A stretch of 56,398 bases of DNA, taken from the NCBI GenBank assembly GCA_034722055.1, contig JAYENL010000154.1, positions 24,444 through 80,841 of the forward strand, in the 5' to 3' direction. Shown piece after piece: positions 1 to 56,398 of this stretch. The DNA comes from Armatimonadota bacterium (lineage in GTDB: Bacteria > Armatimonadota > Zipacnadia > Zipacnadales > UBA5352). The position numbers and the translations under genes are program-made. How positions within the stretch are numbered: the first letter of the stretch is position 1; every line of letters starts with the position of its first letter. The notes under the pieces are model-generated. The model was given only the letters and a program-made list of their open reading frames with translations, was not told the origin of the DNA and did no database searches.

Positions 1-323
1 GCGGTACTGATCAGGCCGATGGCGCGCGCCAGCCATCCGCTGCTGGCCCATGAGCGGCTGGCCTCGATGGAAGCGTAGACCCCGGCTACCGCGCCGATCA
101 GCAGTCCCGAGCCCAGGCCCATGCCGGGCGCGAACGGGGCGCGGGAGGGGATGGTGGCGACCACGCCGGCGATCACCAGCGCCGCGTACCACAGCACCAG
201 CGAGAGAGGCGGTCCGGGTCCCTCGTCGTGTCCCTGGCGCCTCTCCACCAGCGCCTGAACGTTCGAGTACACCAGTCCCAGGGCCGCCACAACCAGGGAC
301 ACAGCGGCGAGTATCGTAGCCAC
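1..323 (-). CDS. partial hydrophobic (membrane) protein; N-terminal part only, the gene runs off the left edge
   Basis: Reverse-strand reading frame is open from a GTG at 321-323 (preceded by GGAGGG) to position 1. The translation is rich in A/L/V/G with helix-like runs. No family recognised. Confidence 0.3.
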   Translation of the reverse strand, partial: MATILAAVSLVVAALGLVYSNVQALVERRQGHDEGPGPPLSLVLWYAALVIAGVVATIPSRAPFAPGMGLGSGLLIGAVAGVYASIEASRSWASSGWLARAIGLIST

Positions 324-533
324 GCGGATCCCTCCCCCGTCACGTGCCCGTCATGCTGTCTACTACTTCTGACAGCAACGAAGCCCTATCGGTTCCCTGC
401 GGCGCTTCTGTCCAATGCTCAGGGAGGCTCACCGGTCGGTCACGGGGAACCCGACTCCCGCTCGGCCGCCAGCGTCTGCTGTATTATGCATGCGTTGCGT
501 GGCACATCGGTGGCAGCCCCGGAGTGATGTCGA

Positions 534-3500
534 ATGCGAACCGCTCGGAGCCTGCTGCTGGCGGCGGTCGTCGCGGCCGCTGTGCCAGCCCTGCGCACAG
601 AGGCGCAGGAGATGAACACCAACTCGGAGAGCGTCATCGTGACCCCGCAGATGCGCGCCAACGCCATCGCCAACTGCCGGCGCTTCGACTGGGCGCGCAG
701 CTACCGCGACCGCCTCATCGCCCAGGTCGAGCCGTGGATGGACATGTCGGATGAACAGCTGTGGCGCCTGCTGCCCAGCCAACAGATGCCCCGGGACTCG
801 GGCGTCAACCGCGGCGACGGCTGCCCCAACTGCGGCCAGGAGCACTACAAGGCCCCCTACTCCCCCTCCCGCTGGCGCGTGGACTTCTTCGAGCATCCCT
901 GGAAGGTCCGCTGCGCCAACTGCGACCAGTGGTTCCCCGCCAACGACTTCGCCGCCTACTATCGCAGCGCTCTGGACGAGCAGGGCAAGTTCCGCCTGGG
1001 CGCCGGCGATCCGCGGTACCTGCAGCCCGCGGAGGGCCTGCCGGCGGAGTGGGTGGATGACGGCACCGGGGTCGAGATCGACGGCAAGAAGTGGTTCTTC
1101 GCCGCCAACTACGCCTTCAGGCTGTGGCAGAAGATGCTGGATGTCACGGAGAAGATGGCGGTGGTCTATACCCTCACCGAGGACCCGGTATATGCCCACA
1201 AGGCCGGTGTGCTGCTCGACCGCATGGCCGATCTGTACCCGGAGATGGACTACATGCCTCACTACAGGCTGGGCATGGAGGCCTCCACAGGCGGCTCCGG
1301 CCGGGGGCGCATCCAGGGCAAGATCTGGGAGACCTGGACGGCCCAGAAGCTCAGCCTGGCCTACGATCATATCCATGACGCTCTGATGAAGGACCAGGCG
1401 CTGGTGGAGTTCTCATCGCGCATGGCCGCCGCCCACGGCACTGGCGACAAGTCCTCTCCGGAGGCCATCGAGGCGCACATTGAGGACCACCTGCTGCGGG
1501 AGTTCATCGCCGGCGTGCTGGACGGGCGCATCCGCGGCAATCCCGGCATGCACCAGTACGCCATGGCCTGCGCCGCCATCGCGCTGGACGAGCCCCAGGA
1601 GACCGAGGACGCGCTGGACTGGCTCTTCGATGCCCGTGGCGGCGCCCTCCCCTATGTGCTGCAGGAGCGCCTCGGCCGCGAGGGGTTCAGCAACGAGGCG
1701 GCCCTGGGCTACTCCCGCATCCCCGCCCGGACGCTCTACCGGAGCGCGGAGCTGCTCAACCGCTACGCACGCTACCGCAAGCACGATCTGATCCGGGACT
1801 ACCCCAAGTTCCGCAACTGCTACACCATGTGCGCCAAGGTCCGGATGATCGACACCTACACTCCCAACTGGGGCGACGGCGACAAGTGCATGAACTTCGG
1901 CACCACGGGCATGACCATCCCCGTGGAGATGGCGCTGCAGGGCTACCGCATCTTCGGGACGCCGGAGATCGGCCGCGAGCTGTGGTTCGCCAACGGCAAG
2001 GGCCTCGACAACGTCTTCGCCATCAGGCCCTCGCGGGGCAACGTCGCCGAGCACGTGCACTTCCACCTCTACGAGGAGAGCCCCGAGGAGATCCTGGCGG
2101 ACCTGCGGGAGGACCTGGCGGAGCCGCCCGGGCCGCTGGCCAGCTACAACTCCGGCGGCTACGGGCAGGCCGTGCTGCAGGCGCCGTGGCGGGAGGAGCC
2201 GCGGGCGCTCGGCCTCTACTACGGCCGCATGGGCGGCCACGGCCACCATGACCGGCTCAACTACCTGCTGGTGGCGCACAACGTCGTCAACACGCCCGAC
2301 ATGGGCTACCCGCTCTACTGCACCTCCTCGTGGAAGAAGCGGTTCGCCTGGACCGACCACGTCATCAGCCACAACACATGCATGGTCAACGAGACCACCC
2401 CGGATGACGAGTCCTACTCCGGCAAGACCCGGCTGTTCGACGAGGCCGGCCCCGTCCGCGTGGCCGACATCGACGGCGGCGAGGTCTACGAGGGCGTCTC
2501 CACCTTCCGCCGCTGCATGGTGATGGTGGACGCAGATGAGGCGCGCTCCTACGTCCTGGATCTGTTCTGGGTGCGTGGCGGCACGAACCACCGCCTGATC
2601 CAGAACGGGGGCGGCCCGGAGGTCACCCACTCCGGGCTGGAGCTGATCGACCAGCCCACGGGGACCTACGCCGGCCCGGACGTGGAGTTCGGCGAGGAGT
2701 ACGATGGCCAGCACACCTCGCAGTACGCCGGCACCGGCTTCTCCTACCTCAGGGACGTGCAGCGGGCGCAGCCTGAGGGCGACTTCTGGGTGGACTGGCG
2801 CCTCGTCGAGCCCAGGCGGGAGATGCCCGAGGGCTGGGAGGCGCATCTGCGGGTGCACAGCCTCTCGCCGGTCGATGAGGTGGCGCTGTGCACTGGCGTT
2901 CCGCCGCGCTTCAAGGGGAATCCCGAGAGCCTCCGCTACCTGCTCCGCTCCCGCTTCGGCGAGGGCCTCAGCACCCAGTTCATCTCTATCCTGGAGCCAT
3001 ATGCGCACGAGCCTTTCATCACCGGCGCCCGCGTGCTGCGCGATGATGAGACTCCGGAGGGCTTCGTGGCTGCAGTGGAGGTGGAGCTGACCAGCGGGGC
3101 GCGCGACGTCCTCCTGGTGGCTGAACGCGAGGCCCAGATGGCCGCCGGCGGGGCCACCATGCACGGCCGCGTGGGGCTGTGCCGCTTCCGCGACGGGGAG
3201 CCGGAGACCCTCGCGCTCATCCAGGGGACTCGCCTCGCCGCGGGCGGCGAGGCGCTGACACTGCCCTCGCCGGCCATCCGCGGGAGGCTGGCCGGCTGGG
3301 ATGACTCCGACCCGGCCCGCGTCCTGCTTCACCTCGATCCGGATGCGGAGCTGCCGGATGAGGTGGTCGGGAAGTACATCATCATCGACAACGAGGAGCG
3401 CTCCGATGCCAGCTTCCGCATCGAGGAGGTCCTGGACGCCGACACCATCAGCATCGGCCAGAACTCCCTGGTGGAGCGCTTCGTTGACCGCACCGACTAC

Positions 3501-3593
3501 AGCAAGGGGCTGATCTACCTGGTGCAGGAGGGCAATGCGATCCTGGTGCCGCTCTCAGCGTTCGCCGCAGACGATGGGGGTGCGCGCGGATGA
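534..3593 (+). CDS. large secreted protein, possibly a polysaccharide-lyase/heparinase II/III-like fold, carrying a CxxC...CxxC zinc-ribbon-like insert
   Basis: 1019-aa ORF whose N-terminus looks like a signal peptide (MRTARSLLLAAVVAAAVPALRTEAQE). It contains CPNCGQEHY...CANCDQWFP (two CxxC pairs). Its stop overlaps the next start (ATGA at 3590-3593). The family assignment is from memory and weak. Confidence 0.55.
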   Translation: MRTARSLLLAAVVAAAVPALRTEAQEMNTNSESVIVTPQMRANAIANCRRFDWARSYRDRLIAQVEPWMDMSDEQLWRLLPSQQMPRDSGVNRGDGCPNCGQEHYKAPYSPSRWRVDFFEHPWKVRCANCDQWFPANDFAAYYRSALDEQGKFRLGAGDPRYLQPAEGLPAEWVDDGTGVEIDGKKWFFAANYAFRLWQKMLDVTEKMAVVYTLTEDPVYAHKAGVLLDRMADLYPEMDYMPHYRLGMEASTGGSGRGRIQGKIWETWTAQKLSLAYDHIHDALMKDQALVEFSSRMAAAHGTGDKSSPEAIEAHIEDHLLREFIAGVLDGRIRGNPGMHQYAMACAAIALDEPQETEDALDWLFDARGGALPYVLQERLGREGFSNEAALGYSRIPARTLYRSAELLNRYARYRKHDLIRDYPKFRNCYTMCAKVRMIDTYTPNWGDGDKCMNFGTTGMTIPVEMALQGYRIFGTPEIGRELWFANGKGLDNVFAIRPSRGNVAEHVHFHLYEESPEEILADLREDLAEPPGPLASYNSGGYGQAVLQAPWREEPRALGLYYGRMGGHGHHDRLNYLLVAHNVVNTPDMGYPLYCTSSWKKRFAWTDHVISHNTCMVNETTPDDESYSGKTRLFDEAGPVRVADIDGGEVYEGVSTFRRCMVMVDADEARSYVLDLFWVRGGTNHRLIQNGGGPEVTHSGLELIDQPTGTYAGPDVEFGEEYDGQHTSQYAGTGFSYLRDVQRAQPEGDFWVDWRLVEPRREMPEGWEAHLRVHSLSPVDEVALCTGVPPRFKGNPESLRYLLRSRFGEGLSTQFISILEPYAHEPFITGARVLRDDETPEGFVAAVEVELTSGARDVLLVAEREAQMAAGGATMHGRVGLCRFRDGEPETLALIQGTRLAAGGEALTLPSPAIRGRLAGWDDSDPARVLLHLDPDAELPDEVVGKYIIIDNEERSDASFRIEEVLDADTISIGQNSLVERFVDRTDYSKGLIYLVQEGNAILVPLSAFAADDGGARG

Positions 3594-5788
3594 CCCTCAT
3601 CGGCTCGCGCACGAGCATCGCCGCCGCCTGGCTCCTGGCCCTGCTGCTGAGCGTGGGGCAGGCCGGCTGCCAGCAGCCTGTGGACCACGCCTCCATCGAC
3701 GCCGGCGCCACCATCAGCGGACCCCGCAACGCCTCCGGCAGCGCCGACCAGCCGAGGTGCGCCATCGACGGCGAGATCGCCGACGTGGGTCCCTCCCGCG
3801 GCTACTCCTGGGCGTGGCTCGATACCCCCACCGTGGTCACCTTCGCCGAGCCGGCGGTCATTGACACCGTGGAGGTGGTCCTGTCCGAGAGCTACGGACA
3901 GGCCTACAGCTACCGGCTGAGCGTCTCCGCGGACGGTGCCGACTGGCAGGTCGTCGCCGACCTCTCCGATACCCCGGTGCGCGGGCTGCAGATGCACCAG
4001 TTTCAGCCGGTGGAGGCAGAGCGTCTGCGCCTGGAGTTCACCGACACCACGCTGCACGTGCGCAGCTATCACATCGTGGAGATCGCCGCCTGGCACCTGG
4101 GGGAGGAGGTCGCCGTCGGGCCTCTTGGTCGCCGCTTCGCCGATGTCCGGCGGAGGCGCACCATGGAGGCCGTGGGGCTGCTCGGCGCCCAGCCGGCGCA
4201 GGAGGCCCTCAGCGATGACGACCTGCAGCAACGCATGCACCGCATGGAGGACGGGCAGACCTTCCCGCATCAGCTCGCCGATGGGACGAGGGCGCTGATC
4301 GCCCGCGACGGCCATAATACCATCATCGTCATCGACGATGACGGAGACATGGCCGAGGACGCCACCAGCGCCGACTGGGACAGCGACTGCCTGGCGGTGG
4401 ACACCGACGGCGACGGCCTGCTGGAGCGGACCATCGACTACGATGACCTCGACGGCGACGCCGTCGCCGACCGCATGGTCCAGACCTACACCCAGCGCCA
4501 CACCTGGGGGCGAGACCCGTTCATGGTCCTCATACGCGACTTCGACCACGGACCGCTGAGCCTCTGGGCGCTGCACGATTACGGCTACATCCAGGGCCTG
4601 TGCCAGTGGGACTGCGACTTTGCCGGCGACGGGTACTTCGTCATGTTCCGCCGCTCCCGCGAGGGCGATCGCTGGATCGCTGCACTGGAGGCGCCCTTCT
4701 GCTTCTACGATCCCGACGACGATGGCCTTCCCGAGGAGACCATCCGCATCACCGCCACCGACACTCATTTGCGCTCGCTGCGCTACGGCATCAACGCCGA
4801 CAACGATAGCACCGAGGGCCAGCTCTACGACTACGATCTGTCCGTCACCTGCCTCGGTTCGCCAGAGCTGCCGGGTGACGCGGCTGAGACCTTCGTGCAT
4901 CGCAGCGGCGACAGCGCCGGGCCCTTCCTCGCCTGGGAGACGGGCCGGGAGACCGCCCGCGGGCTCGACTGGGAGCGCGCCCTGCTCATCTGGGACGAGA
5001 ACGACCACAACGTCGCCGCCCGGAGGGCCGACCGCGAGCGCTGGGAGGGCATTATCAACGCCCGCTACCGCGACTTCCCGCAGGTGGGCGGCCCGCCCAC
5101 GATGCGCCAGAACAAGCGCTTCGAGCTGGACGCAGACTTCTCGGGCCACATGCACCTCTACTTCTGGCCTGCCGACGGGCGGCTGCACCTGCATGGGGCC
5201 GAGGTCGGCACGCTCCAGGCCGACTACGATTACAACGGGCGTCCGGAGCTGGTCATCGAGTACGCGGATACCGACGAGGACGGCTACTTCGACCAACGCA
5301 CCTTCTCGTACCCAGGGACCGGTCTCCCCGACCGGCGCATGAAGGGCCCGCGCAGCTACGGGCTGGCCGGCGATGACTCCGCGACGTACCCCTATGCCTG
5401 GGAGGCCATCTGCGGCTTCTGGCCGGAGGAGCTGCAGCGCTGGGCCGATGACTGCGCGGATCTCCTGGACGCACTTGACGGGGCGGCGGAGGCTCTCGGC
5501 GTCGAGCCCTTCACCGGGCCCATGGACTTCTACCTGGGCGCCACGGAGCGCGACTTCAAGCACATCGAGCGCCTCCGCGCCAGCCGCGAGTCCCGCCGCT
5601 ACTACCAGGACCTGGCGGTGGAGCTGGGCCTGGCGCACCTGTGCCACGACGCCGAGCAGGCGGGCGCCGGAACGGCTCAGCGCGAGCGAATCTCGTGGGC
5701 CATCCGGCAGTGGCACACCGGGATGCCGGCCACAGCCGCCAGTACGCTGCGGAGCATCGCGGAGATGTCGCAAGCCGGCGGGCCGTAG
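3590..5788 (+). CDS. secreted F5/8 type C (discoidin) domain protein with Asp-rich Ca-binding-like repeats
   Basis: N-terminal signal or lipobox-like segment (LLSVGQAGC). Discoidin-like pattern (AIDGEIADVG...YSWAWLD...YRLSVSADGADWQVVADL). D-rich DxDxDG-type stretches (DTDGDGLLERTIDYDDLDGDAVAD). ATGA start/stop overlap with the upstream gene. Confidence 0.65.
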   Translation: MTLIGSRTSIAAAWLLALLLSVGQAGCQQPVDHASIDAGATISGPRNASGSADQPRCAIDGEIADVGPSRGYSWAWLDTPTVVTFAEPAVIDTVEVVLSESYGQAYSYRLSVSADGADWQVVADLSDTPVRGLQMHQFQPVEAERLRLEFTDTTLHVRSYHIVEIAAWHLGEEVAVGPLGRRFADVRRRRTMEAVGLLGAQPAQEALSDDDLQQRMHRMEDGQTFPHQLADGTRALIARDGHNTIIVIDDDGDMAEDATSADWDSDCLAVDTDGDGLLERTIDYDDLDGDAVADRMVQTYTQRHTWGRDPFMVLIRDFDHGPLSLWALHDYGYIQGLCQWDCDFAGDGYFVMFRRSREGDRWIAALEAPFCFYDPDDDGLPEETIRITATDTHLRSLRYGINADNDSTEGQLYDYDLSVTCLGSPELPGDAAETFVHRSGDSAGPFLAWETGRETARGLDWERALLIWDENDHNVAARRADRERWEGIINARYRDFPQVGGPPTMRQNKRFELDADFSGHMHLYFWPADGRLHLHGAEVGTLQADYDYNGRPELVIEYADTDEDGYFDQRTFSYPGTGLPDRRMKGPRSYGLAGDDSATYPYAWEAICGFWPEELQRWADDCADLLDALDGAAEALGVEPFTGPMDFYLGATERDFKHIERLRASRESRRYYQDLAVELGLAHLCHDAEQAGAGTAQRERISWAIRQWHTGMPATAASTLRSIAEMSQAGGP

Positions 5789-5830
5789 ACGCTCTCGCTC
5801 CGAACACCTGACGCACACGGGGGCTTCGCT

Positions 5831-8800
5831 ATGAGGCGCGTCACGGTTGCACTCATGCTCCTGCTGCTCCCGACGATGGCGGTCGCACAGGAGCCGCGAC
5901 TGCTGTTCTACCTCTCGCTCGACGAGACCGCTCGAGCGGCGTGGGCCGCCGGCGAGACTCCCGTCGGCGGCGCCTCAGCCGCCGATGTCATCCTCTATGA
6001 GCTGGCCGGGCGCTTCGAGGACGGCCGCGTCGGACGGGGCCGGCTGTTTGAGAGGGGTGGGGTGGAGTATCTCGCCGAGGGCAACCTCAACCGCGAGCGA
6101 GGCACGCTCGCATTGTGGGCGAAGATCGGCTGGGACGGCACCCGTGAGGACCTTTACTGCACGTTCTTTGGCATGGACGAGTGGGGGCTGCTCTACAAGT
6201 ACACCGACCAGACCCTCCTCACCTTCGGCTGGATCAAGTCCGACGGGCAGTTCGACTACGGCTGCACCGCCGACATCGCCCGCTGGCGCGCCGGGCAGTG
6301 GCACCACATCGCCATCACCTGGGACGCGCCGGCCGGCGTGCGCCACATCTACCTCGACGGCGCGCTCGCCGCGGAAGGCGGTATCCCCTCGATGGGCGAG
6401 GGCGATCCCCGCATGTCCGTGGGCATCAGCTACACCAACAGCCACCCCGCCCGCTCAGTGATCGATGAGCTCTACATCTGGGACCGGCCGCTGACGGCGG
6501 AGCAGATCGCGCAGGTGCGAGCCGCCGGCCTGGCCGGTGAGCGGGCGTGGGAGCTGCCTCCCGGCGCCGGAGCCGCCGAGGATCAGTTGCAGCCGCCCGC
6601 CGGCGAGAGGCCGCCGCTGCCGGGGCAGGTGGACTGGAGCCTCGATGACGCCGAGCGCCTCTCGAGCGTCACCCGCCTGCGCGTCTGCCTCAACGGCCTC
6701 TGGCGCTTCCACCCGGATGCTGACAGCGATGACGGCTGGTGCCTGCTGCGCGTTCCCGGCGTGTGGACTTCGCCAAGCTACGTGGTGCGCGATGCCGACT
6801 TCCAGCCCGTCAGCCGCTGGGGCGGCAAGCCTCTCCGCGAGTGGCATCGCGCCTGGTACGAGCGCACCTTCGAGCTCCCGGATGACTGGCCCGACGGCCG
6901 GCAGTACGTGCTGGGGCTGGACTCGGTGCGCAGCGTTGGCGAGGTCTTCCTCAACGGCCGGCGCATCGGCCGCGCGCGGGAGTACGAGCGCGCTCGGTTC
7001 GACGTCAGCGAGATGCTCGAGCCCGATGGTGAGAACCTGCTGCAGGTCCACGTGCTGGGGCTGGGCGGAGGCTGGAGCGCCATGCGCGGCATCGACGCCG
7101 ACGTCTGGCTGGAGGCGCGCCCGCCCGGCGGTGTGCCGAAGCTCTCACACGTCGCCCTCCGCCCGCGCGTGAGCCAGGGCCTGCTGGAGGCGGGAGCCTA
7201 CTTCGACCGTGGCGCCGGGCGGGCGGCGGTCCAGGTCGAGATCGCCGACGCTGGCGGCGAGGTCGTCCGATCGCTGACCGGCCCGGTGCAGCCGGTGGCA
7301 GGGGACTCCATCATCCTGGCGATCGAGTGGCCCGATGCGCACCTGTGGACGCCGGCCGACCCCTACCTGTACTCGGCGACGGTCCGCCTGGTCGATGGCG
7401 ATGGCCGTGTCCTGGATGAGCTGCCCCCGGAACGCTTCGGCATGAGGGAGCTCACGATTCGCGACGGGGACTTCTACCTCAACGGTGTGAAGATCCACCT
7501 CGTCGGCCAGGCCTCCCCACCCTTCGGCCAGATCAGCTTCTGCGCGGCGGAGGAGTACATCCGGGAGTGGTATCGGCGCCTCAGAGCGGTGGGCTGCTTT
7601 GCGGTCCGTGAGTACACCGGCGCCTGGCGGGCCGGCTACCGGTGCGTGTGGCGCGAGCTCTACTACGATATCGCCGACGAGATGGGCATGATCATCTTCT
7701 CGCACGTGCCGGGCGCGGGCAACCTCTGGCAGCAGATCGATGATGAGCGCGTGCGCGAGGGCCTGCACCGCCGCATCGCCGACTACGTGGCGCGATACGG
7801 CAACCACGCCTGCTGCGCCATGTGGTTCCAGCACTTCAACACTGGCGCCTACACCGGGGACATCCGCCCGGACTGGATGGATGGCTCTCATCCGCCGGAC
7901 GAGCATCCGGAGATGCGCCATGCCCTTTTCGCCCGCCATGCCGCCATGCGATGGTGCGAGGAGCAGCTTCGGGAGATCGACCGCGACGCGAGGCCCATCT
8001 TTCACCACGCCGCCGGCGACTTCGGCGAGGTCTACACCTGCAACGCCTACCTCAACTTCGACATCCCGCTGCAGGAGCGCGAGGAGTGGCCGTCAGCCTG
8101 GGCGCAGGTGCGCCACAAGCCGCTGATGCCCGTCGAGACCGGCTTCCCCTGCATCCTGAGCTGGTACCAGGAGCGCCACGGTTCGCTCGCCGACGTCTAC
8201 GCCTCGGAGCCGCTGTTCGAGGAGTACGCGGCGGCGACGCTCGGCGACCGCCCGTATGAGGCGCTGCCCGACGACGCAATGGATATCATCAAGCCCGGCG
8301 AGTGGCACTGCAACCTGGATCGGCTGAAGTACGGGCTGCCCAGCTACCAGCAGCTCAAGGAGGTGTGGGGCGAGCGGACGGTGCGCTCCTGGCGCACCTG
8401 GGGGATCTCGCACTGCCAGCACGTGGAGTACCGCGACTGCTGGGAGTACGAGCGGGTGCCGGTGGAACTGTCCCTGCCCGGGCCGAAGCAGTTCGGCCTG
8501 TCCTTCGACGCCGATGAGCCGACGATCCAGCGCGCCACCAGACTCACGCCGCTGGGCGAGGCCATGCAGCGGGCGAACATGCCGGTGCTGGCCTACATCG
8601 CCGGGCCCCCGGACAACTGGCCGGCCAAGGACCACGCCTTCTTCGCCGGCGAGCGCTTCGAGCGGACGCTGGTGGCCATCAATGACCGCTTCGAGCCGCT
8701 GCCCTGCAGGCTGCACTGGGCGCTGCGCGACGCGGACGGGGCGCGGCTGGACGGCGGCTCCCTCCACCTCACGCTGCAGCCAGGGGAGATCAGCCGCACG

Positions 8801-10216
8801 CCTATCTCACTGGTCGCGCCGGAGGTGGCGAGGCGGACAGAGCTGACGATGACCCTGGACCTCAGAGCAAACGGGCGTAGGCTTTCCGAGGACGAGCTGC
8901 CAGTGCAGGTGTGGCCGAGGCCGCCGCGGCCGGAGGTCGCGGAGGCGCGCGTGGGACTTATCGACGCCGGCCACGGCACCGCCGGGGCGCTGCGGGAGGC
9001 GGGCGTGGCGGCCGAGCCGGTCGGGCCCGCGACCGACCTGCAGCGGCTGGACGTGCTGATCGTGGGCGCGAGGTCCTTCGACGCGCACCTGCTCGGCGAG
9101 CTGCACGCTCAGGAGGCAATGCAGGGCGGCCTGCGCGTGATCGTCTTCGAACAGACACAGCCCTACGGCGGGCTGCTGCTGGATGACCCCAACGCCCGGC
9201 ACGTCTTCATCCGCGCGCCCGAGCACCCCCTGCTGGCCGGCCTGACCGACGCCGATCTGGCCGACTGGCGCGGCCAGAGCACGCTGACCGAGCCCTACCC
9301 TGTGGCCGAGGACCTGGAGGGGCGCTACCCCGAGGAGTTCTGGCGGTGGAGCAACAACGGCACCGTGGCCAGCTTCGCCTTCGAAAAGCCCCAGCGGGGC
9401 GGGTTCGAGGTGCTGGCCGATTGCAGCTTCGACAGCATGTACACCCCGCTGCTGGCGTGGCGCATCGGCCGCGGCCGGGCGCTGCTCTGCCAGCTTGATG
9501 TCACCAGCCGCTACGGGCGCGACCCCGTCGCCACACTGCTCGTGCATCGGATGCTGGAGTGGGCCGCTGGCGCCGGCCTGGCGCCCGAGCCGGGAGGCGT
9601 GGCCTACCTGGGCGGCGAGCAGGGCCGCGCGCTGCTGTGGGAGCTGGGCTGCGAGGTGGAGCGTGTACCGTCCTCGGCCGGGGCGGCGAATGCGGCGCTG
9701 TTGGTCATCGGCGAGGTCGAGGACGCGACAACGCTCTCCACCGCGCCCCGGCCGCCAGCCCTGATGCTGCTCCCCCAGGCCCTGCCGGACGTCGCCGAGG
9801 CGCTGGGGCTGGCGACTGAGCCGGCGCACTTCTTCCGCCTGCAGCGGCCCCCGACGCCGAATCCTGCCTTCCGCGGGCTCTGTGCGGCGGACCTGTATCT
9901 GAAGCAGTGGGTGGAGGCGCCGGCGCTGGTCGGCGAGGACTTGGCCGTGACTGCACCGGCGGTCGCGGGCCGAACCACGGTCGGCGGCTCGACGGTCTAC
10001 ATCTGCGGCATCGACCCCGGCGTGATCCAGGGCCAGCGCCAGCGCGCCAAGGCCCTCCGGCTGGTCGCCACGATCCTCAGCAACGCCGCCGCCGAGGCCA
10101 ACGTATCGCTGCCAGCACTGGATATCGCCGCCGGTTCCGTGGAGGTCGCCTCGGAGGGCTCGCCGTACGCTCTGGAGGCCCTCACCTACAATCCCTACGA
10201 GTACCGCCGGTGGTAG
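5831..10216 (+). CDS. giant secreted LamG/ConA-like + glycoside hydrolase family 2-like multi-domain protein
   Basis: 1461 aa, signal peptide MRRVTVALMLLLLPTMAVAQE. N-terminal LamG-like jelly-roll (WHHIAITWDAPAGVRHIYLDGAL...DELYIWDRPLTAEQI). Followed by GH2-like sugar-binding and TIM-barrel segments (LNGLWRFHP..., FLNGRRIGRAREYERARFDVSEML, GMIIFSHVPG...). Assignment is from motif memory only. Confidence 0.7.
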   Translation: MRRVTVALMLLLLPTMAVAQEPRLLFYLSLDETARAAWAAGETPVGGASAADVILYELAGRFEDGRVGRGRLFERGGVEYLAEGNLNRERGTLALWAKIGWDGTREDLYCTFFGMDEWGLLYKYTDQTLLTFGWIKSDGQFDYGCTADIARWRAGQWHHIAITWDAPAGVRHIYLDGALAAEGGIPSMGEGDPRMSVGISYTNSHPARSVIDELYIWDRPLTAEQIAQVRAAGLAGERAWELPPGAGAAEDQLQPPAGERPPLPGQVDWSLDDAERLSSVTRLRVCLNGLWRFHPDADSDDGWCLLRVPGVWTSPSYVVRDADFQPVSRWGGKPLREWHRAWYERTFELPDDWPDGRQYVLGLDSVRSVGEVFLNGRRIGRAREYERARFDVSEMLEPDGENLLQVHVLGLGGGWSAMRGIDADVWLEARPPGGVPKLSHVALRPRVSQGLLEAGAYFDRGAGRAAVQVEIADAGGEVVRSLTGPVQPVAGDSIILAIEWPDAHLWTPADPYLYSATVRLVDGDGRVLDELPPERFGMRELTIRDGDFYLNGVKIHLVGQASPPFGQISFCAAEEYIREWYRRLRAVGCFAVREYTGAWRAGYRCVWRELYYDIADEMGMIIFSHVPGAGNLWQQIDDERVREGLHRRIADYVARYGNHACCAMWFQHFNTGAYTGDIRPDWMDGSHPPDEHPEMRHALFARHAAMRWCEEQLREIDRDARPIFHHAAGDFGEVYTCNAYLNFDIPLQEREEWPSAWAQVRHKPLMPVETGFPCILSWYQERHGSLADVYASEPLFEEYAAATLGDRPYEALPDDAMDIIKPGEWHCNLDRLKYGLPSYQQLKEVWGERTVRSWRTWGISHCQHVEYRDCWEYERVPVELSLPGPKQFGLSFDADEPTIQRATRLTPLGEAMQRANMPVLAYIAGPPDNWPAKDHAFFAGERFERTLVAINDRFEPLPCRLHWALRDADGARLDGGSLHLTLQPGEISRTPISLVAPEVARRTELTMTLDLRANGRRLSEDELPVQVWPRPPRPEVAEARVGLIDAGHGTAGALREAGVAAEPVGPATDLQRLDVLIVGARSFDAHLLGELHAQEAMQGGLRVIVFEQTQPYGGLLLDDPNARHVFIRAPEHPLLAGLTDADLADWRGQSTLTEPYPVAEDLEGRYPEEFWRWSNNGTVASFAFEKPQRGGFEVLADCSFDSMYTPLLAWRIGRGRALLCQLDVTSRYGRDPVATLLVHRMLEWAAGAGLAPEPGGVAYLGGEQGRALLWELGCEVERVPSSAGAANAALLVIGEVEDATTLSTAPRPPALMLLPQALPDVAEALGLATEPAHFFRLQRPPTPNPAFRGLCAADLYLKQWVEAPALVGEDLAVTAPAVAGRTTVGGSTVYICGIDPGVIQGQRQRAKALRLVATILSNAAAEANVSLPALDIAAGSVEVASEGSPYALEALTYNPYEYRRW

Positions 10217-10229
10217 GGAGCCCCGATAG

Positions 10230-10900
10230 CCTTGGGAGGCGGGCGCCCCCGCCCGTTTCTCCTGGCGACAACATTCGCGTAGGCCGGGCTTCCAGCCCGG
10301 ACAGACGGCGCACGCACAGGAGTGTGCGTGCCACGGAACGACACGGCATCCGCCAGCCGTTGACCGTTCGCCGTCGAGCGTCACGCACGCAAGGGGCCTT
10401 TCGGTGGGACGGACACTCCTGTCCGTCCGCCGTCCTGCGCAGGCCCGAAAGCCACCCGAAGAAGCGCACGCGCCCGCCCGCTTCTCTCGCACATCCTCCG
10501 CGTAGGCCGGGCTTCCAGCCCGCCAGCGACAGAAGAAGCACCCCAGCGGAGGGGCCGCCTGAGGGCGATTGCGCCGCAATCGCGCAAAGTCGGCCCGGCG
10601 GGTGATTGCCAGGCCTGGGCCGGCTTCGTCGGGCCTGACGGCCCTCCTCAGGACGGCCCCTCCGACGGCCTCTCGTCGTGCCATCCAAGCCGATGACCCA
10701 CCCCGACGCGCGCGACGGGCGGAGCCGGTGCAAGGCTCACCTCTCCGCTCGCTTCTCCTCGCACATCCTCCGCGTAGGCCGGGCTTCCAGCCCGGCAGCG
10801 ACAGACGAGGCATGGATAGAGACTAGATGTCTCCGGTACGCGTGCCACGCAATGACGCCTTGGGGCGCCTGCGCAAAGAAGGTAACCGCGCGCCGCAGCC
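10230..10900. repeat. cluster of at least 4 copies (both orientations) of a ~90-130 nt structured intergenic repeat; core CGCGTAGGCCGGGCTTCCAGCCCG + variable hairpin + GTGCCACGNAAYGRCG
   Basis: Forward cores start at ~10276, ~10500 and ~10773. A partial inverted copy lies at ~10375-10470. Each contains hairpin 1 (CCGGGC TTCCA GCCCGG). Hairpin 2 varies compensatorily between copies (GCACGCACA-GGAG-TGTGCGTGC versus GGACGGACA-CTCC-TGTCCGTCC versus GAGAC-TAGAT-GTCTC). The same family occurs at 33328 and 33533. Confidence 0.7.
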
Positions 10901-10962
10901 GAATACCTCACCAGCGCAGACACGGACGGCGGGAGCCGATCCCGCAGGAGTTGAGACACACA

Positions 10963-12264
10963 ATGGCTGAGACACTCGCGATCAAGGGCGGACCAAAGGC
11001 GGTTCAGACCGACACGGGCGATATCTTCTCATGGCCGATCATCACCGAGGAGGACGAGCAGGCCGTCCTGGAGGTCCTGCGGCGGGGAGGCATGTCGGGC
11101 ACGGACGTCACCACCAAGTTCGAGCGGGAGTACGCCGAGTGGCATGACATGGAGTACGCCCTCGGCTGCAGCAGCGGCACGGCCACGCTGCAGTCGGCGA
11201 TGTGGGCCTGCGGAGTGCGGGCGGGCGACGAGATCATCGCCCCCAGCCTCACCTACTGGGCGACCTGCCTGCCGGTCTTCAGCCTCCAGGGGACCATCGT
11301 CTTCGCCGAGGTCGATCCCGACTCCATGTGCCTGGACCCGGACGACATCGAGCATCGCATCACCGACCGCACCAAGGCCATCATCCCCGTGCACTACTGC
11401 GGGCACCCGGCCGACATGGACCCCATCATGGAGATCGCCGAAAGGCACGACCTCTACGTGATCGAAGATGTCTCCCATGCTCATGGCGGGCTCTACAAGG
11501 GCCGGCTGGTGGGCACCATCGGCCACGTGGGCTGCTTCTCGGTGATGAGCGGGAAGTCGCTGGCCGTCGGCGAGGGTGGCATGATCGTCACCAACCACCG
11601 CGACATCTGGGAGCGGTGCATCGCCTGGGGCCACTACGGCCGCACGAGAGGCACGCAGTGGACCGGCGACGTGGAGGTGGAGAACATCACGCTGGACGAG
11701 CTGAAGCCCTTCGTGGGGCTGCCCTGGGGTGGCTACAAGTACCGCATGCACCAGCTCTCCTCCGCGTGCGGCCGGGTGCAGCTCAAACACTACCGGGAGC
11801 GGATGGAGGAGATCCAGAAGGCCATGAACTACTTCTGGGACCTGCTGGAGGACGTTCCCGGGGTGAAGGCCCACCGCCCGCCCAAGGGCTCCGGCTCCAC
11901 CATGGGCGGCTGGTACGCCGCACATGGGCTCTACGTCGAGGAGGAGCTGGACGGGCTGCCCATCGAGACCTTCTGCGAGGCGGTGCGGGAGGAGGGCGTC
12001 TCCACCAGCCCTGGCGCCAACTTCCCGCTGCACCTGCACCCGCTGCTGAACGAGGCGGACATCTACGGCCACGGGGAGCCGACGCGCATCGCCAACTCCG
12101 ACCGCGACCTGCGCCAGCTCGAGGGGAGTCTCCCGGTCACGGAGAGCATGCCCCGGCGCTGTTACAGTATCCCGTGGTTCAAGCACTACCGCCCGGAGAT
12201 CATCGAGGAGCACGCCCTGGGGTTCCGCAAGGTCGCCGAGAACGCCGACCAGCTCATGGAATGA
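10963..12264 (+). CDS. DegT/DnrJ/EryC1/StrS-family PLP-dependent sugar aminotransferase
   Basis: Family-typical layout: substrate-sugar N-terminus, ...IIPVHYCGHPADMD..., DLYVIEDVSHAHGG, SVMSGKSLAVGEGG (candidate PLP-lysine). ATG at 10963 is in frame with a long upstream extension that was rejected. Confidence 0.85.
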   Translation: MAETLAIKGGPKAVQTDTGDIFSWPIITEEDEQAVLEVLRRGGMSGTDVTTKFEREYAEWHDMEYALGCSSGTATLQSAMWACGVRAGDEIIAPSLTYWATCLPVFSLQGTIVFAEVDPDSMCLDPDDIEHRITDRTKAIIPVHYCGHPADMDPIMEIAERHDLYVIEDVSHAHGGLYKGRLVGTIGHVGCFSVMSGKSLAVGEGGMIVTNHRDIWERCIAWGHYGRTRGTQWTGDVEVENITLDELKPFVGLPWGGYKYRMHQLSSACGRVQLKHYRERMEEIQKAMNYFWDLLEDVPGVKAHRPPKGSGSTMGGWYAAHGLYVEEELDGLPIETFCEAVREEGVSTSPGANFPLHLHPLLNEADIYGHGEPTRIANSDRDLRQLEGSLPVTESMPRRCYSIPWFKHYRPEIIEEHALGFRKVAENADQLME

Positions 12265-12371
12265 GGGGAGGCCCTCAGACAGCCGACGACAGCTCGCTCA
12301 GGCAGGGGTATCGAATGCCGGCGCATTGCCCGGCGGTCGCGGCCCCGTGCCGAGCCATTGCCGCGCCGTAT

Positions 12372-12400
12372 GGAGGGGCCGGACCACCGTCCGGCCCGCC
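12372..12400. repeat. REP-like palindromic hairpin GGAGGGGCCGGACCACCGTCCGGCCCGCC (9-bp stem, 4-nt loop) in a convergent intergenic region
   Basis: The same 29-mer (C/T variable in the loop) recurs at ~33226, ~33431 and 44334. This copy is flanked by the shared context TTGCCGCGCCGT. Confidence 0.6.
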
Positions 12401-12411
12401 GTTTCTTGGCA

Positions 12412-14331
12412 TTACCCGATGTCGATGTGCAGCTTGCGGTAGAGCTCGCCGGGCAGCAGCGCGCCGAAGGCGCCCCACAGCAGGCCCGCCACGAACAGGT
12501 GCCCGAAGGCGATGCCCAGAAACAGCGGCACCAGCCGCCGGTAGGTCCCGGCCCCGCCCAGCTTCACCACCAGTGACTTCACCACCCACACGGCCAGGAA
12601 CGGCCCCCACAGCAGGTAGCCGTAGCTGGTGGCCAGTGCGTACCCCAGCGGGTGCACGGGCAGCCGCAGGAACTGATGCCGCAGCGCGGAGAGGGCGGTC
12701 ACCACCGCCGCCCCACCTGCCGCGAAGCCCGTCGCCAGCCGCTGCGGCGGCGCCGGGCTGTCGTACATCCCCGACAGCAGGTCGAACTCCTGCCGAGCCA
12801 GCGTCGTCCGGTATCCCCCGGCGATCGTCCCGCCCTCCAGCACGTTGGCACCGTACTGGTAGAACGCCTGCAGGTGCATGGCGTAGGCCAGCGGGAGGCC
12901 CACCACGAAGGCGATCACCAGCGCGGCCACGATCTCCCGGCGGCGGGCCCGCATCCTATCGCCCAGCTCCAGGCTCTCCACCTGGAAGGCCATCAGCCCC
13001 GGGAAGTAGCCGCGGCAGAGGAAGTTCATGATGGACATGATGGTCAGCGACTGAAAGCCGCCACGCGCCCATGGCGCCGAGCCGGTGGCCTCCAGAATGA
13101 GCTTCTTGGCCTCGCCAAAGGGAAACGCCCAGTTCGTGGGCACGCCGGTCTCCGCCCGCACGCGGGTGAAGGTGATGGCGACAGCCAGCATCACGCCGAA
13201 GAACAGCGCCGCCAGGCCAAGGTGCATGCCCGCCGCTCGCGCCCACACGAGCATCCCCGCCAGCCCGGCCGCCCCAAGGACGTATGCCCAGCCACGACGC
13301 GCGTCGCCCGCCTCCGCGCGCCCCATCAGCCCCTGCAGCGCCTCCCCCAGCGAGCGCCGCGCCGACCACACCAGCAAAACGGCCATCGCCACGTAGGCGC
13401 CGACGCTCTGCCGCATGGTGAACGGGAAGCCCGGCGGCTCGTAGCCCACCGCCGTTCCGCCCACCGACAGCAGTTGCACCAGCAGAAAGAAGGCCCACGT
13501 CGATCCCAGGATCTCCAGCGGCACAAGGTAGCCGAAGCCCAGGAACTCCGGGCGGTGGTAGAAGCGAACGGCACCCATTGCGCTCCAGGGGCGCTCGGTG
13601 AAGAGGCTCCCGACCGGGTAGGTCAGACCCAGCGCCGGGAGTGCGGGGTTGAGCGCCTGCGCGATGTTGGTGCCGTCGAAGAGCGCCGCCAGGCCGAAGC
13701 CGATCCACATCAGCGGGTCCCGAAGCATCGGCAGGCGCGAGACGGCGCCCTCCCGGCCTACAAGCTCCACCGCGAATGTGGCCACCGGGTAGGTCAGCCG
13801 GTCGTGCTCCGTCCACGGCCGGCGCAGCAGCACCGCCACCGCCAGCAGCAGCGCGAAGAAACAGCCCAGCAGCAGCGCCCAGGAGGCCAGCGGCTGCAGC
13901 CAGGCGTCCCAGGGCACGCGCTCGTTCGCGGCCCCCTCGAAGTAGGCCTGGATCGCGGCGTCATCGCTCGGCGCCACCCAGCCAGGCACCAGCTTGGCAA
14001 GCTCCGCGTAGTTGTTGGGCGGCTCCGCGAAGTAGGGCAGGGCCGTCAGCGACGGCAGCAGCGGCCGGACGATCCCGAGGCTCGTCAGCGGGATGCCCAC
14101 CAAGACGATGATGTAGGCCACCGCGATCTCCGATGCCGCCAGCACGCGCCGACGCCGCAGCCACGCCAGCAGCCGGTCCAGGGCAATCAGCGCCAGCAGC
14201 GCCGCCAGGGCTGGCCCGGAGGGCACGCTGTTGTCGATGTTCGCCCCGAAGGTGATCAGCGAGGCGTAGCGAATCCACGCCACGCCGACCACCAGCAGCG
14301 CGACCCCCAGTGTCGTGGCGCGCAGACTCAT
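12412..14331 (-). CDS. large polytopic integral membrane protein of unknown family (paralog of 35300..37282)
   Basis: ~640 aa from MSLRATTLGVALLVVG, with many hydrophobic helices. Segments align with the second paralog: YFEGAANERVPWDAWLQPLASWAL vs FYEGLRSGAAMPWRPWLQALAAWLP; RRPWTEHDRLTYPVATFAVELV vs RRQWVDNEKLSFPLTVLPVELA; RDPLMWIGFGLAA vs ADPIMWIGFAIPT. Confidence 0.7.
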   Translation of the reverse strand: MSLRATTLGVALLVVGVAWIRYASLITFGANIDNSVPSGPALAALLALIALDRLLAWLRRRRVLAASEIAVAYIIVLVGIPLTSLGIVRPLLPSLTALPYFAEPPNNYAELAKLVPGWVAPSDDAAIQAYFEGAANERVPWDAWLQPLASWALLLGCFFALLLAVAVLLRRPWTEHDRLTYPVATFAVELVGREGAVSRLPMLRDPLMWIGFGLAALFDGTNIAQALNPALPALGLTYPVGSLFTERPWSAMGAVRFYHRPEFLGFGYLVPLEILGSTWAFFLLVQLLSVGGTAVGYEPPGFPFTMRQSVGAYVAMAVLLVWSARRSLGEALQGLMGRAEAGDARRGWAYVLGAAGLAGMLVWARAAGMHLGLAALFFGVMLAVAITFTRVRAETGVPTNWAFPFGEAKKLILEATGSAPWARGGFQSLTIMSIMNFLCRGYFPGLMAFQVESLELGDRMRARRREIVAALVIAFVVGLPLAYAMHLQAFYQYGANVLEGGTIAGGYRTTLARQEFDLLSGMYDSPAPPQRLATGFAAGGAAVVTALSALRHQFLRLPVHPLGYALATSYGYLLWGPFLAVWVVKSLVVKLGGAGTYRRLVPLFLGIAFGHLFVAGLLWGAFGALLPGELYRKLHIDIG

Positions 14332-14500
14332 GGTGCGGGTGATCGTCTCCCTGCCGCCGACGCCCGCAGGCGCCGGAAGTTCGGAGGCATGAGGGCATTT
14401 CAGGCGCCTCCCACGTCCACCTCTCATTCGACAGGCCGGGCCGCGTTCCTCCGCCCACGCACCACCCGCAGCATCAGACTCGGCGGCACAGCGCGGGCGC

Positions 14501-15739
14501 CTACTCCTCCGGCACGTCGATCACGTAGACGCTCCGGCGGTCCGGGATGTACTCCCCATCCTCTGTGCGACGCCCGTAGTCGATGCGGTAGAGGATCACG
14601 TAGAGGCGGCCGTCCTCATCCTGACGGACCTCGAAGTTCGAGAGCTGCACGATCTCGCTGTCGATCTCCGGGTTGCGAGTGTCAATGACCGTCACCGTGT
14701 CGCGGATCAGCCCCAGCGTCTCCTCGTCGATCTCCCCGATGACGAGGGGATAGCGCGGATGGTTGCCGCCCGGGTTCTCATCGCAGGTGTTCCCGAGCCA
14801 GTAAAGCCGCTCGTTGGCGAGTGAGCGCACCAGTACCGAGTGGGCCGACGGCGAGTAAAGTGGGGTGCCGTCCGAGTAGGTCCACGCCTGGGGCTGGGTC
14901 CAGGTGCGGCACCAGTCGCGCGAGGTGCAGATCCACTTGCGCCCGGGCAGCTCCGGGCGCTTGTCGTTGGAGCCGCGGCTGATCATCAGGAACTCGCCGG
15001 GACGCGTCGTCTCGATGATCGAGGGCTCGTCCAGGCCGCGGGTTGAGAGCTCGTGGTCAATGCGCACCACCTCGCCGAGTTCCCAGATGACGTCCGTGGC
15101 GTCATCCACCCACTGCCCGATGAGCACTGCAGCGTCGGAGAACGTGAACGCCCCCGCCGGGTTGTAGTACTCCCCGTTCTCGTCCAGCGGCGGGATCATG
15201 ATGGGCAGCATGATCTCGCCGTTGCTGGCCTCGATCATGAGCATGCCCGACGAGATCATGGCGCAGTTCTTGCCCACGCGAACCGGCTCCAGCGGGTGCA
15301 TGAGGTCGTACTGGTCGCCCTGCTGGATGAGGGGCTTGACGGGCCCGAAGCTCCGCCCATCGTCGGCTGAGACCTGGTAGGCGAGCTTGTAGCGCAGGTA
15401 GGCCTCCAGGTTGTCCGTGCCATGCCGGGTGAGCATGAGCACTCGCAGCACCGAGTCGCCACCCGTCTGCCGCACCACGCGCTGCGAGCAGACGTCGTAG
15501 GGATCGTCGGGGTATCCCGCCGAGACCTGCCTGGGAGCGGCCTCGATGCCGGCGCCGGGTGGCGGCGGCAGCTCCGGCAGTTCCACGTCAGGGATCTCGC
15601 CCTGCGGGTCGAAGTAGTTCACGTAGCGGCCCACCACACGCAGCCCCTCGCCCCCGCCCCCGTCATCCGCGGTCACCGAATGGGCCACCATCAGCAGAGC
15701 GGCAACGGCCATCGAGAGCATCAGTGCTCGTGCCATCGG
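14501..15739 (-). CDS. secreted BNR-repeat / sialidase-like (GH33-like) glycosyl hydrolase
   Basis: Signal peptide MARALMLSMAVAALLMVAHSVTA. BNR-like SxDxGxS/TW motifs (SADDGRSFGP; TSRDWCRTW). Start chosen at the Met heading the signal peptide rather than the upstream extension. Confidence 0.6.
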   Translation of the reverse strand, partial: PMARALMLSMAVAALLMVAHSVTADDGGGGEGLRVVGRYVNYFDPQGEIPDVELPELPPPPGAGIEAAPRQVSAGYPDDPYDVCSQRVVRQTGGDSVLRVLMLTRHGTDNLEAYLRYKLAYQVSADDGRSFGPVKPLIQQGDQYDLMHPLEPVRVGKNCAMISSGMLMIEASNGEIMLPIMIPPLDENGEYYNPAGAFTFSDAAVLIGQWVDDATDVIWELGEVVRIDHELSTRGLDEPSIIETTRPGEFLMISRGSNDKRPELPGRKWICTSRDWCRTWTQPQAWTYSDGTPLYSPSAHSVLVRSLANERLYWLGNTCDENPGGNHPRYPLVIGEIDEETLGLIRDTVTVIDTRNPEIDSEIVQLSNFEVRQDEDGRLYVILYRIDYGRRTEDGEYIPDRRSVYVIDVPEE

Positions 15740-15940
15740 AGTCTCCTGTTCGCGCGTATGATCCACAGGATACCGGCGCCGCGCGCCGGGACGGGATGAC
15801 GGCAACGGCGGCAATCTGCATTGCCGTCCCTGTCCTTACCGTTGGCGTGAGTCGTTCTCCTGAATATCTTGTCCATCCTGTTCCCCCGTCGTTGCCCGAG
15901 CAGGTCGCCACGTTGCTCCCATACACCGCGCAACGCGATG

Positions 15941-15970
15941 TTGCGGGGGGCTGGCTTGGCGTGGTATACT
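15941..15970 (+). promoter_or_regulatory. sigma70-like promoter candidate for rel (TTGCGG -N18- TATACT)
   Basis: Hexamers read directly ~50 bp upstream of the rel ATG. Consensus-like -10 in an otherwise GC-rich region. Confidence 0.3.
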
Positions 15971-16016
15971 TCCCCCACACAGCAGCTTAAGCCTTCAGGG
16001 ATGTGTTGAGCTGAGC

Positions 16017-18209
16017 ATGGCGAACACCCATCCCGACAATCTGCAGGGCATCCTCAGCCGCGTGGAGGGCTACTGGTCCGAGGAGGACATGGCGCGGCTG
16101 GAATCCGCGTGCCGGTTTGCCAGGGAGGCCCACGCCGACAGCCCGCCCCGCAAGACGGGCCATCCCTTCATCACACACCCTCTGGCGGTGGCCGAGATCC
16201 TCAGCGAGATCGAGGCCGATCCCACCACCGTCATTGCCGGCCTGCTGCACGACACCGTGGAGGACACCCACACCGACCTCGAGGAGATCGAGGCTCAGTT
16301 CGGCGAGACCATCAGCAAGCTCGTGGACGGGGTGACCAAGCTGACGCGCCTGGACTTCCACACCCGCCAGGAGCAACAGGCCGAGAACCTGCGCAAGATG
16401 TTCCTGGCCATGGCCCAGGACATCCGCGTGATCCTCATCAAGTTCGCCGATCGTCTCCACAACATGCGCACGCTCTTCGCCCTCCCCCAGGAGAAGCAGC
16501 GGGGCACCGCCACCGAGACGCTGCACATCTTCGCGCCCCTGGCCCACCGCCTGGGGATCTGGCGATTCAAGTGGGAGCTGGAGGACCTGTCGTTCCGCTA
16601 CGTGGAGCCGGAGGTCTACTACGAGGTGGCGCAGCTCCTCGGCCAGGGCCGCGCGGAGCGGGAGCAGAAGATCGAGGCCGTGCGCACCGCGGTGCAGGGC
16701 CGACTGCAGGCGGAGGGCGTCACCGCCACGGTCCACGGCCGCGCCAAGCACATCTACTCCATCGCCCAGAAGATGCAGAGCCAGGACGTCAGCTTCGACC
16801 AGATCGCCGATCTCGCCGCCATCCGCATCATTACGGGCAGCGTCGCGGACTGCTACGCCGCCCTGGGCCTCGTTCACGAGCTGTGGATGCCCATACAAGG
16901 CATGTTCACCGACTACATCGCCAAGCCCAAGGCGAACAAGTACCAGTCCCTGCACACCAAGGTCATCGGCCCCGATAAGCAGCCACTGGAGGTGCAGATC
17001 CGAACCTGGGAGATGCACCGCGTCGCTGAGTACGGCGTGGCCGCGCACTGGCGCTACAAGGAGGGCAGGAGGGGCACGCCCTCCGACGACCAGATCTCCC
17101 TGCTGCGCCAGGTCCTGGAGCTGGAGACCGATCTGACGGAGAGTCACGAGTTCCTGGAGCTGCTGCAGACCGACCTGTTCAACGATCAGGTCTTCGTCTT
17201 CACCCCCGATGGCGACGTCATCGACCTCCCGGCCGGCGCGGGGCCCATCGACTTCGCCTACCGCATCCACACCGAGATCGGGCACCATTGCGTCGGCGCC
17301 CGCGTCAACGGCCGCCAGGTGTCGCTCAGCTACCAGTTCCGCAACGGCGACATCGCCGAGATCCTCACCTCCGCCTCCGCCGAGCCCAGCCGGGACTGGC
17401 TGGAGCTGATCAAGTCCTCCAGGGCCAAGGCCAAGGTGCGCCGCCACCTCCGGGCCAAGGTGCACGCTGAGAACGTGGAGGCCGGCACGAACGCCCTTCG
17501 GGAGGCGCTGTCGGAGTACCCCCGGGCCGTGCAGGAGGCCGTGGACCTCGAGGACCTCAGCGACGTGCTGGGAAACTTCGGCTTCAAGGACACCGACGAT
17601 CTCCTGGCGGCCGTCGGGTACGGCGACGTGGAGGCGGACACGGTAATCCGCGACCTGGTGGCCGACGAGGTGCGGCCGGAGAGCCTTGCAGAGGAGGTGG
17701 AGCAGGTCCTGGCCGAGAGCGGCTCGGGCGGACCGTCCCCGCGCGGCGAGGCCCCGGCCGTCTCGGTTGACGGCATGGACGGCTTCCAGTGCCGTCTCAG
17801 CAAGTGCTGCTCCCCGCTGCCGGGCGACGACATCACCGGCTACATCACCCGCGGGAAGGGCCTCACCATCCACCGCAGCGACTGCAAGAACCTCCGCTAC
17901 CACGCCGAGAATGAGCCCGACCGCGTGGTCCCCCTGAACTGGTCGCGCAACGGCGACGGCGCGATCTTCCAGCACGAGATCGAGATCGTGGCCGTGGACC
18001 GGGTGGGCCTGTTCTCGCACATCGCGGCCGTCATTGCCGAGTGCGGCATCAACATCGCCAGCGCCAACGCCAACACCACCGACTCCGGCGTGGCGCGGCT
18101 GCACCTCAGCCTTGACATCCGGCGCCGCCAGGACCTCGACCACGTCCTGGAGCGCCTCCGCTCCCTCATCGACGTCATCAGCGTGCGGCACATGTCGCTG
18201 AGCAGGTAA
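16017..18209 (+). CDS. rel: bifunctional (p)ppGpp synthetase/hydrolase, RelA/SpoT family
   Basis: HD hydrolase motif (GHPFITHPLAVAEIL...LLHDTVEDT). Synthetase region (HGRAKHIYSIAQKM...YQSLHTKV). TGS segment and C-terminal ACT-like domain. 730 aa, typical length. Confidence 0.92.
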   Translation: MANTHPDNLQGILSRVEGYWSEEDMARLESACRFAREAHADSPPRKTGHPFITHPLAVAEILSEIEADPTTVIAGLLHDTVEDTHTDLEEIEAQFGETISKLVDGVTKLTRLDFHTRQEQQAENLRKMFLAMAQDIRVILIKFADRLHNMRTLFALPQEKQRGTATETLHIFAPLAHRLGIWRFKWELEDLSFRYVEPEVYYEVAQLLGQGRAEREQKIEAVRTAVQGRLQAEGVTATVHGRAKHIYSIAQKMQSQDVSFDQIADLAAIRIITGSVADCYAALGLVHELWMPIQGMFTDYIAKPKANKYQSLHTKVIGPDKQPLEVQIRTWEMHRVAEYGVAAHWRYKEGRRGTPSDDQISLLRQVLELETDLTESHEFLELLQTDLFNDQVFVFTPDGDVIDLPAGAGPIDFAYRIHTEIGHHCVGARVNGRQVSLSYQFRNGDIAEILTSASAEPSRDWLELIKSSRAKAKVRRHLRAKVHAENVEAGTNALREALSEYPRAVQEAVDLEDLSDVLGNFGFKDTDDLLAAVGYGDVEADTVIRDLVADEVRPESLAEEVEQVLAESGSGGPSPRGEAPAVSVDGMDGFQCRLSKCCSPLPGDDITGYITRGKGLTIHRSDCKNLRYHAENEPDRVVPLNWSRNGDGAIFQHEIEIVAVDRVGLFSHIAAVIAECGINIASANANTTDSGVARLHLSLDIRRRQDLDHVLERLRSLIDVISVRHMSLSR

Positions 18210-18287
18210 TCGCCTCCCCCCGGCTGCAACCTTTGCCCGCCTCCCCCCTCTAACATTCAGAGCAGCCGGCGCGGCCTGCGCCGTGAG

Positions 18288-19409
18288 ATGACGCGAGGTA
18301 TGCCATCAGTGGAAATCCCCCTGGTTGATCTCCAGACCCAGTACCAGCACATCCGCGAGGAGGTCCTGGAGGCGTTCGACGAGGCCCTCACCGGCATGCA
18401 GCTCGTCCTGGGTCCCAATGTGCAGGCGTTCGAGAGGGAGTGGGCCGAGTTCTGCGATGTCGAGCACGCCGTCGGCGTGGGCAGCGGCACGGAGGCGCTG
18501 CACCTGCTGCTCCGTGCCGCCGGAGTCGGTCCCGGCGATGAGGTCATCACAGTCTCCTTCACATTCATCGGCACCATCGAGGCCATTCTGCACGTGGACG
18601 CCACGCCCGTGCTGGTGGACATCGACCCCGAGACGTTCTGCATCGATCCCGAGCAGGTGGCCCGGCGGATCACGCCCAACACCCGCGCCGTCATCCCCGT
18701 GCACCTCTACGGCCATCCCGCGGACATGGACGGGCTGCGCGAGGCCGTGGGCGATCGCGACGTGATGCTGCTGGAGGATGCCGCCCAGGCCCATGGGGCC
18801 CAGTACCGGGGCCGCCGGGTGGGCGGGATCGGTCGCGGGGCCATCTTCAGCTTCTACCTCAGCAAGAACCTGGCCGCGTACGGCGAGGCCGGCGCCGTCA
18901 CCACCGACGGCGCCGACCTGGAGGACCGCGTCCGCTACCTGCGGGTGCATGGCAGTCGGGAGAAGTACGTCCACCGCTACGTGGGCTACAACAGCCGCAT
19001 GGACGAGCTGCAGGCGGCGGTGCTGCGCATCAAGCTCCGGCGCCTGGCGGACTGGAATGAGGCCCGCCGCCGCCACGCCACGCGCTACAACCAGAACCTG
19101 GCCGACCTCGACGTGCAGCTCCCGGTCGAGAGGCCCTGGGCGCGGCACGTCTATCACGTCTACACCATCCGCACCCCGCGCCGGGACGAGCTGGCGGCTG
19201 CCCTGAAGGAGGCGGGCATCGGCCACGCCATCCACTACCGCGTCCCCTCTCACCTGCAGGAGGCCATGGCGCACCTCGGCTACGGCCCCGGCTCCCTCCC
19301 GGAGACGGAGCGCGCCGCCGACCAGGTACTCTCCCTCCCCATGTACCCCGAGCTCACCAACGAGCAGATCGACCGCGTCTGCGAGGTCGTCCACGGCGTG
19401 CTGGGCTGA
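18288..19409 (+). CDS. DegT/DnrJ/EryC1/StrS-family sugar aminotransferase (second copy)
   Basis: LVDLQTQYQHIREEVLEAFDEAL, GSGTEALHL, VIPVHLYGHPADMD, LLEDAAQAHGA, FSFYLSKNLAAYGEAG: canonical DegT/PseC/ArnB-type motifs. The exact start (18288 vs 18300) is uncertain. Confidence 0.85.
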   Translation: MTRGMPSVEIPLVDLQTQYQHIREEVLEAFDEALTGMQLVLGPNVQAFEREWAEFCDVEHAVGVGSGTEALHLLLRAAGVGPGDEVITVSFTFIGTIEAILHVDATPVLVDIDPETFCIDPEQVARRITPNTRAVIPVHLYGHPADMDGLREAVGDRDVMLLEDAAQAHGAQYRGRRVGGIGRGAIFSFYLSKNLAAYGEAGAVTTDGADLEDRVRYLRVHGSREKYVHRYVGYNSRMDELQAAVLRIKLRRLADWNEARRRHATRYNQNLADLDVQLPVERPWARHVYHVYTIRTPRRDELAAALKEAGIGHAIHYRVPSHLQEAMAHLGYGPGSLPETERAADQVLSLPMYPELTNEQIDRVCEVVHGVLG

Positions 19410-19813
19410 TCGTACTCACACCCCATATCGAGCCGAGGACCATGCGCTGCTCCAGTTCGCTGTGCATTACCCGCATCTTGCGCACTTGAGGAGGTCCGAT
19501 GCCCGCAGTGCCGGGGGGAAGTGATATCCGGTCATGGAGGGGCCGCTCCGAGCGCCGCCGCCGGCGCGAGGAGTGAGGCCCGCCAGGGCCGAAGGTTCCA
19601 CCCCGGCCCATGTCGTTCTGCGAACGCCAAGACGGCCGGGCCGGGATGGAACCTGGCGCCTGCGCTCCACGATCGCGCAGGCGCCACCCTCGCTCCGCTC
19701 GGGCGGCCCCTCCACGAGACAACAAGACACGGCCCCGCCCTTGCCTCAACTCCATCGCAGCCCTCCCGTAAGATGTGGGTAATGTACAGCCACGGCCCAG
19801 ACAAATGCCTTTC

Positions 19814-20266
19814 CTACAGCTCGTAGACCTCCTGCCCGGGGATGACCGTGATTCCGGCCTCCTCGAGCAGCCCAAGTGTCGTGTCCAGCACCGAATCAGC
19901 CACCTTGAACAGCACCACCGCATCGCCCGCGATGGTGATGAAGAAGGCGTACATGTACTCCACGTTGATCTCCTCGGCCTGCAGATGCTCCAGCACCTCG
20001 CCCAGCCCGCCGGGACGGTCCGGGATGCGCAGCGCCAGCACCCCGGTGCTGCCCACCGAGAAGCCCTCGCTCTGCAGCACGTCCACGGCCGCGTCCGGGT
20101 CATCCACGATCAGCCGCAGGATGCCGAAGTCCGAGGTGTCGGCAATGCACAGCGCCCGGATGTTGATGTCATGCGCCCCCAGCGTCTGACACACCTCCGC
20201 GAGCCTGCCCGACTTGTTCTCGAGAAAGACCGAGACCTGCTTGGCCAGGATGTCGCCGCTGGTCAT
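19814..20266 (-). CDS. ACT-domain protein (the small regulatory partner that usually follows phenylacetate-CoA ligase genes)
   Basis: 150 aa with two ACT-like beta-alpha-beta-beta-alpha-beta halves (VFLENKSGRLAEVCQTLGAHDINI...; ...LRIPDRPGGLGEVLEHLQAEEINV). Lies 3 bp downstream of PaaK. Confidence 0.75.
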   Translation of the reverse strand: MTSGDILAKQVSVFLENKSGRLAEVCQTLGAHDINIRALCIADTSDFGILRLIVDDPDAAVDVLQSEGFSVGSTGVLALRIPDRPGGLGEVLEHLQAEEINVEYMYAFFITIAGDAVVLFKVADSVLDTTLGLLEEAGITVIPGQEVYEL

Positions 20267-20269
20267 CGC

Positions 20270-21571
20270 TCACGCCTCCTCACGCTTGTCAACGACTCGC
20301 TTGGCCTTGCCGGCGAAGCGCTCGATCGTCTTCGGCTCGACAAGCTTCACGTCCATCCGGATACCGATCGCCGAGCTCAGCCGCTCCCGGATCTTCTCCT
20401 CGATGGCCTCCAGCTTGCGCACCTCGTCCGAGAACATGCTCGGGGAGACCTCCACCTGCACCTCCAGGTTGTCCAGCCGCCCCTCCCGGGTGAGCACAAG
20501 CTGGTAGTGCGGCTCCACCTCCTCGATCTTCAGCAGGACCTCCTCGATCTGCGACGGGAAGACGTTCATGCCGCGGATGATGAGCATGTCATCGGTGCGC
20601 CCGGTGATGCGCTCCATCCGCGGCTGGGTGCGCCCGCACTCGCAGAGCTCGTAGTCCAGGCGGGAGATGTCCCTGGTGCGGAAGCGGATGAGGGGGAAGG
20701 CCCGCTTGGTGATGCAGGTGAAGACCAGCTCGCCCCTCTCTCCGGGCGGGAGCTGCTGGCCGGTGTCGGGGTCGATGATCTCGGGGATGAAGTGGTCGTC
20801 GAAGACGTGCAGGCCTCCCTTGGCCTCACACTCGGCCGAGACGCCGGGGCCGATGATCTCCGTCAGCCCGTAGATGTCGTGGGCCGACAGCCCCAGGCGC
20901 TCCTCGATGCTCTCCCGCGCGCCCTCGCTCCACGGCTCGGCGCCGAAGAGCCCGGACTTGAGGTCGATCCGGCTCAGATCGAAGCCCATCTCCTCCGCCT
21001 GGTCCACGATGGTGAGGGCGTAGGAGGGCGTGCAACAGAGGATGGAGCTGCCCAGGTCCTCCATGAGCATGAGCTGGCGCTCGGTGTTGCCGCCGGAGAC
21101 GGGCACCACCAGGCAGCCCATCCGCTCGCCGCCGTAGTGCAGCCCCAGGCCGCCGGTGAACAGCCCGTAGCCGTAGGCGTTGTGCAGCACGTCGTGGCTG
21201 GTGCCGCCGCCGCAGGCGATGGTGCGGGCGATGGTCTCCGCCCAGATGCTGATATCCTCCGGCGTGTACCCCGCGATCACCGGCTTGCCCGTGGTGCCCG
21301 AGGAGGCGTGGATGCGCACGCACTCCTCCGGCGGCACCGCGAACAGGCCGAAGGGGTAGGTGTCGCGCAGATCGTCCTTGGTGGTGAAGGGCAGGTGCTG
21401 CAGGTCATCCAGGGACCGGATGTCCTCCGGCGCGATGCCCTTCTCCGCGAACCTGTCGCGGTACCATGGGACGTTAACGTTGAGCCGAGCCACTGTCTCC
21501 CGAAGCCGCCGTACCTGCAGCTCGGCGCGCTGCTCGGGATCCATGCACTCATAGAACGGGTCCCAGATCAT
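20270..21571 (-). CDS. paaK: phenylacetate-CoA ligase (PaaK-family adenylate-forming enzyme), copy 1
   Basis: [14 protein letters not shown]... [10 protein letters not shown] (AMP-binding P-loop), YGLTE, and C-terminal [21 protein letters not shown] Shine-Dalgarno before the ATG at 21571. The listed 658-aa ORF is a read-through artefact across iorB. Confidence 0.88.
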
Positions 21572-21651
21572 CTCCGACGCCTCCTTGTGACTGAGTGACG
21601 GCCCGTCGTCGAATGGCCATCGACCGCCCACCGCGCACCTGCCCGGCGCGG

Positions 21652-22242
21652 TCAGTCGGACTTCATCAGCTCCTGCCCCGCCCTGAAGGCCTCGAGGTTT
21701 ACGTCTACCGCTTCGGGTTTGAGCACCAGCCGCAGCGCCCGCTCCCACGCATCCCCCGGAAGCTCCACCAGCGTCGAGAGCGCCCCCAGCATGATGGTGT
21801 TGGCCGCCCGCGGCTCGCCCAGCTCCGTCGCCGCCTGTGCGGCCGCGATAACCGTCACCTCCCGGCCGCTGCCCAGCACACGCTCCAGGACGTCCTCGGG
21901 GTAGCTGAAGCCCTCCAGGTTCACGGTGACCGGCACGATGCGGCGCTCCTCGATCAGCACTGTGGCGTCCGGCGCGGTCTGCCCTATCTGCCGCAGACCC
22001 TCCAGCGGCTCGAAGGCCAGCATGATGCCGGCCGCCCCCTCGGGGATCAGCGGGGAGGCCACCTGCCCGTCGGGGCTGAACCGCACGTAGCTGTTGACGC
22101 TCCCCCCGCGCTGGCTCATGCCGTGGACCTCGCTCTTCTTGACCTCCCAGCCGGCCAGCCGGCAGGCCTGCGAGAGCACCGTGCTGGCGGTGATGATGCC
22201 CTGCCCCCCGACCCCGGTCAGAAGCACATTCGTTACCATCAC
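21652..22242 (-). CDS. iorB: indolepyruvate:ferredoxin oxidoreductase beta subunit (IorB)
   Basis: ~196 aa, N-terminal [14 protein letters not shown] Rossmann-like motif of the POR-gamma/IorB family. 4-nt overlap with iorA (ATGA on the minus strand). Confidence 0.85.
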
Positions 22243-24026
22243 GCATTGCCCTCCCCGGAGCCCTCAGGCGCCTTCAGGGCATCCACTGGACACACCTGCG
22301 CGCACATCAGGCAGCCGGTGCACAGCGCCGGGTCGATCTGCGGCAGCGGCCTCTCGCCACCATCGTCCACGCCTGACAGCGCCGGACAGCCGATGCGGAT
22401 GCACTGCCCGCAGCGGATGCACGTCTCCACGTCCAGCTCCGGCACCGGAGCCCGCTCCCGCACCGTGAGCACGCACTCACGCCTGGCGATCACCACCGAG
22501 GGCTCAGGGGAGGCCATCGCCTCCCGCAGCGCCCCCTCGGTGGCGGCCATGTCGTAGGGATCGACCACCCGCACATCCTCGATGCCGATGGCCCGCGCCA
22601 GCCTCGCGAAGTCCAGCTCCCGGCCTGGCATTCCCGAGAGCGTCTCACCAACTCCGGGATGCACCTGCCCGCCGGTCATGGCCGTGGTGCGGTTGTCCAG
22701 GATCACCGCCGTGCTCACGCCGGCGTTGTAGGCGATGTTCACCAGCCCGGTGATCCCCGAATGCGTGAAGGTGGAGTCCCCGATGACCGCCACCACCGGC
22801 GCCTCGTGGCCGCGGATCTTCTGGATGCCGTGGGCCTCCCCGATCCCGGCGCCCATGCACAGGCAGGTGTGCACCGCCTCCAGCGGCGGGAGCGTCCCCA
22901 GCGTGTAGCAGCCGATGTCGCCGGTCACGTATGCCCCCAGCTTCCGCAGCGCCACGAAGACGCTCCGGTGCGGGCAGCCGGGGCACAGCGTCGGCGGCCG
23001 CGGCGGCAGGTCCTCATCCGGCTCCCCCTCCGGCGGCCGCTCCCCCGTGATCATCTCCCGCACTCTGCCGGGGGTCAGCTCACCGATGCGGAAGCGATCA
23101 TCGACCGGCTCCACCTCCACGCCCAGCGCCATGACCTGCTCGGTGAGGTAGGGGTCAAGCTCCTCCACCACGCAGAGCCGCTCCAGCTCCTCGGCGAAGG
23201 CCCGAATGCGGTCGGCCGGCAGCGGCCACACCAGCCCCAGCTTCAGGAATGACGCCGTCGGGAAGGCCTCCTTGGCGTACTGATGGGCCACGCCGGCGGC
23301 GATGATGCCCAGCGAGCTGTCGCCCATCTCCTCCCGGTTCAGCTCTGTCTCCTCGGCGAAGGCCAGCAGCTTCCGCGTCCGCTCCGCCATCGCCACGCGT
23401 CGCCGCCGGGCGTGCGCGGGGATCATGACGTACTTCTCGGGGCACGGCTCCAGCTCGCCGGCCGGCTCCACGTCCTGCCGCTCGCCGACCTCCACGAGGC
23501 CGTCGGAGTGCGAGATGCGCGTCACGGGCCGCACCAGCACGGGGACGTCGAATCGCTCGCTGAGCTCGAAGGCCTGCATCGTCAGGTCCCGCGCCTCCTG
23601 GCTGTCGGCGGGCTGGAGCATGGGGACCTTCGCCGCGCGGGCGTAGTTGCGATTGTCCTGCTCGTTCTGCGAGCTGTGCATGGACGGGTCGTCGGCGGTG
23701 ACGATCACCAGCCCGCCCCCCACGCCGGTATACGAGAGCGTGAACAGCGGGTCGGCCGCCACGTTCAGCCCCACGTGCTTCATGGTCACCAGCGCGCGGG
23801 CGCCGGCGATGGAGGCCCCGGCCGCCACCTCCAGCGCTACCTTCTCGTTCACCGACCACTCCACGTAAACCCCGCCCAGCTCCTTCAGCGCCGGCAGAAT
23901 CTCCGACGACGGCGTCCCCGGATAGCCGCTGCCCAGACGGACCCCAGCCTCCCAGGCCCCGCGGGCGATGGCCTCGTTCCCCGACAGCAACAGGACGTCA
24001 GAGGCGCGCTTCGCGGTCTCTGCCAT
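22239..24026 (-). CDS. iorA: indolepyruvate:ferredoxin oxidoreductase alpha subunit (IorA), TPP and 2x[4Fe-4S]
   Basis: 595 aa. TPP-binding region (GDIGCYTLG...). C-terminal [13 protein letters not shown]...[12 protein letters not shown] double-ferredoxin motif. Confidence 0.88.
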
Positions 24027-25330
24027 CAGATCTGGGTCTCCTGCTCTCGTCTGTCGATGACGCGCACGGCCTTCCCGTCGGTGACCGGCAGCTCCCCCGG
24101 CTCGTGCAGCTCAACCTCCACGCTGATGTCCAGCTCCGAGTGCAGCCTCCGCGCGATGCGATCCCGCAGCGCGTTGAGCTGCCGCATCTGGTCCGTGAAG
24201 GCCTCCTGGGCCAGCTCCACGGCCACCGTCATGCGGTCCAGGTCCTCCGGGCGGTCGATGGTGATGACGTAGTTGTCGCCCACTTGCTCGACGCCCAGCA
24301 GCGCCCGCTCCACCTGCATGGGATACACGTTCACGCCCTTGACCACCAGCATGTCGTCGGTGCGCCCCTCGATCCGCGAGATACGCCCGTGCCGGCTGCC
24401 GCAGGGGCACTCGCCGGGGATCAGGTGCACGATGTCCCGGGTGCGGTAGCGGATCAGCGGCATGGCCTCCCGCCGCAGCGTGGTCAGCACCAGCTCCCCC
24501 GGCTGGCCCGGCTCCACCGGCTGGAGCGTCTCGGGGTCGAGCACCTCCGCGACGTAGTGGTCCTCGCACACGTGCAGCCCGCTCTGCTGGGCGCACTCCA
24601 TGGCGACGCCCGGCCCGCACATCTCCGAGAGCCCGTAGCAGTTGTAGACCCTGGCTCCGAAGCCCTCCTCGATGCGCCGGCGGAGCTGCTCGGAGTGCGG
24701 CTCGCCGCCCACGAAGATGACTCGCACCGAGAGGTCCTCCCGCGGGTCGATCCCCTGCTCACGACACATGTGCAGCACCCGCAGGGCGTAGCTGGGGATG
24801 ATGTGCAGCACCGTGGAGGCGAAGCTCTCCATCAGGTGGATCTGCCGCTCGGTGTTTCCGGAGCTGGCCGGGATGGTCATGCAGCCGATCAGCTCCCCGG
24901 CGTAGTGGAAGCCCAGCCCGCCGGTGAACAGCCCGTAGCCCATCATGTTCTGGAAGACGTCCTCGTCGGTGACGCCCGCCGCCAGCATCCCCCGAGCCAC
25001 GCACTCCGACCAGCGATCCACGTCGTCCCTGGTGTGGTAGACGGCGGTGGCCAGGCCCGTGGTGCCGGAGGAGTAGTGCATGCGGATGACCTCGCGCGGC
25101 TCCACGGCCAGGAAGCCGTGCGGCATGCCATCACGAAGCTGCTCCTTGGTGGTCAGCGGCAGCTTTCGCACGTCTTCGGGGCTGGCGATCTCCTCGCCGG
25201 CGATGCCCTCCAGCCGCTCGGCGTAGGCCGGCGTCGTCCGGGCGCGCTCCACCGTCTCGCGCAGCAGGCGCACCTGCATGCGCTCGATCTCGTCGCCGCT
25301 GAGGCCCACGGCATCGTCACGGTAGGGCAT
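24026..25330 (-). CDS. paaK: phenylacetate-CoA ligase (PaaK family), copy 2
   Basis: MPYRDDAVGLSGDEIERMQVRLL... HYSSGTTGLATAV... GRTDDMLVVKGVNVYP, paralogous to copy 1. Its TGA stop overlaps the iorA ATG (TGATG). Confidence 0.85.
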   Translation of the reverse strand: MPYRDDAVGLSGDEIERMQVRLLRETVERARTTPAYAERLEGIAGEEIASPEDVRKLPLTTKEQLRDGMPHGFLAVEPREVIRMHYSSGTTGLATAVYHTRDDVDRWSECVARGMLAAGVTDEDVFQNMMGYGLFTGGLGFHYAGELIGCMTIPASSGNTERQIHLMESFASTVLHIIPSYALRVLHMCREQGIDPREDLSVRVIFVGGEPHSEQLRRRIEEGFGARVYNCYGLSEMCGPGVAMECAQQSGLHVCEDHYVAEVLDPETLQPVEPGQPGELVLTTLRREAMPLIRYRTRDIVHLIPGECPCGSRHGRISRIEGRTDDMLVVKGVNVYPMQVERALLGVEQVGDNYVITIDRPEDLDRMTVAVELAQEAFTDQMRQLNALRDRIARRLHSELDISVEVELHEPGELPVTDGKAVRVIDRREQETQI

Positions 25331-25575
25331 CGTACGCGCGCCTTCCGTCGGGGATGTGCGCGTCCATCCGCTGGTCGCTTCGACTCGCTGCAGCGTGCGC
25401 CCTCGCCGTGTAGGTGACTGAGCGACGGCAGTGTTCCCGAAGCAGCCGGAGGTTGGCACTTCGCCCTCCGCACCTCCGCCACCTTCCCCACGATGCATGT
25501 GAGGAGGGAGGTGCGCCGCCAGATGCCTGGAAATGCCAATCAGGGCGATAGAGCGGCGTCCGGGAGGGGGTCGGC

Positions 25576-26775
25576 ATGACACACCGGCAGCGGATCCTCG
25601 GCGCCATCCGCGGCGAGCCGGTGGACCGCGTGCCCTGGGTGCCCCGGCTCGACCTGTGGTACAAGGCCAACCGGACGCGCGGCACGCTGCCGGCCGAGTG
25701 GCGGGACCTGTCCCTGCCGGAGATCGCGGCCGATCTCGGCGTCGGCCGCCACGAGGTCATCCCGGACTTCCTCGACGTCGAGGAGCCCGATCAGATCGCC
25801 GACCAGTCGCTCGGCCTCGTTCACGTCCGCAATCAGCCCTACCGCCTGCGCTTCCGCCGCACCGAGCGCATCGTCGAGCGCGACACCTCCCCCGACGGCG
25901 ATACCTACCGGGTCACCTACCGCACGCCGGTCGGGTCGGTGACCACCATCCTCCACTACACCCGGCAGATGCGCCGCGACGGCGTCACGCTCCTGCACAC
26001 GTCCAAGCGGGCCATAGAGTCGCTGGAGGACTACGAGGTCATCGCCTTCCTGTTCGAGGACCTTGAGGTGGACCCGGGCGGGAGGTACGATGCCTTTCGC
26101 GAGGAGGTGGGCGATGAGGGCGTGGCGGTGGCCTTCGCCAACGTCGCCGGCTCGCCGATGCATCACCTCCTCAAGGAGTTGGTGCCCTACGATCAGTTCT
26201 ACTACGACCTGCATGACCATCCGGACCTGATGGCGGAGACCGCCGTCCGCATGCAGGGGCTGCTCCGGGATGTGGTGGAGGCCTGCGCGGCCAGCAGCGC
26301 GGAGGTCGTGATGCTGGGGGCCAATTACGACGTGATGCTCACGCCCCCGCCGCTGTTCGCCGAGCACGTCGCGCCCTTCCTGACCGAGGCCACGGCGCGC
26401 CTGCACGAGGCGGGGAAGCTGGTGGCAACACACACCGATGGCGAGAACCAGGGCCTCCTGGAGTTGTATGTACAGTGTGGGGTGGATGTGGCGGACTCGG
26501 TCTGCCCCGCGCCGATGACGAGGCTGCCGCTGGCCGAGTACCGGCGCGTCTTCGGGACCCGTCCGGCCATCTGGGGCGGGATATGCTCGGCCAGCGTGTT
26601 GCCCGACAGCTTCACCGACGAGGAGTTCGAGGCGCATGTGGATGCGGCCGTCGAGGCCGGCGGTGACATGCGGGGCATCATCTACTCCATCGCCGACACC
26701 ACCCCTCCGGATGCCTCGCTCGATCGCATTCGGCGAATCGGCGACCGGCTGGCGGCGGTGCCATGCACGGGGTGA
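25576..26775 (+). CDS. uroporphyrinogen-decarboxylase (URO-D)-like family protein (MtaA/O-demethylase-methyltransferase-like)
   Basis: 399 aa, divergent from the ior operon, with a strong GGGAGGGGG Shine-Dalgarno. Family call rests on overall URO-D-like pattern (N-terminal ILGAIRGEPVDRVPWVP; C-terminal TPP...). Function not specified. Confidence 0.55.
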   Translation: MTHRQRILGAIRGEPVDRVPWVPRLDLWYKANRTRGTLPAEWRDLSLPEIAADLGVGRHEVIPDFLDVEEPDQIADQSLGLVHVRNQPYRLRFRRTERIVERDTSPDGDTYRVTYRTPVGSVTTILHYTRQMRRDGVTLLHTSKRAIESLEDYEVIAFLFEDLEVDPGGRYDAFREEVGDEGVAVAFANVAGSPMHHLLKELVPYDQFYYDLHDHPDLMAETAVRMQGLLRDVVEACAASSAEVVMLGANYDVMLTPPPLFAEHVAPFLTEATARLHEAGKLVATHTDGENQGLLELYVQCGVDVADSVCPAPMTRLPLAEYRRVFGTRPAIWGGICSASVLPDSFTDEEFEAHVDAAVEAGGDMRGIIYSIADTTPPDASLDRIRRIGDRLAAVPCTG

Positions 26776-26850
26776 AGCGGATTTCGTTTGGCCCTCCGCC
26801 CCGGGGGTATATTACTCATAGGGGACGAATAAGAGGGTGTACAGGAGAAT

Positions 26851-27438
26851 ATGGGCATAATCAGTTGGCTGCGGCGCATTGTGGCTGACTTTTTTTGTGT
26901 CGGCGAGGACACGACTCGCGAGGCGGAGCAGGTGCGCGCCGAGCTCGAGGAGCTGCGAACCCTCGTGCTCCTCGCCGTCGCCCAGGCCCGCCGCACCGAG
27001 CTTGACCTCAGGGAGCTGCTGGATGAGGCTGAGCCCGACGTGCGGAAGCTGACCCTCGCCATGTCTCGGCTGGAGGTGGAGCGGGGCCGCGCGCGGGAGC
27101 TGGTGGACCGCTTCCGCCGCCGGGAGAGGGAGGCGGCGGACCGCCTCGCCAGGCTGGGCGACGTGCGTATGGCCGAGGAGATCAACCAGCGGCGAGATGA
27201 GCTGCGCAGGTCCATCGGGGAGACCGGGGAAGCTCTCGACAGGCAGGAGCTCACCCGCCTGGAGGACGAGGCGCGCGCCGAGGCGTATCGGCTGGATGTG
27301 CTGGAGCGGCTGGAGGCCGACAGCGAGACACCGGAGGCTGCGCCGTATACACCGCCGCCGAGTGAGGAGAATGTCATCTCCCGAGCGCGGGCGCTGCTGG
27401 AGGAGCCGAACATCGAGGAGCCCCTGTCCGAGGACTGA
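26851..27438 (+). CDS. coiled-coil protein, tentatively PspA/IM30-like
   Basis: 195 aa starting MGIISWLRRIV (compare PspA MGIFSRF...). Almost entirely heptad-like charged coiled-coil. Sits immediately upstream of the NfeD-like/flotillin pair. Confidence 0.45.
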   Translation: MGIISWLRRIVADFFCVGEDTTREAEQVRAELEELRTLVLLAVAQARRTELDLRELLDEAEPDVRKLTLAMSRLEVERGRARELVDRFRRREREAADRLARLGDVRMAEEINQRRDELRRSIGETGEALDRQELTRLEDEARAEAYRLDVLERLEADSETPEAAPYTPPPSEENVISRARALLEEPNIEEPLSED

Positions 27439-27486
27439 GTGCCCGGCTCGGGCCTGCAGTGGCGAGGTTGAGAGGAGGTTAGACCG

Positions 27487-28515
27487 ATGGCGTTGCTCGA
27501 ATGGTACAACTTGATCTTCGTGGCTCCCGTTGGTCTGGCCGGCGTCTACCTGGTCCTGAGCGCCACGAGCATTGGCGACCTGACCGGGGAGACGGATGTG
27601 GACACTGACGTGGATGCCGACCTCGACCACGACGTGGACCTGGGAATGGACCATGATGTGGACACGGACATGGACCATGACCTGGACCTGGACATGGATC
27701 ATGACGTCGATCTGGACATGGATCACGACGTTGATCTCGACATGGACCATGATGTCGATGTGGACATGGACCATGATGTTGATGTGGGGATGGACCACGA
27801 CCTCGACGTCGATCATGACATCGACATGGATCACGATGTGGATGTCGATCACGACGTTGAGCTCGGCCACGACGTAGACATGGACCATGACGTAGACATG
27901 GACCATGACGTGGACATGGACCACGATGTGGACGTCGGCCACGACGCCGATGTCGGTCACGACGCGGACCTCGGTCACGACGTGGAGGCCGAGCACGATC
28001 TGGAGGCCCACCACGAGGCGACCGTGCACGCCCATGAGCCGTCCCTCTTCCTCCGAGCCCTGTCGGTGCTTGGGTTCGGGAAGGTCCCGCTATCGATCCT
28101 GGGCACCTGTCTGATGGTGCTGTTCGGCGCCACGGGTCTGATCGCCAACGGGCTGTTCGAGCACGTGCTGCCCTGGGAGTGGGCGCCCACGGTCTACGTG
28201 TGGCCGTCACTGGCGCTTGCCGTCTTCGCGTCCCTGACGCTCACCGGCTCCATGGCCCGGGGGCTGCATCGGATTATGCCCACCCGCGAGACCTACGCGG
28301 TGGGCCCCGAGGACCTGGTGGGCCGGGTCGGCGTCCCCATCTACGGCATCAGCGCCGGGCGGCGGGGCGTGGTCCACGTCAAAGATGAGGGTGGCACTCT
28401 GCACCAGGTGATGGGCCGGTCGCTTGAGGGGGACCTCGCCAAGGGCGCAGAGGTCATCCTGGTACGCTACCATCCGAAGGGGGATTACTATGACCTCACA
28501 GCCTCGCCCCTGTAG
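27487..28515 (+). CDS. NfeD-like (YuaF-type) membrane protein with an inserted Asp/His-rich (DHDVDM)n repeat region
   Basis: N-terminal TM helix, then ~23 tandem hexapeptides, then 2-3 TM helices, then a C-terminal OB-fold-like segment (GRVGVPIYGISAGRRGVVHV...GAEVILVRYHP) typical of short NfeD proteins that pair with flotillins. Confidence 0.7.
   Translation: MALLEWYNLIFVAPVGLAGVYLVLSATSIGDLTGETDVDTDVDADLDHDVDLGMDHDVDTDMDHDLDLDMDHDVDLDMDHDVDLDMDHDVDVDMDHDVDVGMDHDLDVDHDIDMDHDVDVDHDVELGHDVDMDHDVDMDHDVDMDHDVDVGHDADVGHDADLGHDVEAEHDLEAHHEATVHAHEPSLFLRALSVLGFGKVPLSILGTCLMVLFGATGLIANGLFEHVLPWEWAPTVYVWPSLALAVFASLTLTGSMARGLHRIMPTRETYAVGPEDLVGRVGVPIYGISAGRRGVVHVKDEGGTLHQVMGRSLEGDLAKGAEVILVRYHPKGDYYDLTASPL
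27592..28012 (+). repeat. in-frame tandem 18-bp repeat (consensus gaccatgacgtggacatg) encoding (M)DHDVD hexapeptides, ~23 units
   Basis: Directly visible in the sequence. Units vary by point substitutions (D/G, V/L/I, M/L/V), giving an Asp/His-rich acidic stretch. Confidence 0.9.
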
Positions 28516-28675
28516 GGGCCGCGGGGGAGGATGGCTGTCAGCGCCGGTAACGCCCCTGGCCCTGAAGATGTCCCGGCGGCCGGGAACCGCGAACGTACAT
28601 CCTCCGCCCCGGACAGCGGGCGTTTGCGACCAGCCGCGAACGTACGCAAACACAGACTGATGGAGGGGAACACTG

Positions 28676-30682
28676 ATGGCCCTACCGATAGGAATGGTGT
28701 TGCTGGGCATGGCGCTGGTGATCGGGCCGTGGACGGTCGAGGGCCTGAACCCGATAACACAGATGATCCTCACGGTCATCGGCGCCGGGGTGCTCGTGGC
28801 CTCGGCGGTGCTGATCATCATCGCCAAGCTCTACCAGCGAACCGCCGCCAACGAGGCCTTCGTGCGCACGGGCATGGGGGGACGCTCCGTGGTGCTGGAC
28901 GGCGGCGCCATCGTCATCCCGGTGATGCACAAGACCGTCCCGGTCGTGCTGGAGAGCATGAAGCTGGAGGTGGAGCGCGGGGGCGAGGACGCGCTGATCA
29001 CCCGCGACAACCTCCGCTGCGACATCCGCGCCGAGTTCTACATCAAGGTCCAGGCTGTGAAGGACGACATCCTCAACGCGTCCCGATCGCTCGGCGACCG
29101 GTCCATCAACGCCGCGGCGGTCAGGGACCTGGTCTTCGAGAAGCTGGTCTCCGCCCTGCGCTCAGTCGCGGCCACCCGCGAGCTGGCACAGCTTCACGCC
29201 GAGCGCGACGACTTCGCCACCGCAGTGTCCGAGCTGGTGCGCGAGGACCTCAAGTCCAACGGCCTGACGCTGGAGTCAGTGACCATCTCGCGGCTGGACC
29301 AGACCGACACCTCGCGGCTGAACGAGCAGAACGTGTTCGACGCCCAAGGCCTGCGCAAGATCGCCGAGATCACCCAGCAGGCGCGCGTGGAGCGGAACAT
29401 GTACGAGCGCGACGCCGAGCGCCAGATCACGCAGAAGAACGTGGACACCCGCAAGGAAGTGCTGGACCTGGAGAAGGAGCAGGCTGAGGCCGAGGCCACT
29501 CAGCAGGCGGACGTGGCCATGATCCGCTCCGAGCGGCGCCAGCAGGCCGAGACCTACGACATCGAGCAGCGCCGCATCGTCGAGACCAAGGATATCGACA
29601 AGGAGCGGCAGGTCCAGGAGGCTGGCGTGCAGCGCGACCTGATGGTGAACATCGCCAAGGTCCAGGCGGAGAAGGACCTCATCGCCAAGCAGCAGGAGCA
29701 GCAGACCGCGGACATCCTGCGCAACCAGGCCATCCAGACCGCCGACGTGGAGCGCGAGCGCGCCGTTGAGGTCACGCAGCGCGAGCGGCAGATCGCGGTG
29801 GCCGAGGCCGAGCAGCGCCGCGCCACTGCCGAGCAGGAGCAACTGCTGGCCGAGGCCCAGCGCGAGCAGGCCGAGCAGGAGGTCATCACCGTTGAGGAGG
29901 TCGCCACTGCCGACCGTCAGAAGCAGGTGCAGGTGATCGCCGCCGAGCAGTCGGCCGAGCAGGAGAAGATCAAGGAGCAGATGGAGGCCGACATCGTCGC
30001 CTACAAGAACGCCAAGGTCGCCGAGGGCGAGCAGGAGGCGGCCACCCGCCTCGCCGAGGCCATCCGCACCAAGGCCGAGGCCGAGCGCGACGCCGCCAGA
30101 CTCGCCGCCGAGGGCGAAGAGGCCAAGCAGATGGTGCCTGTCAACGTCAACCGTCAGCAGGTGGCCGTGGACGCCCAGCGCGTGCACGACGTCGATGCCG
30201 CCAGCGTTGAGGTGCTGCGCAGCGAGCTGGCCGCCAAGGCCGAGTACGAGCAGATCTCGGTCGAGCTCGAGAAGGTCCTGGCCGACATCGCGGCCCGCAA
30301 GGACGTCGGGGTCGCCTTCGCCCACTCCGTTGGCGAGGCCCTCAGCCACGCCGACATGAACCTCTACGGAGAGCCCGCGATGCTGGGCACGGCCCTGGAG
30401 TCCTTTGCCAAGGCCGCAGGTGTCAGCGCCTGGGCCGATGGGCTCGTCAGCACACTGCCTGAGGGCACCATCGAGACCGCGGCGTCAACCCTCTCTGGCG
30501 CCTTCCCCCAGCTCCGCGAGGTGCTCGACAACGTCATCGCCGACCACCGCGCGCGCGGTGGCGACGTCGAGAAGGCCGCAGAGGCCTACGCCGAGGCCGA
30601 CGGCGGCTGGGAGGCCGAGGAGCCGGTGAAGGAGAATCCCGGTTCCGCCGAGAAGGGTAACGCGCCCGAGGACCCGAGTTGA
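28676..30682 (+). CDS. floT: flotillin-family (SPFH/band-7) protein with a long EA-rich coiled-coil
   Basis: N-terminal TM + SPFH domain (RTGMGGRSVVLDGGAIVIPVMHKTVPVVLESMKLEV...ITRDNLRCDIRAEFYIKV). Followed by ~350 aa of A/E/Q/R-rich heptads. Confidence 0.85.
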   Translation: MALPIGMVLLGMALVIGPWTVEGLNPITQMILTVIGAGVLVASAVLIIIAKLYQRTAANEAFVRTGMGGRSVVLDGGAIVIPVMHKTVPVVLESMKLEVERGGEDALITRDNLRCDIRAEFYIKVQAVKDDILNASRSLGDRSINAAAVRDLVFEKLVSALRSVAATRELAQLHAERDDFATAVSELVREDLKSNGLTLESVTISRLDQTDTSRLNEQNVFDAQGLRKIAEITQQARVERNMYERDAERQITQKNVDTRKEVLDLEKEQAEAEATQQADVAMIRSERRQQAETYDIEQRRIVETKDIDKERQVQEAGVQRDLMVNIAKVQAEKDLIAKQQEQQTADILRNQAIQTADVERERAVEVTQRERQIAVAEAEQRRATAEQEQLLAEAQREQAEQEVITVEEVATADRQKQVQVIAAEQSAEQEKIKEQMEADIVAYKNAKVAEGEQEAATRLAEAIRTKAEAERDAARLAAEGEEAKQMVPVNVNRQQVAVDAQRVHDVDAASVEVLRSELAAKAEYEQISVELEKVLADIAARKDVGVAFAHSVGEALSHADMNLYGEPAMLGTALESFAKAAGVSAWADGLVSTLPEGTIETAASTLSGAFPQLREVLDNVIADHRARGGDVEKAAEAYAEADGGWEAEEPVKENPGSAEKGNAPEDPS

Positions 30683-30711
30683 CGGTTCGGTCATGACGTC
30701 AGGCGCATCAC

Positions 30712-30739
30712 GGGGGACGCGGCGTGTCCCGCGTCCCCC
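30712..30739 (+). terminator. strong GC hairpin (GGGGGACGCGG-CGTGT-CCGCGTCCCCC) followed by GTTGGT; likely terminator after the flotillin gene
   Basis: 11-bp perfect stem seen in the sequence 30 bp after the flotillin stop. The U-tract is weak. Confidence 0.4.
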
Positions 30740-30783
30740 GTTGGTACCATACAGGCCTTACAGGCGTGCCGGAGTGCGCTATC

Positions 30784-31398
30784 ATGCTCATGCAGTGGCT
30801 CATAATGGCAGCGACCGTCGGGGCCTTCGCTGCCTGCCTGTACATGTGGTCATCCGCCGAGCAGCTTCCCGAGCGGTGGCACCGGCTCTTCCGCCTGGGA
30901 TCGTGGGGAGCCATTCTCGGCGCCCCCGTTGGCGCCTCCGCTCAGTGGCTGCTGCAGCACGACGGCCGCTGGTGGGAGCTCTCTACGCTCTCCGATCCCT
31001 CGCAGCGCATTGGTTTGATCCTGGGGGCGATGGCCGGATCGACGCTCGCCTGCCGGCTGGCGAAGCTCGACATCCGCGAGGCTTTCCAGATGGCAGCCAC
31101 GGCTCTCTCGCCCTACCTGCTGGGGCTCGCCGCGGGAGCCGGCCTGGCCGGCCACCTCTACGCCTTCTTCATGATCGACGCCTGGGAGGCCCCGATAGCC
31201 TACCGGCAGCACGTCATGCACACCCTCGCCGGCGCATACATCATCCTCTCGCTCGCCGCCGCCACGCTCTTCAGCCTCGGCTTCACCGGCCGCGTCTGGC
31301 GCATCTGGGGGGCCGCGGTCCCCGAGGATGTCGAGCTGCTGGCCCTCCAGCCTCTGGACCTCGAGGCCGAGCCCGAGGAGACTGAGGCCCAGGCCTGA
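30784..31398 (+). CDS. small integral membrane protein (4-5 TM), unknown function
   Basis: Hydrophobic segments (MLMQWLIMAATVGAFAACLYMW..., ILGAMAGSTLAC..., AGAGLAGHLYAFFMI...). Start moved downstream of the terminator hairpin. Confidence 0.45.
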   Translation: MLMQWLIMAATVGAFAACLYMWSSAEQLPERWHRLFRLGSWGAILGAPVGASAQWLLQHDGRWWELSTLSDPSQRIGLILGAMAGSTLACRLAKLDIREAFQMAATALSPYLLGLAAGAGLAGHLYAFFMIDAWEAPIAYRQHVMHTLAGAYIILSLAAATLFSLGFTGRVWRIWGAAVPEDVELLALQPLDLEAEPEETEAQA

Positions 31399-31656
31399 CC
31401 TGCCTTCCCCTCAGCGTGCAGGCTCCCGCCCTCGCGTGGCGAAACGCCTCCTGTGAGTGCGCAGATGCTGCACGTGAGGGAGCGAGGTCAGCATGATCGA
31501 GCGGTTCACCATCAGCCGCGACGACTCCATCTACGAGTGCTTCCGCGCCGTCCCCCTCACCCTGTCCATCCCGTTCCGGAGCCGTCGGCGTTCAGCCGTG
31601 GTCGTATCTCGTTGATCGCCGCCGTTCGCCTATCTGCCGTTGAGGAGGAGCCACAC

Positions 31657-33165
31657 ATGCCGCGCTTCCATTCGGACCCCAGCAATATCGACCGGACGCT
31701 CCACGTCCTCTGCCGCGACATCGGCAACCGCCTCGCCGCGACCGAGAACGAGCACCGTGCGGCCGAGTACGTCGCTGACCAGATGCGACAGATCGGCCTC
31801 TCGGACGTCACTCTGGAGCGCTTCCCGTTCCGCGTCTGGGGCTATGAGACGGCCGAGGTCCGCGTGCTGGGCGATGGCGCGCGGACCATCGAGGCCATCC
31901 CGGTCGCGAACTCCCCGGCCACGCCCGAGGCAGGCATCGAGGCCGAGGTCGTCTACGTGGACAACGCCACGCCCGCGGACCTGGCGATGCACGATGTCGA
32001 GGGCAAGGTCCTGCTCATCTGGGGACTCTACGGCGACAAGCGCGAGAAGCTGCAGATGCTCCAGCGCTCCGATGCCGTGGGCGTGCTGTGGGTCGATGAC
32101 CGCCTCCCCTTCGACTGGCCGGTGTCGGCGGGCACGCCCTACGACTGGCGCGACACCCTCCAGCTCCCGCAGCTCACGCTCCCCTACTTCGACGCCCTGG
32201 AGCTGGCGCAGCAGCCCGGCGCTCGCGTGCGGATGATCAGCCGCACCTGGTCGGAGCCGGCCGAGTCCGTCAACGTCCTCGGCGATCTGCCCGGCCCCGG
32301 CGAGGAGCTCGTCCACGTCGGCGCGCACATCGACAGCGTCATCGTGGGGGTCGGCGCGGAGGATGACGGCTCCGGCGTGGCCGCGATGCTGGAGGCCGCG
32401 CGCATGCTGGTGGAGCTGGGCGAGCGGCCTGAGCGCACCGTCCGCTTCTGCGCCTTCGGCGCCGAGGAGCAGCTCTCGGAGGGCGCGCGGCAGTATGTCG
32501 AGGCGCATCCGGAGGAGGTGGATCGCACGCGGCTGATGGTGCAGCTCGACTCCGTGGCGGCCATCACCGGCCGCAACCAGCTTCGCGTGGTGGGGCCGCC
32601 GGAGCTGACCGACATGGTCCGCGCGCTCATCGAGCCCGGCCACGAGCCGCTGTCGGAGGCGGCGGGCACGCCGGCGGAGGGCGAGGATCGCGGCTCCTAC
32701 ACCCGTGGCGGTGATGTGCACCGCCCCGAGGAGGCGGGGCCGGGCGCCAAGCACGGGCCATCGCCGGGCACGCCCGCGCGGGATCGGGCCTCCGTGGCGC
32801 GCGGGGCGGAGATGTCTCGACCGAGTCAGGCCGGGCCGTCGCCGGAGGTCCAGCCGCGGGGCGTGCCGGTGATCTCGGGGGAGGTGCTGGAGGAGGTCTC
32901 GCCCTACTCGGACATGTTCCCGTTCAACGCCCGCGGGGCGCCGTCGGTGTGGCTGCATCGGATGAACCAGGCGGGGACGCGCTACTTCCACCACTCGCAC
33001 CTGGACGACCTGCAGTCGATCTCATCCGAGGTCATCGCCATGCACGCGAATGCCACCGCGCACTTGACGCACACCGCGGCCTTCACCGACCCCACCTGGC
33101 AGCGGACCATCCCCCAGGGCCAGATGACCGAGATCGAGGAGATGGCCAAGCGCTTCTTCCCGTAG
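31657..33165 (+). CDS. M28-family Zn aminopeptidase with a ~75-aa low-complexity insertion
   Basis: GAGGAGG Shine-Dalgarno + ATG at 31657. M28 core (HVGAHIDSV, AEDDGSGVAAMLEAARML, AFGAEEQ, C-terminal HHSHLDDL). Insertion is GTPAEGEDRG...PSPEVQPRG. Confidence 0.8.
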   Translation: MPRFHSDPSNIDRTLHVLCRDIGNRLAATENEHRAAEYVADQMRQIGLSDVTLERFPFRVWGYETAEVRVLGDGARTIEAIPVANSPATPEAGIEAEVVYVDNATPADLAMHDVEGKVLLIWGLYGDKREKLQMLQRSDAVGVLWVDDRLPFDWPVSAGTPYDWRDTLQLPQLTLPYFDALELAQQPGARVRMISRTWSEPAESVNVLGDLPGPGEELVHVGAHIDSVIVGVGAEDDGSGVAAMLEAARMLVELGERPERTVRFCAFGAEEQLSEGARQYVEAHPEEVDRTRLMVQLDSVAAITGRNQLRVVGPPELTDMVRALIEPGHEPLSEAAGTPAEGEDRGSYTRGGDVHRPEEAGPGAKHGPSPGTPARDRASVARGAEMSRPSQAGPSPEVQPRGVPVISGEVLEEVSPYSDMFPFNARGAPSVWLHRMNQAGTRYFHHSHLDDLQSISSEVIAMHANATAHLTHTAAFTDPTWQRTIPQGQMTEIEEMAKRFFP

Positions 33166-33213
33166 CGCCCTGACTCGTCTCTCGTACGGAGGGGCGGCCT
33201 GCCCAGGCCGCCC

Positions 33214-33600
33214 GCCGTGCCGTCTGGAGGGGCCGGACCACTGTCCGGCCCGCCGTGCCGTTTGCCGCGCCGTTTGGAGGGGCGCGACTACGTTCGCGCC
33301 CGGCCGTCGCCGCCCGCTCTATCTCACGCGCAGGTCGGGCTTCCAGCCCGACAACGCAAACGACGCACGGACCGAGACCAAAGGTCTCCAGTGTCCGTGC
33401 CACGGAACGGCGGCCTTTGCCGTGCCGTCTGGAGGGGCCGGACCACTGTCCGGCCCGCCGTGCCGTTTGCCGCGCCGTTTGGCGGGGCGCGCCTCCGCTC
33501 GCGCCCGGCCGTTGCCGCCCGGTCTATCTCACGCGTAGGTCGGGCTTCCAGCCCGACAACCCAAACGACCGGCGGGTCTGAAGACGCCGCCGCTCCTATA
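33214..33600. repeat. two tandem copies (period 205 bp) of a composite repeat: REP hairpin + GC hairpin + CGCGYAGGTCGGGCTTCCAGCCCG structured core
   Basis: 33214-33418 and 33419-~33600 are near-identical (GCCGTGCCGTCTGGAGGGGCCGGACCACTGTCCGGCCCGCCGTGCCGTTTGCCGCGCCGTTTGG...). They sit directly upstream of the candidate restriction endonuclease gene. The long ORF 33217..34377 through them is an artefact. Confidence 0.85.
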
Positions 33601-33696
33601 TGTCTTCAGCGTACGCATGCTGCCCCAAAGCCAGTCAGCTTGAAGGGCTGCCCAGCGATCGGTGCGAATGGGGTAGTAAAGCCCCGCGGAGTGTGG

Positions 33697-34377
33697 ATGG
33701 CTCCACGCGAGAGGGATGACATTGTGAACGATGACAGAGATTACAAGACGGCGGCTCTGAAGAACATGGTTGCAAATCGGTTCCAACTGAACTTCAAGCG
33801 CAACGTCGGACCCACCTCACAGTCCATCAGGGAGTGCCAGCCCCGCTCGAGAGATGGGTGGGCAGATTACTACTACGCGAGCGTCCGGCCCCCCAAGCAC
33901 ATCGACGGACTCGGGAGGATCATGTACCAGAAGATCCACGAGGAGATCATTCCTGCACTCCAGAGCATCACGGTCGAGGAGTGCATCGCATACATGCACG
34001 AGCTGGTCATCGACAAGACGTACGATGGATACTGCGCCGAGATTGCTGCAGTGAAGCAGTTCGTCGAGGAGGAGTTGGAAGGCTACGAGGTCCTGCCCGC
34101 GCCTGACGAGGTGGACAGGACACTGGCGGTGGACTACTACATACCCGTCGGCGAGAACTGGGTTGGGTTGCAGATCAAACCTGTCACAGTTGAGCAGATT
34201 CCCAATCTACATGAATGGCAGGAAAGGTGGCGTGAGGGCCATGAGGAGTTCCGACGCCGGTACGGCGGAGGGGTCTTCACGCTGGTGAGTGTCCGCGAGG
34301 GGCGCGACCAGAAGGCACTCCACAATCCCGAGGTCATTCAGGACATCAAGGCTGAGATACAGCGGCTTGAGCAGTGA
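33697..34377 (+). CDS. candidate Type II restriction endonuclease (PD-(D/E)xK-like), partner of the adjacent methyltransferase
   Basis: 226-aa ORF with GC content visibly lower than its neighbours. Convergent with, and overlapping by ~32 bp, the DNA methyltransferase gene. Possible catalytic pattern ...VDYYIPVGENWVGLQIK. No recognised family; the call is by context. Confidence 0.45.
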   Translation: MAPRERDDIVNDDRDYKTAALKNMVANRFQLNFKRNVGPTSQSIRECQPRSRDGWADYYYASVRPPKHIDGLGRIMYQKIHEEIIPALQSITVEECIAYMHELVIDKTYDGYCAEIAAVKQFVEEELEGYEVLPAPDEVDRTLAVDYYIPVGENWVGLQIKPVTVEQIPNLHEWQERWREGHEEFRRRYGGGVFTLVSVREGRDQKALHNPEVIQDIKAEIQRLEQ

Positions 34378-35275
34378 CGTCGCCATCCCGCGGCGCCTCG
34401 CGGGTCTCAAACGTGAGGTCTACCTCGCCGGCATCGAACAGGCTTGCGTCCCCGACGCCGAACTTGTCGCGGATGACCTCCCGGAAGGCCTCGTTGATCT
34501 CGTAGCCCACCGATGAGCGGCCCTCTTCGTGAGCCGCGAGGGCCGTCGTTCCACTCCCCATGAACGGGTCCAGGACCGTGTCTGCCCAGAAGGTGTACAT
34601 TTTGATCAGCCGCCGCGGGATCTCCAGCGGGAACATCGCGACGTGGTCCTCCTGTCGAGCCGGCGGAATGTCATCCCAAACGCCCCTGAACCACCTGGAC
34701 CGCTGCTCTTTGGTGAGCCTGCTCTTCTCCTTTGCCTCGTCGGAGGCAGGGCCGGGCCAATCGCCGCGCTTGCGCAGCAGCAGGATATACTCGTGCTCGT
34801 AGGTGACGTGGCCGTCGCGGGGGTAGTACATGGACCCCATGAGCGTGCAGCCGCCCGTGGTGTTGGTGGTGGACACCTTGCGCCAAATGATGTTGCCCAT
34901 GAAGTCGAAGCCGACCTGGCGGCCGATCACGCTGAGGTCGGCGGGGATGGGCTGGACCCGATACCGCCCGTGCTCGGAGGCGCGCAGGTACTGGTCTCCG
35001 ATGTTAATGGCCATTCGGCATCCGGGGTGCAGGACGCGGTGGCACTCCGCGATGACGCGCTCCATCGACGCCAGATACTCATCGTAGGCTTGGCGGTGAC
35101 CGATCTGGCCGGGATGCTCGTAGTCCTTGATGCACCAGTAGGGAGGGGACGTCACCACCAGATGAACGGACGCGTCTGCCAACTCGCTCATATACTGACT
35201 GTCGCCGAAGATGATGCGATGCTTCTGCGCAGAGTCTGACACAGCGGCCACCTCGTTAGCAGCGGGTCCTGTCAC
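34346..35275 (-). CDS. beta-class DNA amino-methyltransferase (N4-cytosine or N6-adenine); motif IV SPPY precedes motif I FxGSG
   Basis: LVVTSPPYW (motif IV) near the N-terminus, DPFMGSGTT (motif I) near the C-terminus. This is the permuted beta-class order seen in M.PvuII/M.RsrI-type enzymes. Confidence 0.85.
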   Translation of the reverse strand: MTGPAANEVAAVSDSAQKHRIIFGDSQYMSELADASVHLVVTSPPYWCIKDYEHPGQIGHRQAYDEYLASMERVIAECHRVLHPGCRMAINIGDQYLRASEHGRYRVQPIPADLSVIGRQVGFDFMGNIIWRKVSTTNTTGGCTLMGSMYYPRDGHVTYEHEYILLLRKRGDWPGPASDEAKEKSRLTKEQRSRWFRGVWDDIPPARQEDHVAMFPLEIPRRLIKMYTFWADTVLDPFMGSGTTALAAHEEGRSSVGYEINEAFREVIRDKFGVGDASLFDAGEVDLTFETREAPRDGDVTAQAAVSQP

Positions 35276-35299
35276 TCACATCGTCATTATACCATCAGC

Positions 35300-37282
35300 T
35301 CACGGCCACGGAAAGAACGGCGCTGGCGTTCTCCAGATGCCGGAGATGGTGGCCCAGAGCACGGCCTGGGAGAACTCGCCCAGGATGAGGCCGAAGAAGA
35401 ACGGCCGCAGCCGCAAGTACACGCTCATGCCCCCGTAGCGGATCACCCCGCCCTTGATCAGCCACGCCACCAGCATCGGGAACCAGAACACGATCATGCT
35501 CCACGAGCCCGAGAGCGCGAAGCCCAGCGGCGAGAGCGGCCACCACACATACTGCATGCGCAGGACGCTGAGCACCAGCGTCACCACCACCCCCGAGCCG
35601 AAGAAGGCCAGCAGCCGGGGGTCATACTCATCCCCCGCCTGCAGGATCGGCGCGAAGTAGCGCACCCCCAGCAGGGGATTGCCGCGGTAGACGTAGCCGT
35701 ACATGCCGATGGCCCCGTGCTCGTAGGGCAGCCGCAGGTGCAGCCAGCCCCCGAAGCCCAGCGCCACCGCCAGCGCCACGCCCAGCGCCCCGAACAGGTG
35801 CCGACGATCCAGGCCGGTCGCGTCGGACATCTTCAGCGAGTCCAGCAGCGTGGAGAGCAGGTTGCCGCGCAGATCGCGGGTGAAGACCGCATCGGCGAAG
35901 GCCAGGGAGGTGAGGGTGCTCGGCCGCAGGGACTTCATGGGCGTGCCCAGGCGCACCAGGTCCACGGGGCGGAAGCTGGTCTCGGTCATCAGCAGCCCCG
36001 CCTCGGCCACGCTGCGGGCCATCACCACGCAGACCACGCCCAGGAAGACGATGGTCTCCAGCGCGGCCATCCACCAGCTCATCCCCAGCATCGCGAACCA
36101 CCCCGTGGCGACGATCACCGCCGCGGCCAGGCCGATGAGCTCAACGCGCGGCGGCAGCGCCGGCCGGGCCTCGGCCTCATGGTCCGCGGCGTGCTCGCCG
36201 CCGCCCATCGCGGCCCGCCACAGGGCGGACAGATGCGGGCGCGCGGAGCGGATGAGGTAGCCGGTGAGCACCAGGTATGCGCCGGCCACCTGGTAGCCGT
36301 TCCACAGTGAGGTGGGGTAGAGGGGCATGGGCTCGAAGGTTGCTCCGAAGGCCGAGAAGGCGATGTTCTGGATGCGGATGATGACGTAGAAGGCCCACAG
36401 GGAGAAGAGGACCTGGGCGGGGAGGAAGTACCCAAAGCCCACGGCGGCCATGGAGGTGTAGGCGGTGGTGTAGCCCAGGTCCCGCCACGGCCGGCCCATG
36501 GCGTTGAAGACGAGCTGGTTGAGGCGGTATTGGACGGGGATCTGGGGCACGGACGGCCGCAGGCCGTGGATGCCGTTGACGGTGAAGACGATGGTGGGGA
36601 TGGCGAAGCCGATCCACATGATGGGGTCGGCGAAGACCGAGCGCGCCCACCGGGAGTGCTCGGCCAGCTCCACCGGCAGGACGGTGAGGGGGAAGGAGAG
36701 CTTCTCGTTATCCACCCACTGCCGGCGGATGATCGACGCCAGGCAGAAGTAGGCCACGAAGAGGGCCAGCACGGGGGGCAGCCAGGCCGCCAGGGCCTGC
36801 AGCCACGGCCGCCAGGGCATGGCTGCGCCGGAGCGGAGGCCCTCGTAGAACGCGGAGGCGATCCACTGCCCGGACTCGCCCTCCACGTCGAAGGGCACCG
36901 CCCACTGGGGGATGTGCTCGAAGAAGAGCTGGGCCCAGTCGTTGGCGGGGTTGGCGTAGTAGTTGACGCAGATGAGCGCCGGGATCCACCGCTCCAGCAG
37001 CCCGCGGCTCATGGTCAGCGCGCCCACCAGGGTCATGGTGTAGACCACGATGACCTCGTGCGCGCGCAGGGCGAGGCGAGGCACGAGGGCCCCGATGGCG
37101 AGATTCGCCATGACCACCGCCAGCAGGATGCCGATGGCGGTGGGGGCGAACTGGCAGATGGCGATCTGGATGCTGCCCACCGTCATCTCGGCCCAGGAGA
37201 CCATCCAGCAGGCGGCCGCCGCGCAGGCGGCGCCGATGACGACGGCCCGGACGGACAGCGGGCGGCGCGGGATCGCGATCAC
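35300..37282 (-). CDS. large polytopic integral membrane protein of unknown family (paralog of 12412..14331)
   Basis: 660 aa with many TM helices. Shares several colinear motifs with the first paralog (see 12412..14331). Ends 25 bp upstream of the methyltransferase start on the same strand. Confidence 0.7.
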   Translation of the reverse strand: MIAIPRRPLSVRAVVIGAACAAAACWMVSWAEMTVGSIQIAICQFAPTAIGILLAVVMANLAIGALVPRLALRAHEVIVVYTMTLVGALTMSRGLLERWIPALICVNYYANPANDWAQLFFEHIPQWAVPFDVEGESGQWIASAFYEGLRSGAAMPWRPWLQALAAWLPPVLALFVAYFCLASIIRRQWVDNEKLSFPLTVLPVELAEHSRWARSVFADPIMWIGFAIPTIVFTVNGIHGLRPSVPQIPVQYRLNQLVFNAMGRPWRDLGYTTAYTSMAAVGFGYFLPAQVLFSLWAFYVIIRIQNIAFSAFGATFEPMPLYPTSLWNGYQVAGAYLVLTGYLIRSARPHLSALWRAAMGGGEHAADHEAEARPALPPRVELIGLAAAVIVATGWFAMLGMSWWMAALETIVFLGVVCVVMARSVAEAGLLMTETSFRPVDLVRLGTPMKSLRPSTLTSLAFADAVFTRDLRGNLLSTLLDSLKMSDATGLDRRHLFGALGVALAVALGFGGWLHLRLPYEHGAIGMYGYVYRGNPLLGVRYFAPILQAGDEYDPRLLAFFGSGVVVTLVLSVLRMQYVWWPLSPLGFALSGSWSMIVFWFPMLVAWLIKGGVIRYGGMSVYLRLRPFFFGLILGEFSQAVLWATISGIWRTPAPFFPWP

Positions 37283-37423
37283 TCCGCGGCCGGGGGATGG
37301 AGGACCTCGCCGCCGATTCCACTGCCAGGCCGCGAAGTCCTCCCGTCGCGCGCTGGAAGGTGGCCTCCGAGGCTGTGACGAAGCTGTGCCCGCCCCAGGA
37401 ATCCCCTTGGAGGTGAGCCGCAG

Positions 37424-39052
37424 ATGGCCGCAGCCGTACCGACGTCAGCCGATCGCCGGACGTTGGCTGTCTCCGTCGCCCTGGCGCTGGGTCTGACGGC
37501 GGCGATCGCGGCCCGGTGCGTGATGGCGACAGGCGGCACGTTGGTCTACGCTCTCGATGACCCCTACATCCATCTGGCGATGGGCCGAACGCTGGCTCAA
37601 AGCGGTGTATGGGGCGTCAATGAGGCCACGCCCGGTGCGGCCTCCTCCAGTCCGCTGTGGACATTCCTGCTCGCCGGCCTGACGCTGCTGATGGGCGATG
37701 CGCCGGTGTGGCTGCCCCTGATGCTCAATGTGATCGCTGTGGCGGCGCTGGTCGTGGTGGCTGACGCCTGGCTCAGAGAGCTGCGGGTAACAGCACGAGC
37801 GCGGGTGGGGGTGATCCTGGCGATGCTTCTCGTCGGGCCCGTAGTGCCGCTGGCAATGACCGGCATGGAGCATGTGGCACACGCGGCGGCGGTGCTGGCG
37901 CTGGCGATGGTGGTGCTGCGGCCCAAGCCGGCATCAGCGGCGGCCATCGCAGGGGTCGCGGCAGTCGCCACGGGGCTGCGATATGAGAGCGCCTTCGTGG
38001 CGCTGGCGCTGGCCGTGGTTCTCGCTGTCCGAACCCGATGGACGAAGGCGATGGCCGCGGTAGTGGGCTCTGCCGCCGTTGTGGGAGCGATCGGGTTGTG
38101 GCAGATCTCACTTGGCGAGGGCTTCCTGCCGAACTCGGTCAACGTCAAGGCAGTGAGCTTCAGCCTCGCCTCCGCGTCACAGTGGCTGCGGTGGAAGGGT
38201 TTCAGCGCCCTCCAGGATGCCAGCGTGGCACCGATGGTCGTCCTGCCGGTGCTCGCGCTGGCCGGCGCACTCCAGACGGCTCTGCTGGATCGCGGTGACG
38301 CCACCGGCACTTCGAGGGCGCTCGCGGAGATGGCCGGAGCCCTCGCGCTGGCGACGCTGGTGCATATCACCCTCTCCCGCACAGGCTGGTACTTTCGTTA
38401 CGAGGCCTATCTGGTAGTCTGGGGCGCCCTTGGAGCCGGAGCGGCGCTGGTGCACGGATGGCGACTAACGGTTGACGCGTGCAGAAAGGCAGACATCCCG
38501 CAGGCACTCCGGCCGGCCATGTGGACTGCGGGCGTGGCGGTTGGCGCACTGGTTGTGCTCTCGACGGGCCTGCGGATCAACGCGTACGACACCGTGCACG
38601 AGTACTGCCGGGACATCCACCTGCAGCACCACCAGGTCGCCCGGTTCCTTCATGCCCACTACGATGATGCCGGTGTTGTGCTTCACGACATCGGCTACGT
38701 CGGCTATCTCTGCGACTGCCGGCTGGTGGACATGGCGGGACTTGCCACCCGGGCCGTGGTGATGGCGAAGAAACGGCGGGCGGTCGCGCCGGAGCTGGCA
38801 CGTCGGCTGGCGCTGCAGAACGGGGCGCGCATCGCGGTGAGCTATGATACTGCGTGGCTGCCGGAGGAGTGGCTCCGCGTGGCATCGTGGCGCAACCCCG
38901 CCAACCGCGCGGCGGGGTCGGATACGGTGTACTTCCTGGCAGTCGAGCCTCAGGCCGCCGGACCGCTGCTCAGGCGTCTGCGTGACTTCGAGCAACGCCT
39001 GCCCCCGGGCCTGGAGGTGACGTATCTGTCGAACACCGCGGCGAGCGGCTGA
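37424..39052 (+). CDS. polytopic membrane protein, unknown function (possibly glycosyltransferase-C-like)
   Basis: 542 aa. GGAGGTG Shine-Dalgarno. Hydrophobic N-terminal two-thirds with a conserved-looking DDPYIHLAMGRTLAQSG loop motif, then a soluble C-terminal third. Divergent from the membrane-protein paralog gene. Confidence 0.55.
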   Translation: MAAAVPTSADRRTLAVSVALALGLTAAIAARCVMATGGTLVYALDDPYIHLAMGRTLAQSGVWGVNEATPGAASSSPLWTFLLAGLTLLMGDAPVWLPLMLNVIAVAALVVVADAWLRELRVTARARVGVILAMLLVGPVVPLAMTGMEHVAHAAAVLALAMVVLRPKPASAAAIAGVAAVATGLRYESAFVALALAVVLAVRTRWTKAMAAVVGSAAVVGAIGLWQISLGEGFLPNSVNVKAVSFSLASASQWLRWKGFSALQDASVAPMVVLPVLALAGALQTALLDRGDATGTSRALAEMAGALALATLVHITLSRTGWYFRYEAYLVVWGALGAGAALVHGWRLTVDACRKADIPQALRPAMWTAGVAVGALVVLSTGLRINAYDTVHEYCRDIHLQHHQVARFLHAHYDDAGVVLHDIGYVGYLCDCRLVDMAGLATRAVVMAKKRRAVAPELARRLALQNGARIAVSYDTAWLPEEWLRVASWRNPANRAAGSDTVYFLAVEPQAAGPLLRRLRDFEQRLPPGLEVTYLSNTAASG

Positions 39053-39087
39053 GCCGCCGCAGATCGACCCCTCGCGTTCCGGCCTGC

Positions 39088-39486
39088 CTATTCCACCGGG
39101 GCAAGGGCGTGCTCGATGGCCTGCAGGAGCGGGGTAAGGTCGGAGCTCTTCTGGATGTAGGCGTCGGCGGCCCAGGACAGGAAGTTGTCGGCGAAGGACG
39201 GGTAGGCGGTGTTGATGATGACCGGCAGGGTCGGCTCGATCTCCAGCAGCTCCTGCAGGGCGCTGAGCCCATCGCGGCCCGGCATGGCGATGTCGAGCAC
39301 CACCACCTGGGGCGTCTCGGCGCGGACCTGTGCCGTGGCGTTGTCGGCGCTGTCGGCCAGTCGGACCCGGTAGCCCTCGCGCTCCAGCTTGCGCCGGTAC
39401 AGCTCGCGCTGGCTCTCCTGGTCGTCCACCACCAGCACCTCCGCCGGCCCCTCGGCCAGCACCTGGCTCGGCGTGACCGTGCTCAT
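39088..39486 (-). CDS. single-domain CheY-like response-regulator receiver
   Basis: VLVVDDQESQRELYRRKLEREGYRV...VVLDIAMPGRDGLSALQEL...VIINTAY contains the D-D...D...T...K receiver hallmarks. No output domain. ATG with GGAGGTG Shine-Dalgarno. Confidence 0.8.
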   Translation of the reverse strand: MSTVTPSQVLAEGPAEVLVVDDQESQRELYRRKLEREGYRVRLADSADNATAQVRAETPQVVVLDIAMPGRDGLSALQELLEIEPTLPVIINTAYPSFADNFLSWAADAYIQKSSDLTPLLQAIEHALAPVE

Positions 39487-39597
39487 GGCAACCACCTCCG
39501 AATGTGCTGCGGCGTTGATCGTTCTCAGGTGCTCTGAGATCGCACGCGGAGCAGACCTTCGAGGGGTCTATCGGCGGAGGATGGCCGGACTTGAGTC

Positions 39598-40452
39598 TCA
39601 CTCGGCGCTCCCGTCGCGCAGCAGCGGAGGCGGCAGCAGGCCCTCGGGCAGGTGATCCGCGACGGTCTCGCCGGCCGCCAGGCTCTCAAGAAGGGCGTTC
39701 AGCTCGCTGCGAGAGCACTCATCCACCTCGGCGAGGGCCACACGGTGGTCCGGAGGTGCGGGCGTGTTGCGCATCAGCAGCAGGCAGGTCCGAGCGGTGG
39801 TGGCGTGGGCGCGGAAGGTGGCCCGGGGCAGGGCCACGACGGCGTGGACGGTCAGCACGCCCAGGAGCCACTGCCGAACGTAGCGCCAGCGGGTGTTGGC
39901 CAGCAGGCCCTCCGGCAGCACGACGGCGATCCAGCCGCCCGGCCTGCACAGGGTTACGAACCGCTCCAGGAACAGCAGCTCGGTGGGGAATCGGCGCAGG
40001 CGGTCGATCTCCGCCGCGGAGGGCTCACGGGGCGTACGAGGCCCCCGTGCCCCGAGGTGAAGATGATGCTCGGCGGCGATGCAGCGCAGGCCCTCATCGG
40101 ACGCCCGCAGCTCAGCCCCGAAGGGCGGGTTGCCGACCACCAGATCGAAGCGCCCACATCTGGCGCCCGCCAGCAGCGCGTCGGTGACGAGCAGGCGGCA
40201 GGGAGGAGCCGCTGCCAGCCCTGAGTCGCGCCACACAGCGGCCATGGCCGGGTCGCAGTCCATGCCCACGACCTCGGTCGCGCCCCGTTCCAGCGCCGCC
40301 TGCAGCCACTCGCCCGGCCCGCAGGCGGGGTCGATCACCCTCGCGCTCTCGATCTCCGCCCCAAAGGCGGCCAGGGCGTCCAGCGCGAACTCCACTACCC
40401 CGCGGGGGGTGAAGAACTGCCCCAGGCGCGCCTCGTCAGACACGCCGGTCAC
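39598..40452 (-). CDS. gamma-class N6-adenine methyltransferase-like protein (N6_Mtase family) lacking a target-recognition domain
   Basis: GQFFTP (motif X), VIDPACGPGEWL (motif I), VGNPPFG (motif IV), then FLERFVTLCRPGGWIAVVLPEGLL. Only 284 aa. GTG start overlaps the sulfatase TGA stop (GTGA). Confidence 0.7.
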   Translation of the reverse strand: MTGVSDEARLGQFFTPRGVVEFALDALAAFGAEIESARVIDPACGPGEWLQAALERGATEVVGMDCDPAMAAVWRDSGLAAAPPCRLLVTDALLAGARCGRFDLVVGNPPFGAELRASDEGLRCIAAEHHLHLGARGPRTPREPSAAEIDRLRRFPTELLFLERFVTLCRPGGWIAVVLPEGLLANTRWRYVRQWLLGVLTVHAVVALPRATFRAHATTARTCLLLMRNTPAPPDHRVALAEVDECSRSELNALLESLAAGETVADHLPEGLLPPPLLRDGSAE

Positions 40453-41855
40453 CGGTCCCGCAGCTCGAGGAAGTCGCCGGTGTCGCGCATCCAGTCCGCT
40501 AGGGCCGACCGCATCTCTTCACGGGCCCCCGCGTAGGCCGGATCGCGTGCCAGGTTGTTCATCTCGTCGGCGTCGAGCACACAGTCGAAGAGCTGGTCGC
40601 GGTCCGGGTCCTCGTGGTGGTAGACGTACTTGAAGCGCTCGGAGACGGCGGCCCGGAAGTGGTGCCCGCCGCGGATGTGGCCATTGAACTCGATGAAGGT
40701 GTGCTCCGGCCCGGGCGCGTCCGGCTCCCGGACTATCGGCGCCAGGCTCCGGCCCTGGACTGCGGGCAGCGGCTCGAGGCCGAGCAGCTCCACCAGCGTC
40801 GGCGCCAGGTCCACGTGAGAGCCAAGCTGGGTGCGCCAGCCCGGCGGGATGCCGGGCCCGCGCATCATGCACGCCAGCCGGCAGGCCCGGTCGTAGGGCA
40901 CTCCCTTCTGGTAGATCCCCAGCGCCCCAAGCATCTCCCCGTGGTCGCCGGTCATGATCACCAGGGTCTCCTCCGCGCGGCCGGACTCCTCCAGGGCGTC
41001 GAGGATCACCCCGTGGCAGGCGTCGGCGAAGGATACGAAGCCCAGGTAGGCGGCGATCCCGCGCGCCCATTCGTCCCATCCCCAATGGCTGGTGGCCTGC
41101 CGGCCGGCGGCCTCCCGGATGTCCTCCGGCATGTCGCCCAGGCCCGCATCAAAGCCCGGCGGTCGGTCGATCTCCGCGGGGTCGAACATGCTCAGGTAGG
41201 GCTCGGGCACCAGGAGAGGCGGGTGCGGCGCCGCCAGCGAGCACCAGGCCGCGAAGGGTCGATCCGCGGGAGTCTCGAGGATGAAGTCCGCGATGGCGCG
41301 GGCGCGGCGCATGTCGGGGTGCTCCTCGATCGGCCGCGTCCACTCCGCCGGCAGCGGGATGCTGAAGCCCCACTCCTCCCAGCCCTCATCCGTCCGCGTG
41401 CGGACCTCCCCCCGCTGATCGCCCGGCGTCATGCCCTGCTCGGCCATCATCTCCTCGTGCTCCCCATAGGGGAAGCCGCCGGGGTTGAAGTGCGCGTACT
41501 CGTCGGAGCGGTCGTCCGCCTTCTGGCGGTTGATGTGCCAGATGCCCTCATAGCCCACCCGGTAGCCCGCGTCATGGAGGCGGTCGATAAGCAGCTCCTC
41601 GCCCCGGTTGATGGTGTCGTAGCCCTCGCCGAAGGCGATGGACCCGTGGGCGTGGGGCCACCGGCCGGTCATCATCGACGGCCGCGTGGGCACGCACAGC
41701 GGCGTGGCGCAGTAGAAGCGGTCAAAGACCGCGCTCTCACCCGCCAGGCGGCTGTAGGTGATGGTGCGCGCCCAGCCTGCGTAGGCCTCCAGCGCGTCTC
41801 GTTGAAGTTGATCGCATAATAGTACGAGGAGATTCGGCGAGTTCGGAGAATTCAT
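40449..41855 (-). CDS. formylglycine-dependent sulfatase (arylsulfatase family), apparently cytoplasmic (no signal peptide)
   Basis: LLVLLCDQLQ...CATPLCVPTRPSMMTGRWPHAHG (C-x-P-x-R formylglycine motif). C-terminal sulfatase core GDHGEMLG. Confidence 0.85.
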   Translation of the reverse strand: MNSPNSPNLLVLLCDQLQRDALEAYAGWARTITYSRLAGESAVFDRFYCATPLCVPTRPSMMTGRWPHAHGSIAFGEGYDTINRGEELLIDRLHDAGYRVGYEGIWHINRQKADDRSDEYAHFNPGGFPYGEHEEMMAEQGMTPGDQRGEVRTRTDEGWEEWGFSIPLPAEWTRPIEEHPDMRRARAIADFILETPADRPFAAWCSLAAPHPPLLVPEPYLSMFDPAEIDRPPGFDAGLGDMPEDIREAAGRQATSHWGWDEWARGIAAYLGFVSFADACHGVILDALEESGRAEETLVIMTGDHGEMLGALGIYQKGVPYDRACRLACMMRGPGIPPGWRTQLGSHVDLAPTLVELLGLEPLPAVQGRSLAPIVREPDAPGPEHTFIEFNGHIRGGHHFRAAVSERFKYVYHHEDPDRDQLFDCVLDADEMNNLARDPAYAGAREEMRSALADWMRDTGDFLELRDR

Positions 41856-42053
41856 GGTTTGGCTCCGGTCCACACACGTCGCAATGAGCGCAGTGATCGT
41901 CAGTGCGTCGCGGGCCGATGACCCCTTCGTCATCGCGGGGGCCGGTCCCTTCGCATCAGACAGCGCCGGAGCAAGACGCCGGGCCTGGCTCTCGCATCGG
42001 GTGTGTTCGGGGCGAGGCGGAGGCCCGTATCATCGGACAGACGCGAGGAGGAG

Positions 42054-44150
42054 TGCCCAGTGCCCATCCTGGACTCTACGACTTTAGAGCCACGCCGCAC
42101 CTACTCCGTCGAGGAGCTGGAGGACGCCGCCCAGGAGATGCGAGCCTGGGTCATGATCGGACTGCAGGCCGCCGGCTCCGGTCACACCGGCGGGACCATG
42201 TCGATCGCCGAGGTCGCAGCCGCACTGTACCTGCACCACATCCGCCATGACCCGGCCGACCCCAAGTGGGAGGGCCGAGACCGAGTCTTCTGGTCCGCCG
42301 GCCACAAGGCCCCCATGATCTACGTCGCCCTGGGGATGGCCGGCTACTTCGATGACATGCCCGTGGCCTACCACGGGGAGCCGCTGGAGCAGTTCGCCGA
42401 CGTGCCCGGCATCCAGAAGACGGTCCTGCTCCGCAAGCTCGGATCGCCCTTTGAGGGACATCCCAACTCCCGCAAGCTGCCCGGCATCGAGGTCTGCTCC
42501 GGCTCGCTGGGTCAGGGCCTCGGGATCGCCAACGGCTCCGCGCTCAACGCCAAGATCTACAATCAGGACTATCGCGTCTACTGCATCATGGGTGACGGCG
42601 AGCAGCAGGAGGGCTCCATCTGGGAGGCGGTGATGTTCGCCGCACACCACGCCCTCGATAACCTGGTCGGCATCATTGACGATAACGGTCTGCAGATCGA
42701 CGGGCCCACCGCCGAGGTCTGCAACGTGCAGTCCCTGGAGGAGAAGTACCGCGCCTTCGGCTGGGAGGTCTTCCACGTTGACGGCCACGACATGGAGGAC
42801 ATCCTGGGCGGGCTGGAGCGCGCCGACTCCGTGAAGGGCCGCCCGGCGCTGATCATCGCCGACACCATCAAGGGCAAGTGCGTGGACTTCGCCGAGGATG
42901 TGGTGGGCTATCACGGCGTGCCCCCGAAGGACGGTCGGACGGGCGAGGAGTCGCTGGACCGGGCGCTGGAGTCCATCGGCGTCACCGACAAGTTCCCGCC
43001 CGAGCGCGTGGATGAGATCCTGGCGTTCGCCGACGCCTACGGGGAGATCGCACAGCAGCGGGCTGACGAGGAGGTGCCGAAGTTCGGCAGGGACTGGTGG
43101 TGGAACGAGACCGGCGACATGCAGGTGGAGATGGACGCGACCCGCAACGGCTTCGGCGACGGCATCGCCGAGGTGGGCGCCGATCCGAACGTGGTCGCCC
43201 ACGGCGCCGACATCACCGGCTCCATTCGCATGTCGCGCTTCTACGAGCCCGACGGTGAACACGAGGACCCCGAGCGCAAGAAGCGCTTCGTCAGTTGCGG
43301 CATCGCCGAGGCCAACATGGCCGAGGTCGCGGCCGGCTTCGCCATCGAGGGCAGGACGCCATTCATCGGCTCCTACGGCGTTTTCGCGACCGGCCGCAAC
43401 TGGGACCAGCTCCGCACCACAGTCGGCTACAGCGGCCTCCCAGTCAAGATCGCCGACGCGCACGGCGGCGTCTCCGTCGGACCGGACGGCGCTACCCACC
43501 AGGCGCTGGAGGAGATCTTCCTGGTCACCGCCATCCCGGGCTACGTCATGTACGTCCCATGTGACGCGGTCGAGACCGCCAAGGCCACCAAGGCCGCGGC
43601 GACCAACGGCGCGCCCACCGCGGTGCGCTTCGCCCGCGAGGCCACGCCGATCGTCACCACCGAGGAGACGCCCTTCGAGCCCGGCGTCGCGAACATCATC
43701 CGCTACCGCGGCAGCGCACCCAACTTCGTGGACGCCTTCGAGACCGTGCTCTCCACCGACTACACCTCCGAGGGCGAGGACCTGGCGCTCATCGCCTGCG
43801 GGCCCATGGTGCCCGAGTCCATGCGTGCGGCGGTCATCCTCAAGGAGGAGTACGACCTCGAGACCCGCGTCGTGAACCTGCACACCGTCAAGCCCATCGA
43901 CAGGGACGCGATCGCCGCCGCCCGGGACACGGGCGTGGTGGTCACCGCCGAGGAGCATCAGGTGGGCGGGATGGGCAACCGCGTGGCGGCAGTCATGTGC
44001 GAGGCCGGCCTCGACGGGGCCGTACGCTTCGGCATGATCGGCGTGCAGGACCGCTTCGGCGAGTCCGGCGAGCCCTGGCAGCTCGTGAAGGTCTTCGGCG
44101 TGACCGGCGAGCACATCGCCCGCAAGGCCCTCGACCTCATGGACATGTAG
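42054..44150 (+). CDS. tkt: transketolase (single-chain, N- and C-terminal halves fused)
   Basis: GHTGGTMSIAEVAAALY...RDRVFWSAGHKAPMIYVAL (TPP-binding N-domain), GDGEQQEGSIWEA, pyrimidine-binding and C-terminal domains. GTG start after GAGGAGGAG. Confidence 0.85.
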   Translation, partial: CPVPILDSTTLEPRRTYSVEELEDAAQEMRAWVMIGLQAAGSGHTGGTMSIAEVAAALYLHHIRHDPADPKWEGRDRVFWSAGHKAPMIYVALGMAGYFDDMPVAYHGEPLEQFADVPGIQKTVLLRKLGSPFEGHPNSRKLPGIEVCSGSLGQGLGIANGSALNAKIYNQDYRVYCIMGDGEQQEGSIWEAVMFAAHHALDNLVGIIDDNGLQIDGPTAEVCNVQSLEEKYRAFGWEVFHVDGHDMEDILGGLERADSVKGRPALIIADTIKGKCVDFAEDVVGYHGVPPKDGRTGEESLDRALESIGVTDKFPPERVDEILAFADAYGEIAQQRADEEVPKFGRDWWWNETGDMQVEMDATRNGFGDGIAEVGADPNVVAHGADITGSIRMSRFYEPDGEHEDPERKKRFVSCGIAEANMAEVAAGFAIEGRTPFIGSYGVFATGRNWDQLRTTVGYSGLPVKIADAHGGVSVGPDGATHQALEEIFLVTAIPGYVMYVPCDAVETAKATKAAATNGAPTAVRFAREATPIVTTEETPFEPGVANIIRYRGSAPNFVDAFETVLSTDYTSEGEDLALIACGPMVPESMRAAVILKEEYDLETRVVNLHTVKPIDRDAIAAARDTGVVVTAEEHQVGGMGNRVAAVMCEAGLDGAVRFGMIGVQDRFGESGEPWQLVKVFGVTGEHIARKALDLMDM

Positions 44151-44333
44151 CCGCTCACGTCCGACCGCAACGGGCCTGCCGCATCCGGCGGCAGGCCCGT
44201 TCTCGTGCCGCCTGCACTCTCGGCTGGCCCGCTGAGAGCGTGGTTGCGCCCCTCCCAGCGGCAGAATGGCCGACCGCGCCCCTGAACCGCTGCGCTGCGC
44301 ACCGATTGCCGTCACGCGAGCGCAAGCTCGCGT

Positions 44334-44362
44334 GGAGGGGCCGGACCACCGTCCGGCCCGCC
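44334..44362. repeat. REP-like hairpin GGAGGGGCCGGACCACCGTCCGGCCCGCC (fourth copy), preceded by a second hairpin CGCGAGC-GCAA-GCTCGCG
   Basis: Identical to the 12372 copy. Lies in the tkt-to-oxidoreductase intergenic region. Confidence 0.6.
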
Positions 44363-44473
44363 GTCGTTCTGGCCTGCACCACGCGTTGCTGTGCATGAAG
44401 GCAGGAAACCATCGCGACACGCGGAAGAGGGCCTCTGATGCGGCGCCGACCTGCTCTGCAGAGGAGGACACCG

Positions 44474-45511
44474 ATGAGCTTCACGCTGGGCGTCTACATC
44501 CACGACAATCCCCACACCGATGGGCACATGCGCGACGTGGAGGCCCTTGCAGCCGTCGATCGCGTCCTGATGGCCGGGTCGGAGCGGGCAGCCCAGATCG
44601 CCGCGCAGATGTACAAGGCCGACTTCGTCGGCGGCTGGGATGACCTGATGGCCGAGGACGACGTCCAGGCCGTCATGGTCCTCACCAACAACCGCGACGC
44701 CGGCCGCATGACGCTGGAGGCCATCGAGGCCGGCAGGAGCGTCTACGGCGAGAAGCCCGGCGCCCGCACCGTGGCGGACATGGAGGCCATCGTCGAGGCT
44801 GCCGAGCGGACGGGCGCGCACTTCACCCCCTGCTATGTGCGCCGCACCTTCGCGGAGACTCGGGAGCTGCGGCGGCTGCTGAGCGAGGGCGCCGTCGGCG
44901 AGCTGTGGTCCTTCCAGGCCAACTGGATCACCTCCCAGGCCCAGATCCGCGGAGTCGAGCACTGGCTCTTCGACCGCGAGGTGGCCGGCGGCGGCATCCT
45001 CTACTGGCTGGGCTGCCACTGGCTCGACACGCTGCGCTTCGTGACCGATCAGCGCGTCGTCGCCGTGTGTGCCATGACTGCCACGCAGGATGATCGCATC
45101 GGCGTGGAGGACGTGGCCTGCCTCTCGGTGCGACTCGAGGGCGGCGCCCTGGGCACCATCCGCTGCGGCTACCTGCTCAACCCCTGGGATGACTACGATG
45201 ACTACCAGCTCATGACCGCCTGGGAGGGCTCGCTGGGGAGCCTCTCGCACTTCCCGAAGGGCCCTGTGACGCTGCGGCTGCGCACCCGCGCCGGGCATGA
45301 TGCGCCGGGCGGAGAGCTCTGGGAGACGCGCATCGATGATCGCAGGCCGGCCGGTTACGCCTACTACCTGCTGGCAGACGTGGTGGAGGCTGCCTCGGAG
45401 GGCCGAGAGCCGATGGTCACCGAGCGCGATGCGCTGTATGTGATGCGCGTTATCGAGGCCGCCTATGAGGCCGCCCGCACCGGCGCTGAGCAGACTGTCG
45501 AATGGGATTGA
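44474..45511 (+). CDS. Gfo/Idh/MocA-family NAD(P)-dependent oxidoreductase
   Basis: N-terminal Rossmann-like segment and the family's EKP motif (VYGEKPGARTVADMEAIVEAAERTG). GAGGAGG Shine-Dalgarno before the ATG. Confidence 0.75.
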   Translation: MSFTLGVYIHDNPHTDGHMRDVEALAAVDRVLMAGSERAAQIAAQMYKADFVGGWDDLMAEDDVQAVMVLTNNRDAGRMTLEAIEAGRSVYGEKPGARTVADMEAIVEAAERTGAHFTPCYVRRTFAETRELRRLLSEGAVGELWSFQANWITSQAQIRGVEHWLFDREVAGGGILYWLGCHWLDTLRFVTDQRVVAVCAMTATQDDRIGVEDVACLSVRLEGGALGTIRCGYLLNPWDDYDDYQLMTAWEGSLGSLSHFPKGPVTLRLRTRAGHDAPGGELWETRIDDRRPAGYAYYLLADVVEAASEGREPMVTERDALYVMRVIEAAYEAARTGAEQTVEWD

Positions 45512-45575
45512 CTCTCCGCGCCGATGCGCTACAATGCCCAGGGAGCATTACAACTGAGGGGGAGGTCGAAGCGCA

Positions 45576-47198
45576 ATGGGCCGCCTCGCGCTCTACTCGT
45601 TGGGGACGCTGGCAGTGCTGTTCGGGCTGCTGTTCGCTATCCTGACCGCGGTCATCTTCTGGCTGGAGGCGCCGCTGTGGCTGGCGCTGATCGCGGCCGT
45701 GGTCTTCTCCGGGATCCAGTACGCCATCGCGCCCTACATCATCCAGTGGATCCACAAGATCGACTGGATGCCGGTGGAGAGGATCGATCCGGAGATCGCC
45801 TCGCTGGTGCGCTCCGTGGCGCACAAGCACGGCATTCGGGAGCCCCGCTTCGGCGTCATTGCCGACGGGAATCCGAACGCCTTCACCTTCGGCCACCATC
45901 CCGGCAACGCCCGCGTGGTGGTGACCACGGGCCTGCTCGAGGTCTGTGACACCGCGCAGCGCCGGGCGGTGGTCGCCCACGAGCTGGGCCACATCATCCA
46001 CTGGGACTTCGTGGTCATGACCGTGGCCGCCACCGTGCCCCTGGTCCTGTACTACATCTACGTCTTCACCATGCGGGGGCGCAGTCGCAGGGACGGCGGC
46101 ATCGTGTTCCTGGTCGGCGTCGGCGCCCTGCTGGCCCACATCATCTCCCGCTACATCGTGCTGGGCCTCTCGCGCGTGCGGGAGTACTACGCCGATGAGT
46201 TCTCCGCACGGGCCACGCACGATCCCAACGCCCTCGCGGAGGGCCTCGTGAAGATCGCCTACGGCCTGGCGCGCTCCAGGCCGCCGGCGGAGAAGGAGGA
46301 GCAGCCGGTGGCCGCCAGCGCGGGCATGAAGCCCTTCGGCATCTTCGACGCCACCTTCGGCAAGTCCATGGCCGTGGCCACCGCGGGGGCCTACGGGCTC
46401 ACCGACGGCGAGGTCTCCAACGCCACCGCCGTCGAGGCCATGAAGTGGGACCTGTGGAACCCCTGGGGAGCGCTTCTGGAGCTTCGCTCCACCCATCCGC
46501 TGCCCGCCAAGCGCATCCGGGCGCTGGGCCGCATCGCTGAGCTCATGGGGCAGCCGAAGGCCTTTGAGGTCCCTGGGCGTGCGCCGCAGAGCTACTGGGA
46601 CGAGTTCGCAACCGACCTGCTGGTGAGCATGCTGCCGGTGGCGGGCCTGGTGGTGGGCGCGGTTGTGGGCCTCGTGGTCGGCTGGCTGCAGGGTATGCCG
46701 GGCACGGGTATTGCCATCCTCGTAGCCGGCCTGGGGCTGGGCATGATAGCGAAGCTGGCCTTCACCCATCCGCGCAACCGCTTCCGCGATGGGCGTGTCG
46801 CGGCGCTGGTCGGCGAGGTCAGGGTCTCCGCCATTCGCCCCATCCCCGTCCGACTCCGCGGCGAGGTCATCGGCCGGGGCATCCCCGGGCTCTACTGGGG
46901 CGAGGACCTGGTGCTGCAGGATGAGAGCGGCTTCATCCTGCTCGACTACCGCCAGCCGGTGCGCATCTTCGAGTTCCTCTTCGGCCTGTTCCGCGCCGAC
47001 AGCTTCATCGGCCAGAGGGTCATCGCGGAGGGCTGGTATCGCCGCGCGCCGGCCCCCTTCGTGGAGCTGTGGAAGGTGCGCCTGCCCGGTGGCGATGTGC
47101 ACACCAGCCACAACTGGGGCCTGAGCTTCGCACTGGCGCTGCTGCTGGCCGGCGGCGGGATCATCACAGCGCTGCTGACCATGCTGGCGGGGCTGTGA
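45576..47198 (+). CDS. htpX: M48-family Zn metalloprotease (HtpX-like) with a ~250-aa C-terminal membrane/β-rich extension
   Basis: Two N-terminal TM helices, VVAHELGHIIHWD (HExxH) and EYYADEFSAR (downstream Glu ligand region), then extra TM helices and a soluble tail. Confidence 0.75.
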   Translation: MGRLALYSLGTLAVLFGLLFAILTAVIFWLEAPLWLALIAAVVFSGIQYAIAPYIIQWIHKIDWMPVERIDPEIASLVRSVAHKHGIREPRFGVIADGNPNAFTFGHHPGNARVVVTTGLLEVCDTAQRRAVVAHELGHIIHWDFVVMTVAATVPLVLYYIYVFTMRGRSRRDGGIVFLVGVGALLAHIISRYIVLGLSRVREYYADEFSARATHDPNALAEGLVKIAYGLARSRPPAEKEEQPVAASAGMKPFGIFDATFGKSMAVATAGAYGLTDGEVSNATAVEAMKWDLWNPWGALLELRSTHPLPAKRIRALGRIAELMGQPKAFEVPGRAPQSYWDEFATDLLVSMLPVAGLVVGAVVGLVVGWLQGMPGTGIAILVAGLGLGMIAKLAFTHPRNRFRDGRVAALVGEVRVSAIRPIPVRLRGEVIGRGIPGLYWGEDLVLQDESGFILLDYRQPVRIFEFLFGLFRADSFIGQRVIAEGWYRRAPAPFVELWKVRLPGGDVHTSHNWGLSFALALLLAGGGIITALLTMLAGL

Positions 47199-47252
47199 TG
47201 GCCCCTCGCCCCAATCCGTCGCTCGGAGCCCTCGCCCTCCGGGAGTGAGAAC

Positions 47253-50200
47253 GTGCCGCCACGTCGCGAAGCTGCTGGCCGAACCGCACGTCCTCTGGGT
47301 GTCGCACTCGCGCTGGTCGCTCTCCTGCTATCGGGCCTCGCACCCTGTCCCGCTCAGCCGGAGGGCCTGGTGGCGCATTGGCCTCTCGATGAGTTCGAGG
47401 ATGGTGTAACCCCCGACACCTCCGGGCACGGCAATGACGCTCTGGTCCGCCAGGGAATGCGCGTGAAGGGCGTCACCGGCGCCGCCCTGCAGCTCGGCGA
47501 CGCGACCCACGCCCGCTGCACCCACTCCCCGGAGCTGACGCCCACTGAGGCGCTGACCATGGAGGCCTGGGTGCGCCTGGACGCCCCTGCCATGTCCGGC
47601 TACCCCACGGTCATCCGCAAGGAGGGCTGCTACGCCCTCCGCTTCAATGCCACCGCCGACCGCCGCCTCGGCGTGCTGCTGTGGGTGCAGGGTGAGCCGG
47701 TGCGGCTGACCTCGACATGGCGCGAGTGGGAGATTGGCCGCTGGTACCACCTCGTGGGCACCTGGGACGGCGCCGCCATGCGCCTGTTCATCGACGGCGC
47801 CGAGGATGCCGGCTCCCCGATGCAGCAGTCCGGGCCCATCGACACCACCATGGCCGACGTGATGCTGGGGCCCGGAGGCGGCCATGGCCGCTTCGAGGGC
47901 AGCATCGACGAGGTGCGCATCTACGACCGCGCGCTGACCGCGGAGGAGATCGCGGAGCGCCACCGATTCGGGCGCGAGAGCATCGCGCGACGGGCGGATG
48001 AGACCATAGAGCCGACACCGGTGGGCGAGCGCCGCCCCACGCTGCGTCCGCCCACGAGGGAGATCCGCATGGTCGAGGATGGCTTCATCTGGATCGAGAC
48101 GGAGGACTTCGATGACTACGGTGACTGGCGGTTCGACAACGAGTTCGTGCACCTCATGGGCTCGCCCTACCTCATCGCCGCCGGCATCGGCACGCCAGTC
48201 GAGGACGCCACCGTCACCGTGGAGGTGCCCGAGGCGGGGCGCTGGCGGCTGTGGGCTCGCGCCCGCGACTGGCTGCCGGAGTTCTCGCCCGGGACCTTTC
48301 AGGTGCTGATGGACGGCGAGGCGGTGGGGCCGGTCCTGGGGCAGGATCCGTCCGGCCAGTGGCGCTGGCAGTCGCTGGGCGAGGTCGAGCTGAGCGTCGG
48401 CGAGCACACTCTGTCGCTGCATGACCTCACGGGCTACTACGGCCGCTGCGATGCTCTGCTGCTGACCACGGACATGGGCTACACGCCGCCGGAGGAGCTC
48501 GATGCGCTGGAGGTCGAGCGTGCCCGCCTGACGGGCCGCTCGCTGGAGGCGGAGGTGGTCGGCGAGTTCGATGTCATCGTGGTCGGTGCGGGCGTCGCCG
48601 GCTCCTGCGCGGCTCTGGCCGCCGCGCGGCACGGCGCCAGGACCGCCCTCATCGACGACCGGCCCGTCCCCGGCGGGAACGCCAGCCGGGAGCTGGGCGT
48701 GCCCATCAGCGGCGCCTCCTGCTGCCACCCCTATGCCAGGGAGAGCGGGATCGTGGAGGAGTTGCTGGGCCTGCAGGCCAGGTGGGGCTACCCGCGGATG
48801 AGCGGCCCCATCCACCGCGCCGTTGACGCCGAGCCGAACCTGCAGCTCTTCCTGAACCAGCGCGTGGTCGATGTCGAGATGGCCGATGACGACACCATCG
48901 CCGCCGCGAAGGCGGTCCACACGGTCACCGGCGAGTACTCCCTCTACCGCGGCCGCATCTTCATCGACTGCACCGGTGACGGCTGGGTGGGCTTCTACGC
49001 CGGGGCGGAGTACCGCTTCGGCCGGGAGGCCCGCTCGGAGTTCGACGAGAGCCTGGCCCCGGAGATGCCCGACGAGGTCACCATGAGCGGCTGCATCATG
49101 GGCCAGTGCGTCGGCTACCGCGCGGAGGACGCCGGCGAGCCGGTGCAGTACACGCCGCCGCCCTGGGCGCCTCGGTTCGACTCCGCCGAGCGCTTCGGCC
49201 GCAGCCCCCGCAGCTTCGCCAGCGGCCAGTGGTGGCTGGAGCACCCGGGCACCATCGATGACATCGAGCACGCCGAGGAGGCCAGGGACGAGCTCATCCG
49301 CATCACCTTCGGCTACTGGGACTACATCAAGAACGTGTGGCCGGAGCGGGAGAGGGCCCGCAACTACCGCCTGGCCTTCGTGCCCATCCACGACGCCAAG
49401 CGCGAGTCCCGGCGGCTGGTCGGCGACTACATCCTCACCCAGAACGATGTCCAGAGCGCGCGGCTGTTCCCGGACCGCATCTCCTACGGCGGCTGGCCGC
49501 TGGACGTGCATCATCCCGAGGGCATCTACTCCGGCCCCGAGGGCCCCTTCGACTTCAACCCGCACGTGCCCATCTACTCCATTCCCTACCGCACCCTCTA
49601 CTCGCGCACCATCGACAATCTGCTGATGGCCGGCCGCGACGTCAGCGTCACCCACGCGGCGCTGGGCAGCGTGCGGGTGCAGGGCACGCTCGGGCCACTG
49701 GGCCAGGCGGCCGGGACCGGCGCGGCCATGTGCATCCAGCACGACACCACGCCGCGAGGCATCTACGAGCAGCACATTGCCACTCTGCAGCAGACGCTGC
49801 TGCGCGATGACATGTACATCCCGGAGATCCGCAACGAGGACCGCGATGACCTGGCCCGGCTCGCCGCCGTCACCGCCTCCAGCTCCATGACGGATCGGCG
49901 CTTCGGCAGGGCCCACGTGCAGCCCGGCGAGGGCCACGAGCTGTTCACCTCGCGGGCCATGATGCTGCCGCGGGGCCTCGGCGAGAGTGTGGGGGCGGTC
50001 GAGGCGCTGCTGCGCTCGGAGCGGGATGGGCCCGTGGAGCTGACCATGCACCTGCGCCAGGCGGGGGAGTTCGCCGACTTCTCGGCCACCGATGACCTGG
50101 CGACGGCCACGGCCTCGGTGCCGCCCAGACAGTCCTGGGTGCGTTTCGAGTTCGGCGTCAGCGTGGAGGAGCCCTACCTGTGGTTCTGGCTGCCGCAGAC

Positions 50201-50741
50201 CGAGGGCGTCTTCTGGCTGCTGATGGAGAGCGCCCCCATCGGCTCCTGCCGGGCCTACGGCGGCGGCGCAGACGACCAGTGGACCGTGCGCGAGGGCCAG
50301 TACTACGCGGCCTGCACCGATCCGCCCACGAGGGTCGCCGCCGACTACCGGCCCGAGCAGGTCCTCAGCGGCGTCACCCGCCAGGTGGGCGATGATCCGA
50401 ACCTGTGGGCCTCGGACCCCGACGAGCCGCTGCCGCAGTGGCTGGAGCTGGACTTCGACCGCCCGGTGGAGCTCGACATGGTTGAGCTGACCTTCGACAC
50501 CAACCTCAACCCGCGGCGGCGGCCGTCGCCCACGGCCCCCGAGTGCGTCCGCGACTACGAGCTGACCTGCCTGGTCGATGGTCAGTGGCGGACGCTCGCG
50601 GAGGTGGAGGGCAACTTCCAGCGAAAGCGCGTGCACCGCTTCGATCCGGTGACGACACGGACGCTGCGCCTGACGGTGCACGCCACCAACGGCGCACCGT
50701 CCGCCAGGGCCTTTGAGATCCGCGTGTACGGAAGCGACTGA
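47253..50741 (+). CDS. secreted multi-domain protein: LamG/ConA-like + FAD-dependent oxidoreductase (FAD_oxidored-type) + C-terminal F5/8 type C discoidin domain
   Basis: GTG start. LamG-like segment (LTMEAWVRLD...WYHLVGTWDGAAMRLFIDGA...DEVRIYDRALTAEEI). Dinucleotide fold (FDVIVVGAGVAGSCAALAAARHGARTALIDDRPVPGGN). Discoidin-like C-terminus (PQWLELDFDRPVELDMVELTFD...FEIRVYG). Confidence 0.75.
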   Translation: MPPRREAAGRTARPLGVALALVALLLSGLAPCPAQPEGLVAHWPLDEFEDGVTPDTSGHGNDALVRQGMRVKGVTGAALQLGDATHARCTHSPELTPTEALTMEAWVRLDAPAMSGYPTVIRKEGCYALRFNATADRRLGVLLWVQGEPVRLTSTWREWEIGRWYHLVGTWDGAAMRLFIDGAEDAGSPMQQSGPIDTTMADVMLGPGGGHGRFEGSIDEVRIYDRALTAEEIAERHRFGRESIARRADETIEPTPVGERRPTLRPPTREIRMVEDGFIWIETEDFDDYGDWRFDNEFVHLMGSPYLIAAGIGTPVEDATVTVEVPEAGRWRLWARARDWLPEFSPGTFQVLMDGEAVGPVLGQDPSGQWRWQSLGEVELSVGEHTLSLHDLTGYYGRCDALLLTTDMGYTPPEELDALEVERARLTGRSLEAEVVGEFDVIVVGAGVAGSCAALAAARHGARTALIDDRPVPGGNASRELGVPISGASCCHPYARESGIVEELLGLQARWGYPRMSGPIHRAVDAEPNLQLFLNQRVVDVEMADDDTIAAAKAVHTVTGEYSLYRGRIFIDCTGDGWVGFYAGAEYRFGREARSEFDESLAPEMPDEVTMSGCIMGQCVGYRAEDAGEPVQYTPPPWAPRFDSAERFGRSPRSFASGQWWLEHPGTIDDIEHAEEARDELIRITFGYWDYIKNVWPERERARNYRLAFVPIHDAKRESRRLVGDYILTQNDVQSARLFPDRISYGGWPLDVHHPEGIYSGPEGPFDFNPHVPIYSIPYRTLYSRTIDNLLMAGRDVSVTHAALGSVRVQGTLGPLGQAAGTGAAMCIQHDTTPRGIYEQHIATLQQTLLRDDMYIPEIRNEDRDDLARLAAVTASSSMTDRRFGRAHVQPGEGHELFTSRAMMLPRGLGESVGAVEALLRSERDGPVELTMHLRQAGEFADFSATDDLATATASVPPRQSWVRFEFGVSVEEPYLWFWLPQTEGVFWLLMESAPIGSCRAYGGGADDQWTVREGQYYAACTDPPTRVAADYRPEQVLSGVTRQVGDDPNLWASDPDEPLPQWLELDFDRPVELDMVELTFDTNLNPRRRPSPTAPECVRDYELTCLVDGQWRTLAEVEGNFQRKRVHRFDPVTTRTLRLTVHATNGAPSARAFEIRVYGSD

Positions 50742-50761
50742 GCCAGACACGGAGGGACGCC

Positions 50762-52027
50762 ATGGACAGCGCTACATCGACCGCATGGGCCGACGCACGC
50801 AATCAGCTCGTCGAGGAGATCGACCGCTGGATCGCGGGGGCGATCAGGCGACAGAGGGACCTGCCGTTCGCGGGCGGCCACGACGAGTGCAACTACACCG
50901 CCTCCTGGCCGCGGTTCTCGCTCATCACCGGCGACCCGGAGCCGATGCAGTTCTGTAAGAGGCTGCGGAACCAGCTCCTCGACTGGCCGGAGTTCTACCA
51001 CGGCTTCTACCCCGACGCCAACTGGGACATCGAGCACTCGGTCGAGAACTGGACGATCTTCATGCGGGCGCTGGCGGAGGCCGATCCCGGCGACGAGGTG
51101 ACCCTCGACGGCATCGAGGACGTGGTGCACCACCTCGGCAACTGGGCGGACGGCGTCCCCGACTGGTTCGACTGGGAGAGGCGCCGCTTCGTCAGCGAGC
51201 ACGTGGGCACGCGACAGGTTCGCGATGAGCCGCCCTGGGACTTCTCCACCTACTGGGACGCCAGGGCCTCGGAGCTGGCGTTGGCCTATCACGATCTGCG
51301 CGGTGAGGAGCGCTACCTGCAGTTCGCCGTGGCCTTCGCCGGCGGCTGGGCGGATCACATCCTGGCTCAGGAGGACCTGGGCTACTGGCTGATGCTGGAC
51401 GCCGACCTCGATGACCGGGAGGGCTTCCGGGAGGCCTACGGGGAGTACCCGGAGGACTTCCACGCCCGCAACATCGGCTGGGTGCACGAGATCATGCGCC
51501 ACATGCTGCACGTCTACTCCCGGGTGGGCGGTGAGGAGCTGCAGGAGGCGTCGCTGAAGATCATCGAGCTGGGGCCGGCGGCCATCGAGAGCTTCAGGGG
51601 CTCGCGGCCTGACGCCTCGGGCTGGAAGCGCATCTACCAGGAGCGCACCGGCGACCTGCGCTTCGCCGACGAGGTGGCGGCCGCCGACGACGGCCTGGTC
51701 GAGGCCGCGCGGGAGGCCGCGCAGCAGCCGCTTCCCGAGGTGCTGCTGCTGGAGGGCACGGGGCCGTATCCGAGGCGCGCCTACGCCTGGCGGGATGAGG
51801 ATGGAGCGCTGCACGACCTGAAGGGTCCGCAGCCTGCGGAGATGATGCGGGCCTGCGAGCTCAGCGGTGACGAGGCGCTGGGGGTGCGAGCCATGGAGCT
51901 GGCGGCCCGGCAGCTCAAGCTGGCCACCAGCACGCTACGCGACGGCCGCGAGCACGGCTGCAACGCGCGCTTCATCCATGGGGCCGGCAACGGGGCGGTG
52001 AAGGTGCTGGAGATGGTGATGGCGTAG
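50762..52027 (+). CDS. hypothetical protein (Trp/Asp-rich; possibly an alpha/alpha-barrel glycosidase-like fold), likely co-transcribed with 47253..50741
   Basis: GGAGGG Shine-Dalgarno 20 bp after the upstream stop. No signal peptide. No family recognised. Confidence 0.5.
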   Translation: MDSATSTAWADARNQLVEEIDRWIAGAIRRQRDLPFAGGHDECNYTASWPRFSLITGDPEPMQFCKRLRNQLLDWPEFYHGFYPDANWDIEHSVENWTIFMRALAEADPGDEVTLDGIEDVVHHLGNWADGVPDWFDWERRRFVSEHVGTRQVRDEPPWDFSTYWDARASELALAYHDLRGEERYLQFAVAFAGGWADHILAQEDLGYWLMLDADLDDREGFREAYGEYPEDFHARNIGWVHEIMRHMLHVYSRVGGEELQEASLKIIELGPAAIESFRGSRPDASGWKRIYQERTGDLRFADEVAAADDGLVEAAREAAQQPLPEVLLLEGTGPYPRRAYAWRDEDGALHDLKGPQPAEMMRACELSGDEALGVRAMELAARQLKLATSTLRDGREHGCNARFIHGAGNGAVKVLEMVMA

Positions 52028-52058
52028 ACTGCGCCATCAGCGGTCGAGCCGCTGGCGG

Positions 52059-53886
52059 CTACGCCTCCCGCTCCCGCCGACGGCGTCGGAGCCGCCAGAC
52101 GATTCCCCCCAGTCCCAGGATCACCAGCGTGGTGGTGGCGGGCTCGGGCACGTACTCATCGGAGTAGCCGATCGCCGCGAAGCCATCGAGCATCCCGTAG
52201 CCGAAGTAGGGATCGTAGCCGGAATCGCCCAGGTCCTGGGCGGTCTCCTGGAGGATGGCGCGCAGGTCATCGTTGGTGAGGAAGGGATAGCGCGACTTGA
52301 GCAGCCCGGCGAAGCCCGACACGATCGGTGCGGAGAAGGATGTGCCCATGGCGTCCACGCTGTAGAGGTTCTCACCCAGCGGGAGGAAGTCTGGCCCCCA
52401 GAGCGGGCCGGCGAGCTGGTCGGTCCACCAGTCATTGGCGCTGAAGACGGAGCAGGTCCACATCCCCAGCGTATTGACGCTCTCGCCGGGGGCCATCACA
52501 TCCAGGTACTCACCCAGCAGCGGGTCGGCGTAGCTGGAGAAGTCGGACTTGGTGTGATCCTCGTTCGTGGAGCCGACCGAGATGGTCTCGGGCAGGTTGG
52601 CCGGGAAGTCAAGCCCACCGGCGTGGCTCTCCTCGTCACCGAAGTACTCGTGGTCGTCGTAGTCGGGGATGAACATGTGGTTATCGGAGTTGCCGGCCGA
52701 TGCCACGATCATCACGCCCTGGGCGTGGGCCCACTCGATGGCCTCCCTGACCAGCGCGCCCTCACCCCCCTCCTCGAACTCGGCCGGATCGATCATGTAC
52801 ATCGGACCGAAGCCCCAACTGAAGTTGAGGACGTCGGCGCCGTTGTTCACCGCGTGGTAGATGGCGTCGGCGGCGTCGATGCCGAAGCCCCAGCCCTCGG
52901 CATTGATCACACGCAGGGGCATGAGGCTGGGCTCCCAGGCCATGCCGGCCATGCCCTTGCTGTTGTTCGTGACGGCGCCGGCCATGCTGGCAGCGATGGT
53001 CCCATGCGCCACCCCGGCGTCCACGGAGTTGTAGGGATACGGGTAGTCGATGCCCGGGTCATTATCCACCGTATCACCGATGGCGGGGTCGTAGTTGGCA
53101 GCCCACCACGCGGCTCGCTCGCTGTCCTCGCTGAACTCGTCGAAGTCGGGGTATCCGTGGTCCTCCGGCTGACCCCAGGCAGGATCCCAGACGGTGGGGT
53201 TGGCGTCCTCGCTGGTGGGGTTGTCCTCAGACTCCGCGGGCGGGGCCTCCGTCCACCAGCCCACGTTGTCGCCCACGAAGTCATAGCCCGTCACGATCTT
53301 GGCGGCCAGGTCCTCGTGGTAGACGCTGATGCCGCTGTCGATGATGGCGATGACCGTGTCGGCGGAGCCCTTCTCCAGATCCCACGCCTGCGGGGCGTTG
53401 ACCTCGAACAGATAGAACTGGTTGTCCATCAGATCGGGGTCCATGTCCGGGTCGCCGAAGTCCTTGAAGAAAGGGTCATTGGGGGTGGCATGCGCGTGCA
53501 TGATCAGGTGCGGCCGCACGCGCTCCACGTCGGGCAAGGCGCTCAGGACCGTGATCGGCTCCGCAGCCTGCGGGGCCTGGTACGTCGTCGAAGGCAGATG
53601 CACCGAGGCGTAGTCCTCGAACCGGCGGTAGAACTCGGGCCTGACCCCGAACTGCCGCTCCACCTCCGAGGCGAACTTCTCCCGGTCGGCGCCGGGCTGG
53701 AGGCGGACCAGAAGGTGATTCTCGGCGTAGCTCGACTTCGGCTGAGCGGGACGAATCGGCCTGGCCCGCAGCATCCCCGGTGTGGTGATGAGGTCCGCCC
53801 CGGCATGGGAAAGCGCGCACAGCAACAGGAGCATGACAAGCGCGGACACGATGCCGACCCGAGCGCGCTGCCCAAGGCAGCCCAAC
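52059..53886 (-). CDS. S8 (subtilisin-family) serine peptidase with C-terminal PEP-CTERM sorting signal
   Basis: Catalytic triad contexts AIIDSGISVYHEDL (Asp), HGTIAASMAGA (His), GTSFSAPIVSGFAGLL (Ser). C-terminus VPEPATTTLVILGLGGIVWRLRRRRRE = PEP motif + TM + Arg cluster. Start (TTG ~53886, or GTG/ATG ~53850/53836) is uncertain. Confidence 0.8.
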
Positions 53887-54303
53887 GTCGGTGCCGCCGT
53901 GCAATCGCGCGCTTGCTTTGTGGGGGGGAGAACCGACCGTCGCACCCTCGCCAGCCAGGCGCCGGGGGTTATCGATGGATGATTGCAGACTCCGCTGGCG
54001 CCGTCGGGCGTGCGCCACCTGCCTGCCACGGGGGCATCACCTCTCTGCACACACACCCTGTCACCGCATCTCAGCTATGCGGCGACGTTCCCCGCGGTTG
54101 GAATCTTCTTATACCCTTTTTTCGCGTCGCAGTATGCACCGCACAGCGATCGTGAGCAAATCGTGAGGAAACTGGCCGGGAACCTCCGCATCCCATTGTC
54201 ACTGCCGGCGGGAAACTCAGGCGACAGAGAAACGGCCAGTCGCGGCCACCCTGGGGTGGAAGGTCGAGCCGACGCCGCAGGTAAGCTGACACACCTCGGG
54301 GCG

Positions 54304-55413
54304 CTACGGCGTGCCTGGGCCGGTCTCCTCCGGCCCCGCGGCACTGCGCGCCACGGGGGTACGCCGGAGCTCAGCGAGCTCCACGCCCTCGGGGATCTCC
54401 ACCACCTCGGAGCGGTCGTCCTCCGGCAGCCCCAGTGTCTCGTTGGCGATGGCCACGCTGGCGAGTGCGTCCTCCAGCCGCTGCCTGATCTCCGCCTCGT
54501 GCTCGGACACATGGGCCTTCAGCGCGGGGTCGTCGATCGCCAGCAGGCCCTCCGTGAAGCACGCCATGATGCGCCAGGAGTTGCGCTCATTCGGCAGCGG
54601 CAGCAGCAGCCGCGGATCCTCGCTGACCTCTTGGCGGTGGAACCACTCCATGTGCGCCGCCTCGTGCACCGCCACCGCCGCCATCTCCCACGCTGCCTTG
54701 CGCTGGAAGTCGATGTACTTGGCCGGAAGCAGGATCAGCGTCCGGGTTACCGGCTCGGAGGACCCGCACACATTGAGCGGGCAGACCGGAGACCAGTCCG
54801 GGAGGTCCACCGTGAGGTAGATGCTGCGAGCAGTGTCCCGGACGAAGTCGGCAAAGGTGCGCGTGCCATCGGGCTCCACCGTTACGGCCTCGAGCAGCTC
54901 CCAGAACCGCGCTGGAACATCGGTGGGCGGCTCCGGAAGCTGCTGAAGGCTGGGATCGGTGGCGATGGTCGGGGGCCCGGAGCCGTCCTGCCCGGTGAGG
55001 TCGGCCTCCTCGAGGATCGCCGCCGGTGAGAGCATCGTGGCGTGGGCCAGGCCCGCCAGGTCCCACATGATGCGCAGCGGCTCCGGATCCTCTGTGGGTC
55101 CCGCCTCCAGCACCGCGGCGGCCTGAGCATACAGCTTCAGCAGTTCGGCTCGCGCCGCTTCGAACTGCTCCCCCTCGGCCTCTCTGTCTCGCCAGGCCTC
55201 CAGGTACTGCTTCACGGTCTCCCGCCGCTGCTCATGCGCGCACAGCGTCGGGTAGTCATCGGAGGTGGGGCCGGGCTCGGCCGTGGCCGGCGGTGGCGGC
55301 GGTTCGCCCGCGCCGGGCTCCATGGGGGTCGGACACCCGGCCACCATGGCGGCCACCAAGAGCATGGGCCCGGCCAGCAGCGGCCGGGCCCATTTCGAGG
55401 CGATGCGTGTCAT
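54304..55413 (-). CDS. lipoprotein with HExxH motif (putative Zn metallopeptidase-like), unknown family
   Basis: Signal + lipobox (LLVAAMVAGC), Pro-rich linker, VAVHEAAHMEWFH. Confidence 0.55.
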   Translation of the reverse strand: MTRIASKWARPLLAGPMLLVAAMVAGCPTPMEPGAGEPPPPPATAEPGPTSDDYPTLCAHEQRRETVKQYLEAWRDREAEGEQFEAARAELLKLYAQAAAVLEAGPTEDPEPLRIMWDLAGLAHATMLSPAAILEEADLTGQDGSGPPTIATDPSLQQLPEPPTDVPARFWELLEAVTVEPDGTRTFADFVRDTARSIYLTVDLPDWSPVCPLNVCGSSEPVTRTLILLPAKYIDFQRKAAWEMAAVAVHEAAHMEWFHRQEVSEDPRLLLPLPNERNSWRIMACFTEGLLAIDDPALKAHVSEHEAEIRQRLEDALASVAIANETLGLPEDDRSEVVEIPEGVELAELRRTPVARSAAGPEETGPGTP

Positions 55414-55504
55414 GTCGCGCACGGTACATCGGTGCCCGGCGCCATCCTGCGCTGGCGGCGCCGCGCCGCCCGTCAGCTTCGCCATGATGGCTCGTCTTCT
55501 CAGA

Positions 55505-56095
55505 CTACTTCAGGTCCCAGTAGTAGTTGGTCTTCCAGATGGACGCGCTCTCCTTCCACCACTTCGCGTGCCCATCGCAGAAGGCGAAGTTGGCGCCCTC
55601 GTTGTGCCGGTAGTCGATGTTGTCGTCGCCGGGCGAATGACTGCACAGGGGGGAGGTATCGGACACGCCACAACACCTCGGTGCCCGAATGTAGCCCCGG
55701 GTGGCATCGGCGTAGAGGATGGTCTCGGCGGGCGACTTGACGTCAGCTATGAGTCTGGGACTGCGGCCCGCCACGTACGCCAAGTTGTTCCCGTACGCGT
55801 TGTCCCGTCGCCCCGGCTCCGCGTAGTCACTGTCGCTGGGACACTGGAATATCTGGATATTCTTGGTGTACGGGTAGAGCTTCGCCGCGTAGCAGGTCTC
55901 ACCGCGTCCGGTGAAGTCCCATGGTTCATTCCATGCACACCCGTGGCCCGGGAACCTCTCGTCGTAGTCCTGGAGGTACATCATGGCAGCCGTGCCGATC
56001 TGCTTGAGGTTGCTCAAGCAGCTCGCCTGCCGGGCCTTCTCCCGGGCCCGCGCGAACACCGGGAATAGGATGGCAGCCAGGATCGCGATGATCTG
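55505..56095 (-). pseudogene. DUF1559 (H-X9-DG) prepilin-like pseudopilin-family gene, 5'-truncated: lacks the Met and the N-terminal half of the prepilin methylation/TM helix
   Basis: C-terminal YRHNEGANFAFCDGHAKW (H-X9-DG). In-frame upstream sequence reads ...QIIAILAAILFPVFARARE (the second half of the conserved pilin N-terminus). It then hits a TAA 22 codons upstream with no start codon, at the boundary with the IS-like sequence. Confidence 0.55.
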
Positions 56096-56096
56096 A

Positions 56097-56398
56097 CTGC
56101 TGAAAAAGTGGGGTTGACCGCGGCAGGATTAGAGGTTTTCGAAGCGGAGGTGCAGAACAGGTATGTAGAGAGTTAGGGTATGTTGTTGGACAAAGGTGAT
56201 TCACGATGCAGCACCGACCGCAGCCGGAGCAGAACTCCATCTACGACGACTACTTCGTGCGCCAGATAGTCCCCCAGGACCATGAGCTTTTGGAGATCGA
56301 CCGGGAGGTCGATTTCTCGTTTGTACGGGAGGAGGTCGCGGACTGTTACAGCCACGACACGGGCCGGGAGGCCATCGATCCCGAGCTTCTGCTGCGGC
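56097..56398 (+). mobile_element. left end of an IS5/IS1182-family-like insertion sequence (runs off the window edge)
   Basis: Begins where DUF1559 homology breaks. Contains the start of a transposase ORF (see next feature). Confidence 0.5.
56206..56398 (+). CDS. IS5/IS1182-family transposase, N-terminal fragment (InsH-N/DUF772-like), truncated by the window end
   Basis: MQHRPQPEQNSIYDDYFVRQIVPQDHELLEIDREVDFSFVREEVADCYSHDTGREAIDPELLLR matches the conserved N-terminus of IS5/IS1182 transposases (...L..ID..VDFSF.R.E....Y...GRPAIDPE.LLR). Confidence 0.7.
   Translation, partial: MQHRPQPEQNSIYDDYFVRQIVPQDHELLEIDREVDFSFVREEVADCYSHDTGREAIDPELLLR

Follow-up and report, generated by a model that had tools for sequence, protein, structure and literature searches.

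REPs are regarded as non-autonomous elements that are mobilised by RAYT transposases. Those of E. coli have bulged stems, fall into the types Y, Z1 and Z2, and are assembled into BIMEs, where a REP and an inverted REP of different types are joined by linkers, including IHF- or gyrase-binding ones, and are repeated in tandem. In Pseudomonas fluorescens the REPINs are REP doublets that form one long hairpin, and in the GTAG-20 REPs of Opitutus terrae the tag is mutated to GTGG. To our knowledge, Armatimonadota is not among the phyla reported to have GTAG-tagged REPs.

The GTAG REP super-family of Di Nocera, De Gregorio and Rocco (2013) has an unpaired GTAG, or its variants GTGG and GYAG, at one end of a GC-rich 6-13 bp stem-loop (PMC3733652). 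Complementary stem changes are documented for its sub-families, structured or nested loops are seen in the GTAG-3 and GTAG-14 REPs, and the units are found singly, as head-to-head or hybrid dimers, or in large clusters in which units and flanking DNA are reiterated as one; most copies lie between genes that are unidirectional or convergent, and the hosts include deep-branching phyla (PMC3733652). The group 3 REPtron of Stenotrophomonas maltophilia contains REP_Sm, in which GTAG stands immediately 5' of a perfect palindrome of 16 nt with a 3-nt interruption, and whose folded single-stranded hairpin and tag are recognised by TnpA_REP (PMC8266576).

What, then, is the nature of a repeat cluster that lies between a GH2-like gene and a DegT gene in an Armatimonadota genome? 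The stretch analysed here, referred to below as the window, is 56,398 nucleotides long, and the cluster is likely to be a BIME-like mosaic of REP-type palindromic DNA repeats. REP-type repeats are a known class of small bacterial DNA elements, probably spread by transposases, and the repeats between the GH2-like and DegT genes are a lineage-specific instance of this ordinary class and not a small-RNA gene. It is the lineage-specific repeats that are new, the REP class itself being known.

Palindromic units and their combinations

The mosaic is made up of the GTAG-tagged unit A, unit B, the GGAG-tagged unit C and hairpin D (Table 1). The window has five matches to the core of unit A, GTAGG[C/T]CGGGCTTCCAGCCCG, all of them on the plus strand: at 10279, 10502 and 10774 in the stretch 10.28-10.80 kb, and at 33330 and 33535 in 33.33-33.56 kb. 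No match arose in 100 shuffles. The unit has an unpaired GTAG directly followed by a perfect palindrome of 16 nt, whose halves are 3 nt apart and fold as an 8-bp stem with a 3-nt loop. Four of the five window copies have GTAG as the tag and the other has GCAG, and in a relaxed set of copies GTAG is far commoner than GTGG or GCAG. Among copies collected with the exact-core pattern, which biases both their uniformity and their counts, the pair at stem position 2 is T:A in 107, C:G in 13 and something else in 7, and this position covaries with its partner (Fisher p = 2e-18, for copies that are not independent of one another). Unit A has the attributes of a REP, namely a short GC-rich palindrome, an unpaired tetranucleotide tag and stem sub-families with compensated changes. 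When folded as single-stranded DNA, the composites of A and B form both hairpins, and the intact ones have z-scores of -3.9 and -4.0.

Table 1. Positions of the repeat units and of the genes that border cluster 1.
Feature	Position	Strand	Description
GH2-like gene	5831-10216		left neighbour of cluster 1
Terminator-like hairpin	10238..10263	+	GGCGGGCGCCCCCGCC + CGTTTCTCCT; 22 nt after GH2-like stop codon
REP-A copy 1	10279..10301	+	GTAG, then GCCGGGCT-TCC-AGCCCGG; leader upstream ...ACAACATTCGC
B unit, short form	10304..10343	+	flank GACGGC; perfect 9-bp stem GCACGCACA/TGTGCGTGC (10310-10331), loop GGAG; tail CACGGAACGAC
Inverted B unit	10400..10434	-	without A partner; stem GGACGGACA/TGTCCGTCC (10407-10428)
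REP-A copy 2	10502..10524	+	one mismatch in 3' arm (GCCCGCC); no B unit after it
C-like unit	10548..10596	+	GGAG, then GGGCCG...CGGCCC; structured loop with hairpin GCGATTGCG-CCG-CAATCGC (10565-10583)
REP-A copy 3	10774..10797	+	55 nt (10758-10812) 95% identical to 10486-10540
B unit, long decayed form	10797..10858	+	outer stem partly lost (10808-10846); tail GTGCCACGCAATGACG at 10842-10857
DegT gene	10963-12264		right neighbour of cluster 1
REP-C unit	12372..12403	+	GGAG-GGGCCGGAC-CACC-GTCCGGCCC-GCCGTT; between convergent DegT and DUF6785 genes
Three REP-C units	33188-33219, 33226-33257, 33276-33307	+	inner stems different, each paired; GCCGT(T) linkers
REP-A copy 4	33330..33352	+	GCAG tag; stem GTCGGGCT/AGCCCGAC
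B unit, long form	33359..33412	+	intact outer stem GCACGGAC/GTCCGTGC (33365-33372 with 33393-33400); tail CACGGAACGGC at 33401-33411
Two REP-C units	33431-33462, 33481-33512	+	in second copy of the 205-bp tandem duplication
REP-A copy 5	33535..33557	+	GTAG tag
Hairpin D	33570..33596	+	CGGCGGGTC-TGAA-GACGCCGCCG (33570-33592), then CTCC, a GGAG tag on the opposite strand
REP-C unit	44334..44365	+	downstream of transketolase gene

The design of unit A is exactly that of REP_Sm, from which it differs in its stem and loop sequences and in that no cognate tnpA_REP was found beside its copies. With the GTAG super-family the repeats share the tag and its variants GTGG and GCAG, compensated stems, nested loops and tandem clusters that include flanking DNA, whereas head-to-tail tandems, rare in most published families, dominate here; the likeness to the 24 published GTAG families is one of description. 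A literature search with the core sequence found irrelevant eukaryotic papers only.

Unit B is a separate palindromic unit and not a part of A; it is also found without A, and inverted. Its flanks are constant (AACGGC...CACGGAACGGC) and enclose at least seven different stems, every one of them perfectly paired, including the compensatory series GCACGCACA, GGACGGACA, GCACGGACA, GCACGGGCA, GCACGGGCG and GTGCGGACG of the window and its relatives. The short form has a 9-bp perfect stem and a 4-nt loop, and the tail GTGCCACGNAAYGRCG is present at 10328, 10842 and 33397. Within an alignment of 14 copies, 87.5% of cells are paired and both sides change in six of the nine outer pairs, values that were reached by none of 500 shuffles. 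Mismatches in the B stems comprise five G.T and five A.C. Read on the opposite strand, B is GTGG plus a palindrome, the corresponding CCAC being at least 90% conserved in the 14-copy alignment. By analogy with the GTAG-20 REPs of Opitutus terrae this would make B a candidate tagged REP, although the stem already begins its pairing at the last G of this GTGG, such that tag and stem overlap.

These observations change the picture given by the first-pass annotation, which had correctly located a repeat cluster in the 745-bp gap between the GH2-like and DegT genes and two more copies near 33.3 and 33.5 kb. It had described a single element, with a constant first hairpin, a second hairpin that varies between copies but always stays paired, and a constant tail. 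All five forward A cores are present, but second hairpin and tail follow only three of them, with different sequence after the copy at 10502 and a different hairpin (33570-33592) after that at 33535. An inverted copy is likewise present at 10400-10434, where it is 86% complementary to 10304-10338 and its stem differs by two compensated changes from that of the unit at 10310, but it comprises the second-hairpin module only, the first hairpin being absent. The compensatory series of second stems is real, yet the outer stem at 10808-10846 has decayed, and the pairs GAGAC/GTCTC and GAGACC/GGTCTC, once listed as variants of that stem, are instead extra hairpins nested in the B loop (GAGAC-TAGAT-GTCTC at 10819-10833 and GAGACC-AAA-GGTCTC at 33374-33388). 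The long open reading frames across the gap had been called almost certain artefacts, and indeed they are without the GC3 signature of the real genes of the window.

Together, A and B form a head-to-head hetero-dimer in which the units are opposed like the REP/inverted-REP pairs of BIMEs. For instance, the short B unit opposes REP-A copy 1 with the tags outward, and the BIME arrangement is found where A opposes B (10279-10343 and 33330-33412) and where A opposes D (33535-33596), the partner units differing in type and being candidate REPs themselves. As in the BIMEs of E. coli, two different inverse palindromic units (A with B, A with D) stand in tandem in intergenic DNA with short recurring linker motifs, AACGGC and GCCGTT. 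In contrast to those BIMEs, the units have no relationship in sequence to the REPs of E. coli, the A and B stems are perfect, and a third family, C, stands in direct orientation inside the clusters. REPINs are approached by inverted A doublets in related Zipacnadia MAGs (L008, L031, L089 and L096), which are head-to-head, about 26-85 nt apart and could fold as one long hairpin; in the window, however, no A has an inverted A as its partner, and the partners that it does have, B and D, are non-complementary to it, making hetero-dimers.

The modules combine variably, as A with B, A with D, A with other partners, A alone and B alone. Hairpin D replaces B as the inverted partner of REP-A copy 5, and an A-D pairing is also found in MAG E05-054 (locus L052). 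Unit C is a candidate tagged REP, with a GGAG tag that is absent from the published GTAG variants. The triplet of REP-C units begins 23 nt downstream of the stop codon of an M28 peptidase gene, and the REP-C unit downstream of the transketolase gene is preceded by a further palindrome, CACGCGAGC-GCAA-GCTCGCGTG, at 44313-44334.

Some other classes of element were rejected on the sequence alone: a tRNA-like element (the loops are of 3-5 nt, not 7), CRISPR (the spacing is irregular and cas genes are absent) and integron attC sites (no GTTRRRY core sites).

Tandem growth and dispersal

The clusters expanded where they stand, through tandem duplication of units that measure about 110-270 bp and take in flanking DNA. 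Tandem periods are 223 and 272 bp in cluster 1 and 205 bp in cluster 2, where 33419-33569 is 95% identical to 33214-33364. In cluster 1 the 3' half of the terminator-like hairpin that follows the GH2-like gene is re-copied at 10461-10486 and 10745-10757, in each case heading a tandem unit. Each unit also carries part of this upstream hairpin, and the three A copies in the 745-bp gap represent a local tandem triplication and not three independent insertions. A terminator scan of the plus strand of the gap flagged a sole site, the separate hairpin at 10238-10253. As intrinsic terminators both A and B were rejected, with ACAACG or CAGCGA directly 3' of A, CACGGAACG directly 3' of B and no T-run after either. 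A 1.6-kb Logan contig of the same organism, found via the exact DegT protein, breaks off inside REP-A copy 3.

Beyond the window, MAG E05-054 has at least 27 A copies in 17 loci, and three Ca. Zipacnadia MAGs have at least 17, 11 and 5. Among the matches listed, 77 of 96 copies lie outside credible ORFs, both orientations are present, and with respect to flanking genes 13 copies between same-strand genes are co-directional and 13 anti-directional, while 8 copies are convergent and 5 divergent. Composites of A and B occupy non-orthologous sites in different genomes. DegT homologues of about 85% identity have different neighbourhoods and upstream spacers of 117-137 nt with no cluster, and the closest DegT loci are non-syntenic; a clean pair of filled and empty sites was not found by way of these homologues. 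MAGs assigned to Armatimonadota, Poribacteria, Planctomycetota, Verrucomicrobiota, Chloroflexota, Calditrichota and Bacteroidota share the A hairpin, identical over its 23 nt and with a pyrimidine-rich 5' flank. Of a phage vector for A there was no sign, a scan of viral contigs giving two matches only.

A putative RAYT partner

If the repeats behave as REPs do elsewhere, their hairpins would form in single-stranded DNA, and a RAYT/TnpA_REP enzyme of the HUH Y1 type would recognise tag and hairpin, then cut and rejoin the DNA beside the hairpin. Such action could spread and maintain the family with neither terminal inverted repeats nor target duplications. Recognition is proposed to depend on the hairpin, so that a mutation in the stem would persist only if compensated, either via selection or via intrastrand template switching within the palindrome.

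The 56-kb window contains no RAYT and no transposase of another kind, and searches of about 0.8 Mb of related DNA with a RAYT consensus, a motif regex and an HMM built from 120 PF01797 proteins found none beside an A copy. The sole match of the RAYT searches in related DNA is a C-terminal fragment of 57 aa at a contig end in the Zipacnadia MAG JALGUI01, which also has A copies (L047:5020-5190, minus strand). Against this fragment NCBIfam NF047646 REP_Tyr_transpos scores 53 bits (E = 3.4e-14), below the cut-off of 80, and the home-built HMM gives E = 3.8e-9; Pfam gave no match to it. A B-type unit with the B flanks begins 2 nt after the stop codon of this fragment, its other flank falling beyond the contig end. 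A homologue search with the 57-aa fragment returned no candidate, and the RAYT homologues in a large protein database were valid RAYTs, none of which was labelled Armatimonadota or tied to these REPs.

The B-type unit, in which the flanks stay constant while the palindrome between them varies freely yet is always perfect, invites a more specific proposal. It would make the A-B hetero-dimer the replicating unit of an Armatimonadota-specific REPtron, with a RAYT cognate to the B-type unit, and would add a recent spread of the REPtron across phyla; taken as a whole this is unlikely.

Rival readings and implications

The most direct challenge to a DNA repeat comes from the covariation itself, from which the first-pass annotation had argued for selection on structure, as RNA or cruciform, with a small RNA among its candidates. 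The A-B composite would then be a structured RNA family, either small RNA genes or cis-acting 3' or 5' UTR elements, whose stems, spacer and tail are kept as RNA. The compensatory stem changes are as this predicts, at least four genomes share the conserved spacer AACGGnAAACGGC, which is unpaired, and the conserved tail CACGGAACGGC, all window copies share the strand of the upstream genes, composites are co-oriented with their neighbouring genes at about 6-7 of 9-10 independent loci, and RNA roles have been proposed in the REP literature itself (PMC3733652). Yet over the whole window there is no Rfam match at gathering score, and at E <= 1 the two clusters give only chance-level miRNA or viral matches; the gap is without a promoter-like site, and no U-tract follows A or B. 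Likewise, the equality of G.T and A.C in the B stems means that neither strand is favoured as RNA, A is found equally in both orientations relative to genes, and an inverted B lies inside the same gap. The modules are freely recombined, being found as A alone, A-D and B alone, the copies are tandemly duplicated and at non-orthologous sites, and in the metagenome scan the composite was seen on only two contigs, which are near-identical. An RNA family is on these grounds quite improbable. The compensatory changes are real, but they are a known REP property and come without an RNA-specific G.U bias. Since the copies lie downstream of co-oriented genes they are probably co-transcribed with them, and as 3' RNA stem-loops they may affect mRNA stability, a role for which co-transcribed units may have been co-opted.

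Very unlikely is a reading in which the hairpins are those of ordinary gene ends, acting as terminators or as stabilisers of the mRNA 3' end, and owe their numbers solely to local tandem duplication and gene conversion, a dedicated mobilising enzyme playing no part. Both clusters are indeed tandem duplications, the units of cluster 1 contain a copy of the upstream terminator-like hairpin, all C units lie shortly downstream of plus-strand genes, and no RAYT was found beside an A copy. However, dozens of unlinked sites, spread over several genomes and even over other phyla, carry the identical 23-nt GTAG-tagged A, so local duplication cannot account for its spread; nor are A and B followed by T-runs, and the RAYT fragment adjoins a B-type unit. 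The least credible reading, to be given hardly any weight, is that of a classical IS-derived MITE with terminal inverted repeats, target-site duplications and a DDE transposase acting in trans. The unit is short, non-coding, multi-copy, intergenic and dispersed over non-orthologous sites, as a MITE would be, but its ends are not mutually inverted, the 5' end (..TCGC GTAGG) and the 3' end (CACGGAACGGC) being non-complementary. The inverted-repeat search gave internal palindromes and the inverted B copy only, the aligned copies have no visible flanking direct duplication, the window has no DDE transposase, and the modules occur separately, with no fixed-length unit. The suggestion of a MITE, also made in the first-pass annotation, is nonetheless closer in spirit than a small-RNA gene, because REPs are regarded as non-autonomous and RAYT-mobilised, even if the absence of terminal inverted repeats and of recognisable target-site duplications means that this is not a classical IS-derived MITE.

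With the repeats read as REP-type palindromes, the locus serves mostly as a warning against inferring an RNA gene from compensatory stem changes alone when an intergenic hairpin is repeated, for such changes are routine in these palindromes. Recognising repeats of this kind would also lead to better annotation of MAGs, for they break short-read assemblies and create long spurious ORFs. The poorly studied phylum Armatimonadota, through the class Ca. Zipacnadia and its relatives, joins the hosts of GTAG-tagged REPs, and the lineage is unusual in having a modular set of three or four palindromic unit types that occur together. Should unit A prove to be truly identical across phyla, this identity would offer a useful marker for tracing horizontal REPtron movement.

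Anatomy and copies of the first hairpin

The repeats of this Armatimonadota genome constitute a REP/BIME-like mosaic of palindromic DNA units. In the window, where the G+C content is about 69%, the core GTAGG[C/T]CGGGCTTCCAGCCCG is found five times, a motif absent from all of 100 shuffled sequences; the tail GTGCCACGNAAYGRCG follows three of the five copies, and a 35-nt stretch in the gap between the GH2-like and DegT genes matches 10304-10338 in reverse complement to 86%. The structured repeats with forward and inverted copies reported in the first-pass annotation are therefore real. Their composite form holds only in part, since just three of the five forward cores carry the second hairpin and tail, and the inverted copy contains this second module but not the first hairpin. 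The motifs GAGAC/GTCTC and GAGACC/GGTCTC, once read as alternative second stems, instead form an extra hairpin that lies inside the second stem's loop. The long ORFs across the gap were rightly dismissed as artefacts, for they lack the strong third-position G+C bias of the window's real genes.

The first hairpin, unit A, consists of GTAG followed by the perfect palindrome GTCGGGCT-TCC-AGCCCGAC, or GCCGGGCT-TCC-AGCCCGGC in the window, and the hairpin forms in the predicted fold of single-stranded DNA. Known REPs are numerous, mostly intergenic and often arranged as REP/inverted-REP pairs in tandem, the BIMEs, and the group 3 REP of S. maltophilia, a 16-nt perfect palindrome with a 3-nt interruption directly preceded by GTAG, has the very same design as A (PMC8266576). 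According to a survey of GTAG-tagged REPs, stems measure 5-13 bp, the tag may vary (GTGG among others), loops can be complex and self-complementary, and sub-families differ in their complementary stem residues; units also form hybrid head-to-head dimers, or large clusters in which flanking DNA is reiterated along with them (PMC3733652). Each of these traits is present here. The features of A match the REP definition.

A scan for the A core in one genome per species gave at least 106 loci, and Armatimonadota MAGs make up the majority of those listed. The related MAG E05-054 has at least 27 copies spread over 17 loci, CSMAG_1176 at least nine, and three Candidatus Zipacnadia MAGs have at least 17, 11 and 5. 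At the nucleotide level, coding sequence of the window shares 68-79% identity with some A-bearing loci. Among the copies listed, 77 of 96 lie outside credible ORFs as judged by a crude GC3-based gene caller, and several of the 19 called inside, including window copy 3, are start-codon artefacts; relative to flanking genes, 13 of those listed are co-directional, 13 anti-directional, 8 convergent and 5 divergent. Inverted doublets of A occur in Zipacnadia (L008, L031, L089, L096). Two bases were left free in the search pattern, the one after GCCCG and the next. Among the copies listed, the former pairs with the pyrimidine at position 6: it is A in 107 of the 110 copies with T there, and G in 13 of the 17 with C (Fisher p = 2e-18, the copies not being independent). 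The latter, whose partner is the G that follows the tag, proved to be C in 123 of 127. Both positions act as a stem should, and a relaxed search also found G:C and A:T at the covarying pair, as well as the tags GTGG and GCAG.

Half-REP (GCGTAGGTCGGGCTTCC) tandem arrays of 3-4 repeats, ending in a single complete hairpin, are seen in L079, L028, L005 and L052, and in L052 GCGCATCCTTCGC is repeated five-fold directly before the GTAG tag. The half-REP arrays suggest slippage or repeated cut-and-join at the 5' side of A.

The second hairpin as an independent module

Does the changing stem of the second hairpin, unit B, reflect a structured RNA? In an alignment of 14 copies from the window, E05-054, Zipacnadia and one metagenome contig, 87.5% of cells in the stated structure are paired and six of the nine outer pairs change on both sides, values reached in none of 500 shuffles, while registers slid out of place fall to 20-51% pairing. 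The compensatory changes noticed earlier are therefore genuine, but they are no sign of an RNA: the stems contain as many G.T as A.C mismatches (five each). An RNA read off one strand would be expected to tolerate G.U alone. Furthermore, no Rfam match was found (gathering score or E <= 1), the gap contains no promoter-like site, and neither A nor B is followed by a T-run. The modules also recombine and invert, A-B composites adjoin unrelated genes in different genomes, and the composite occurs on just two, nearly identical, metagenome contigs. On the other side, A-B is co-oriented with neighbouring genes at about 6-7 of 9-10 independent loci, and in the window every A and C unit (C being a GGAG-tagged palindromic family) follows a + strand gene. 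It is therefore plausible that the units are co-transcribed and influence mRNA 3' ends at the RNA level, as has been proposed for REPs in general.

B is an independent module. It occurs inverted and without A in the gap itself and alone in relatives (L110, L111, L024, L079), and A is joined to partners other than B, such as hairpin D in the window and in L052. Between the flanks ..CGGC/..CGAC and CAC../CCAC.. there are perfect hairpins with seven different stems, all perfectly paired. On the opposite strand B starts with GTGG, the matching CCAC being conserved in at least 90%, so that A and B are arranged head to head with the tags on the outside, as in a hybrid REP dimer.

Other palindromes and neighbouring genes

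The seven copies of C have the form GGAG + GGGC...GCCC + GCCGT, each soon after a + strand gene (DegT, M28 peptidase, transketolase), with inner stems that vary (GGGCGGCC, GGGCCGGAC, GGGCGCGA) and pairing that is always kept; C also occurs in E05-054 (L007, L013, L037, L057). GCCGT(T), on the other strand AACGGC, is a linker recurring around all palindromic units, at 11.6 per kb for GCCGT in four gaps against 1.7 elsewhere, and 4.3 against 0.2 for GCCGTT; in Zipacnadia it follows A in opposite orientation (ACnCCGTTGCC). It could possibly be a cleavage or target site. A 14-bp-stem hairpin 19 nt past the transketolase stop codon is likely a terminator, and CACGCGAGC-GCAA-GCTCGCGTG, which recurs after A in E05-054 (L060, L013, L069), is a fourth palindromic repeat type of these genomes.

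A restriction-modification pair adjoins the second cluster. Its endonuclease is MjaI-like (Pfam RE_MjaI, E = 2.8e-30), with the real start near 33.7 kb, and the gene of its N4/N6 DNA methylase is convergent with it; a methylase fragment with 75% identity is found at the end of Zipacnadia locus L005. The G+C of this segment, 0.63-0.655, is below that of the rest of the window, so it was probably acquired horizontally. Elsewhere, an ORF for a predicted membrane protein without a Pfam match contains a long repeat rich in acidic residues and histidine, in which D-x-D-H-D-V recurs about 25 times (DNA periods 12, 18 and 24 nt). Immediately after it comes an SPFH/Band 7 gene, which places the ORF where NfeD-like partners are usually encoded. 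Another aminotransferase of the DegT/DnrJ/EryC1 family (Pfam E = 4.6e-124) is encoded 6 kb downstream of the first.

Positions of repeats and associated genes
Feature	Position or locus	Strand	Remark
A cores	10279; 10502; 10774; 33330; 33535	+	
Tail	10328; 10842; 33397		
B, inverted, alone	10400-10434		
B stem	33365-33400		intact
B stem	10808-10846		decayed
Hairpin D	33570-33592		replaces B
C copies	12372-12403; 33188-33307; 33431-33512; 44334-44365	+	
Linker gaps	10217-10962; 12265-12411; 33166-33620; 44151-44437		
Hairpin after transketolase	44169-44201		
Fourth palindrome	44313-44334		
GH2-like gene end	10216		
DegT gene start	10963		
Second aminotransferase	18288-19409	+	
Membrane protein	27487-28515	+	
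SPFH/Band 7 gene	28676-30682		
Restriction-modification pair	33700-35275		
Methylase	34346-35275	minus	
Half-REP array	L079:7700-7800	minus	upstream of REP at 7869-7889
RAYT fragment	L047:5020-5190	minus	
A, Poribacteria MAGs	L030, L046, L066, L072, L081, L086, L100, L101, L105		
A, Planctomycetota MAGs	L029, L033, L051, L055		
A, other-phylum-labelled MAGs	L063, L065, L073, L082, L090 and others		

Multiplication, proposed mobilisation and possible spread

Local duplication accounts for the clusters: tandem triplication gave rise to the three copies in the 745-bp gap, where every unit starts with a re-copied piece of the terminator-like hairpin found after the GH2 gene, and the second cluster contains a 205-bp tandem duplication with 95% identity. 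On its own, however, it leaves the dozens of unlinked copies in several genomes unexplained. The closest DegT proteins (~85% identity) are encoded in other surroundings, where the upstream spacer is 117-137 nt long and free of a repeat cluster. A lineage-specific expansion would be consistent with this, although the loci do not make a clean filled/empty pair. A 1630-nt short-read contig of the same organism, retrieved by exact-protein look-up (L109, Logan SRR26901928), with an identical DegT gene, ends inside A copy 3, indicating that the repeats fragment assemblies. A classical MITE, the mobile alternative raised in the first-pass annotation, is very unlikely, as neither terminal inverted repeats nor a visible target duplication are seen in the unit or aligned copies. 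Their absence is expected of HUH/Y1-type rather than DDE-type mobilisation.

Mobilisation of the REP-like mosaic would fall to a RAYT. This enzyme, like any role at the RNA level, is inferred, whereas the anatomy of the units, the behaviour of their copies, the stem sub-families, the organisation in dimers and clusters and the lack of MITE features were observed directly. The window encodes no transposase, and consensus and motif searches found no RAYT in related loci, the consensus having proved valid by retrieving thousands of PF01797 'REP-associated tyrosine transposase' proteins. An HMM built from 120 PF01797 proteins gave one match, at a contig end (L047) of the Zipacnadia MAG JALGUI01, itself with at least 11 A copies. 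This C-terminal fragment of 57 residues (..HYIWMNPVRAGLVERPTDWPW..) matches the last 43 of 146 positions of NCBIfam NF047646 REP_Tyr_transpos (E = 3.4e-14), scoring 53 bits against a cut-off of 80, a shortfall to be expected of a fragment, and a named RAYT at E = 5e-11; a Pfam search of the fragment reported no match. Two nucleotides past its stop codon lies AACGGC-GACAGGCC-GGGT-GGCCTGTC-CCACGAACGGC, a B-type unit with B flanks and yet another perfect stem, on the one flank available for the incomplete gene. In a REPtron, a RAYT gene flanked by REPs, a REP is expected at such a position, which makes the fragment a tentative candidate for part of one. A 44-nt tandem repeat lies farther downstream.

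MAGs that bear the labels of other phyla also contain identical 21-23-nt A, often with a pyrimidine-rich 5' flank, at several separate sites; at least six of these are in a single Poribacteria assembly whose contigs reach megabase size. By our estimate, about one chance match would be expected in the whole collection if base composition were uniform, and GC-rich genomes would give more. Only two viral contigs carry A, so phages are no evident vector. Either one REP family is common to these phyla or some MAG labels are wrong. A further, improbable reading makes the A-B hetero-dimer the unit on which a lineage-specific REPtron operates and takes identical A in at least seven phyla as a sign of inter-phylum spread.

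Follow-up and report, generated by a model that had tools for sequence, protein, structure and literature searches.

Flotillin partners and loops of related composition

The closest described system is that of Escherichia coli, where the flotillin YqiK has YqiJ as its 'NfeD2' partner (Hinderhofer et al. 2009, PMC2636767). E. coli YqiJ (PF21001 YqiJ_N plus PF07290 YqiJ_OB) combines three transmembrane (TM) helices with a C-terminal OB domain, is encoded directly upstream of a YqiK-type flotillin, and carries a conserved motif before TM2 as well as a His/Asp-containing loop between TM1 and TM2. Bacterial flotillins and their NfeD partners have been proposed to act in scaffolding, in the stabilisation of unfolded proteins and in the regulation of proteases. 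The same features are found at a locus of an Armatimonadota bacterium, located in the 56,398-nucleotide stretch of DNA analysed here (contig JAYENL010000154.1, hereafter the window), but the TM1-TM2 loop, which in E. coli has about 24 irregular residues, here comprises about 156 in regular 8- and 6-residue repeats. The classical short NfeD proteins, including P. horikoshii PH1510-C (3WWV), the C. glutamicum protein (3CP0), B. subtilis YuaF (2K14) and E. coli YbbJ, differ from the array protein in that it is not matched by their profile, PF01957. To our knowledge, a D/H-rich loop is absent from YbbJ and YuaF, and such loops characterise the YqiJ branch as opposed to the classical short NfeD proteins.

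YqiJ- and YuaF-type partners have also been reported in flotillin operons tied to PspA-type envelope-stress systems (PMC11237479). The locus resembles these operons in that a YqiJ-type three-TM gene precedes the flotillin gene and a helical coiled-coil gene lies upstream, whereas Pfam, hhalign and Foldseek do not identify the 195-aa product of the latter as PspA, and no CesT/Tir or AAA+ genes were seen.

Low-complexity H/D/E loops between the TM helices of small inner-membrane proteins are known from E. coli RcnA (HGHDYEHHHHDHEHHHDHGHHHHHEH) and from the CDF and ZIP families, in which His-rich loops bind or sense the transported metal. Unlike these proteins, which have an unrelated fold and belong to unrelated families, the array protein lacks a transport domain; Pfam and NCBIfam searches of it returned no transporter family, and its architecture is that of three TM helices followed by an OB domain. 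Furthermore, His is periodic in the array (every 6-8 residues) rather than clustered, and the Asp:His ratio is about 3:1.

Identity and architecture of the array protein

A Pfam search with the intact 342-aa protein gave no match at E 0.01, and an exact-sequence look-up gave no record. The intact protein escapes Pfam because of the array; following its excision, YqiJ_N (PF21001) was matched with 34.9 bits (cut-off 23, E 2e-8) over positions 16-115 of the 116 in the profile, and close homologues of the protein carry a precomputed PF21001 assignment. Unlike E. coli YqiJ, which has both Pfam domains, the array protein scored below the threshold of the YqiJ_OB HMM (PF07290; 16-16.9 bits against a cut-off of 25.4) and is missed by Pfam at full length. 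The comparison of alignment A1 with E. coli YqiJ by hhalign spanned TM2 to the OB domain in 130 columns, with an E of 7.9e-5 and a probability of 61%.

The AF2 model comprises three TM helices (2-31, 202-224 and 230-263) and then strands over residues 281-336 at pLDDT 81-91. The amphipathic helix and TM2 are modelled as helices 187-197 and 202-224, in the region of YqiJ_N profile positions 53-115, and an R-x-M-P-T-x-E-T-Y motif is conserved in the TM3 and post-TM region of alignment A1 (Table 1). In the preliminary description of this DNA the domains flanking the array were called NfeD-like, which is borne out for the fold, since the modelled five-stranded OB domain can be superposed on the solved C-terminal OB domains of NfeD proteins, but not for the family, since the classical NfeD profile PF01957 gave no match even at E up to 10 and the protein belongs to the YqiJ/'NfeD2' family. 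The array had also been placed between the TM helices and the OB fold, whereas alignment A1 and the AF2 model locate it between TM1 and TM2. Together, there is little doubt that the array forms the loop between TM1 and TM2 in a YqiJ-family protein that partners a YqiK-type flotillin, and that tandem duplication of H-D-x-D units of 8 and 6 residues in this Armatimonadota lineage lengthened the loop to about 156 residues, selection holding the protein pattern of alternating H, D and aliphatic residues as the DNA units drifted apart.

Table 1. Features of the array gene and its neighbours (positions in the window).
Feature	Position	Strand	Basis
All-helical coiled-coil gene, 195 aa, upstream of the array gene	26851..27438	+	ORF, tblastn synteny, AF2 helices
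GGAGG ribosome-binding site, 8 nt 5' of ATG 27487	27474..27478	+	Sequence reading
YqiJ-family (DUF1449/'NfeD2') three-helix membrane protein with array, 342 aa	27487..28515	+	YqiJ_N match, homologues
TM1, about residues 7-29, with conserved W-x-N-L-I-F motif	27505..27573	+	Alignment A1, AF2 helix 2-31
Acidic lead-in of the loop, DLTGETDVDTDVDADLD, (x-D)n without His	27574..27627	+	Codon table
Sub-array 1: 7 octapeptide units HDVD[LVT][DG]MD, 24 bp each	27628..27795	+	Codon table, TRF
Sub-array 2: 11 regular hexapeptide units HD[VLIA][DE][VMLA][DGE], 18 bp each	27796..27993	+	Codon table, TRF
Three HDVDMD units, 94% identical neighbour to neighbour	27868..27921	+	Adjacent-unit identities
Degenerate His/Glu-rich loop tail, HDLEAHHEATVHAHEP	27994..28041	+	Codon table
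Conserved amphipathic helix LRALSVLGFGKVP and TM2, residues 187-224	28045..28158	+	Invariant columns of A1, AF2, YqiJ_N
TM3 and basic post-TM segment RGLHRIMPTRETY, residues 230-263	28174..28275	+	AF2 helix 230-263
NfeD-type OB-fold domain, C-terminal, residues about 272-340	28300..28506	+	
YqiK-type flotillin (SPFH/Band_7 plus long coiled coil), 668 aa, presumed partner	28676..30682	+	Pfam, E. coli YqiK identity

Units and DNA-level make-up of the array

The ORF list, codon table and Tandem Repeats Finder (TRF) output agree with the original observation of an in-frame Asp/His-rich tandem array (27592-28012) inside a single membrane-protein ORF on the plus strand. Residues 35-180 include 59 D, 21 H, 22 V, 11 M and 10 L, with neither K nor R. 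The array consists of seven octapeptides (HDVDLDMD, 24 bp) followed by about 12 hexapeptides (HDVDMD, 18 bp), so that the roughly 23 uniform hexapeptides first described give way to a lead-in, seven octapeptides, 11 regular hexapeptides and a degenerate tail. TRF reported 8.5 copies at period 24 (score 182, 77% matches), 8.7 copies at period 18 (score 118, 76% matches) and a higher-order period of 90 bp (score 231), with matches of 64-85% across the array periods. None of the 21 octapeptide or 66 hexapeptide unit pairs is identical at the DNA level (mean pairwise identity 0.78 and 0.69, respectively), and no word longer than the 23-nt one at 27871 and 27889 recurs exactly; the array is thus neither the 'perfect' repeat nor the near-perfect minisatellite that it had been taken for. 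The differences between units are mostly synonymous (CAC/CAT, GAC/GAT, GTG/GTC/GTT/GTA), and the HDVDMD triplet (Table 1) probably represents the most recent duplication. Codon usage in the array did not differ significantly from that of background genes, either in the GAT fraction (0.32 versus 0.24, p = 0.23) or in the CAT fraction (0.39 versus 0.23, p = 0.12).

The NCBIfam search reported SdrC, SdrD, ClfA and ClfB because the (x-D)n dipeptide periodicity is common to these proteins and to the array. Homology to MSCRAMM Ser-Asp repeats was rejected, the scores being 40-53 bits (E 1e-14 to 8e-11) against cut-offs of 999-2500 and the resemblance compositional only; the staphylococcal SD repeats, unlike the array, form extracellular stalks of wall-anchored adhesins.

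Relatives, copy number and selection

The nearest relatives of the locus are 12 loci from metagenome-assembled genomes (MAGs) of Armatimonadota or candidate division WS1, and the Planctomycetota origin implied at first is therefore rejected. Orthologous in-frame arrays are present in these 12 independently assembled MAGs, and the array is therefore not an assembly artefact, a check that the preliminary description had itself called for. Array length varies between relatives, as had been anticipated, by whole units: the array protein and that of its closest relative (L001) are separated by alignment gaps of 16 and 12 aa, L001 being shorter by two hexapeptide units around the HDVDMD triplet; P0009 and L007 (98.9% identical) differ by gaps of 12 and 8 aa, and L011 and L012 (94.6% identical) by a 6-aa gap. 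The indels among relatives are all in frame. Within Armatimonadota the loop ranges from about 60 to 156 aa.

Relative to L001, the repeat has 34 synonymous and 15 non-synonymous codon differences and the C-terminal part 38 and 14, and the codon changes in the repeat show purifying selection at the protein level. The best-conserved positions of the unit are H at 1 and D at 2, and the alternating aliphatic residues are kept as well.

As to the genome data themselves, the array disrupts gene calls and assemblies in related genomes in addition to masking the protein from Pfam, and one related MAG (L006) has a run of N within the array.

The TM1-TM2 loop across the YqiJ family

A survey of the family yielded 1144 matches, from which 132 cluster representatives were used for loop statistics. 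The loops have a median length of 44.5 aa and a maximum of 116, a median D+E+H fraction of 0.43 and a median K+R fraction of 0, and in 125 of the 132 representatives D+E+H accounts for at least 30%. Acidic residues recur at i+2 with a frequency of 0.54 and at i+1 with a frequency of 0.00. A D/E/H-rich, K/R-free TM1-TM2 loop is thus a hallmark of nearly the whole YqiJ family, and the uniqueness implied for the array gives way to its being the long extreme of a usual feature: the loop of about 156 aa in the window is the longest seen, consists of 58% D+E+H, is free of K and R, and has D at every second residue (i+2 frequency 0.85). Family loops range from Asp-only to His/Gly-only, and there is no universal ligand set because 8 of the 132 loops are without His and 6 are almost without Asp. 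When the repeat alone was searched against 5.8 billion proteins, every match had a TM-repeat-TM-OB architecture, and all three contigs examined, two from this search (P0169, P0174) and one carrying an Armatimonadota ortholog (P0012), have the gene directly upstream of a Band_7 gene.

The YqiJ/'NfeD2' family itself was known already; what is new is the loop hallmark, which is unremarked in the literature found. The literature search gave no publication linking NfeD to 'histidine-rich' loops, and the titles, abstracts and passages retrieved on YqiJ/DUF1449 do not mention the trait. A TM1-TM2 loop that abounds in metal-ligand residues and lacks K and R is almost universal in the YqiJ branch of NfeD partners, and in one lineage it was expanded about 3.5-fold under purifying selection; such loops are a hint that bacterial flotillin complexes may have a role related to metals or charge.

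Gene neighbourhood

The link to a flotillin that had been proposed from the outset is supported by the gene adjoining the array gene downstream, the product of which matches Pfam Band_7 (E 2.6e-18) and is 36% identical to E. coli YqiK over 452 aa (E 7e-74). All 14 related loci have a flotillin gene directly 3' of their YqiJ-like gene, and the order is also kept in E. coli. In 11 related Armatimonadota loci, tblastn places the 195-aa coiled-coil gene directly 5' of the YqiJ-like gene. Its product matched no Pfam or NCBIfam family, nor PspA_IM30 at E up to 10; hhalign aligned only its first 11 residues with E. coli PspA (probability 0.4%), the best Foldseek E was not below 0.16, with Vipp1 filaments appearing only at E 0.36-0.7, and a PDB profile search gave no support for PspA. 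The AF2 single-sequence model of this protein is helical and hairpin-like, a layout reminiscent of PspA/Vipp1 that may serve only as a lead. A promoter and terminator scan of 26600-31500 revealed no convincing element separating the three genes, and the Rfam scan of the whole window returned zero families. No metal-homeostasis genes were present in the conserved neighbourhood, either here or near the HD-repeat proteins of the other lineages examined.

Predicted disorder and topology of the loop

In the AF2 model, residues 28-200 have pLDDT below 50 and are without secondary structure, the loop itself being at 30-45, which predicts an intrinsically disordered, His-studded polyanion. Reading of the sequence places K and R only before TM2 (R190, K199) and after TM3 (RGLHRIMPTR). 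Following the positive-inside rule, the loop is inferred to be cytoplasmic, sharing its side of the membrane with the OB domain and with the SPFH domain of the flotillin, and the cage formed by the related QmcA-YbbJ pair has been reported to protrude into the cytoplasm (PMC13086221). If the loop lies on the SPFH side, many copies of it would therefore be expected at one flotillin assembly.

Possible roles of the loop

The favoured reading, with a probability of roughly 40%, is that the loop would be a cytoplasmic tether at the flotillin assembly, acting as a low-affinity, high-capacity binder of divalent cations (Fe2+, Zn2+, Ni2+ or Mn2+, or bulk Mg2+ or Ca2+). The flotillin microdomain would then act as a local cation buffer or sensor, with repeat copy number setting its capacity or reach and not an on/off state. 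Metal-ligand side chains are the property common to the family loops, and an analogous H/D/E loop lies between TM helices of the Ni/Co exporter RcnA. The model peptide Ac-HDHDHDHDH binds Fe(II), Zn(II) and Mn(II) at 6.3, 0.18 and 84 uM, respectively (PMC11938343); in Shewanella, free iron fell threefold when the YqiK-type flotillin SO1377 was deleted, and a metallochaperone function was proposed for the DUF1449 neighbour of this flotillin (PMC1468410); and yqiJ was among the hits of a silver screen in E. coli (PMC6071238). Against cation binding, metal-homeostasis genes are missing from the conserved neighbourhood here and in the other lineages examined, few sites of micromolar affinity would be occupied by transition metals under normal cytoplasmic conditions, and the ligand set is not universal across the 132 loops. 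The array also has its His spaced too widely to resemble the HDHDHD peptide, the cytoplasmic placement derives from the positive-inside rule and analogy, and the extra length, unlike the composition, could be selectively neutral. If cations are indeed bound, the loop could connect flotillin microdomains with cation homeostasis.

A more elaborate form of this reading, which is rather improbable, would have 20-30 YqiJ protomers project their Asp/His loops of about 150 residues under a YqiK cage, creating a membrane-attached compartment buffering cations (Fe2+, Zn2+, Mg2+) or protons. Such a compartment would hold in the order of 1,500 carboxylates and 500 imidazoles in a closed, protein-bounded cytoplasmic space, its buffer capacity tuned by repeat copy number; it would provide bacterial flotillin-NfeD2 systems with a concrete ion-handling role and account for the drop in free iron on deletion of the Shewanella flotillin.

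The loop may instead be a charge or pH switch, a His/Asp polyelectrolyte sensing cytoplasmic acidification or loss of the proton-motive force, which would be an extended polyanion repelled by the anionic membrane as long as His is neutral and, once His is protonated, a collapsing polyampholyte that alters YqiJ-flotillin packing. This is rather unlikely, even though nearly every unit opens with an H-D pair, the loop is predicted to be disordered, the pKa of His in the HD peptide is near neutral (PMC11938343), His/Gly-only family loops would titrate as well, and sensing of this kind would suit the membrane-stress role of PspA/flotillin operons; Asp-only loops without His (P0165, P0151, P0041 and others) cannot titrate near neutral pH, and the 195-aa upstream gene is not demonstrably PspA.

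If only net charge and length matter, the loop could be a non-specific polyanionic spacer or holdase, an entropic and electrostatic bristle that fills or gates the space beneath the flotillin assembly or keeps unfolded clients soluble, as poly-D/E regions do elsewhere. Its extreme negative charge, lack of K and R, predicted disorder and free length variation through unit indels would all fit such a bristle, as would the stabilisation of unfolded proteins without ATP by S. aureus FloA-NfeD (PMC11222466), although S. aureus NfeD is a different, six-TM protein. A pure polyanion model is insufficient because His is kept at a fixed position of the unit and some loops are His/Gly-rich and low in acid (P0046, with 2% D and 19% H); with the alternating aliphatic residues also conserved, a role of this type appears doubtful.

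The extra length may also be mostly neutral, with a short functional D/H core and some 100 further residues tolerated as products of slippage or unequal recombination. Loops of about 60-156 aa in Armatimonadota stand against a family median of 44.5, E. coli YqiJ manages with about 24 residues, and unit indels are frequent between relatives that are 95-99% identical. Largely neutral expansion is nonetheless hard to favour, given that the repeat and the folded C-terminal part have equal ratios of synonymous to non-synonymous changes, that the units are old enough for synonymous divergence while still keeping the peptide consensus, and that the whole Armatimonadota clade maintains long loops.

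It is very unlikely that the repeat folds upon oligomerisation, its 6- and 8-residue alternation of polar and aliphatic residues building a beta-helix or a beta-sheet stack, perhaps bridged by cations. The recurrence of D at every second residue would accord with such a fold, and a Pfam search of the array alone gave Gp5_trimer_C, the octapeptide repeat of the T4 gp5 C-terminal beta-helix, as its only match; this match is not significant (E 0.032, 14.8 bits against a cut-off of 30.9), the AF2 model has zero strands in the loop at its low pLDDT, an all-Asp face would strongly repel itself unless counter-ions were present, and family loops with G or A at alternate positions cannot build a hydrophobic core.

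Finally, whole-unit copy-number differences between close relatives and the run of N in the L006 array might suggest a hypermutable minisatellite, a slipped-strand contingency locus as put forward in the preliminary description, or an artefact of assembly, but any of these is extremely improbable in view of the diverged DNA units with no exact repeat beyond 23 nt, the orthologous arrays of the 12 MAGs, the protein-level purifying selection and the in-frame nature of every change, and expression switching is impossible because the 18- and 24-bp units within the ORF are all multiples of 3 in length.

Organization of the array and identity of its host protein

The array at positions 27592-28012 lies entirely within one plus-strand open reading frame (27487..28515, 342 aa). 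Lys and Arg are absent from residues 35-180 of the encoded protein, which include 59 Asp, 22 Val, 21 His, 11 Met and 10 Leu. The repetition, far above chance, was resolved by Tandem Repeats Finder into a 24-bp period (score 182; 8.5 copies with 77% matches), an 18-bp period (8.7 copies with 76% matches) and a higher-order period of 90 bp. The preliminary description, which held the array to be a perfect 18-bp hexapeptide repeat, was right about an in-frame Asp/His array, but this array is imperfect and mixes 24- and 18-bp units. No identical DNA units were found when all units were compared; pairs of octapeptide units have a mean DNA identity of 0.78 and pairs of hexapeptide units one of 0.69, exact repeats reach at most 23 nt, and unit-to-unit differences are mostly synonymous. 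Three adjacent HDVDMD units at 27868-27921 look recent since each is 94% identical to its neighbours, no other units being so alike.

Features of the array, its host gene and the adjacent genes, by position in the window
Feature	Position	Strand	Remarks
195-aa all-helical protein gene	26851-27438	+	Directly 5' of YqiJ-like gene; kept in 11 related loci
GGAGG motif	8 nt upstream of ATG of 27487..28515	+	Direct reading
Hydrophobic N-terminal helix	Precedes acidic lead-in of 342-aa protein	+	Codon-by-codon reading
Acidic lead-in DLTGETDVDTDVDADLD	27574-27627	+	Codon-by-codon reading
Seven octapeptides HDVD[LVT][DG]MD	27628-27795	+	Codon-by-codon reading
Eleven regular hexapeptides HD[VLIA][DE][VMLA][DGE]	27796-27993	+	Codon-by-codon reading
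Degenerate His/Glu tail	27994-28041	+	Codon-by-codon reading
Flotillin, 668 aa	28676..30682		Next gene after YqiJ-like ORF; Band_7/SPFH domain, E 2.6e-18
Predicted membrane protein, 224 aa	30724-31398	+	Just downstream of flotillin

The GC content of the array is 0.58 (0.686 for the whole window) and its third-position GC is 0.75 (0.90 in neighbouring genes); the rarer codons GAT and CAT are somewhat commoner in the array, a difference that is not significant for either amino acid. Minus-strand ORFs at 26812-28035 (407 aa) and 27479-28210 (243 aa) pass through the upstream gene and the array. Both encode low-complexity sequence, e.g. His/Val-rich or Arg/Pro/Gly-rich, and they look like by-products of GC-rich repetitive sequence that could be mis-called as genes.

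The intact protein had no match in Pfam and, in NCBIfam, solely compositional matches with Ser-Asp repeat adhesins, scoring 40-53 bits where the cut-offs are 999-2500. Following excision of the array, YqiJ_N (PF21001) was matched at 34.9 bits (cut-off 23, E 2e-8) from TM1 to TM3; the array is therefore inside this domain, between TM1 and TM2, and not between the TM helices and the OB-fold as previously placed. An AlphaFold2 model built with a 14-sequence alignment has helices at residues 2-31, 187-197, 202-224 and 230-263 and a confidently predicted C-terminal barrel of five strands (pLDDT 81-91), with residues 28-200 devoid of secondary structure (pLDDT <50). A clade profile aligned with E. 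coli YqiJ over the stretch from TM2 to the OB domain inclusive (probability 61%, E 7.9e-5). Together with the adjoining YqiK-like gene, whose product and E. coli YqiK show 36% identity across 452 residues (E 7e-74), these data identify the host protein as a YqiJ-type partner of flotillin, a type for which Hinderhofer et al. 2009 (PMC2636767) use the name 'NfeD2'. The proposed flotillin partnership was thus borne out, and the NfeD-like assignment of the host and its flanking domains holds in this broad sense, whereas YqiJ_OB (PF07290) scored 16-17 bits on the array-excised protein, under its cut-off of 25.4, and the classical NfeD profile did not match.

Acidic and His-rich loops across the YqiJ family

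A D/E/H-rich TM1-TM2 loop is a hallmark of the YqiJ family. A profile of the repeat-free C-terminal part, searched against 1.84 billion cluster representatives, retrieved 1144 members at E <= 0.001. In the 132 proteins with an intact N-terminus among the best 150 of these, the loop has a median length of 44.5 aa (IQR 37-54, maximum 116), a median D+E+H fraction of 0.43 (at least 0.30 in 125/132) and a median K+R fraction of 0, with acidic recurrence of 0.54 at i+2 and a median of 0.00 at i+1. Examples include HDIDHDIDHDVHHDFDHDHDL..., DADVDVDVDVDVGVDAD... and GHDLDHDVDHDLDHDVDHDL..., a His/Gly-only loop (GHGHGHGIGHGGGSHG...) and an Asp-only loop (DADVDVDADVSVDVDVDMDVD...). The window loop (~156 aa, 58% D+E+H, i+2 frequency 0.85), earlier implied to be unique, is the longest and most regular among those seen, at the extreme of a continuum of which the loop of E. 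coli YqiJ is a miniature version.

An array-only query against 5.8 billion proteins gave 13 matches; all those long enough to judge are small membrane proteins of TM-repeat-TM-OB architecture, some without any Pfam match, and the remaining ones are fragments that are short or frameshifted. Contigs were examined for three proteins, namely the array-only matches P0169 and P0174 and the Armatimonadota ortholog P0012, and each lies immediately 5' of one or two Band_7/flotillin genes. As the Pfam-negative P0169 and P0174 also adjoin flotillin genes, the module is broader than PF21001 captures. These two HD-repeat proteins come from other lineages, at loci L018 (6001-9448), with two tandem Band_7 paralogues, and L020 (4492-6478).

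YqiJ/NfeD2 flotillin partners are already known, and the extreme loop expansion is what is new here. No paper was found on NfeD combined with 'histidine-rich', and titles, abstracts and some passages of the YqiJ/DUF1449 literature contain nothing on the TM1-TM2 loop; the family-wide D/E/H-rich loop appears not to have been discussed previously.

Putative role of the loop

To the architecture, composition, predicted disorder, conservation and flotillin partnership observed in this analysis, the favoured reading, given a probability of about 0.4, adds that the loop may act as a low-affinity, high-capacity divalent-cation-binding tether. It draws on topology, assembly, ligand chemistry and several precedents. 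Lys and Arg occur only just before TM2 (R190, K199) and after TM3 (RGLHRIMPTR), and are missing from the N-terminus and the TM2-TM3 turn, so that the positive-inside rule would put the loop and OB domain in the cytoplasm, together with the flotillin SPFH domain. Since SPFH-NfeD complexes are large cages, many loops would be concentrated at a single flotillin assembly. Metal-ligand side chains are the sole property common to Asp-only, His/Gly-only and mixed loops. The alternating peptide Ac-HDHDHDHDH, the best Fe(II) ligand of six His-rich peptides, binds Fe(II) at 6.3 uM, Zn(II) at 0.18 uM and Mn(II) at 84 uM (PMC11938343), and an analogous H/D/E loop separates TM helices in the Ni/Co exporter RcnA. 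A Shewanella study (PMC1468410) reports that deletion of SO1377, a YqiK-type flotillin, led to threefold lower EPR-detectable free iron and a smaller siderophore output, and proposes its DUF1449 neighbour SO1376 as a metallochaperone; yqiJ is among the hits of an E. coli silver screen (PMC6071238). Metal binding by the loop is thus plausible, although the conserved neighbourhoods examined contain no metal genes and no single ligand type is universal among family loops, both of which count against it.

Among the alternatives, a putative His/Asp pH or charge switch is unlikely, as is, to the same degree, a putative non-specific polyanionic spacer or holdase, which would be in line with the stabilization of unfolded proteins by FloA-NfeD (PMC11222466). 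Somewhat less probable is neutral over-expansion of a short functional core, and a cation-bridged beta structure forming on assembly is improbable. The family-wide loop makes a cation- or charge-related role of flotillin-NfeD2 systems directly testable.

Relatives, copy number and selection

Among 185,579 species genomes, the closest loci are in Armatimonadota MAGs (Armatimonadia, 'Zipacnadia') and one candidate division WS1 MAG, and not in Planctomycetota as had been anticipated; Myxococcota and Phycisphaerae supply remoter matches. An in-frame D/H repeat loop, about 60-150 residues long, is present in every full-length orthologue, which rules out an assembly artefact. In 16 orthologues, 6-residue units (98 cases) and 8-residue units (43 cases) predominate, with D after the position-1 H in 90-95% of units and aliphatic residues at alternate positions.

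The predicted variation in array length was observed. Aligned with each other, the window and L001 proteins show just two gaps, both within the array, the 16-aa gap corresponding to two octapeptides and the 12-aa gap to two hexapeptides; P0009 and L007 (98.9% identical) differ by loop gaps of 12 and 8 aa, and L011 and L012 (94.6% identical) by one loop hexapeptide. From these sequence comparisons, turnover of unit number is judged to proceed on the time scale of strains to species. None of the changes disrupts the reading frame, and the DNA units have diverged, which argues against the near-perfect minisatellite and contingency switch suggested earlier; a contingency locus or assembly artefact is barely credible. 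Relative to L001, codon differences are 34 synonymous and 15 non-synonymous in the repeat, and 38 and 14 in the C-terminal part, indicating that the repeat peptide is as constrained as the folded part.

In the related MAG locus L006 (6001-7015, CAZTZN010000118.1) a run of N interrupts the array, and protein P0001 is consequently an N-terminally truncated call starting past it. The array disrupts or hides assemblies and gene calls, and caution is needed with array lengths derived from short-read MAGs. An extra Ser/Ala/Arg/Glu-rich tail of 40-50 residues, missing from the window and L001 proteins, extends past the conserved ...SPL end of the OB domain in five Armatimonadota orthologues (L003, L004, L005, L008 and L009).

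Flotillin and neighbouring genes

Eleven of the 12 closest Armatimonadota/WS1 loci keep the order 195-aa coiled-coil gene, YqiJ-like gene, flotillin gene; in the twelfth (L010) the sequence ends just upstream of the YqiJ-like gene. Flotillin follows the YqiJ-like gene in 14/14 loci, and yqiJ is likewise immediately 5' of yqiK in E. coli. At L001, the nearest locus, the flotillin is 95% and the URO-D-like neighbour 92% identical to those of the window. The 160-bp spacer between the YqiJ-like stop and flotillin start (28516-28675; 26 bp for E. coli yqiJ-yqiK) contains nothing resembling a terminator or promoter and matches no Rfam family.

The 195-aa protein has no family in Pfam or NCBIfam. Its N-terminus, MGIISWLRRIV, resembles the PspA amphipathic helix MGIFSRFADIV. 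A single-sequence AF2 model has a short helix, a long hairpin and three more helices, as in PspA/Vipp1/ESCRT-III; hhalign against PspA was not significant (probability 0.4%), nor was any Foldseek match (best E 0.16; Vipp1 filaments E 0.36-0.7). The 224-aa protein, also without a Pfam or NCBIfam family, is a candidate fourth member of the gene cluster: a homologue lies downstream of flotillin in five relatives (L001, L003, L006, L008 and L009), and at L007 a 37%-identical match is placed upstream of the trio instead.

What the first reader, a model, noticed from the sequence alone, without database searches (positions are those of the whole stretch)
33214..33600. 205-bp tandem direct repeat (2 copies) of stacked hairpin modules immediately upstream of a lower-GC R-M pair
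Each unit concatenates the REP hairpin (GGAGGGGCCGGACCACTGTCCGGCCC), a second GC hairpin, and the CGCGYAGGTCGGGCTTCCAGCCCG...GTGCCACGGAACG structured core. The two units are near-identical, so the duplication is recent. The array lies between the M28 peptidase and the candidate restriction endonuclease. It could mark the integration boundary of the R-M island, or act as a transcriptional insulator or regulator of the nuclease.
Basis: seen in the sequence. Interest (0 to 1): 0.58.

Follow-up and report, generated by a model that had tools for sequence, protein, structure and literature searches.

The report
Locally duplicated cluster of REP hairpins
The repeat is real but ordinary: it is a pile-up of small palindromic "REP" elements that litter the DNA between genes in this Armatimonadota genome, part of it was duplicated recently, and it is neither the border of the neighbouring restriction-modification genes nor a dedicated regulator of them.

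Summary
A 151-nt segment (33214-33364) recurs at 33419-33569 with 8 mismatches, 205 nt apart. The 54 nt between the copies do not recur after copy 2. The M28-to-REase spacer holds nine GC-rich hairpins from several multi-copy families. One family, GCGTAGGTCGGGCTTCCAGCCCGAC, is a GTAG-tagged REP. It has 5 copies in the window and more than 100 loci in Armatimonadota MAGs. It occurs singly, in head-to-tail arrays (periods 30-354 nt) and as inverted pairs about 46 nt apart. A REP-associated tyrosine transposase gene fragment lies in one such MAG. Its relatives are flanked by REPs of the same build.

The neighbours are an MjaI-family endonuclease and an N4/N6 methyltransferase. The closest relative (about 89% nt identity) has one copy of the modules, a MazE-PIN cassette between them and the R-M pair, and a deleted endonuclease. 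A more distant relative (M28 69% aa) has MazE-PIN, the endonuclease and the methyltransferase at the same site but no hairpins. More distant genomes lack the R-M pair. So the R-M pair is old accessory cargo, and the REP array arrived later and expanded only in this lineage. It is not an island boundary, and nothing ties it to the nuclease. I read it as a new REP family of a known kind, of low interest.

The parts
31657..33165 (+). M28/M20-family metallopeptidase gene; its stop codon lies 22 nt before the first hairpin.
   Evidence: Pfam Peptidase_M28 8e-32. P0001 is 100% identical and named as an Armatimonadota MAG protein.
33188..33213 (+). Hairpin hp0, GGAGGGGCGGCCTGCCCAGGCCGCCC. It is conserved in the closest relative and belongs to the GGAGGGGC-stem-loop-stem-GCCCGCCGT module type.
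   Evidence: Fold energy -22 kcal/mol. The same hairpin follows the M28 stop in L103. hp0-like copies occur elsewhere.
33214..33364 (+). Copy 1 of the 151-nt direct repeat (REP-a, REP-b and the GTAG-type REP).
   Evidence: the repeat finder family D1; the 8 differences from copy 2 are listed.
33226..33251 (+). REP-a hairpin, GGAGGGGCCGGACCACTGTCCGGCCC.
   Evidence: Four window copies (12372, 33226, 33431, 44334) against 0 in shuffles. Seven copies in loci of relative JBNGDZ01, in both orientations. Fold energy -21.3 kcal/mol.
33276..33301 (+). REP-b hairpin, GGAGGGGCGCGACTACGTTCGCGCCC. It has the same flanks as REP-a and a different stem.
   Evidence: TRF 50-nt period over 33214-33312. Fold energy -17 kcal/mol.
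33328..33352 (+). Class A element: a GTAG-type REP, here with the tag mutated to GCAG. Sequence GCGCAGGTCGGGCTTCCAGCCCGAC; 8-bp stem and 3-nt loop.
   Evidence: Fold energy -14.6 kcal/mol.
33365..33413 (+). Module B: a long hairpin (GCACGGAC...GTCCGTGC with an inner GAGACC/GGTCTC stem) plus the tail CACGGAACGG. It is not repeated after copy 2.
   Evidence: Fold energy -22.8 kcal/mol, z = -5.2. The module recurs at 10311-10340 and in L006, L041, L026 and L103, and in reverse orientation in L106.
33419..33569 (+). Copy 2 of the 151-nt direct repeat (REP-a' 33431-33456, REP-b' 33481-33506, class A' 33533-33557 with an intact GTAG tag).
33570..33596 (+). Module D hairpin, CGGCGGGTCTGAAGACGCCGCCGCTCC. 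It takes the place of module B after copy 2.
   Evidence: Related copies in L038, L093 and L027. Its fold is weakly distinguished from shuffles (-16.6 kcal/mol, z = -1.25).
33727..34377 (+). MjaI-family type II restriction endonuclease gene, intact. GTG start preceded by GAGGGA.
   Evidence: Pfam RE_MjaI 5.7e-31. P0040 is 100% identical and named as an MjaI family restriction endonuclease. About 80 nt upstream of the start (about 33650-33726) align with L103.
34346..35275 (-). N4/N6 DNA methyltransferase gene. It is convergent with the endonuclease gene and overlaps it by 32 nt. Its start lies 24 nt from the stop of the DUF6785 gene.
   Evidence: Pfam N6_N4_Mtase 9.8e-45. It is 91% aa identical in L103 and 76% in L189, at the same position.
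35300..37282 (-). DUF6785/DUF6784 membrane protein gene, the conserved right-hand flank of the variable interval.
   Evidence: Pfam 2.7e-130. Orthologues flank the interval in L103, L189, L106 and L108.

Best explanation
The feature is a cluster of repetitive extragenic palindromes in the spacer after the M28 peptidase gene. The spacer holds several families of short GC-rich hairpin modules that are multi-copy in this Armatimonadota lineage.

One family (class A, GCGTAGGTCGGGCTTCCAGCCCGAC) has the build of the GTAG-tagged REPs that are associated with REP-associated tyrosine transposases (RAYTs). It has an unpaired GTAG head, an 8-bp GC stem and a 3-nt loop. The other modules (REP-a/REP-b/hp0, B and D) are companion hairpin families without that tag.

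The '205-bp tandem repeat' is a lineage-specific segmental duplication of three adjacent modules (REP-a, REP-b, class A). I infer that it arose by slippage or unequal recombination among the many short direct repeats that the modules share. It went together with loss of the MazE-PIN cassette that relatives carry exactly where copy 2 departs from the relative's sequence.

Shown here: the modules, their copy numbers, their presence at unrelated loci, tandem arrays of the same kind elsewhere, and the order of events at this locus. Inferred: mobilisation or maintenance by a RAYT, the exact duplication mechanism, and any effect on RNA. If the array is transcribed with M28, the nine hairpins would most plausibly protect the 3' end of that mRNA and dampen read-through, which is a generic REP effect and not specific control of the nuclease.
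For: Module families:
- Class A has 5 copies in the window against 0 expected.
- Among adjacent class A copies there are 37 direct pairs (29 within 400 nt, at spacings of 30-354 nt including 205, 212 and 350), 12 inverted pairs with GTAG outside (mostly 45-46 nt) and 2 with GTAG inside.
- Composite tandem arrays like this one occur in L041 (212-nt period: class A + B, then REP-a, then class A + B) and L044 (350-nt period).
- REP-a, B, hp0-like and D modules are each multi-copy, and REP-a, B and hp0-like occur in both orientations in the closest relative's genome.
- All nine hairpins fold stably.

RAYT link:
- A Y1-transposase-like gene end lies in Zipacnadia MAG locus L034.
- Its metagenomic relatives score as REP-associated tyrosine transposase: NCBIfam NF047646 at 134.6 and 87.9 bits against a cutoff of 80.
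- GTAG-headed hairpins were detected in 38 of 80 of these loci, and in many they flank the gene in inverted orientation, for example GTAGGTCAGGGCCCCAGCCCTGAC in L173 and GTAGGTCAGGACTCCCGTCCTGAC in L109.

Literature:
- Di Nocera et al. 2013 (PMC3733652) define the GTAG-tagged REP superfamily.
- They state that large REP clusters are made of units reiterated in tandem together with flanking DNA, and that REPs lie mostly between unidirectional or convergent ORFs, close to the 3' end of the upstream ORF.

Locus history:
- L103 has hp0, one class A + B and one REP-a, then MazE-PIN, a 42-aa endonuclease remnant and the methyltransferase.
- L189 has MazE-PIN and the R-M pair at the same site with no hairpins.
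- L106 has a hairpin-rich spacer and no R-M pair.
Against: - No RAYT gene flanked by class A itself was found, and the source genome outside this window could not be searched.
- Head-to-tail arrangements dominate in this family, whereas Di Nocera et al. report head-to-tail dimers as rare in most REP families.
- All nine REP copies in the window (class A and REP-a) lie on one strand.
- In other genomes class A shows a marked preference for the sense strand 20-31 nt upstream of start codons. That could point to a function at the RNA level rather than purely selfish spread.
- The path of the duplication cannot be reconstructed as a single simple event.
- The window comes from a metagenome-assembled contig, so the exact copy number of the repeat rests on one assembly.
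Confidence: 0.8

Rival explanations
1. The class A hairpin, with or without module B, is a functional cis-acting RNA element: a 5'-UTR or intercistronic stabiliser, processing site or translational element. The array would then tune expression of the downstream endonuclease.
For: - Among class A copies with a gene start within 70 nt, 18 are in sense orientation and 2 in antisense, with a peak 20-31 nt before start codons of real genes such as rpsM, rplL and a tatA-like gene.
- All window copies are on the sense strand of both flanking genes.
- Stems differ between copies and module types while keeping pairing.
Against: - No Rfam family matches.
- Class A occurs mostly without B, and B occurs without A and in reverse orientation, so the two are independent modules and not one RNA.
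- The window copies lie 164-170 nt from the next start codon, not at the 20-31 nt position.
- In L103 a toxin-antitoxin cassette separates the modules from the endonuclease remnant, and L189 has the R-M pair without any module.
- Compensatory stem changes are equally expected for hairpins recognised as DNA.
Confidence: 0.1
2. The array is the left boundary (attachment-site scar or recombination site) of a recently integrated R-M island.
For: - GC drops immediately after the array.
- The R-M pair is absent from the same interval in L106/L107 and L108.
- A 75%-identical methyltransferase homologue lies in a different gene context in a Zipacnadia MAG.
Against: - L189 has the R-M pair at the same site without the array.
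- The R-M proteins have diverged in step with the flanking proteins: 70-76% against 69% for M28.
- L103 has MazE-PIN between the array and the R-M pair.
- No copy of the modules lies at the right-hand edge, where only 24 nt separate the methyltransferase start from the DUF6785 stop.
- The same modules sit next to housekeeping genes.
Confidence: 0.03
3. The two-copy arrangement is an assembly artefact of a metagenome-assembled contig.
For: Two independent short-read assemblies break at 33243, inside copy 1. This shows that assemblers struggle at this point.
Against: - The copies differ at 8 positions and have different 3' neighbours.
- The longest identical stretch is 64 nt, shorter than usual read lengths.
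- Assemblers tend to collapse repeats rather than create them (general knowledge).
- Similar tandem composites occur in other MAGs.
Confidence: 0.05

Closest known systems
GTAG-tagged REPs and their RAYT transposases (REPtrons): Di Nocera et al. 2013, PMC3733652; Nunvar et al. 2010, PMC2817692
   Same: Class A is a 25-nt unit with an unpaired GTAG head directly before an 8-bp GC-rich stem and a 3-nt loop. It is extragenic, highly repeated and dispersed. It is found singly, as inverted dimers 45-46 nt apart, and in clusters reiterated with flanking DNA. RAYT genes flanked by REPs of the same build exist in related metagenomic sequences.
   Different: No cognate RAYT flanked by class A was seen. 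Head-to-tail arrays dominate. The identical 23-mer is shared by several genera, and by a few MAGs labelled as other phyla, with GC from 49 to 74%. No paper in the searchable library contains the sequence, and none mentions both Armatimonadetes and repetitive extragenic elements.
E. coli BIMEs (bacterial interspersed mosaic elements); comparison from my own knowledge and the abstract of PMC2817692
   Same: Both are mosaics of different REP types and linker motifs, piled up in transcribed intergenic spacers and expandable in tandem.
   Different: BIMEs alternate REP orientation at regular spacing. Here all modules in the array point the same way, and the linkers are unrelated.
REPINs (REP doublets forming hairpins); from my own knowledge
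   Same: The class A family includes inverted doublets about 46 nt apart in other genomes (L024, L068, L086).
   Different: The array in this window contains no inverted doublet.
MjaI-family type II restriction-modification systems (context genes)
   Same: The pair combines a RE_MjaI-domain endonuclease with an N6_N4 methyltransferase, convergent and overlapping. CTAG, which I recall as the MjaI site, is almost absent from the window (2 observed against 65 expected).
   Different: Specificity was not tested. CTAG depletion is also seen in clade members that lack the pair at this locus.

Membership tests
GTAG-tagged REP (RAYT-type REP) | A short (20-40 bp) unit that forms a stem-loop, with a stem of 6-13 bp and a short loop. 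| tested here: met
   GTCGGGCT-TCC-AGCCCGAC has an 8-bp stem and a 3-nt loop and folds at -14.6 kcal/mol. Criteria are from PMC3733652.
GTAG-tagged REP (RAYT-type REP) | An unpaired GTAG (or degenerate GYAG/GTRG) motif at one end. | tested here: met
   GTAG immediately precedes the stem at 10279, 10502, 10774 and 33535. The copy at 33331 has GCAG. In the collection scan, which allowed GTAG or GCAG at this position, nearly all copies shown carry GTAG.
GTAG-tagged REP (RAYT-type REP) | High copy number, dispersed around the genome, mostly extragenic. | tested here: met
   There are 5 copies in 56 kb, all in spacers. The total for the source genome itself could not be counted.
GTAG-tagged REP (RAYT-type REP) | A RAYT (Y1/HUH transposase) gene in the genome, flanked by the same REP. 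| tested here: inconclusive
   No RAYT lies in the window or next to class A in 100 loci. A RAYT-like gene end is present in a Zipacnadia MAG (L034). Its relatives match NF047646 and carry flanking GTAG REPs of similar sequence, but none carries class A itself.
GTAG-tagged REP (RAYT-type REP) | Inverted (head-head or tail-tail) dimers as the preferred association. | tested here: not met
   Twelve inverted pairs with GTAG outside exist, but 37 direct pairs dominate. The window array is entirely head-to-tail. This preference is usual rather than defining: PMC3733652 describes families made mostly of singletons or clusters.
CGTC-tagged REP (for the REP-a/REP-b/hp0 modules) | A terminal CGTC tag, a stem of 8-9 bp with A/T pairs in the first and second positions, and a CCA-like tail. 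| tested here: not met
   CGTC precedes REP-a only at 33220 and 33425. Other copies have CGTA, CGTT or GCGT. The stems are all G/C at their base and the tail is GCCGT.
E. coli-type BIME | REPs in alternating orientation at regular spacing. | tested here: not met
   All modules of the array are on the + strand.
Integron attC site or cassette boundary | An imperfect palindrome bounded by RYYYAAC ... GTTRRRY core sites, an integrase nearby, and confinement to a cassette array. | tested here: not met
   By reading the sequence, no GTTRRRY/RYYYAAC pair brackets the modules; no pattern search was run, and the window was not scanned for an integrase. The same modules lie before rpsM, rplL and many unrelated genes.
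Any curated RNA family (Rfam 15) | A covariance-model match at or near the family's gathering score. | tested here: not met
   There were no matches at gathering score in the whole window. In 33100-33760 only chance-level hits appeared, far below threshold.
Intrinsic (Rho-independent) terminator | A GC-rich hairpin followed by a run of T. | tested here: not met
   No terminator-like site was found in 33000-33900. The hairpin tails are GCCGTGCCGTTTGCC or similar, without a T run.
Type II R-M system, MjaI family (neighbouring genes) | An endonuclease with the RE_MjaI domain next to a DNA methyltransferase. | tested here: met
   RE_MjaI 5.7e-31 and N6_N4_Mtase 9.8e-45. NCBI names the identical protein P0040 as an MjaI family endonuclease.

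The most novel reading that the evidence does not exclude
Class A (GCGTAGGTCGGGCTTCCAGCCCGAC) may be more than a selfish REP. It may be a selected RNA-level element of Armatimonadota. It is kept identical across genera and placed in sense orientation 20-31 nt before start codons of core genes (rpsM, rplL, a tatA-like gene). It multiplies mainly head-to-tail, through hairpin-driven template switching. The arrays, including this one, would then act as mRNA processing or stability punctuation between genes.
Probability: 0.12. Interest if true: 0.5.

Novelty: new member of a known kind. Interest (0 to 1): 0.2.

Why it matters
It matters mainly for interpretation. Stacked hairpin arrays in these high-GC Armatimonadota contigs should be read as REP clusters. 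They are not island borders, riboswitches or CRISPR-like arrays, and they are places where short-read assemblies break.

REP families and RAYT association do not seem to have been described for Armatimonadota in the literature I could search. The family defined here, and its unusual head-to-tail habit, add a phylum to the GTAG-REP picture.

The locus also gives a clean small example of cargo turnover in one conserved interval. A toxin-antitoxin pair was lost here, the endonuclease decayed in two relatives while the methyltransferase was kept, and REPs invaded later.

Tried and rejected
Hypotheses tested and set aside:
- Rfam, at gathering score on the whole window and at permissive E-value on the spacer, gave nothing meaningful.
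- The promoter and terminator consensus scan of 33000-33900 found nothing.
- TRF did not recover the 205-nt period.
- An integron attC reading, a CRISPR reading and a coding reading were considered and rejected. The coding reading was ORF 33217-34377 as an N-terminal extension of the endonuclease. Homologues and the NCBI gene call start at about 33724-33727, and L103 aligns only from about 33650.
- The class A + B unit as a single RNA was rejected, because the two modules occur independently.

Searches that failed or were limited:
- Exact look-ups of my endonuclease and methyltransferase translations, and of the NCBI version P0040, found nothing on record.
- A regex screen for HUH/Y transposases found no RAYT in the first 108 loci (L001-L108) or the window.
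- The one gene flanked by inverted class A copies (L005) has the sequence features of an HD-domain OB-fold nuclease (my reading of the translation, no domain search), not a transposase.
- A search of the 5.8-billion-protein set with the 57-aa RAYT fragment returned no candidates, so that search was wasted.
- tblastn of the relative's MazE and PIN against the window found no remnant.
- Text searches for the class A sequence in papers gave no relevant hit.

Full report
**What is in the sequence**

The stretch 33214-33364 recurs at 33419-33569. The segment is 151 nt long and the copies start 205 nt apart. They differ at eight positions. The first 64 nt are identical, and four differences cluster in the second hairpin.

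The 54 nt after copy 1 are a long hairpin plus CACGGAACGG. They have no counterpart after copy 2, where a different hairpin (CGGCGGGTCTGAAGACGCCGCCG) follows. The feature is therefore about 1.7 periods, not two full units, and TRF did not list period 205.

Counting a further hairpin just after the M28 stop codon (33188-33213), the spacer holds nine consecutive GC-rich stem-loops. They fold at -14.6 to -22.8 kcal/mol, and the whole spacer has z = -4.3. No terminator-like or sigma-70-like site was found there.

The flanking genes are an M28/M20 peptidase, an MjaI-family endonuclease and an N4/N6 methyltransferase. Beyond them lies a DUF6785/DUF6784 membrane protein gene. GC drops to 57-64% over the R-M pair.

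**The modules are genome-wide repeat families**

It has five copies in the window, all on the + strand. Three more lie in the 740-bp spacer before a DegT-type aminotransferase gene (10281, 10504, 10776). Shuffled sequence gave none.

It also lies at 12372 and 44334.

An exact-match scan of one genome per species returned the maximum of 100 loci for the core motif. Nearly all were from Armatimonadota MAGs (Ca. Zipacnadia, Armatimonadia, E05-054 bin22, CSMAG_1176), with many loci per genome. Single hits came from MAGs labelled Caldithrix, Bacteroidetes and Kapaibacterium. Locus GC ranged from 49 to 74%. The window's own genome is not in that set. Its best matches there are 77-81% identical over coding DNA.

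Across the loci the motif occurs in several arrangements:
- single copies;
- head-to-tail arrays: 37 adjacent direct pairs, 29 of them within 400 nt, at spacings of 30-354 nt;
- inverted doublets with GTAG outside: 12 pairs, mostly 45-46 nt apart.

Composite tandem arrays very like the one in question occur in the closest relative's genome. L041 has a 212-nt period made of class A + B, then REP-a, then class A + B. L044 has a 350-nt period. REP-a, B, hp0-like and D modules are each multi-copy there, and REP-a, B and hp0-like occur in both orientations. Most class A copies lack B, and B occurs alone and reversed in L106. The modules are therefore independent building blocks.

**What kind of element**

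Class A has the defining build of the GTAG-tagged REP superfamily. It has an unpaired GTAG next to a short GC-rich palindrome, is extragenic, and is highly repeated. [quoted passage not shown] 2013, PMC3733652).

I could not find a RAYT gene flanked by class A. One Zipacnadia MAG carries the 3' end of a Y1-transposase-like gene at a contig edge (L034). Eighty metagenomic relatives of that fragment were retrieved. Two that I checked score as 'REP-associated tyrosine transposase' (NF047646, 134.6 and 87.9 bits against a cutoff of 80). GTAG-headed hairpins were detected in 38 of the 80 loci, in many of them flanking the gene in inverted orientation, and some are close to class A in sequence (GTAGGTCAGGGCCCCAGCCCTGAC, GTAGGTCAGGACTCCCGTCCTGAC).

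Membership in the GTAG-REP kind is therefore well supported on structure and distribution. The transposase link is inferred.

The REP-a/REP-b/hp0 modules share the flanks GGAGGGGC...GCCCGCCGT but have different, mutually compensating stems. They do not fit the published CGTC family features. Rfam has nothing for any of these modules. No paper in the library contains the sequence, and none mentions both Armatimonadetes and repetitive extragenic elements.

**History of the locus**

The M28 protein is 100% identical to an Armatimonadota MAG protein. Orthologous loci were compared with the window, where the order is M28, the hairpin array (with the duplicated segment), the intact endonuclease gene, the methyltransferase gene and DUF6785.

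| Locus | Similarity to the window | Order after M28 |
|---|---|---|
| L103 (JBNGDZ01) | M28 88% aa; flanks 88-91% nt | hp0, one class A + B, one REP-a, MazE-PIN cassette with its own promoter-like sequence, 42-aa endonuclease remnant (first 8 codons fused to the last ~34), methyltransferase (91% aa), DUF6785 |
| L189 | M28 69%, endonuclease 70%, methyltransferase 76%, DUF6785 C-terminus 91% aa | MazE, decayed PIN, truncated endonuclease, methyltransferase, DUF6785; the toxin-antitoxin promoter-like sequence directly follows the M28 stop, with no hairpin module |
| L108 | M28 66% aa | MazE-PIN, unknown 712-aa gene, DUF6785; no R-M pair |
| L106/L107 | M28 66% aa | 800-bp hairpin-rich spacer, pilin-like gene, DUF6785; no R-M pair |
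| L104 | M28 68% aa | synteny ends after M28 |

MazE and PIN of L103 and L108 are 71% and 57% identical, similar to the divergence of the flanks.

The most economical reading has four steps:
1. The toxin-antitoxin pair is oldest at this site.
2. The R-M pair was added in the ancestor of the window, L103 and L189.
3. REP modules entered the M28-proximal spacer in the ancestor of the window and L103.
4. In the window's lineage the toxin-antitoxin cassette was lost and three modules were duplicated.

Copy 2 departs from the L103 sequence exactly where the cassette begins in L103, just after REP-a.

The R-M pair is thus accessory but old. It has diverged in step with its neighbours, and the hairpin array is younger than it. 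A 75%-identical methyltransferase homologue in a different context in a Zipacnadia MAG shows that such genes do move.

**How it most likely works**

Shown:
- the array is built from independent, multi-copy hairpin families;
- the same families form tandem composites elsewhere;
- the duplication is lineage-specific;
- the array has no conserved relation to the nuclease.

Inferred:
- Class A spreads or is maintained through a RAYT acting on the hairpin as single-stranded DNA. This is established for E. coli REPs (PMC3479197, PMC8266576, which I cite from their abstracts).
- Local expansion arises by slippage or unequal recombination among the short direct repeats the modules share (GCCGTGCCGTC; ACGGAnnGGCGGCCT, family D3). 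Many loci show partial 30-45-nt reiterations of the 5' arm plus flank of class A (L023, L057, L019, L038, L075), which suggests hairpin-provoked template switching.
- If transcribed with M28, the hairpins would act as generic 3'-end protectors or read-through dampers. The endonuclease keeps about 80 nt of conserved upstream sequence downstream of the array and probably has its own promoter there.

**Rivals**

- A dedicated RNA regulator is possible but weakly supported. The best argument for an RNA-level role is the strong sense-strand preference of class A just upstream of ribosome-binding sites in other genomes. The window copies are not in that position.
- The island-boundary idea is contradicted by L189, L103 and L106.
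- An assembly artefact is unlikely, given eight differences and different 3' neighbours. However, two short-read assemblies do break at 33243, so long-read confirmation would be worthwhile.

**Verdict**

The R-M identification is right. The proposed boundary or regulator roles are not supported. The feature is a locally duplicated REP cluster, from what appears to be an undescribed GTAG-REP family of Armatimonadota. That makes it a new member of a known kind, of low general interest.

Noticed in passing
whole window; CTAG only at 10823 and 40499: CTAG, which I recall as the MjaI recognition site, occurs twice in 56,398 nt against 65 expected from a Markov model (O/E 0.03). The depletion is equally extreme in L103, L189, L104, L106, L108, JBNGDZ01 and JALGUI01 loci. 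It is milder (O/E 0.4-0.6) in other Armatimonadota MAGs. This fits long exposure of the clade to CTAG-specific restriction.
   Followed up: partly
L003 (before rpsM), L075 (before rplL), L067 (tatA-like), L021, L039, L077, L094 and others: The class A REP lies 20-31 nt before start codons, just upstream of the ribosome-binding site, in sense orientation. Within 70 nt of a start codon there are 18 sense and 2 antisense cases.
   Followed up: partly
L023, L057, L019, L038, L075 (positions): There are short tandem reiterations (30-45-nt period) of the 5' flank plus 5' arm of class A, ending in one complete hairpin. They look like slippage or template switching at the hairpin.
   Followed up: no
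window 10220-10960: This is a second REP cluster. Three class A copies are spaced 223 and 272 nt apart (a 55-nt stretch is 95% identical between two of them). Two of them are followed by a B-type hairpin (10776 in a diverged form), and other hairpins fill the rest of the 740-bp spacer before a DegT/DnrJ/EryC1 aminotransferase gene.
   Followed up: partly
L103 10459-10587; L189 6130-6567: The endonuclease is degraded in both relatives that carry the R-M pair at this site. L103 has an internal deletion leaving 42 aa, and L189 has a truncation or frameshift at 145 aa. The methyltransferase stays intact in both, so they look like orphan methylases in the making.
   Followed up: partly
L103 9783-10363; L108 9719-10302; L189 5404-5843: A MazE-PIN toxin-antitoxin cassette sits directly after the M28 gene in three relatives, preceded by a promoter-like sequence that I read by eye (TTGACA/TTGATA...TATGATAAT-like). 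It is absent from the window without a trace.
   Followed up: yes
window about 32640-32870 (inside the M28 gene): A low-complexity insert of about 75 aa (GC 76-77%) interrupts the peptidase domain. It is present in 501-515-aa homologues and absent from 427-431-aa ones. The DNA there contains hairpins, for example CGTGGCGGTG-ATGTG-CACCGCCCCG. It may be an old intragenic repeat insertion.
   Followed up: partly
window 27598-28016: There are nested coding-type tandem repeats (periods 6 to 90 nt; units such as GACCACGACGTGGAC), which suggest a His/Asp-rich repeat protein. The region aligns poorly (64-68%) with L103.
   Followed up: no
window 12412-14427 and 35300-37282, both on the - strand: Two paralogous DUF6785/DUF6784 membrane protein genes lie in the window. 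Each has a REP-type hairpin region near it, on the side of its stop codon.
   Followed up: no
L004 5360-5450; L028: A different GTAG REP family (GTAGGGGCGCA...TGCGCCCC), arranged as inverted doublets, coexists with class A in Zipacnadia MAGs.
   Followed up: no
L046 (Caldithrix MAG), L048 (Bacteroidetes MAG chromosome OY969726.1), L051 (Kapaibacterium MAG): The exact class A 23-mer also occurs in MAGs labelled as other phyla, at 49-53% GC. In L048 and L051 it lies at what look like homologous positions. This could reflect horizontal spread, convergence or binning contamination.
   Followed up: no

Follow-up and report, generated by a model that had tools for sequence, protein, structure and literature searches.

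A convergent two-gene restriction-modification cassette of the MjaI family in an Armatimonadota genome

Results

Two overlapping genes form a Type II restriction-modification pair

The window, a 56.4-kb stretch of Armatimonadota DNA (56,398 nt), contains at 33697–35275 two ORFs arranged tail to tail: a nuclease gene on the forward strand (R, 33697–34377) and a methyltransferase gene on the reverse strand (M, 34346–35275). Their ORF coordinates give a 3'-end overlap of exactly 32 bp (34346–34377), in agreement with the convergent pair and the ~32-bp overlap described in a first-pass annotation made from the letters alone, and a terminator scan found no terminator-like site between the two genes. 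Pfam matches (E=6.5e-31 for R, 9.8e-45 for M) argue that both are real genes and not chance ORFs. PADLOC calls the nuclease REase_II and the methyltransferase MTase_II, which bears out the earlier proposal of a Type II restriction-modification (R-M) pair. Judged by these family assignments, the cassette is a two-gene Type II R-M system composed of an MjaI-family nuclease and a putative protective methyltransferase.

R and M are adjacent but separate genes, and the pair recurs in two related loci, L081 and L082. More broadly, a homolog of M adjoins an MjaI-family gene in 74 of the best 80 related genome loci. The cassette is not of the C-protein-controlled kind, which carries a small helix-turn-helix gene in or beside the R and M genes: no controller (C) protein gene was found, and no ORF besides R and M fits within 33570–35299.

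R is an MjaI-family nuclease with a PD-(D/E)xK core

Translation from ATG 33697 yields a protein of 226 aa, but the true start is likely GTG 33724, as suggested by the GenBank gene models, by the aligned N-termini of the L081 homolog and by a Shine-Dalgarno-like sequence. The resulting 217-aa product is identical to GenBank MEA3401561.1, an Armatimonadota metagenome-assembled genome (MAG) entry labeled "MjaI family restriction endonuclease". An upstream-extended ORF of 386 aa (33217–34377) was rejected as the real R gene because its extension spans REP-like repeats and no homolog reaches into that region. The R ORF is full length and lacks frameshifts and internal stops.

R scores 107.8 bits with the profile of the Pfam family PF09568 (RE_MjaI), for which the cut-off is 22.7, over profile positions 4–149 of 164, and PF09568 is present in all 71 relatives. 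MjaI-family relatives occur in at least 565 species genomes; R is 46–49% identical to those from Bacteroidetes/Chlorobi/Fibrobacteres genomes. The plasmid collection, which does not contain the MthZI plasmid pFZ1, yielded just three distant relatives (23–26% identity), already annotated as MjaI family, and the phage collection yielded none. NCBIfam holds no model that matches R, and a sequence search of the PDB returned only chance matches to LacI-family proteins (E ≥ 0.15).

A confident structure model of R displays the core of the PD-(D/E)xK fold, consistent with the candidate PD-(D/E)xK nuclease envisaged in the first-pass annotation. E115 lies in the helix 93–126, D146 at the start of strand 147–151, and Q159 and K161 in strand 154–163. 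In an alignment of 32 MjaI-family sequences that includes the window protein, E115 is invariant, and conservation reaches at least 90% at D146, Q159, and K161; none of the invariant or nearly invariant residues of this alignment is missing from R. The conserved family residues found in R comprise an N-terminal NRFQLN..VG..S..IR block, E115, D137, D140-R141, D146, and Q159-x-K161; the highly conserved N-terminal NRFQLNFKRNVGPTS block is retained. We predict an active site in which the PD-(D/E)xK motif takes the variant form E...D-X12-Q-x-K, encoded at 34039–34179 of the forward strand (E115, 34039–34041; D146, 34132–34134; Q159, 34171–34173; K161, 34177–34179), with catalytic roles assigned by analogy to the canonical topology of the superfamily. 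R would then hydrolyze the phosphodiester in a metal-dependent manner via these four residues. The D...E-x-Q-I-K pattern put forward earlier holds in part: D146 and Q159-I-K161 are conserved, but E152 is not, with E115, in the long helix before it, as the conserved acidic partner. The model, with E115, D146, Q159, and K161, offers testable catalytic residues for a family of which, to our knowledge, no structure has been solved. The assignment of the MjaI family to the PD-(D/E)xK superfamily goes back to sequence analyses of 2008 and 2012 (PMC2441816, PMC3424549).

M is a beta-class methyltransferase of the SPPY type

Read from GTG 35275, M comprises 309 aa; the likelier start is GTG 35242, from which a 298-aa product identical to GenBank MEA3401562.1 is obtained. 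In addition to the GenBank models, this start is favored by the L081 homolog, the ATG start of which aligns with the M N-terminus from 35242, and by a Shine-Dalgarno-like GAGGTG read from the sequence 6 nt upstream (35249–35254, reverse strand). M belongs to the N6_N4_Mtase family (PF01555, E=9.8e-45) and matches the PADLOC MTase_II profile PDLC03259 with E=3.9e-100. Motif IV (SPPY, residues 43–46, 35138–35149) precedes motif I (FxGxG; here FMGSG, residues 238–242, 34550–34564), which is the beta-class order and confirms the class recognized at first pass. Among solved structures, TTHA0409 (2zie; E=6.9e-62 over residues 17–273) comes closest to M, followed by N4-cytosine methyltransferases. 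SPPY in motif IV indicates N4-cytosine rather than N6-adenine methylation, and the predicted product of M is N4-methylcytosine (m4C).

Close relatives of M (67–73% identity) are also found without an MjaI-family partner, some of them alone; the M clade is therefore not tied to the MjaI-family nuclease. Small convergent ORFs beside two such relatives (207 aa in locus L087, 239 aa in L083) were considered as divergent MjaI-like nucleases and rejected (BLASTP E=1.4 and 0.015, respectively; no Pfam nuclease match). The 207-aa ORF has a membrane-like appearance.

CTAG is the most likely target

Family membership and the literature make it most likely that M methylates N4 of cytosine in CTAG and that R cuts the same sequence. 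Activity on CTAG is established for MjaI (MJ0984), of which MthZI is an isoschizomer (PMC2615612), and the CTAG methyltransferases M.MthZI, M.MjaI, M.BfaI, and HVO_0794 belong to the beta class, form m4C, and have SPPY (PMC5867850). Comparison with the motif given in the latter work reveals that M has the SPPY serine in motif IV, as do the characterized CTAG m4C enzymes.

The window contains two CTAG sites versus 65 expected from a Markov model of order 2 (observed/expected [O/E] 0.03); no other 4-bp palindrome is nearly as depleted, and CTAG is the sole strongly avoided one. Where close relatives lack the cassette at this site, their contigs (24 kb pooled from short contigs that are partly foreign DNA) give an O/E of 0.34; the value is 0.23 across 62 family-carrying loci from other phyla. 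CTAG is under-represented in most prokaryotes regardless of the R-M systems they carry, and its depletion here is no more than supportive of CTAG specificity.

The cassette occupies a variable insertion site

Between 33600 and 34400 the G+C content is 0.575–0.600, versus 0.68–0.73 in the flanks, so that the dip noticed at first pass is real; GC3 is 0.76 in R and 0.82 in M versus 0.93–0.96 in the flanking genes. The low G+C indicates a foreign origin of the cassette. The same R-M pair is found in three contexts: in the window, beside a PIN gene in L081, and within a trp gene cluster in L082.

The left flank (33214–33569, forward strand) consists of tandem 151-nt copies of host REP-like, G+C-rich hairpin elements (33214–33364 and 33419–33569), which are 95% identical and repeat with a period of 205. 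Their G+C is host-like (0.71), and REP-like sub-elements recur in the window at 12371, just past the stop codon of a DUF6785 paralog, as well as at 44335 and at 10279, 10500, and 10772. The intergenic repeat is absent from every related locus compared, and an Rfam search of 32900–35500 returned nothing meaningful. These repeats are host DNA and lie outside the R-M system.

The right flank is a host membrane-protein gene (35300–37282, reverse strand; GC3 0.96) with DUF6785 and DUF6784 domains (Pfam E=2.7e-130 and 2.8e-28). M had been reported to lie 25 bp downstream of it on the same strand; strand and proximity stand, and the gap measures 24 bp to GTG 35275 and 57 bp to the likelier start. Downstream of DUF6785 orthologs (79–91% identity), the corresponding spot holds another methyltransferase, an Eco57I/MmeI-like gene, a DUF4928 gene, or a phosphoesterase gene; distant DUF6785 homologs are followed by housekeeping genes. 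What had been called unusual company for a methyltransferase is an incidental neighbor, explained by insertion at a variable defence-gene site rather than by functional linkage. The cassette lies between the stop codon of the host membrane-protein gene and the REP-like hairpin cluster of that gene. For this lineage of Armatimonadota, we recognize the 3' end of one DUF6785 gene, beside REP-like elements, as a variable site at which defence genes insert.

Candidate expression signals

The gap that follows the DUF6785 stop codon (35300) contains an extended –10 promoter-like element, TGGTATAAT (35286–35294, reverse strand). Its TATAAT is unique in the window on both strands, and the equivalent element in L081 is TGTTATAAT. 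A scan with the sigma-70 consensus, which needs a –35 element and may not be the consensus of Armatimonadota, found no –35/–10 promoter. From its position and sequence, we infer that TGGTATAAT serves as M's own promoter; M would be driven from it in a cassette that encodes no controller protein. Since the genes converge and overlap by 32 bp without an intervening terminator, transcripts started on the M side would extend into R in antisense and may dampen nuclease expression.

Discussion

The best overall explanation of the locus, to which we assign a probability of about 0.8, is a horizontally acquired Type II R-M cassette of the MjaI/MthZI kind. M would methylate CTAG in the host chromosome at cytosine N4, and R would cut unmethylated CTAG of incoming phage or plasmid DNA. 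The nuclease family had been named before and is not a new enzyme family; the value of the locus is mainly correct annotation, with little beyond that.

The first-pass annotation could not name a family for the nuclease and considered that it might found one. The missing NCBIfam model and the lack of a solved structure detectable by sequence would fit such a reading, but the PF09568 match, far above its cut-off, refutes it, as do the REase_II call, the GenBank name, the relatives in at least 565 species genomes, and the inclusion of the family in surveys of the PD-(D/E)xK superfamily; we give it practically no chance. Hardly more credible is a functional coupling of M to the DUF6785/DUF6784 membrane protein, in which the two genes would be co-transcribed as part of a larger, unrecognized system. 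They share a strand, are 24–57 bp apart, and are also adjacent in L081, but the gap contains an extended –10 element that belongs to M, unrelated defence genes follow DUF6785 orthologs of 79–91% identity, and housekeeping genes follow the distant homologs. Moreover, L082 has the R-M pair without a DUF6785 gene, and GC3 differs sharply between the two genes (0.96 in DUF6785, 0.82 in M). M might instead act alone in an orphan or epigenetic role beside an inactive remnant of R. Orphan methyltransferases that make m4C at CTAG are well known (HVO_0794 in Haloferax, LomA in Leptospira), close relatives of M occur alone, and MjaI and MthZI are poorly expressed from their GTG starts in E. coli, an exchange of GTG for ATG having been needed for MjaI. 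A decayed nuclease is nevertheless improbable here: the R ORF is intact, all invariant and nearly invariant family residues are kept, the protein is modeled with a confident fold, and both genes occur together as a conserved unit in L081 and L082.

A recognition sequence that has diverged from CTAG deserves more weight than these readings, yet we regard it as unlikely. The convergent subclade with the short methyltransferase could be a neoschizomer or have a new specificity: identity to the main clade of the family is just 42–49% for R and 46–54% for M, the gene order differs, M lacks the SNase-like C-terminal domain, and the closest relatives of M often have no MjaI-type partner. On these grounds a changed specificity is possible. 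It is opposed by the retention of all family-invariant residues, including the N-terminal NRFQLNFKRNVGPTS block, and by CTAG being the sole 4-bp palindrome that the window strongly avoids (O/E 0.03). General experience with REBASE also speaks against it, as full-length identity above 40% between Type II nucleases usually goes with a common specificity. Doubtful to a similar degree is the broader suggestion that the convergent subclade (window, L081, and L082) either relies solely on antisense or colliding transcription, started at a strong extended –10 element of M, to time its nuclease, or has left CTAG specificity. If true, antisense timing or a shifted specificity would be a modest variation inside a known family.

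The preferred reading, a cassette of the MjaI/MthZI kind, is best seen against the systems after which it is named. MjaI (MJ0984/M.MjaI, Methanocaldococcus jannaschii) and MthZI (plasmid pFZ1, Methanothermobacter) are Type IIP CTAG systems that combine a PF09568 nuclease with a beta-class m4C methyltransferase. The window pair resembles them in that its nuclease is in the same Pfam family and has a PD-(D/E)xK core (PMC2441816, PMC3424549), its methyltransferase is a beta-class SPPY N6_N4 enzyme, the system comprises two genes and no controller protein, and the host DNA strongly avoids CTAG. A further likeness is the probable GTG start of R; MjaI and MthZI start at GTG, from which they are poorly expressed in E. 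coli (PMC2615612). The window pair differs in its host, a bacterial, high-G+C Armatimonadota MAG, and in that its specificity and activity are predicted. MthZI itself nests among homologs from Bacteroidetes/Chlorobi/Fibrobacteres (PMC3424549).

Most of the family is organized in another way. In the main clade (Bacteroidota, Chlorobiota, Fibrobacterota, Bacillota, and several archaea), the genes form a co-directional M-R operon, which accounts for 71 of the best 80 loci of the genome scan, M. jannaschii not being among these 80. The main-clade nucleases (42–50% identity) and methyltransferases (46–54%) are homologous to R and M, and the nucleases have the same invariant residues. Their M gene, however, lies upstream on the same strand, with its stop overlapping the start of R, and encodes a methyltransferase of 420–430 aa with a C-terminal SNase-like domain; the apparent gap between M and R in these loci corresponds to this domain and not to a separate gene. 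In contrast, the window, L081, and L082 have convergent genes with overlapping 3' ends (4 bp in L081 and 38 bp in L082, the two closest relatives) and a methyltransferase of ~300 aa without the SNase-like domain. The family has two layouts: in one, M carries an SNase-like tail and forms an M-R operon; in the other, a short M converges on R and overlaps it.

On its own, M resembles several enzymes that have no partner. The VHLVVTSPPYW motif is common to M and TTHA0409, a putative DNA methylase of Thermus thermophilus HB8 (PDB 2zie), and HVO_0794 of Haloferax volcanii and LomA of Leptospira interrogans are orphan SPPY beta-class enzymes that make m4C at CTAG. TTHA0409, HVO_0794, and LomA are solitary, whereas M comes with an intact nuclease gene.

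The nuclease belongs to the MjaI family

The two ORFs proposed by the first-pass annotation as a restriction-modification (R-M) pair are real: the nuclease gene R (33697..34377, plus strand, 226 aa counted from ATG) and the methyltransferase gene M (34346..35275, minus strand, 309 aa counted from GTG) lie tail to tail and share exactly 32 bp (34346-34377). The local G+C dip is likewise genuine, 0.575-0.600 over 33600-34400 versus 0.68-0.73 on both sides. Third-codon-position G+C is 0.76 in R and 0.82 in M; it is 0.93-0.96 in the peptidase, flotillin-like and membrane-protein genes on either side.

The nuclease, which had been left unnamed as a potentially new family, is not unclassified: it belongs to a known Type II family and has been annotated before. 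R matches Pfam PF09568, "MjaI restriction endonuclease", with 107.8 bits (E=6.5e-31; curated cut-off 22.7 bits) over profile positions 4-149 of 164. A PADLOC Type II REase model also matches (E=7.6e-24), and the MTase_II model matches M (E=3.9e-100), in support of the R-M reading. GenBank MEA3401561.1, annotated as an MjaI family restriction endonuclease, is identical to R, and its gene adjoins that of MEA3401562.1 ("site-specific DNA-methyltransferase") on the 80.8-kb contig of this metagenome-assembled genome. The family is widespread: a scan of species-representative genomes confirmed at least 565 loci, and those listed include Bacteroidota, Chlorobiota, Fibrobacterota, Bacillota, Planctomycetota and several archaeal groups.

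Earlier sequence analyses (PMC2441816; PMC3424549) assigned the MjaI family to the PD-(D/E)xK superfamily. No solved structure for R was detectable by sequence. In an alignment of 32 members, the N-terminal block NRFQLNFKRNVGPTS.SIR is very conserved, and E115, D137, D140, R141, D146, Q159 and K161 are invariant or nearly so; R keeps all of these residues. In the AlphaFold2 model of R built on this alignment, which is confident (mean pLDDT 85.7, pTM 0.73), the N-terminal half is helical and an alpha-beta-beta-alpha-beta core comes after it; this supports the proposed PD-(D/E)xK fold. E115 belongs to the long helix (93-126), D146 is located where strand 147-151 starts, and strand 154-163 holds Q159-x-K161. 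This is the canonical placement for the predicted catalytic residues, a glutamine taking the (D/E) position. The catalytic pattern suggested previously, D...E-x-QIK, was thus partly right: D146 and Q159-x-K161 are canonically placed in the model, but the proposed glutamate, E152, is not conserved.

The pair most likely recognizes CTAG

M has SPPY at residues 43-46 before FMGSG at 238-242, the beta-class motif order that had been assigned to it, and matches PF01555 (N6_N4_Mtase, E=9.8e-45). Its closest solved relative is TTHA0409 (2zie), a putative methylase of Thermus thermophilus (E=6.9e-62), followed by N4-cytosine methyltransferases and then by more distant beta-class adenine methyltransferases. 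Apart from the loci L081 and L082 described below, close relatives of M (67-73% identity) are solitary or stand next to unrelated small ORFs.

MjaI (MJ0984), shown by experiment to be active and CTAG-specific, has MthZI as an isoschizomer, and GTG is the start codon of both (PMC2615612). SPPY replaces the DPPY motif in the beta-class m4C CTAG methyltransferases M.MthZI, M.MjaI, M.BfaI and Haloferax HVO_0794 (PMC5867850), and Leptospira LomA is a further CTAG m4C relative of M.MthZI (PMC7708080). In a published phylogeny, the Methanothermobacter enzyme falls inside a Bacteroidetes/Chlorobi/Fibrobacteres clade (PMC3424549); in our genome scan R is 46-49% identical to members from these groups.

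Only two CTAG sites (10823 and 40499) occur in the 56.4-kb window versus 65 expected under a second-order Markov model (O/E 0.03), and every other 4-bp palindrome with a meaningful expectation has an O/E of at least 0.67. CTAG O/E is 0.34 in 24 kb pooled from close relatives' contigs without this cassette at the site, and 0.23 in 62 loci from other phyla carrying the MjaI family. CTAG avoidance is common in prokaryotes; the depletion supports CTAG recognition by the pair but does not prove it. Taken together, our analysis points to CTAG/m4C as the most likely specificity.

Putative expression signals

GenBank gene models start R at GTG 33724 (217 aa) and M at GTG 35242 (298 aa). Both probable starts are supported by the homologues in L081, the closest related locus, whose N-termini align with them, and by a GAGGTG 6 nt upstream of 35242. 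An extended -10 element directed towards M, TGGTATAAT, lies in the gap past the stop codon of the adjoining DUF6785 gene and contains the sole TATAAT on either strand of the window; the equivalent position in L081 reads TGTTATAAT. The cassette has no room for a controller-protein ORF, and the scan detected no terminator-like site between the convergent R and M, so antisense or collision control of R by M transcription is plausible.

The cassette occupies a variable site

M adjoins a gene for a large DUF6785/DUF6784 membrane protein (35300..37282, minus strand) of host-like composition. A paralog, 29% identical and likewise of unknown function, lies at 12412-14427 (minus strand). The first-pass annotation regarded the membrane-protein gene next to M as unusual company, but the spot downstream of that gene is variable among orthologues in metagenome contigs. 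Downstream genes are another N6_N4 methyltransferase with an unknown ORF (L115, orthologue 91% identical), a DUF4928 gene (L119, 89%), an Eco57I/MmeI-like gene of 1074 aa (L094, 79%), a metallophosphoesterase gene (L095, 79%) and, in L081 (87%), the MjaI-type pair again, followed by a PIN gene. Distant homologues mostly have housekeeping genes downstream; one of them precedes a defence-like fusion of PLD-like and SNF2/ResIII helicase domains (L113, 10023-13394, 1123 aa). The second closest relative of the pair, L082 (GCA_004196255.1, SDBU01000023.1, 1-12660), has no DUF6785 gene and sits within a tryptophan-biosynthesis cluster, which illustrates the mobility of the cassette; trpB/C/D/G/E flank it on one side, an esterase gene and trpF on the other. 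The adjacency of M and the DUF6785 gene thus reflects an insertion hotspot, a variable defence spot, and not a functional link.

In the host, intergenic DNA contains a family of G+C-rich hairpins resembling REP elements, with copies at 33214-33569, 12340-12402, 44333-44364, 10276-10340, 10499-10525 and 10771-10861. Element A reads GGAGGGGCCGGACCAC(T/C)GTCCGGCCCGCCGT and element B CGCGTAGGCCGGGCTTCCAGCCCG; neither has an Rfam match, and one unit folds with z = -3.35. Within the intergenic region 10217-10860, the CTAG at 10823 falls inside a hairpin located after a copy of element B. On the side of the cassette away from the DUF6785 gene are two tandem 151-nt copies (33214-33364 and 33419-33569, 95% identical) built from these REP-like host hairpins. 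One sub-element reappears 10 nt downstream of the stop of the DUF6785 paralog (12412) and also at 44335; another recurs three times in 10276-10800. This arrangement suggests that the cassette was inserted between the DUF6785 gene and its REP-like cluster. Beyond the cluster, an M28/M20-type peptidase gene (31453-33165, plus strand) matches only the first half of Pfam M28 (profile 1-102 of 193); its low-complexity Pro/Gly/Ala/Arg-rich stretch (about residues 390-470) might come from an insertion or from a local frame problem.

Comparison with other MjaI-type systems

Among the best 80 of the at least 565 genome loci, 71 have the M homologue upstream of the nuclease on the same strand. In two inspected loci of this co-directional main clade (L003, 4695-5987; L020, 4718-5980), the M homologue is 420-430 aa long, its stop overlaps the nuclease start, and an SNase-like C-terminal domain (PF00565) is fused to the beta-class core; the window M lacks this domain. 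In contrast to the main clade, the two closest relatives resemble the window pair, with convergent genes, 3' overlaps of 4 bp in L081 (R 71%, M 79% identical) and 38 bp in L082 (R 62%, M 70%), and short methyltransferases of about 290 aa. The convergent arrangement is thus a minority layout variant within the MjaI family and not a new kind of system.
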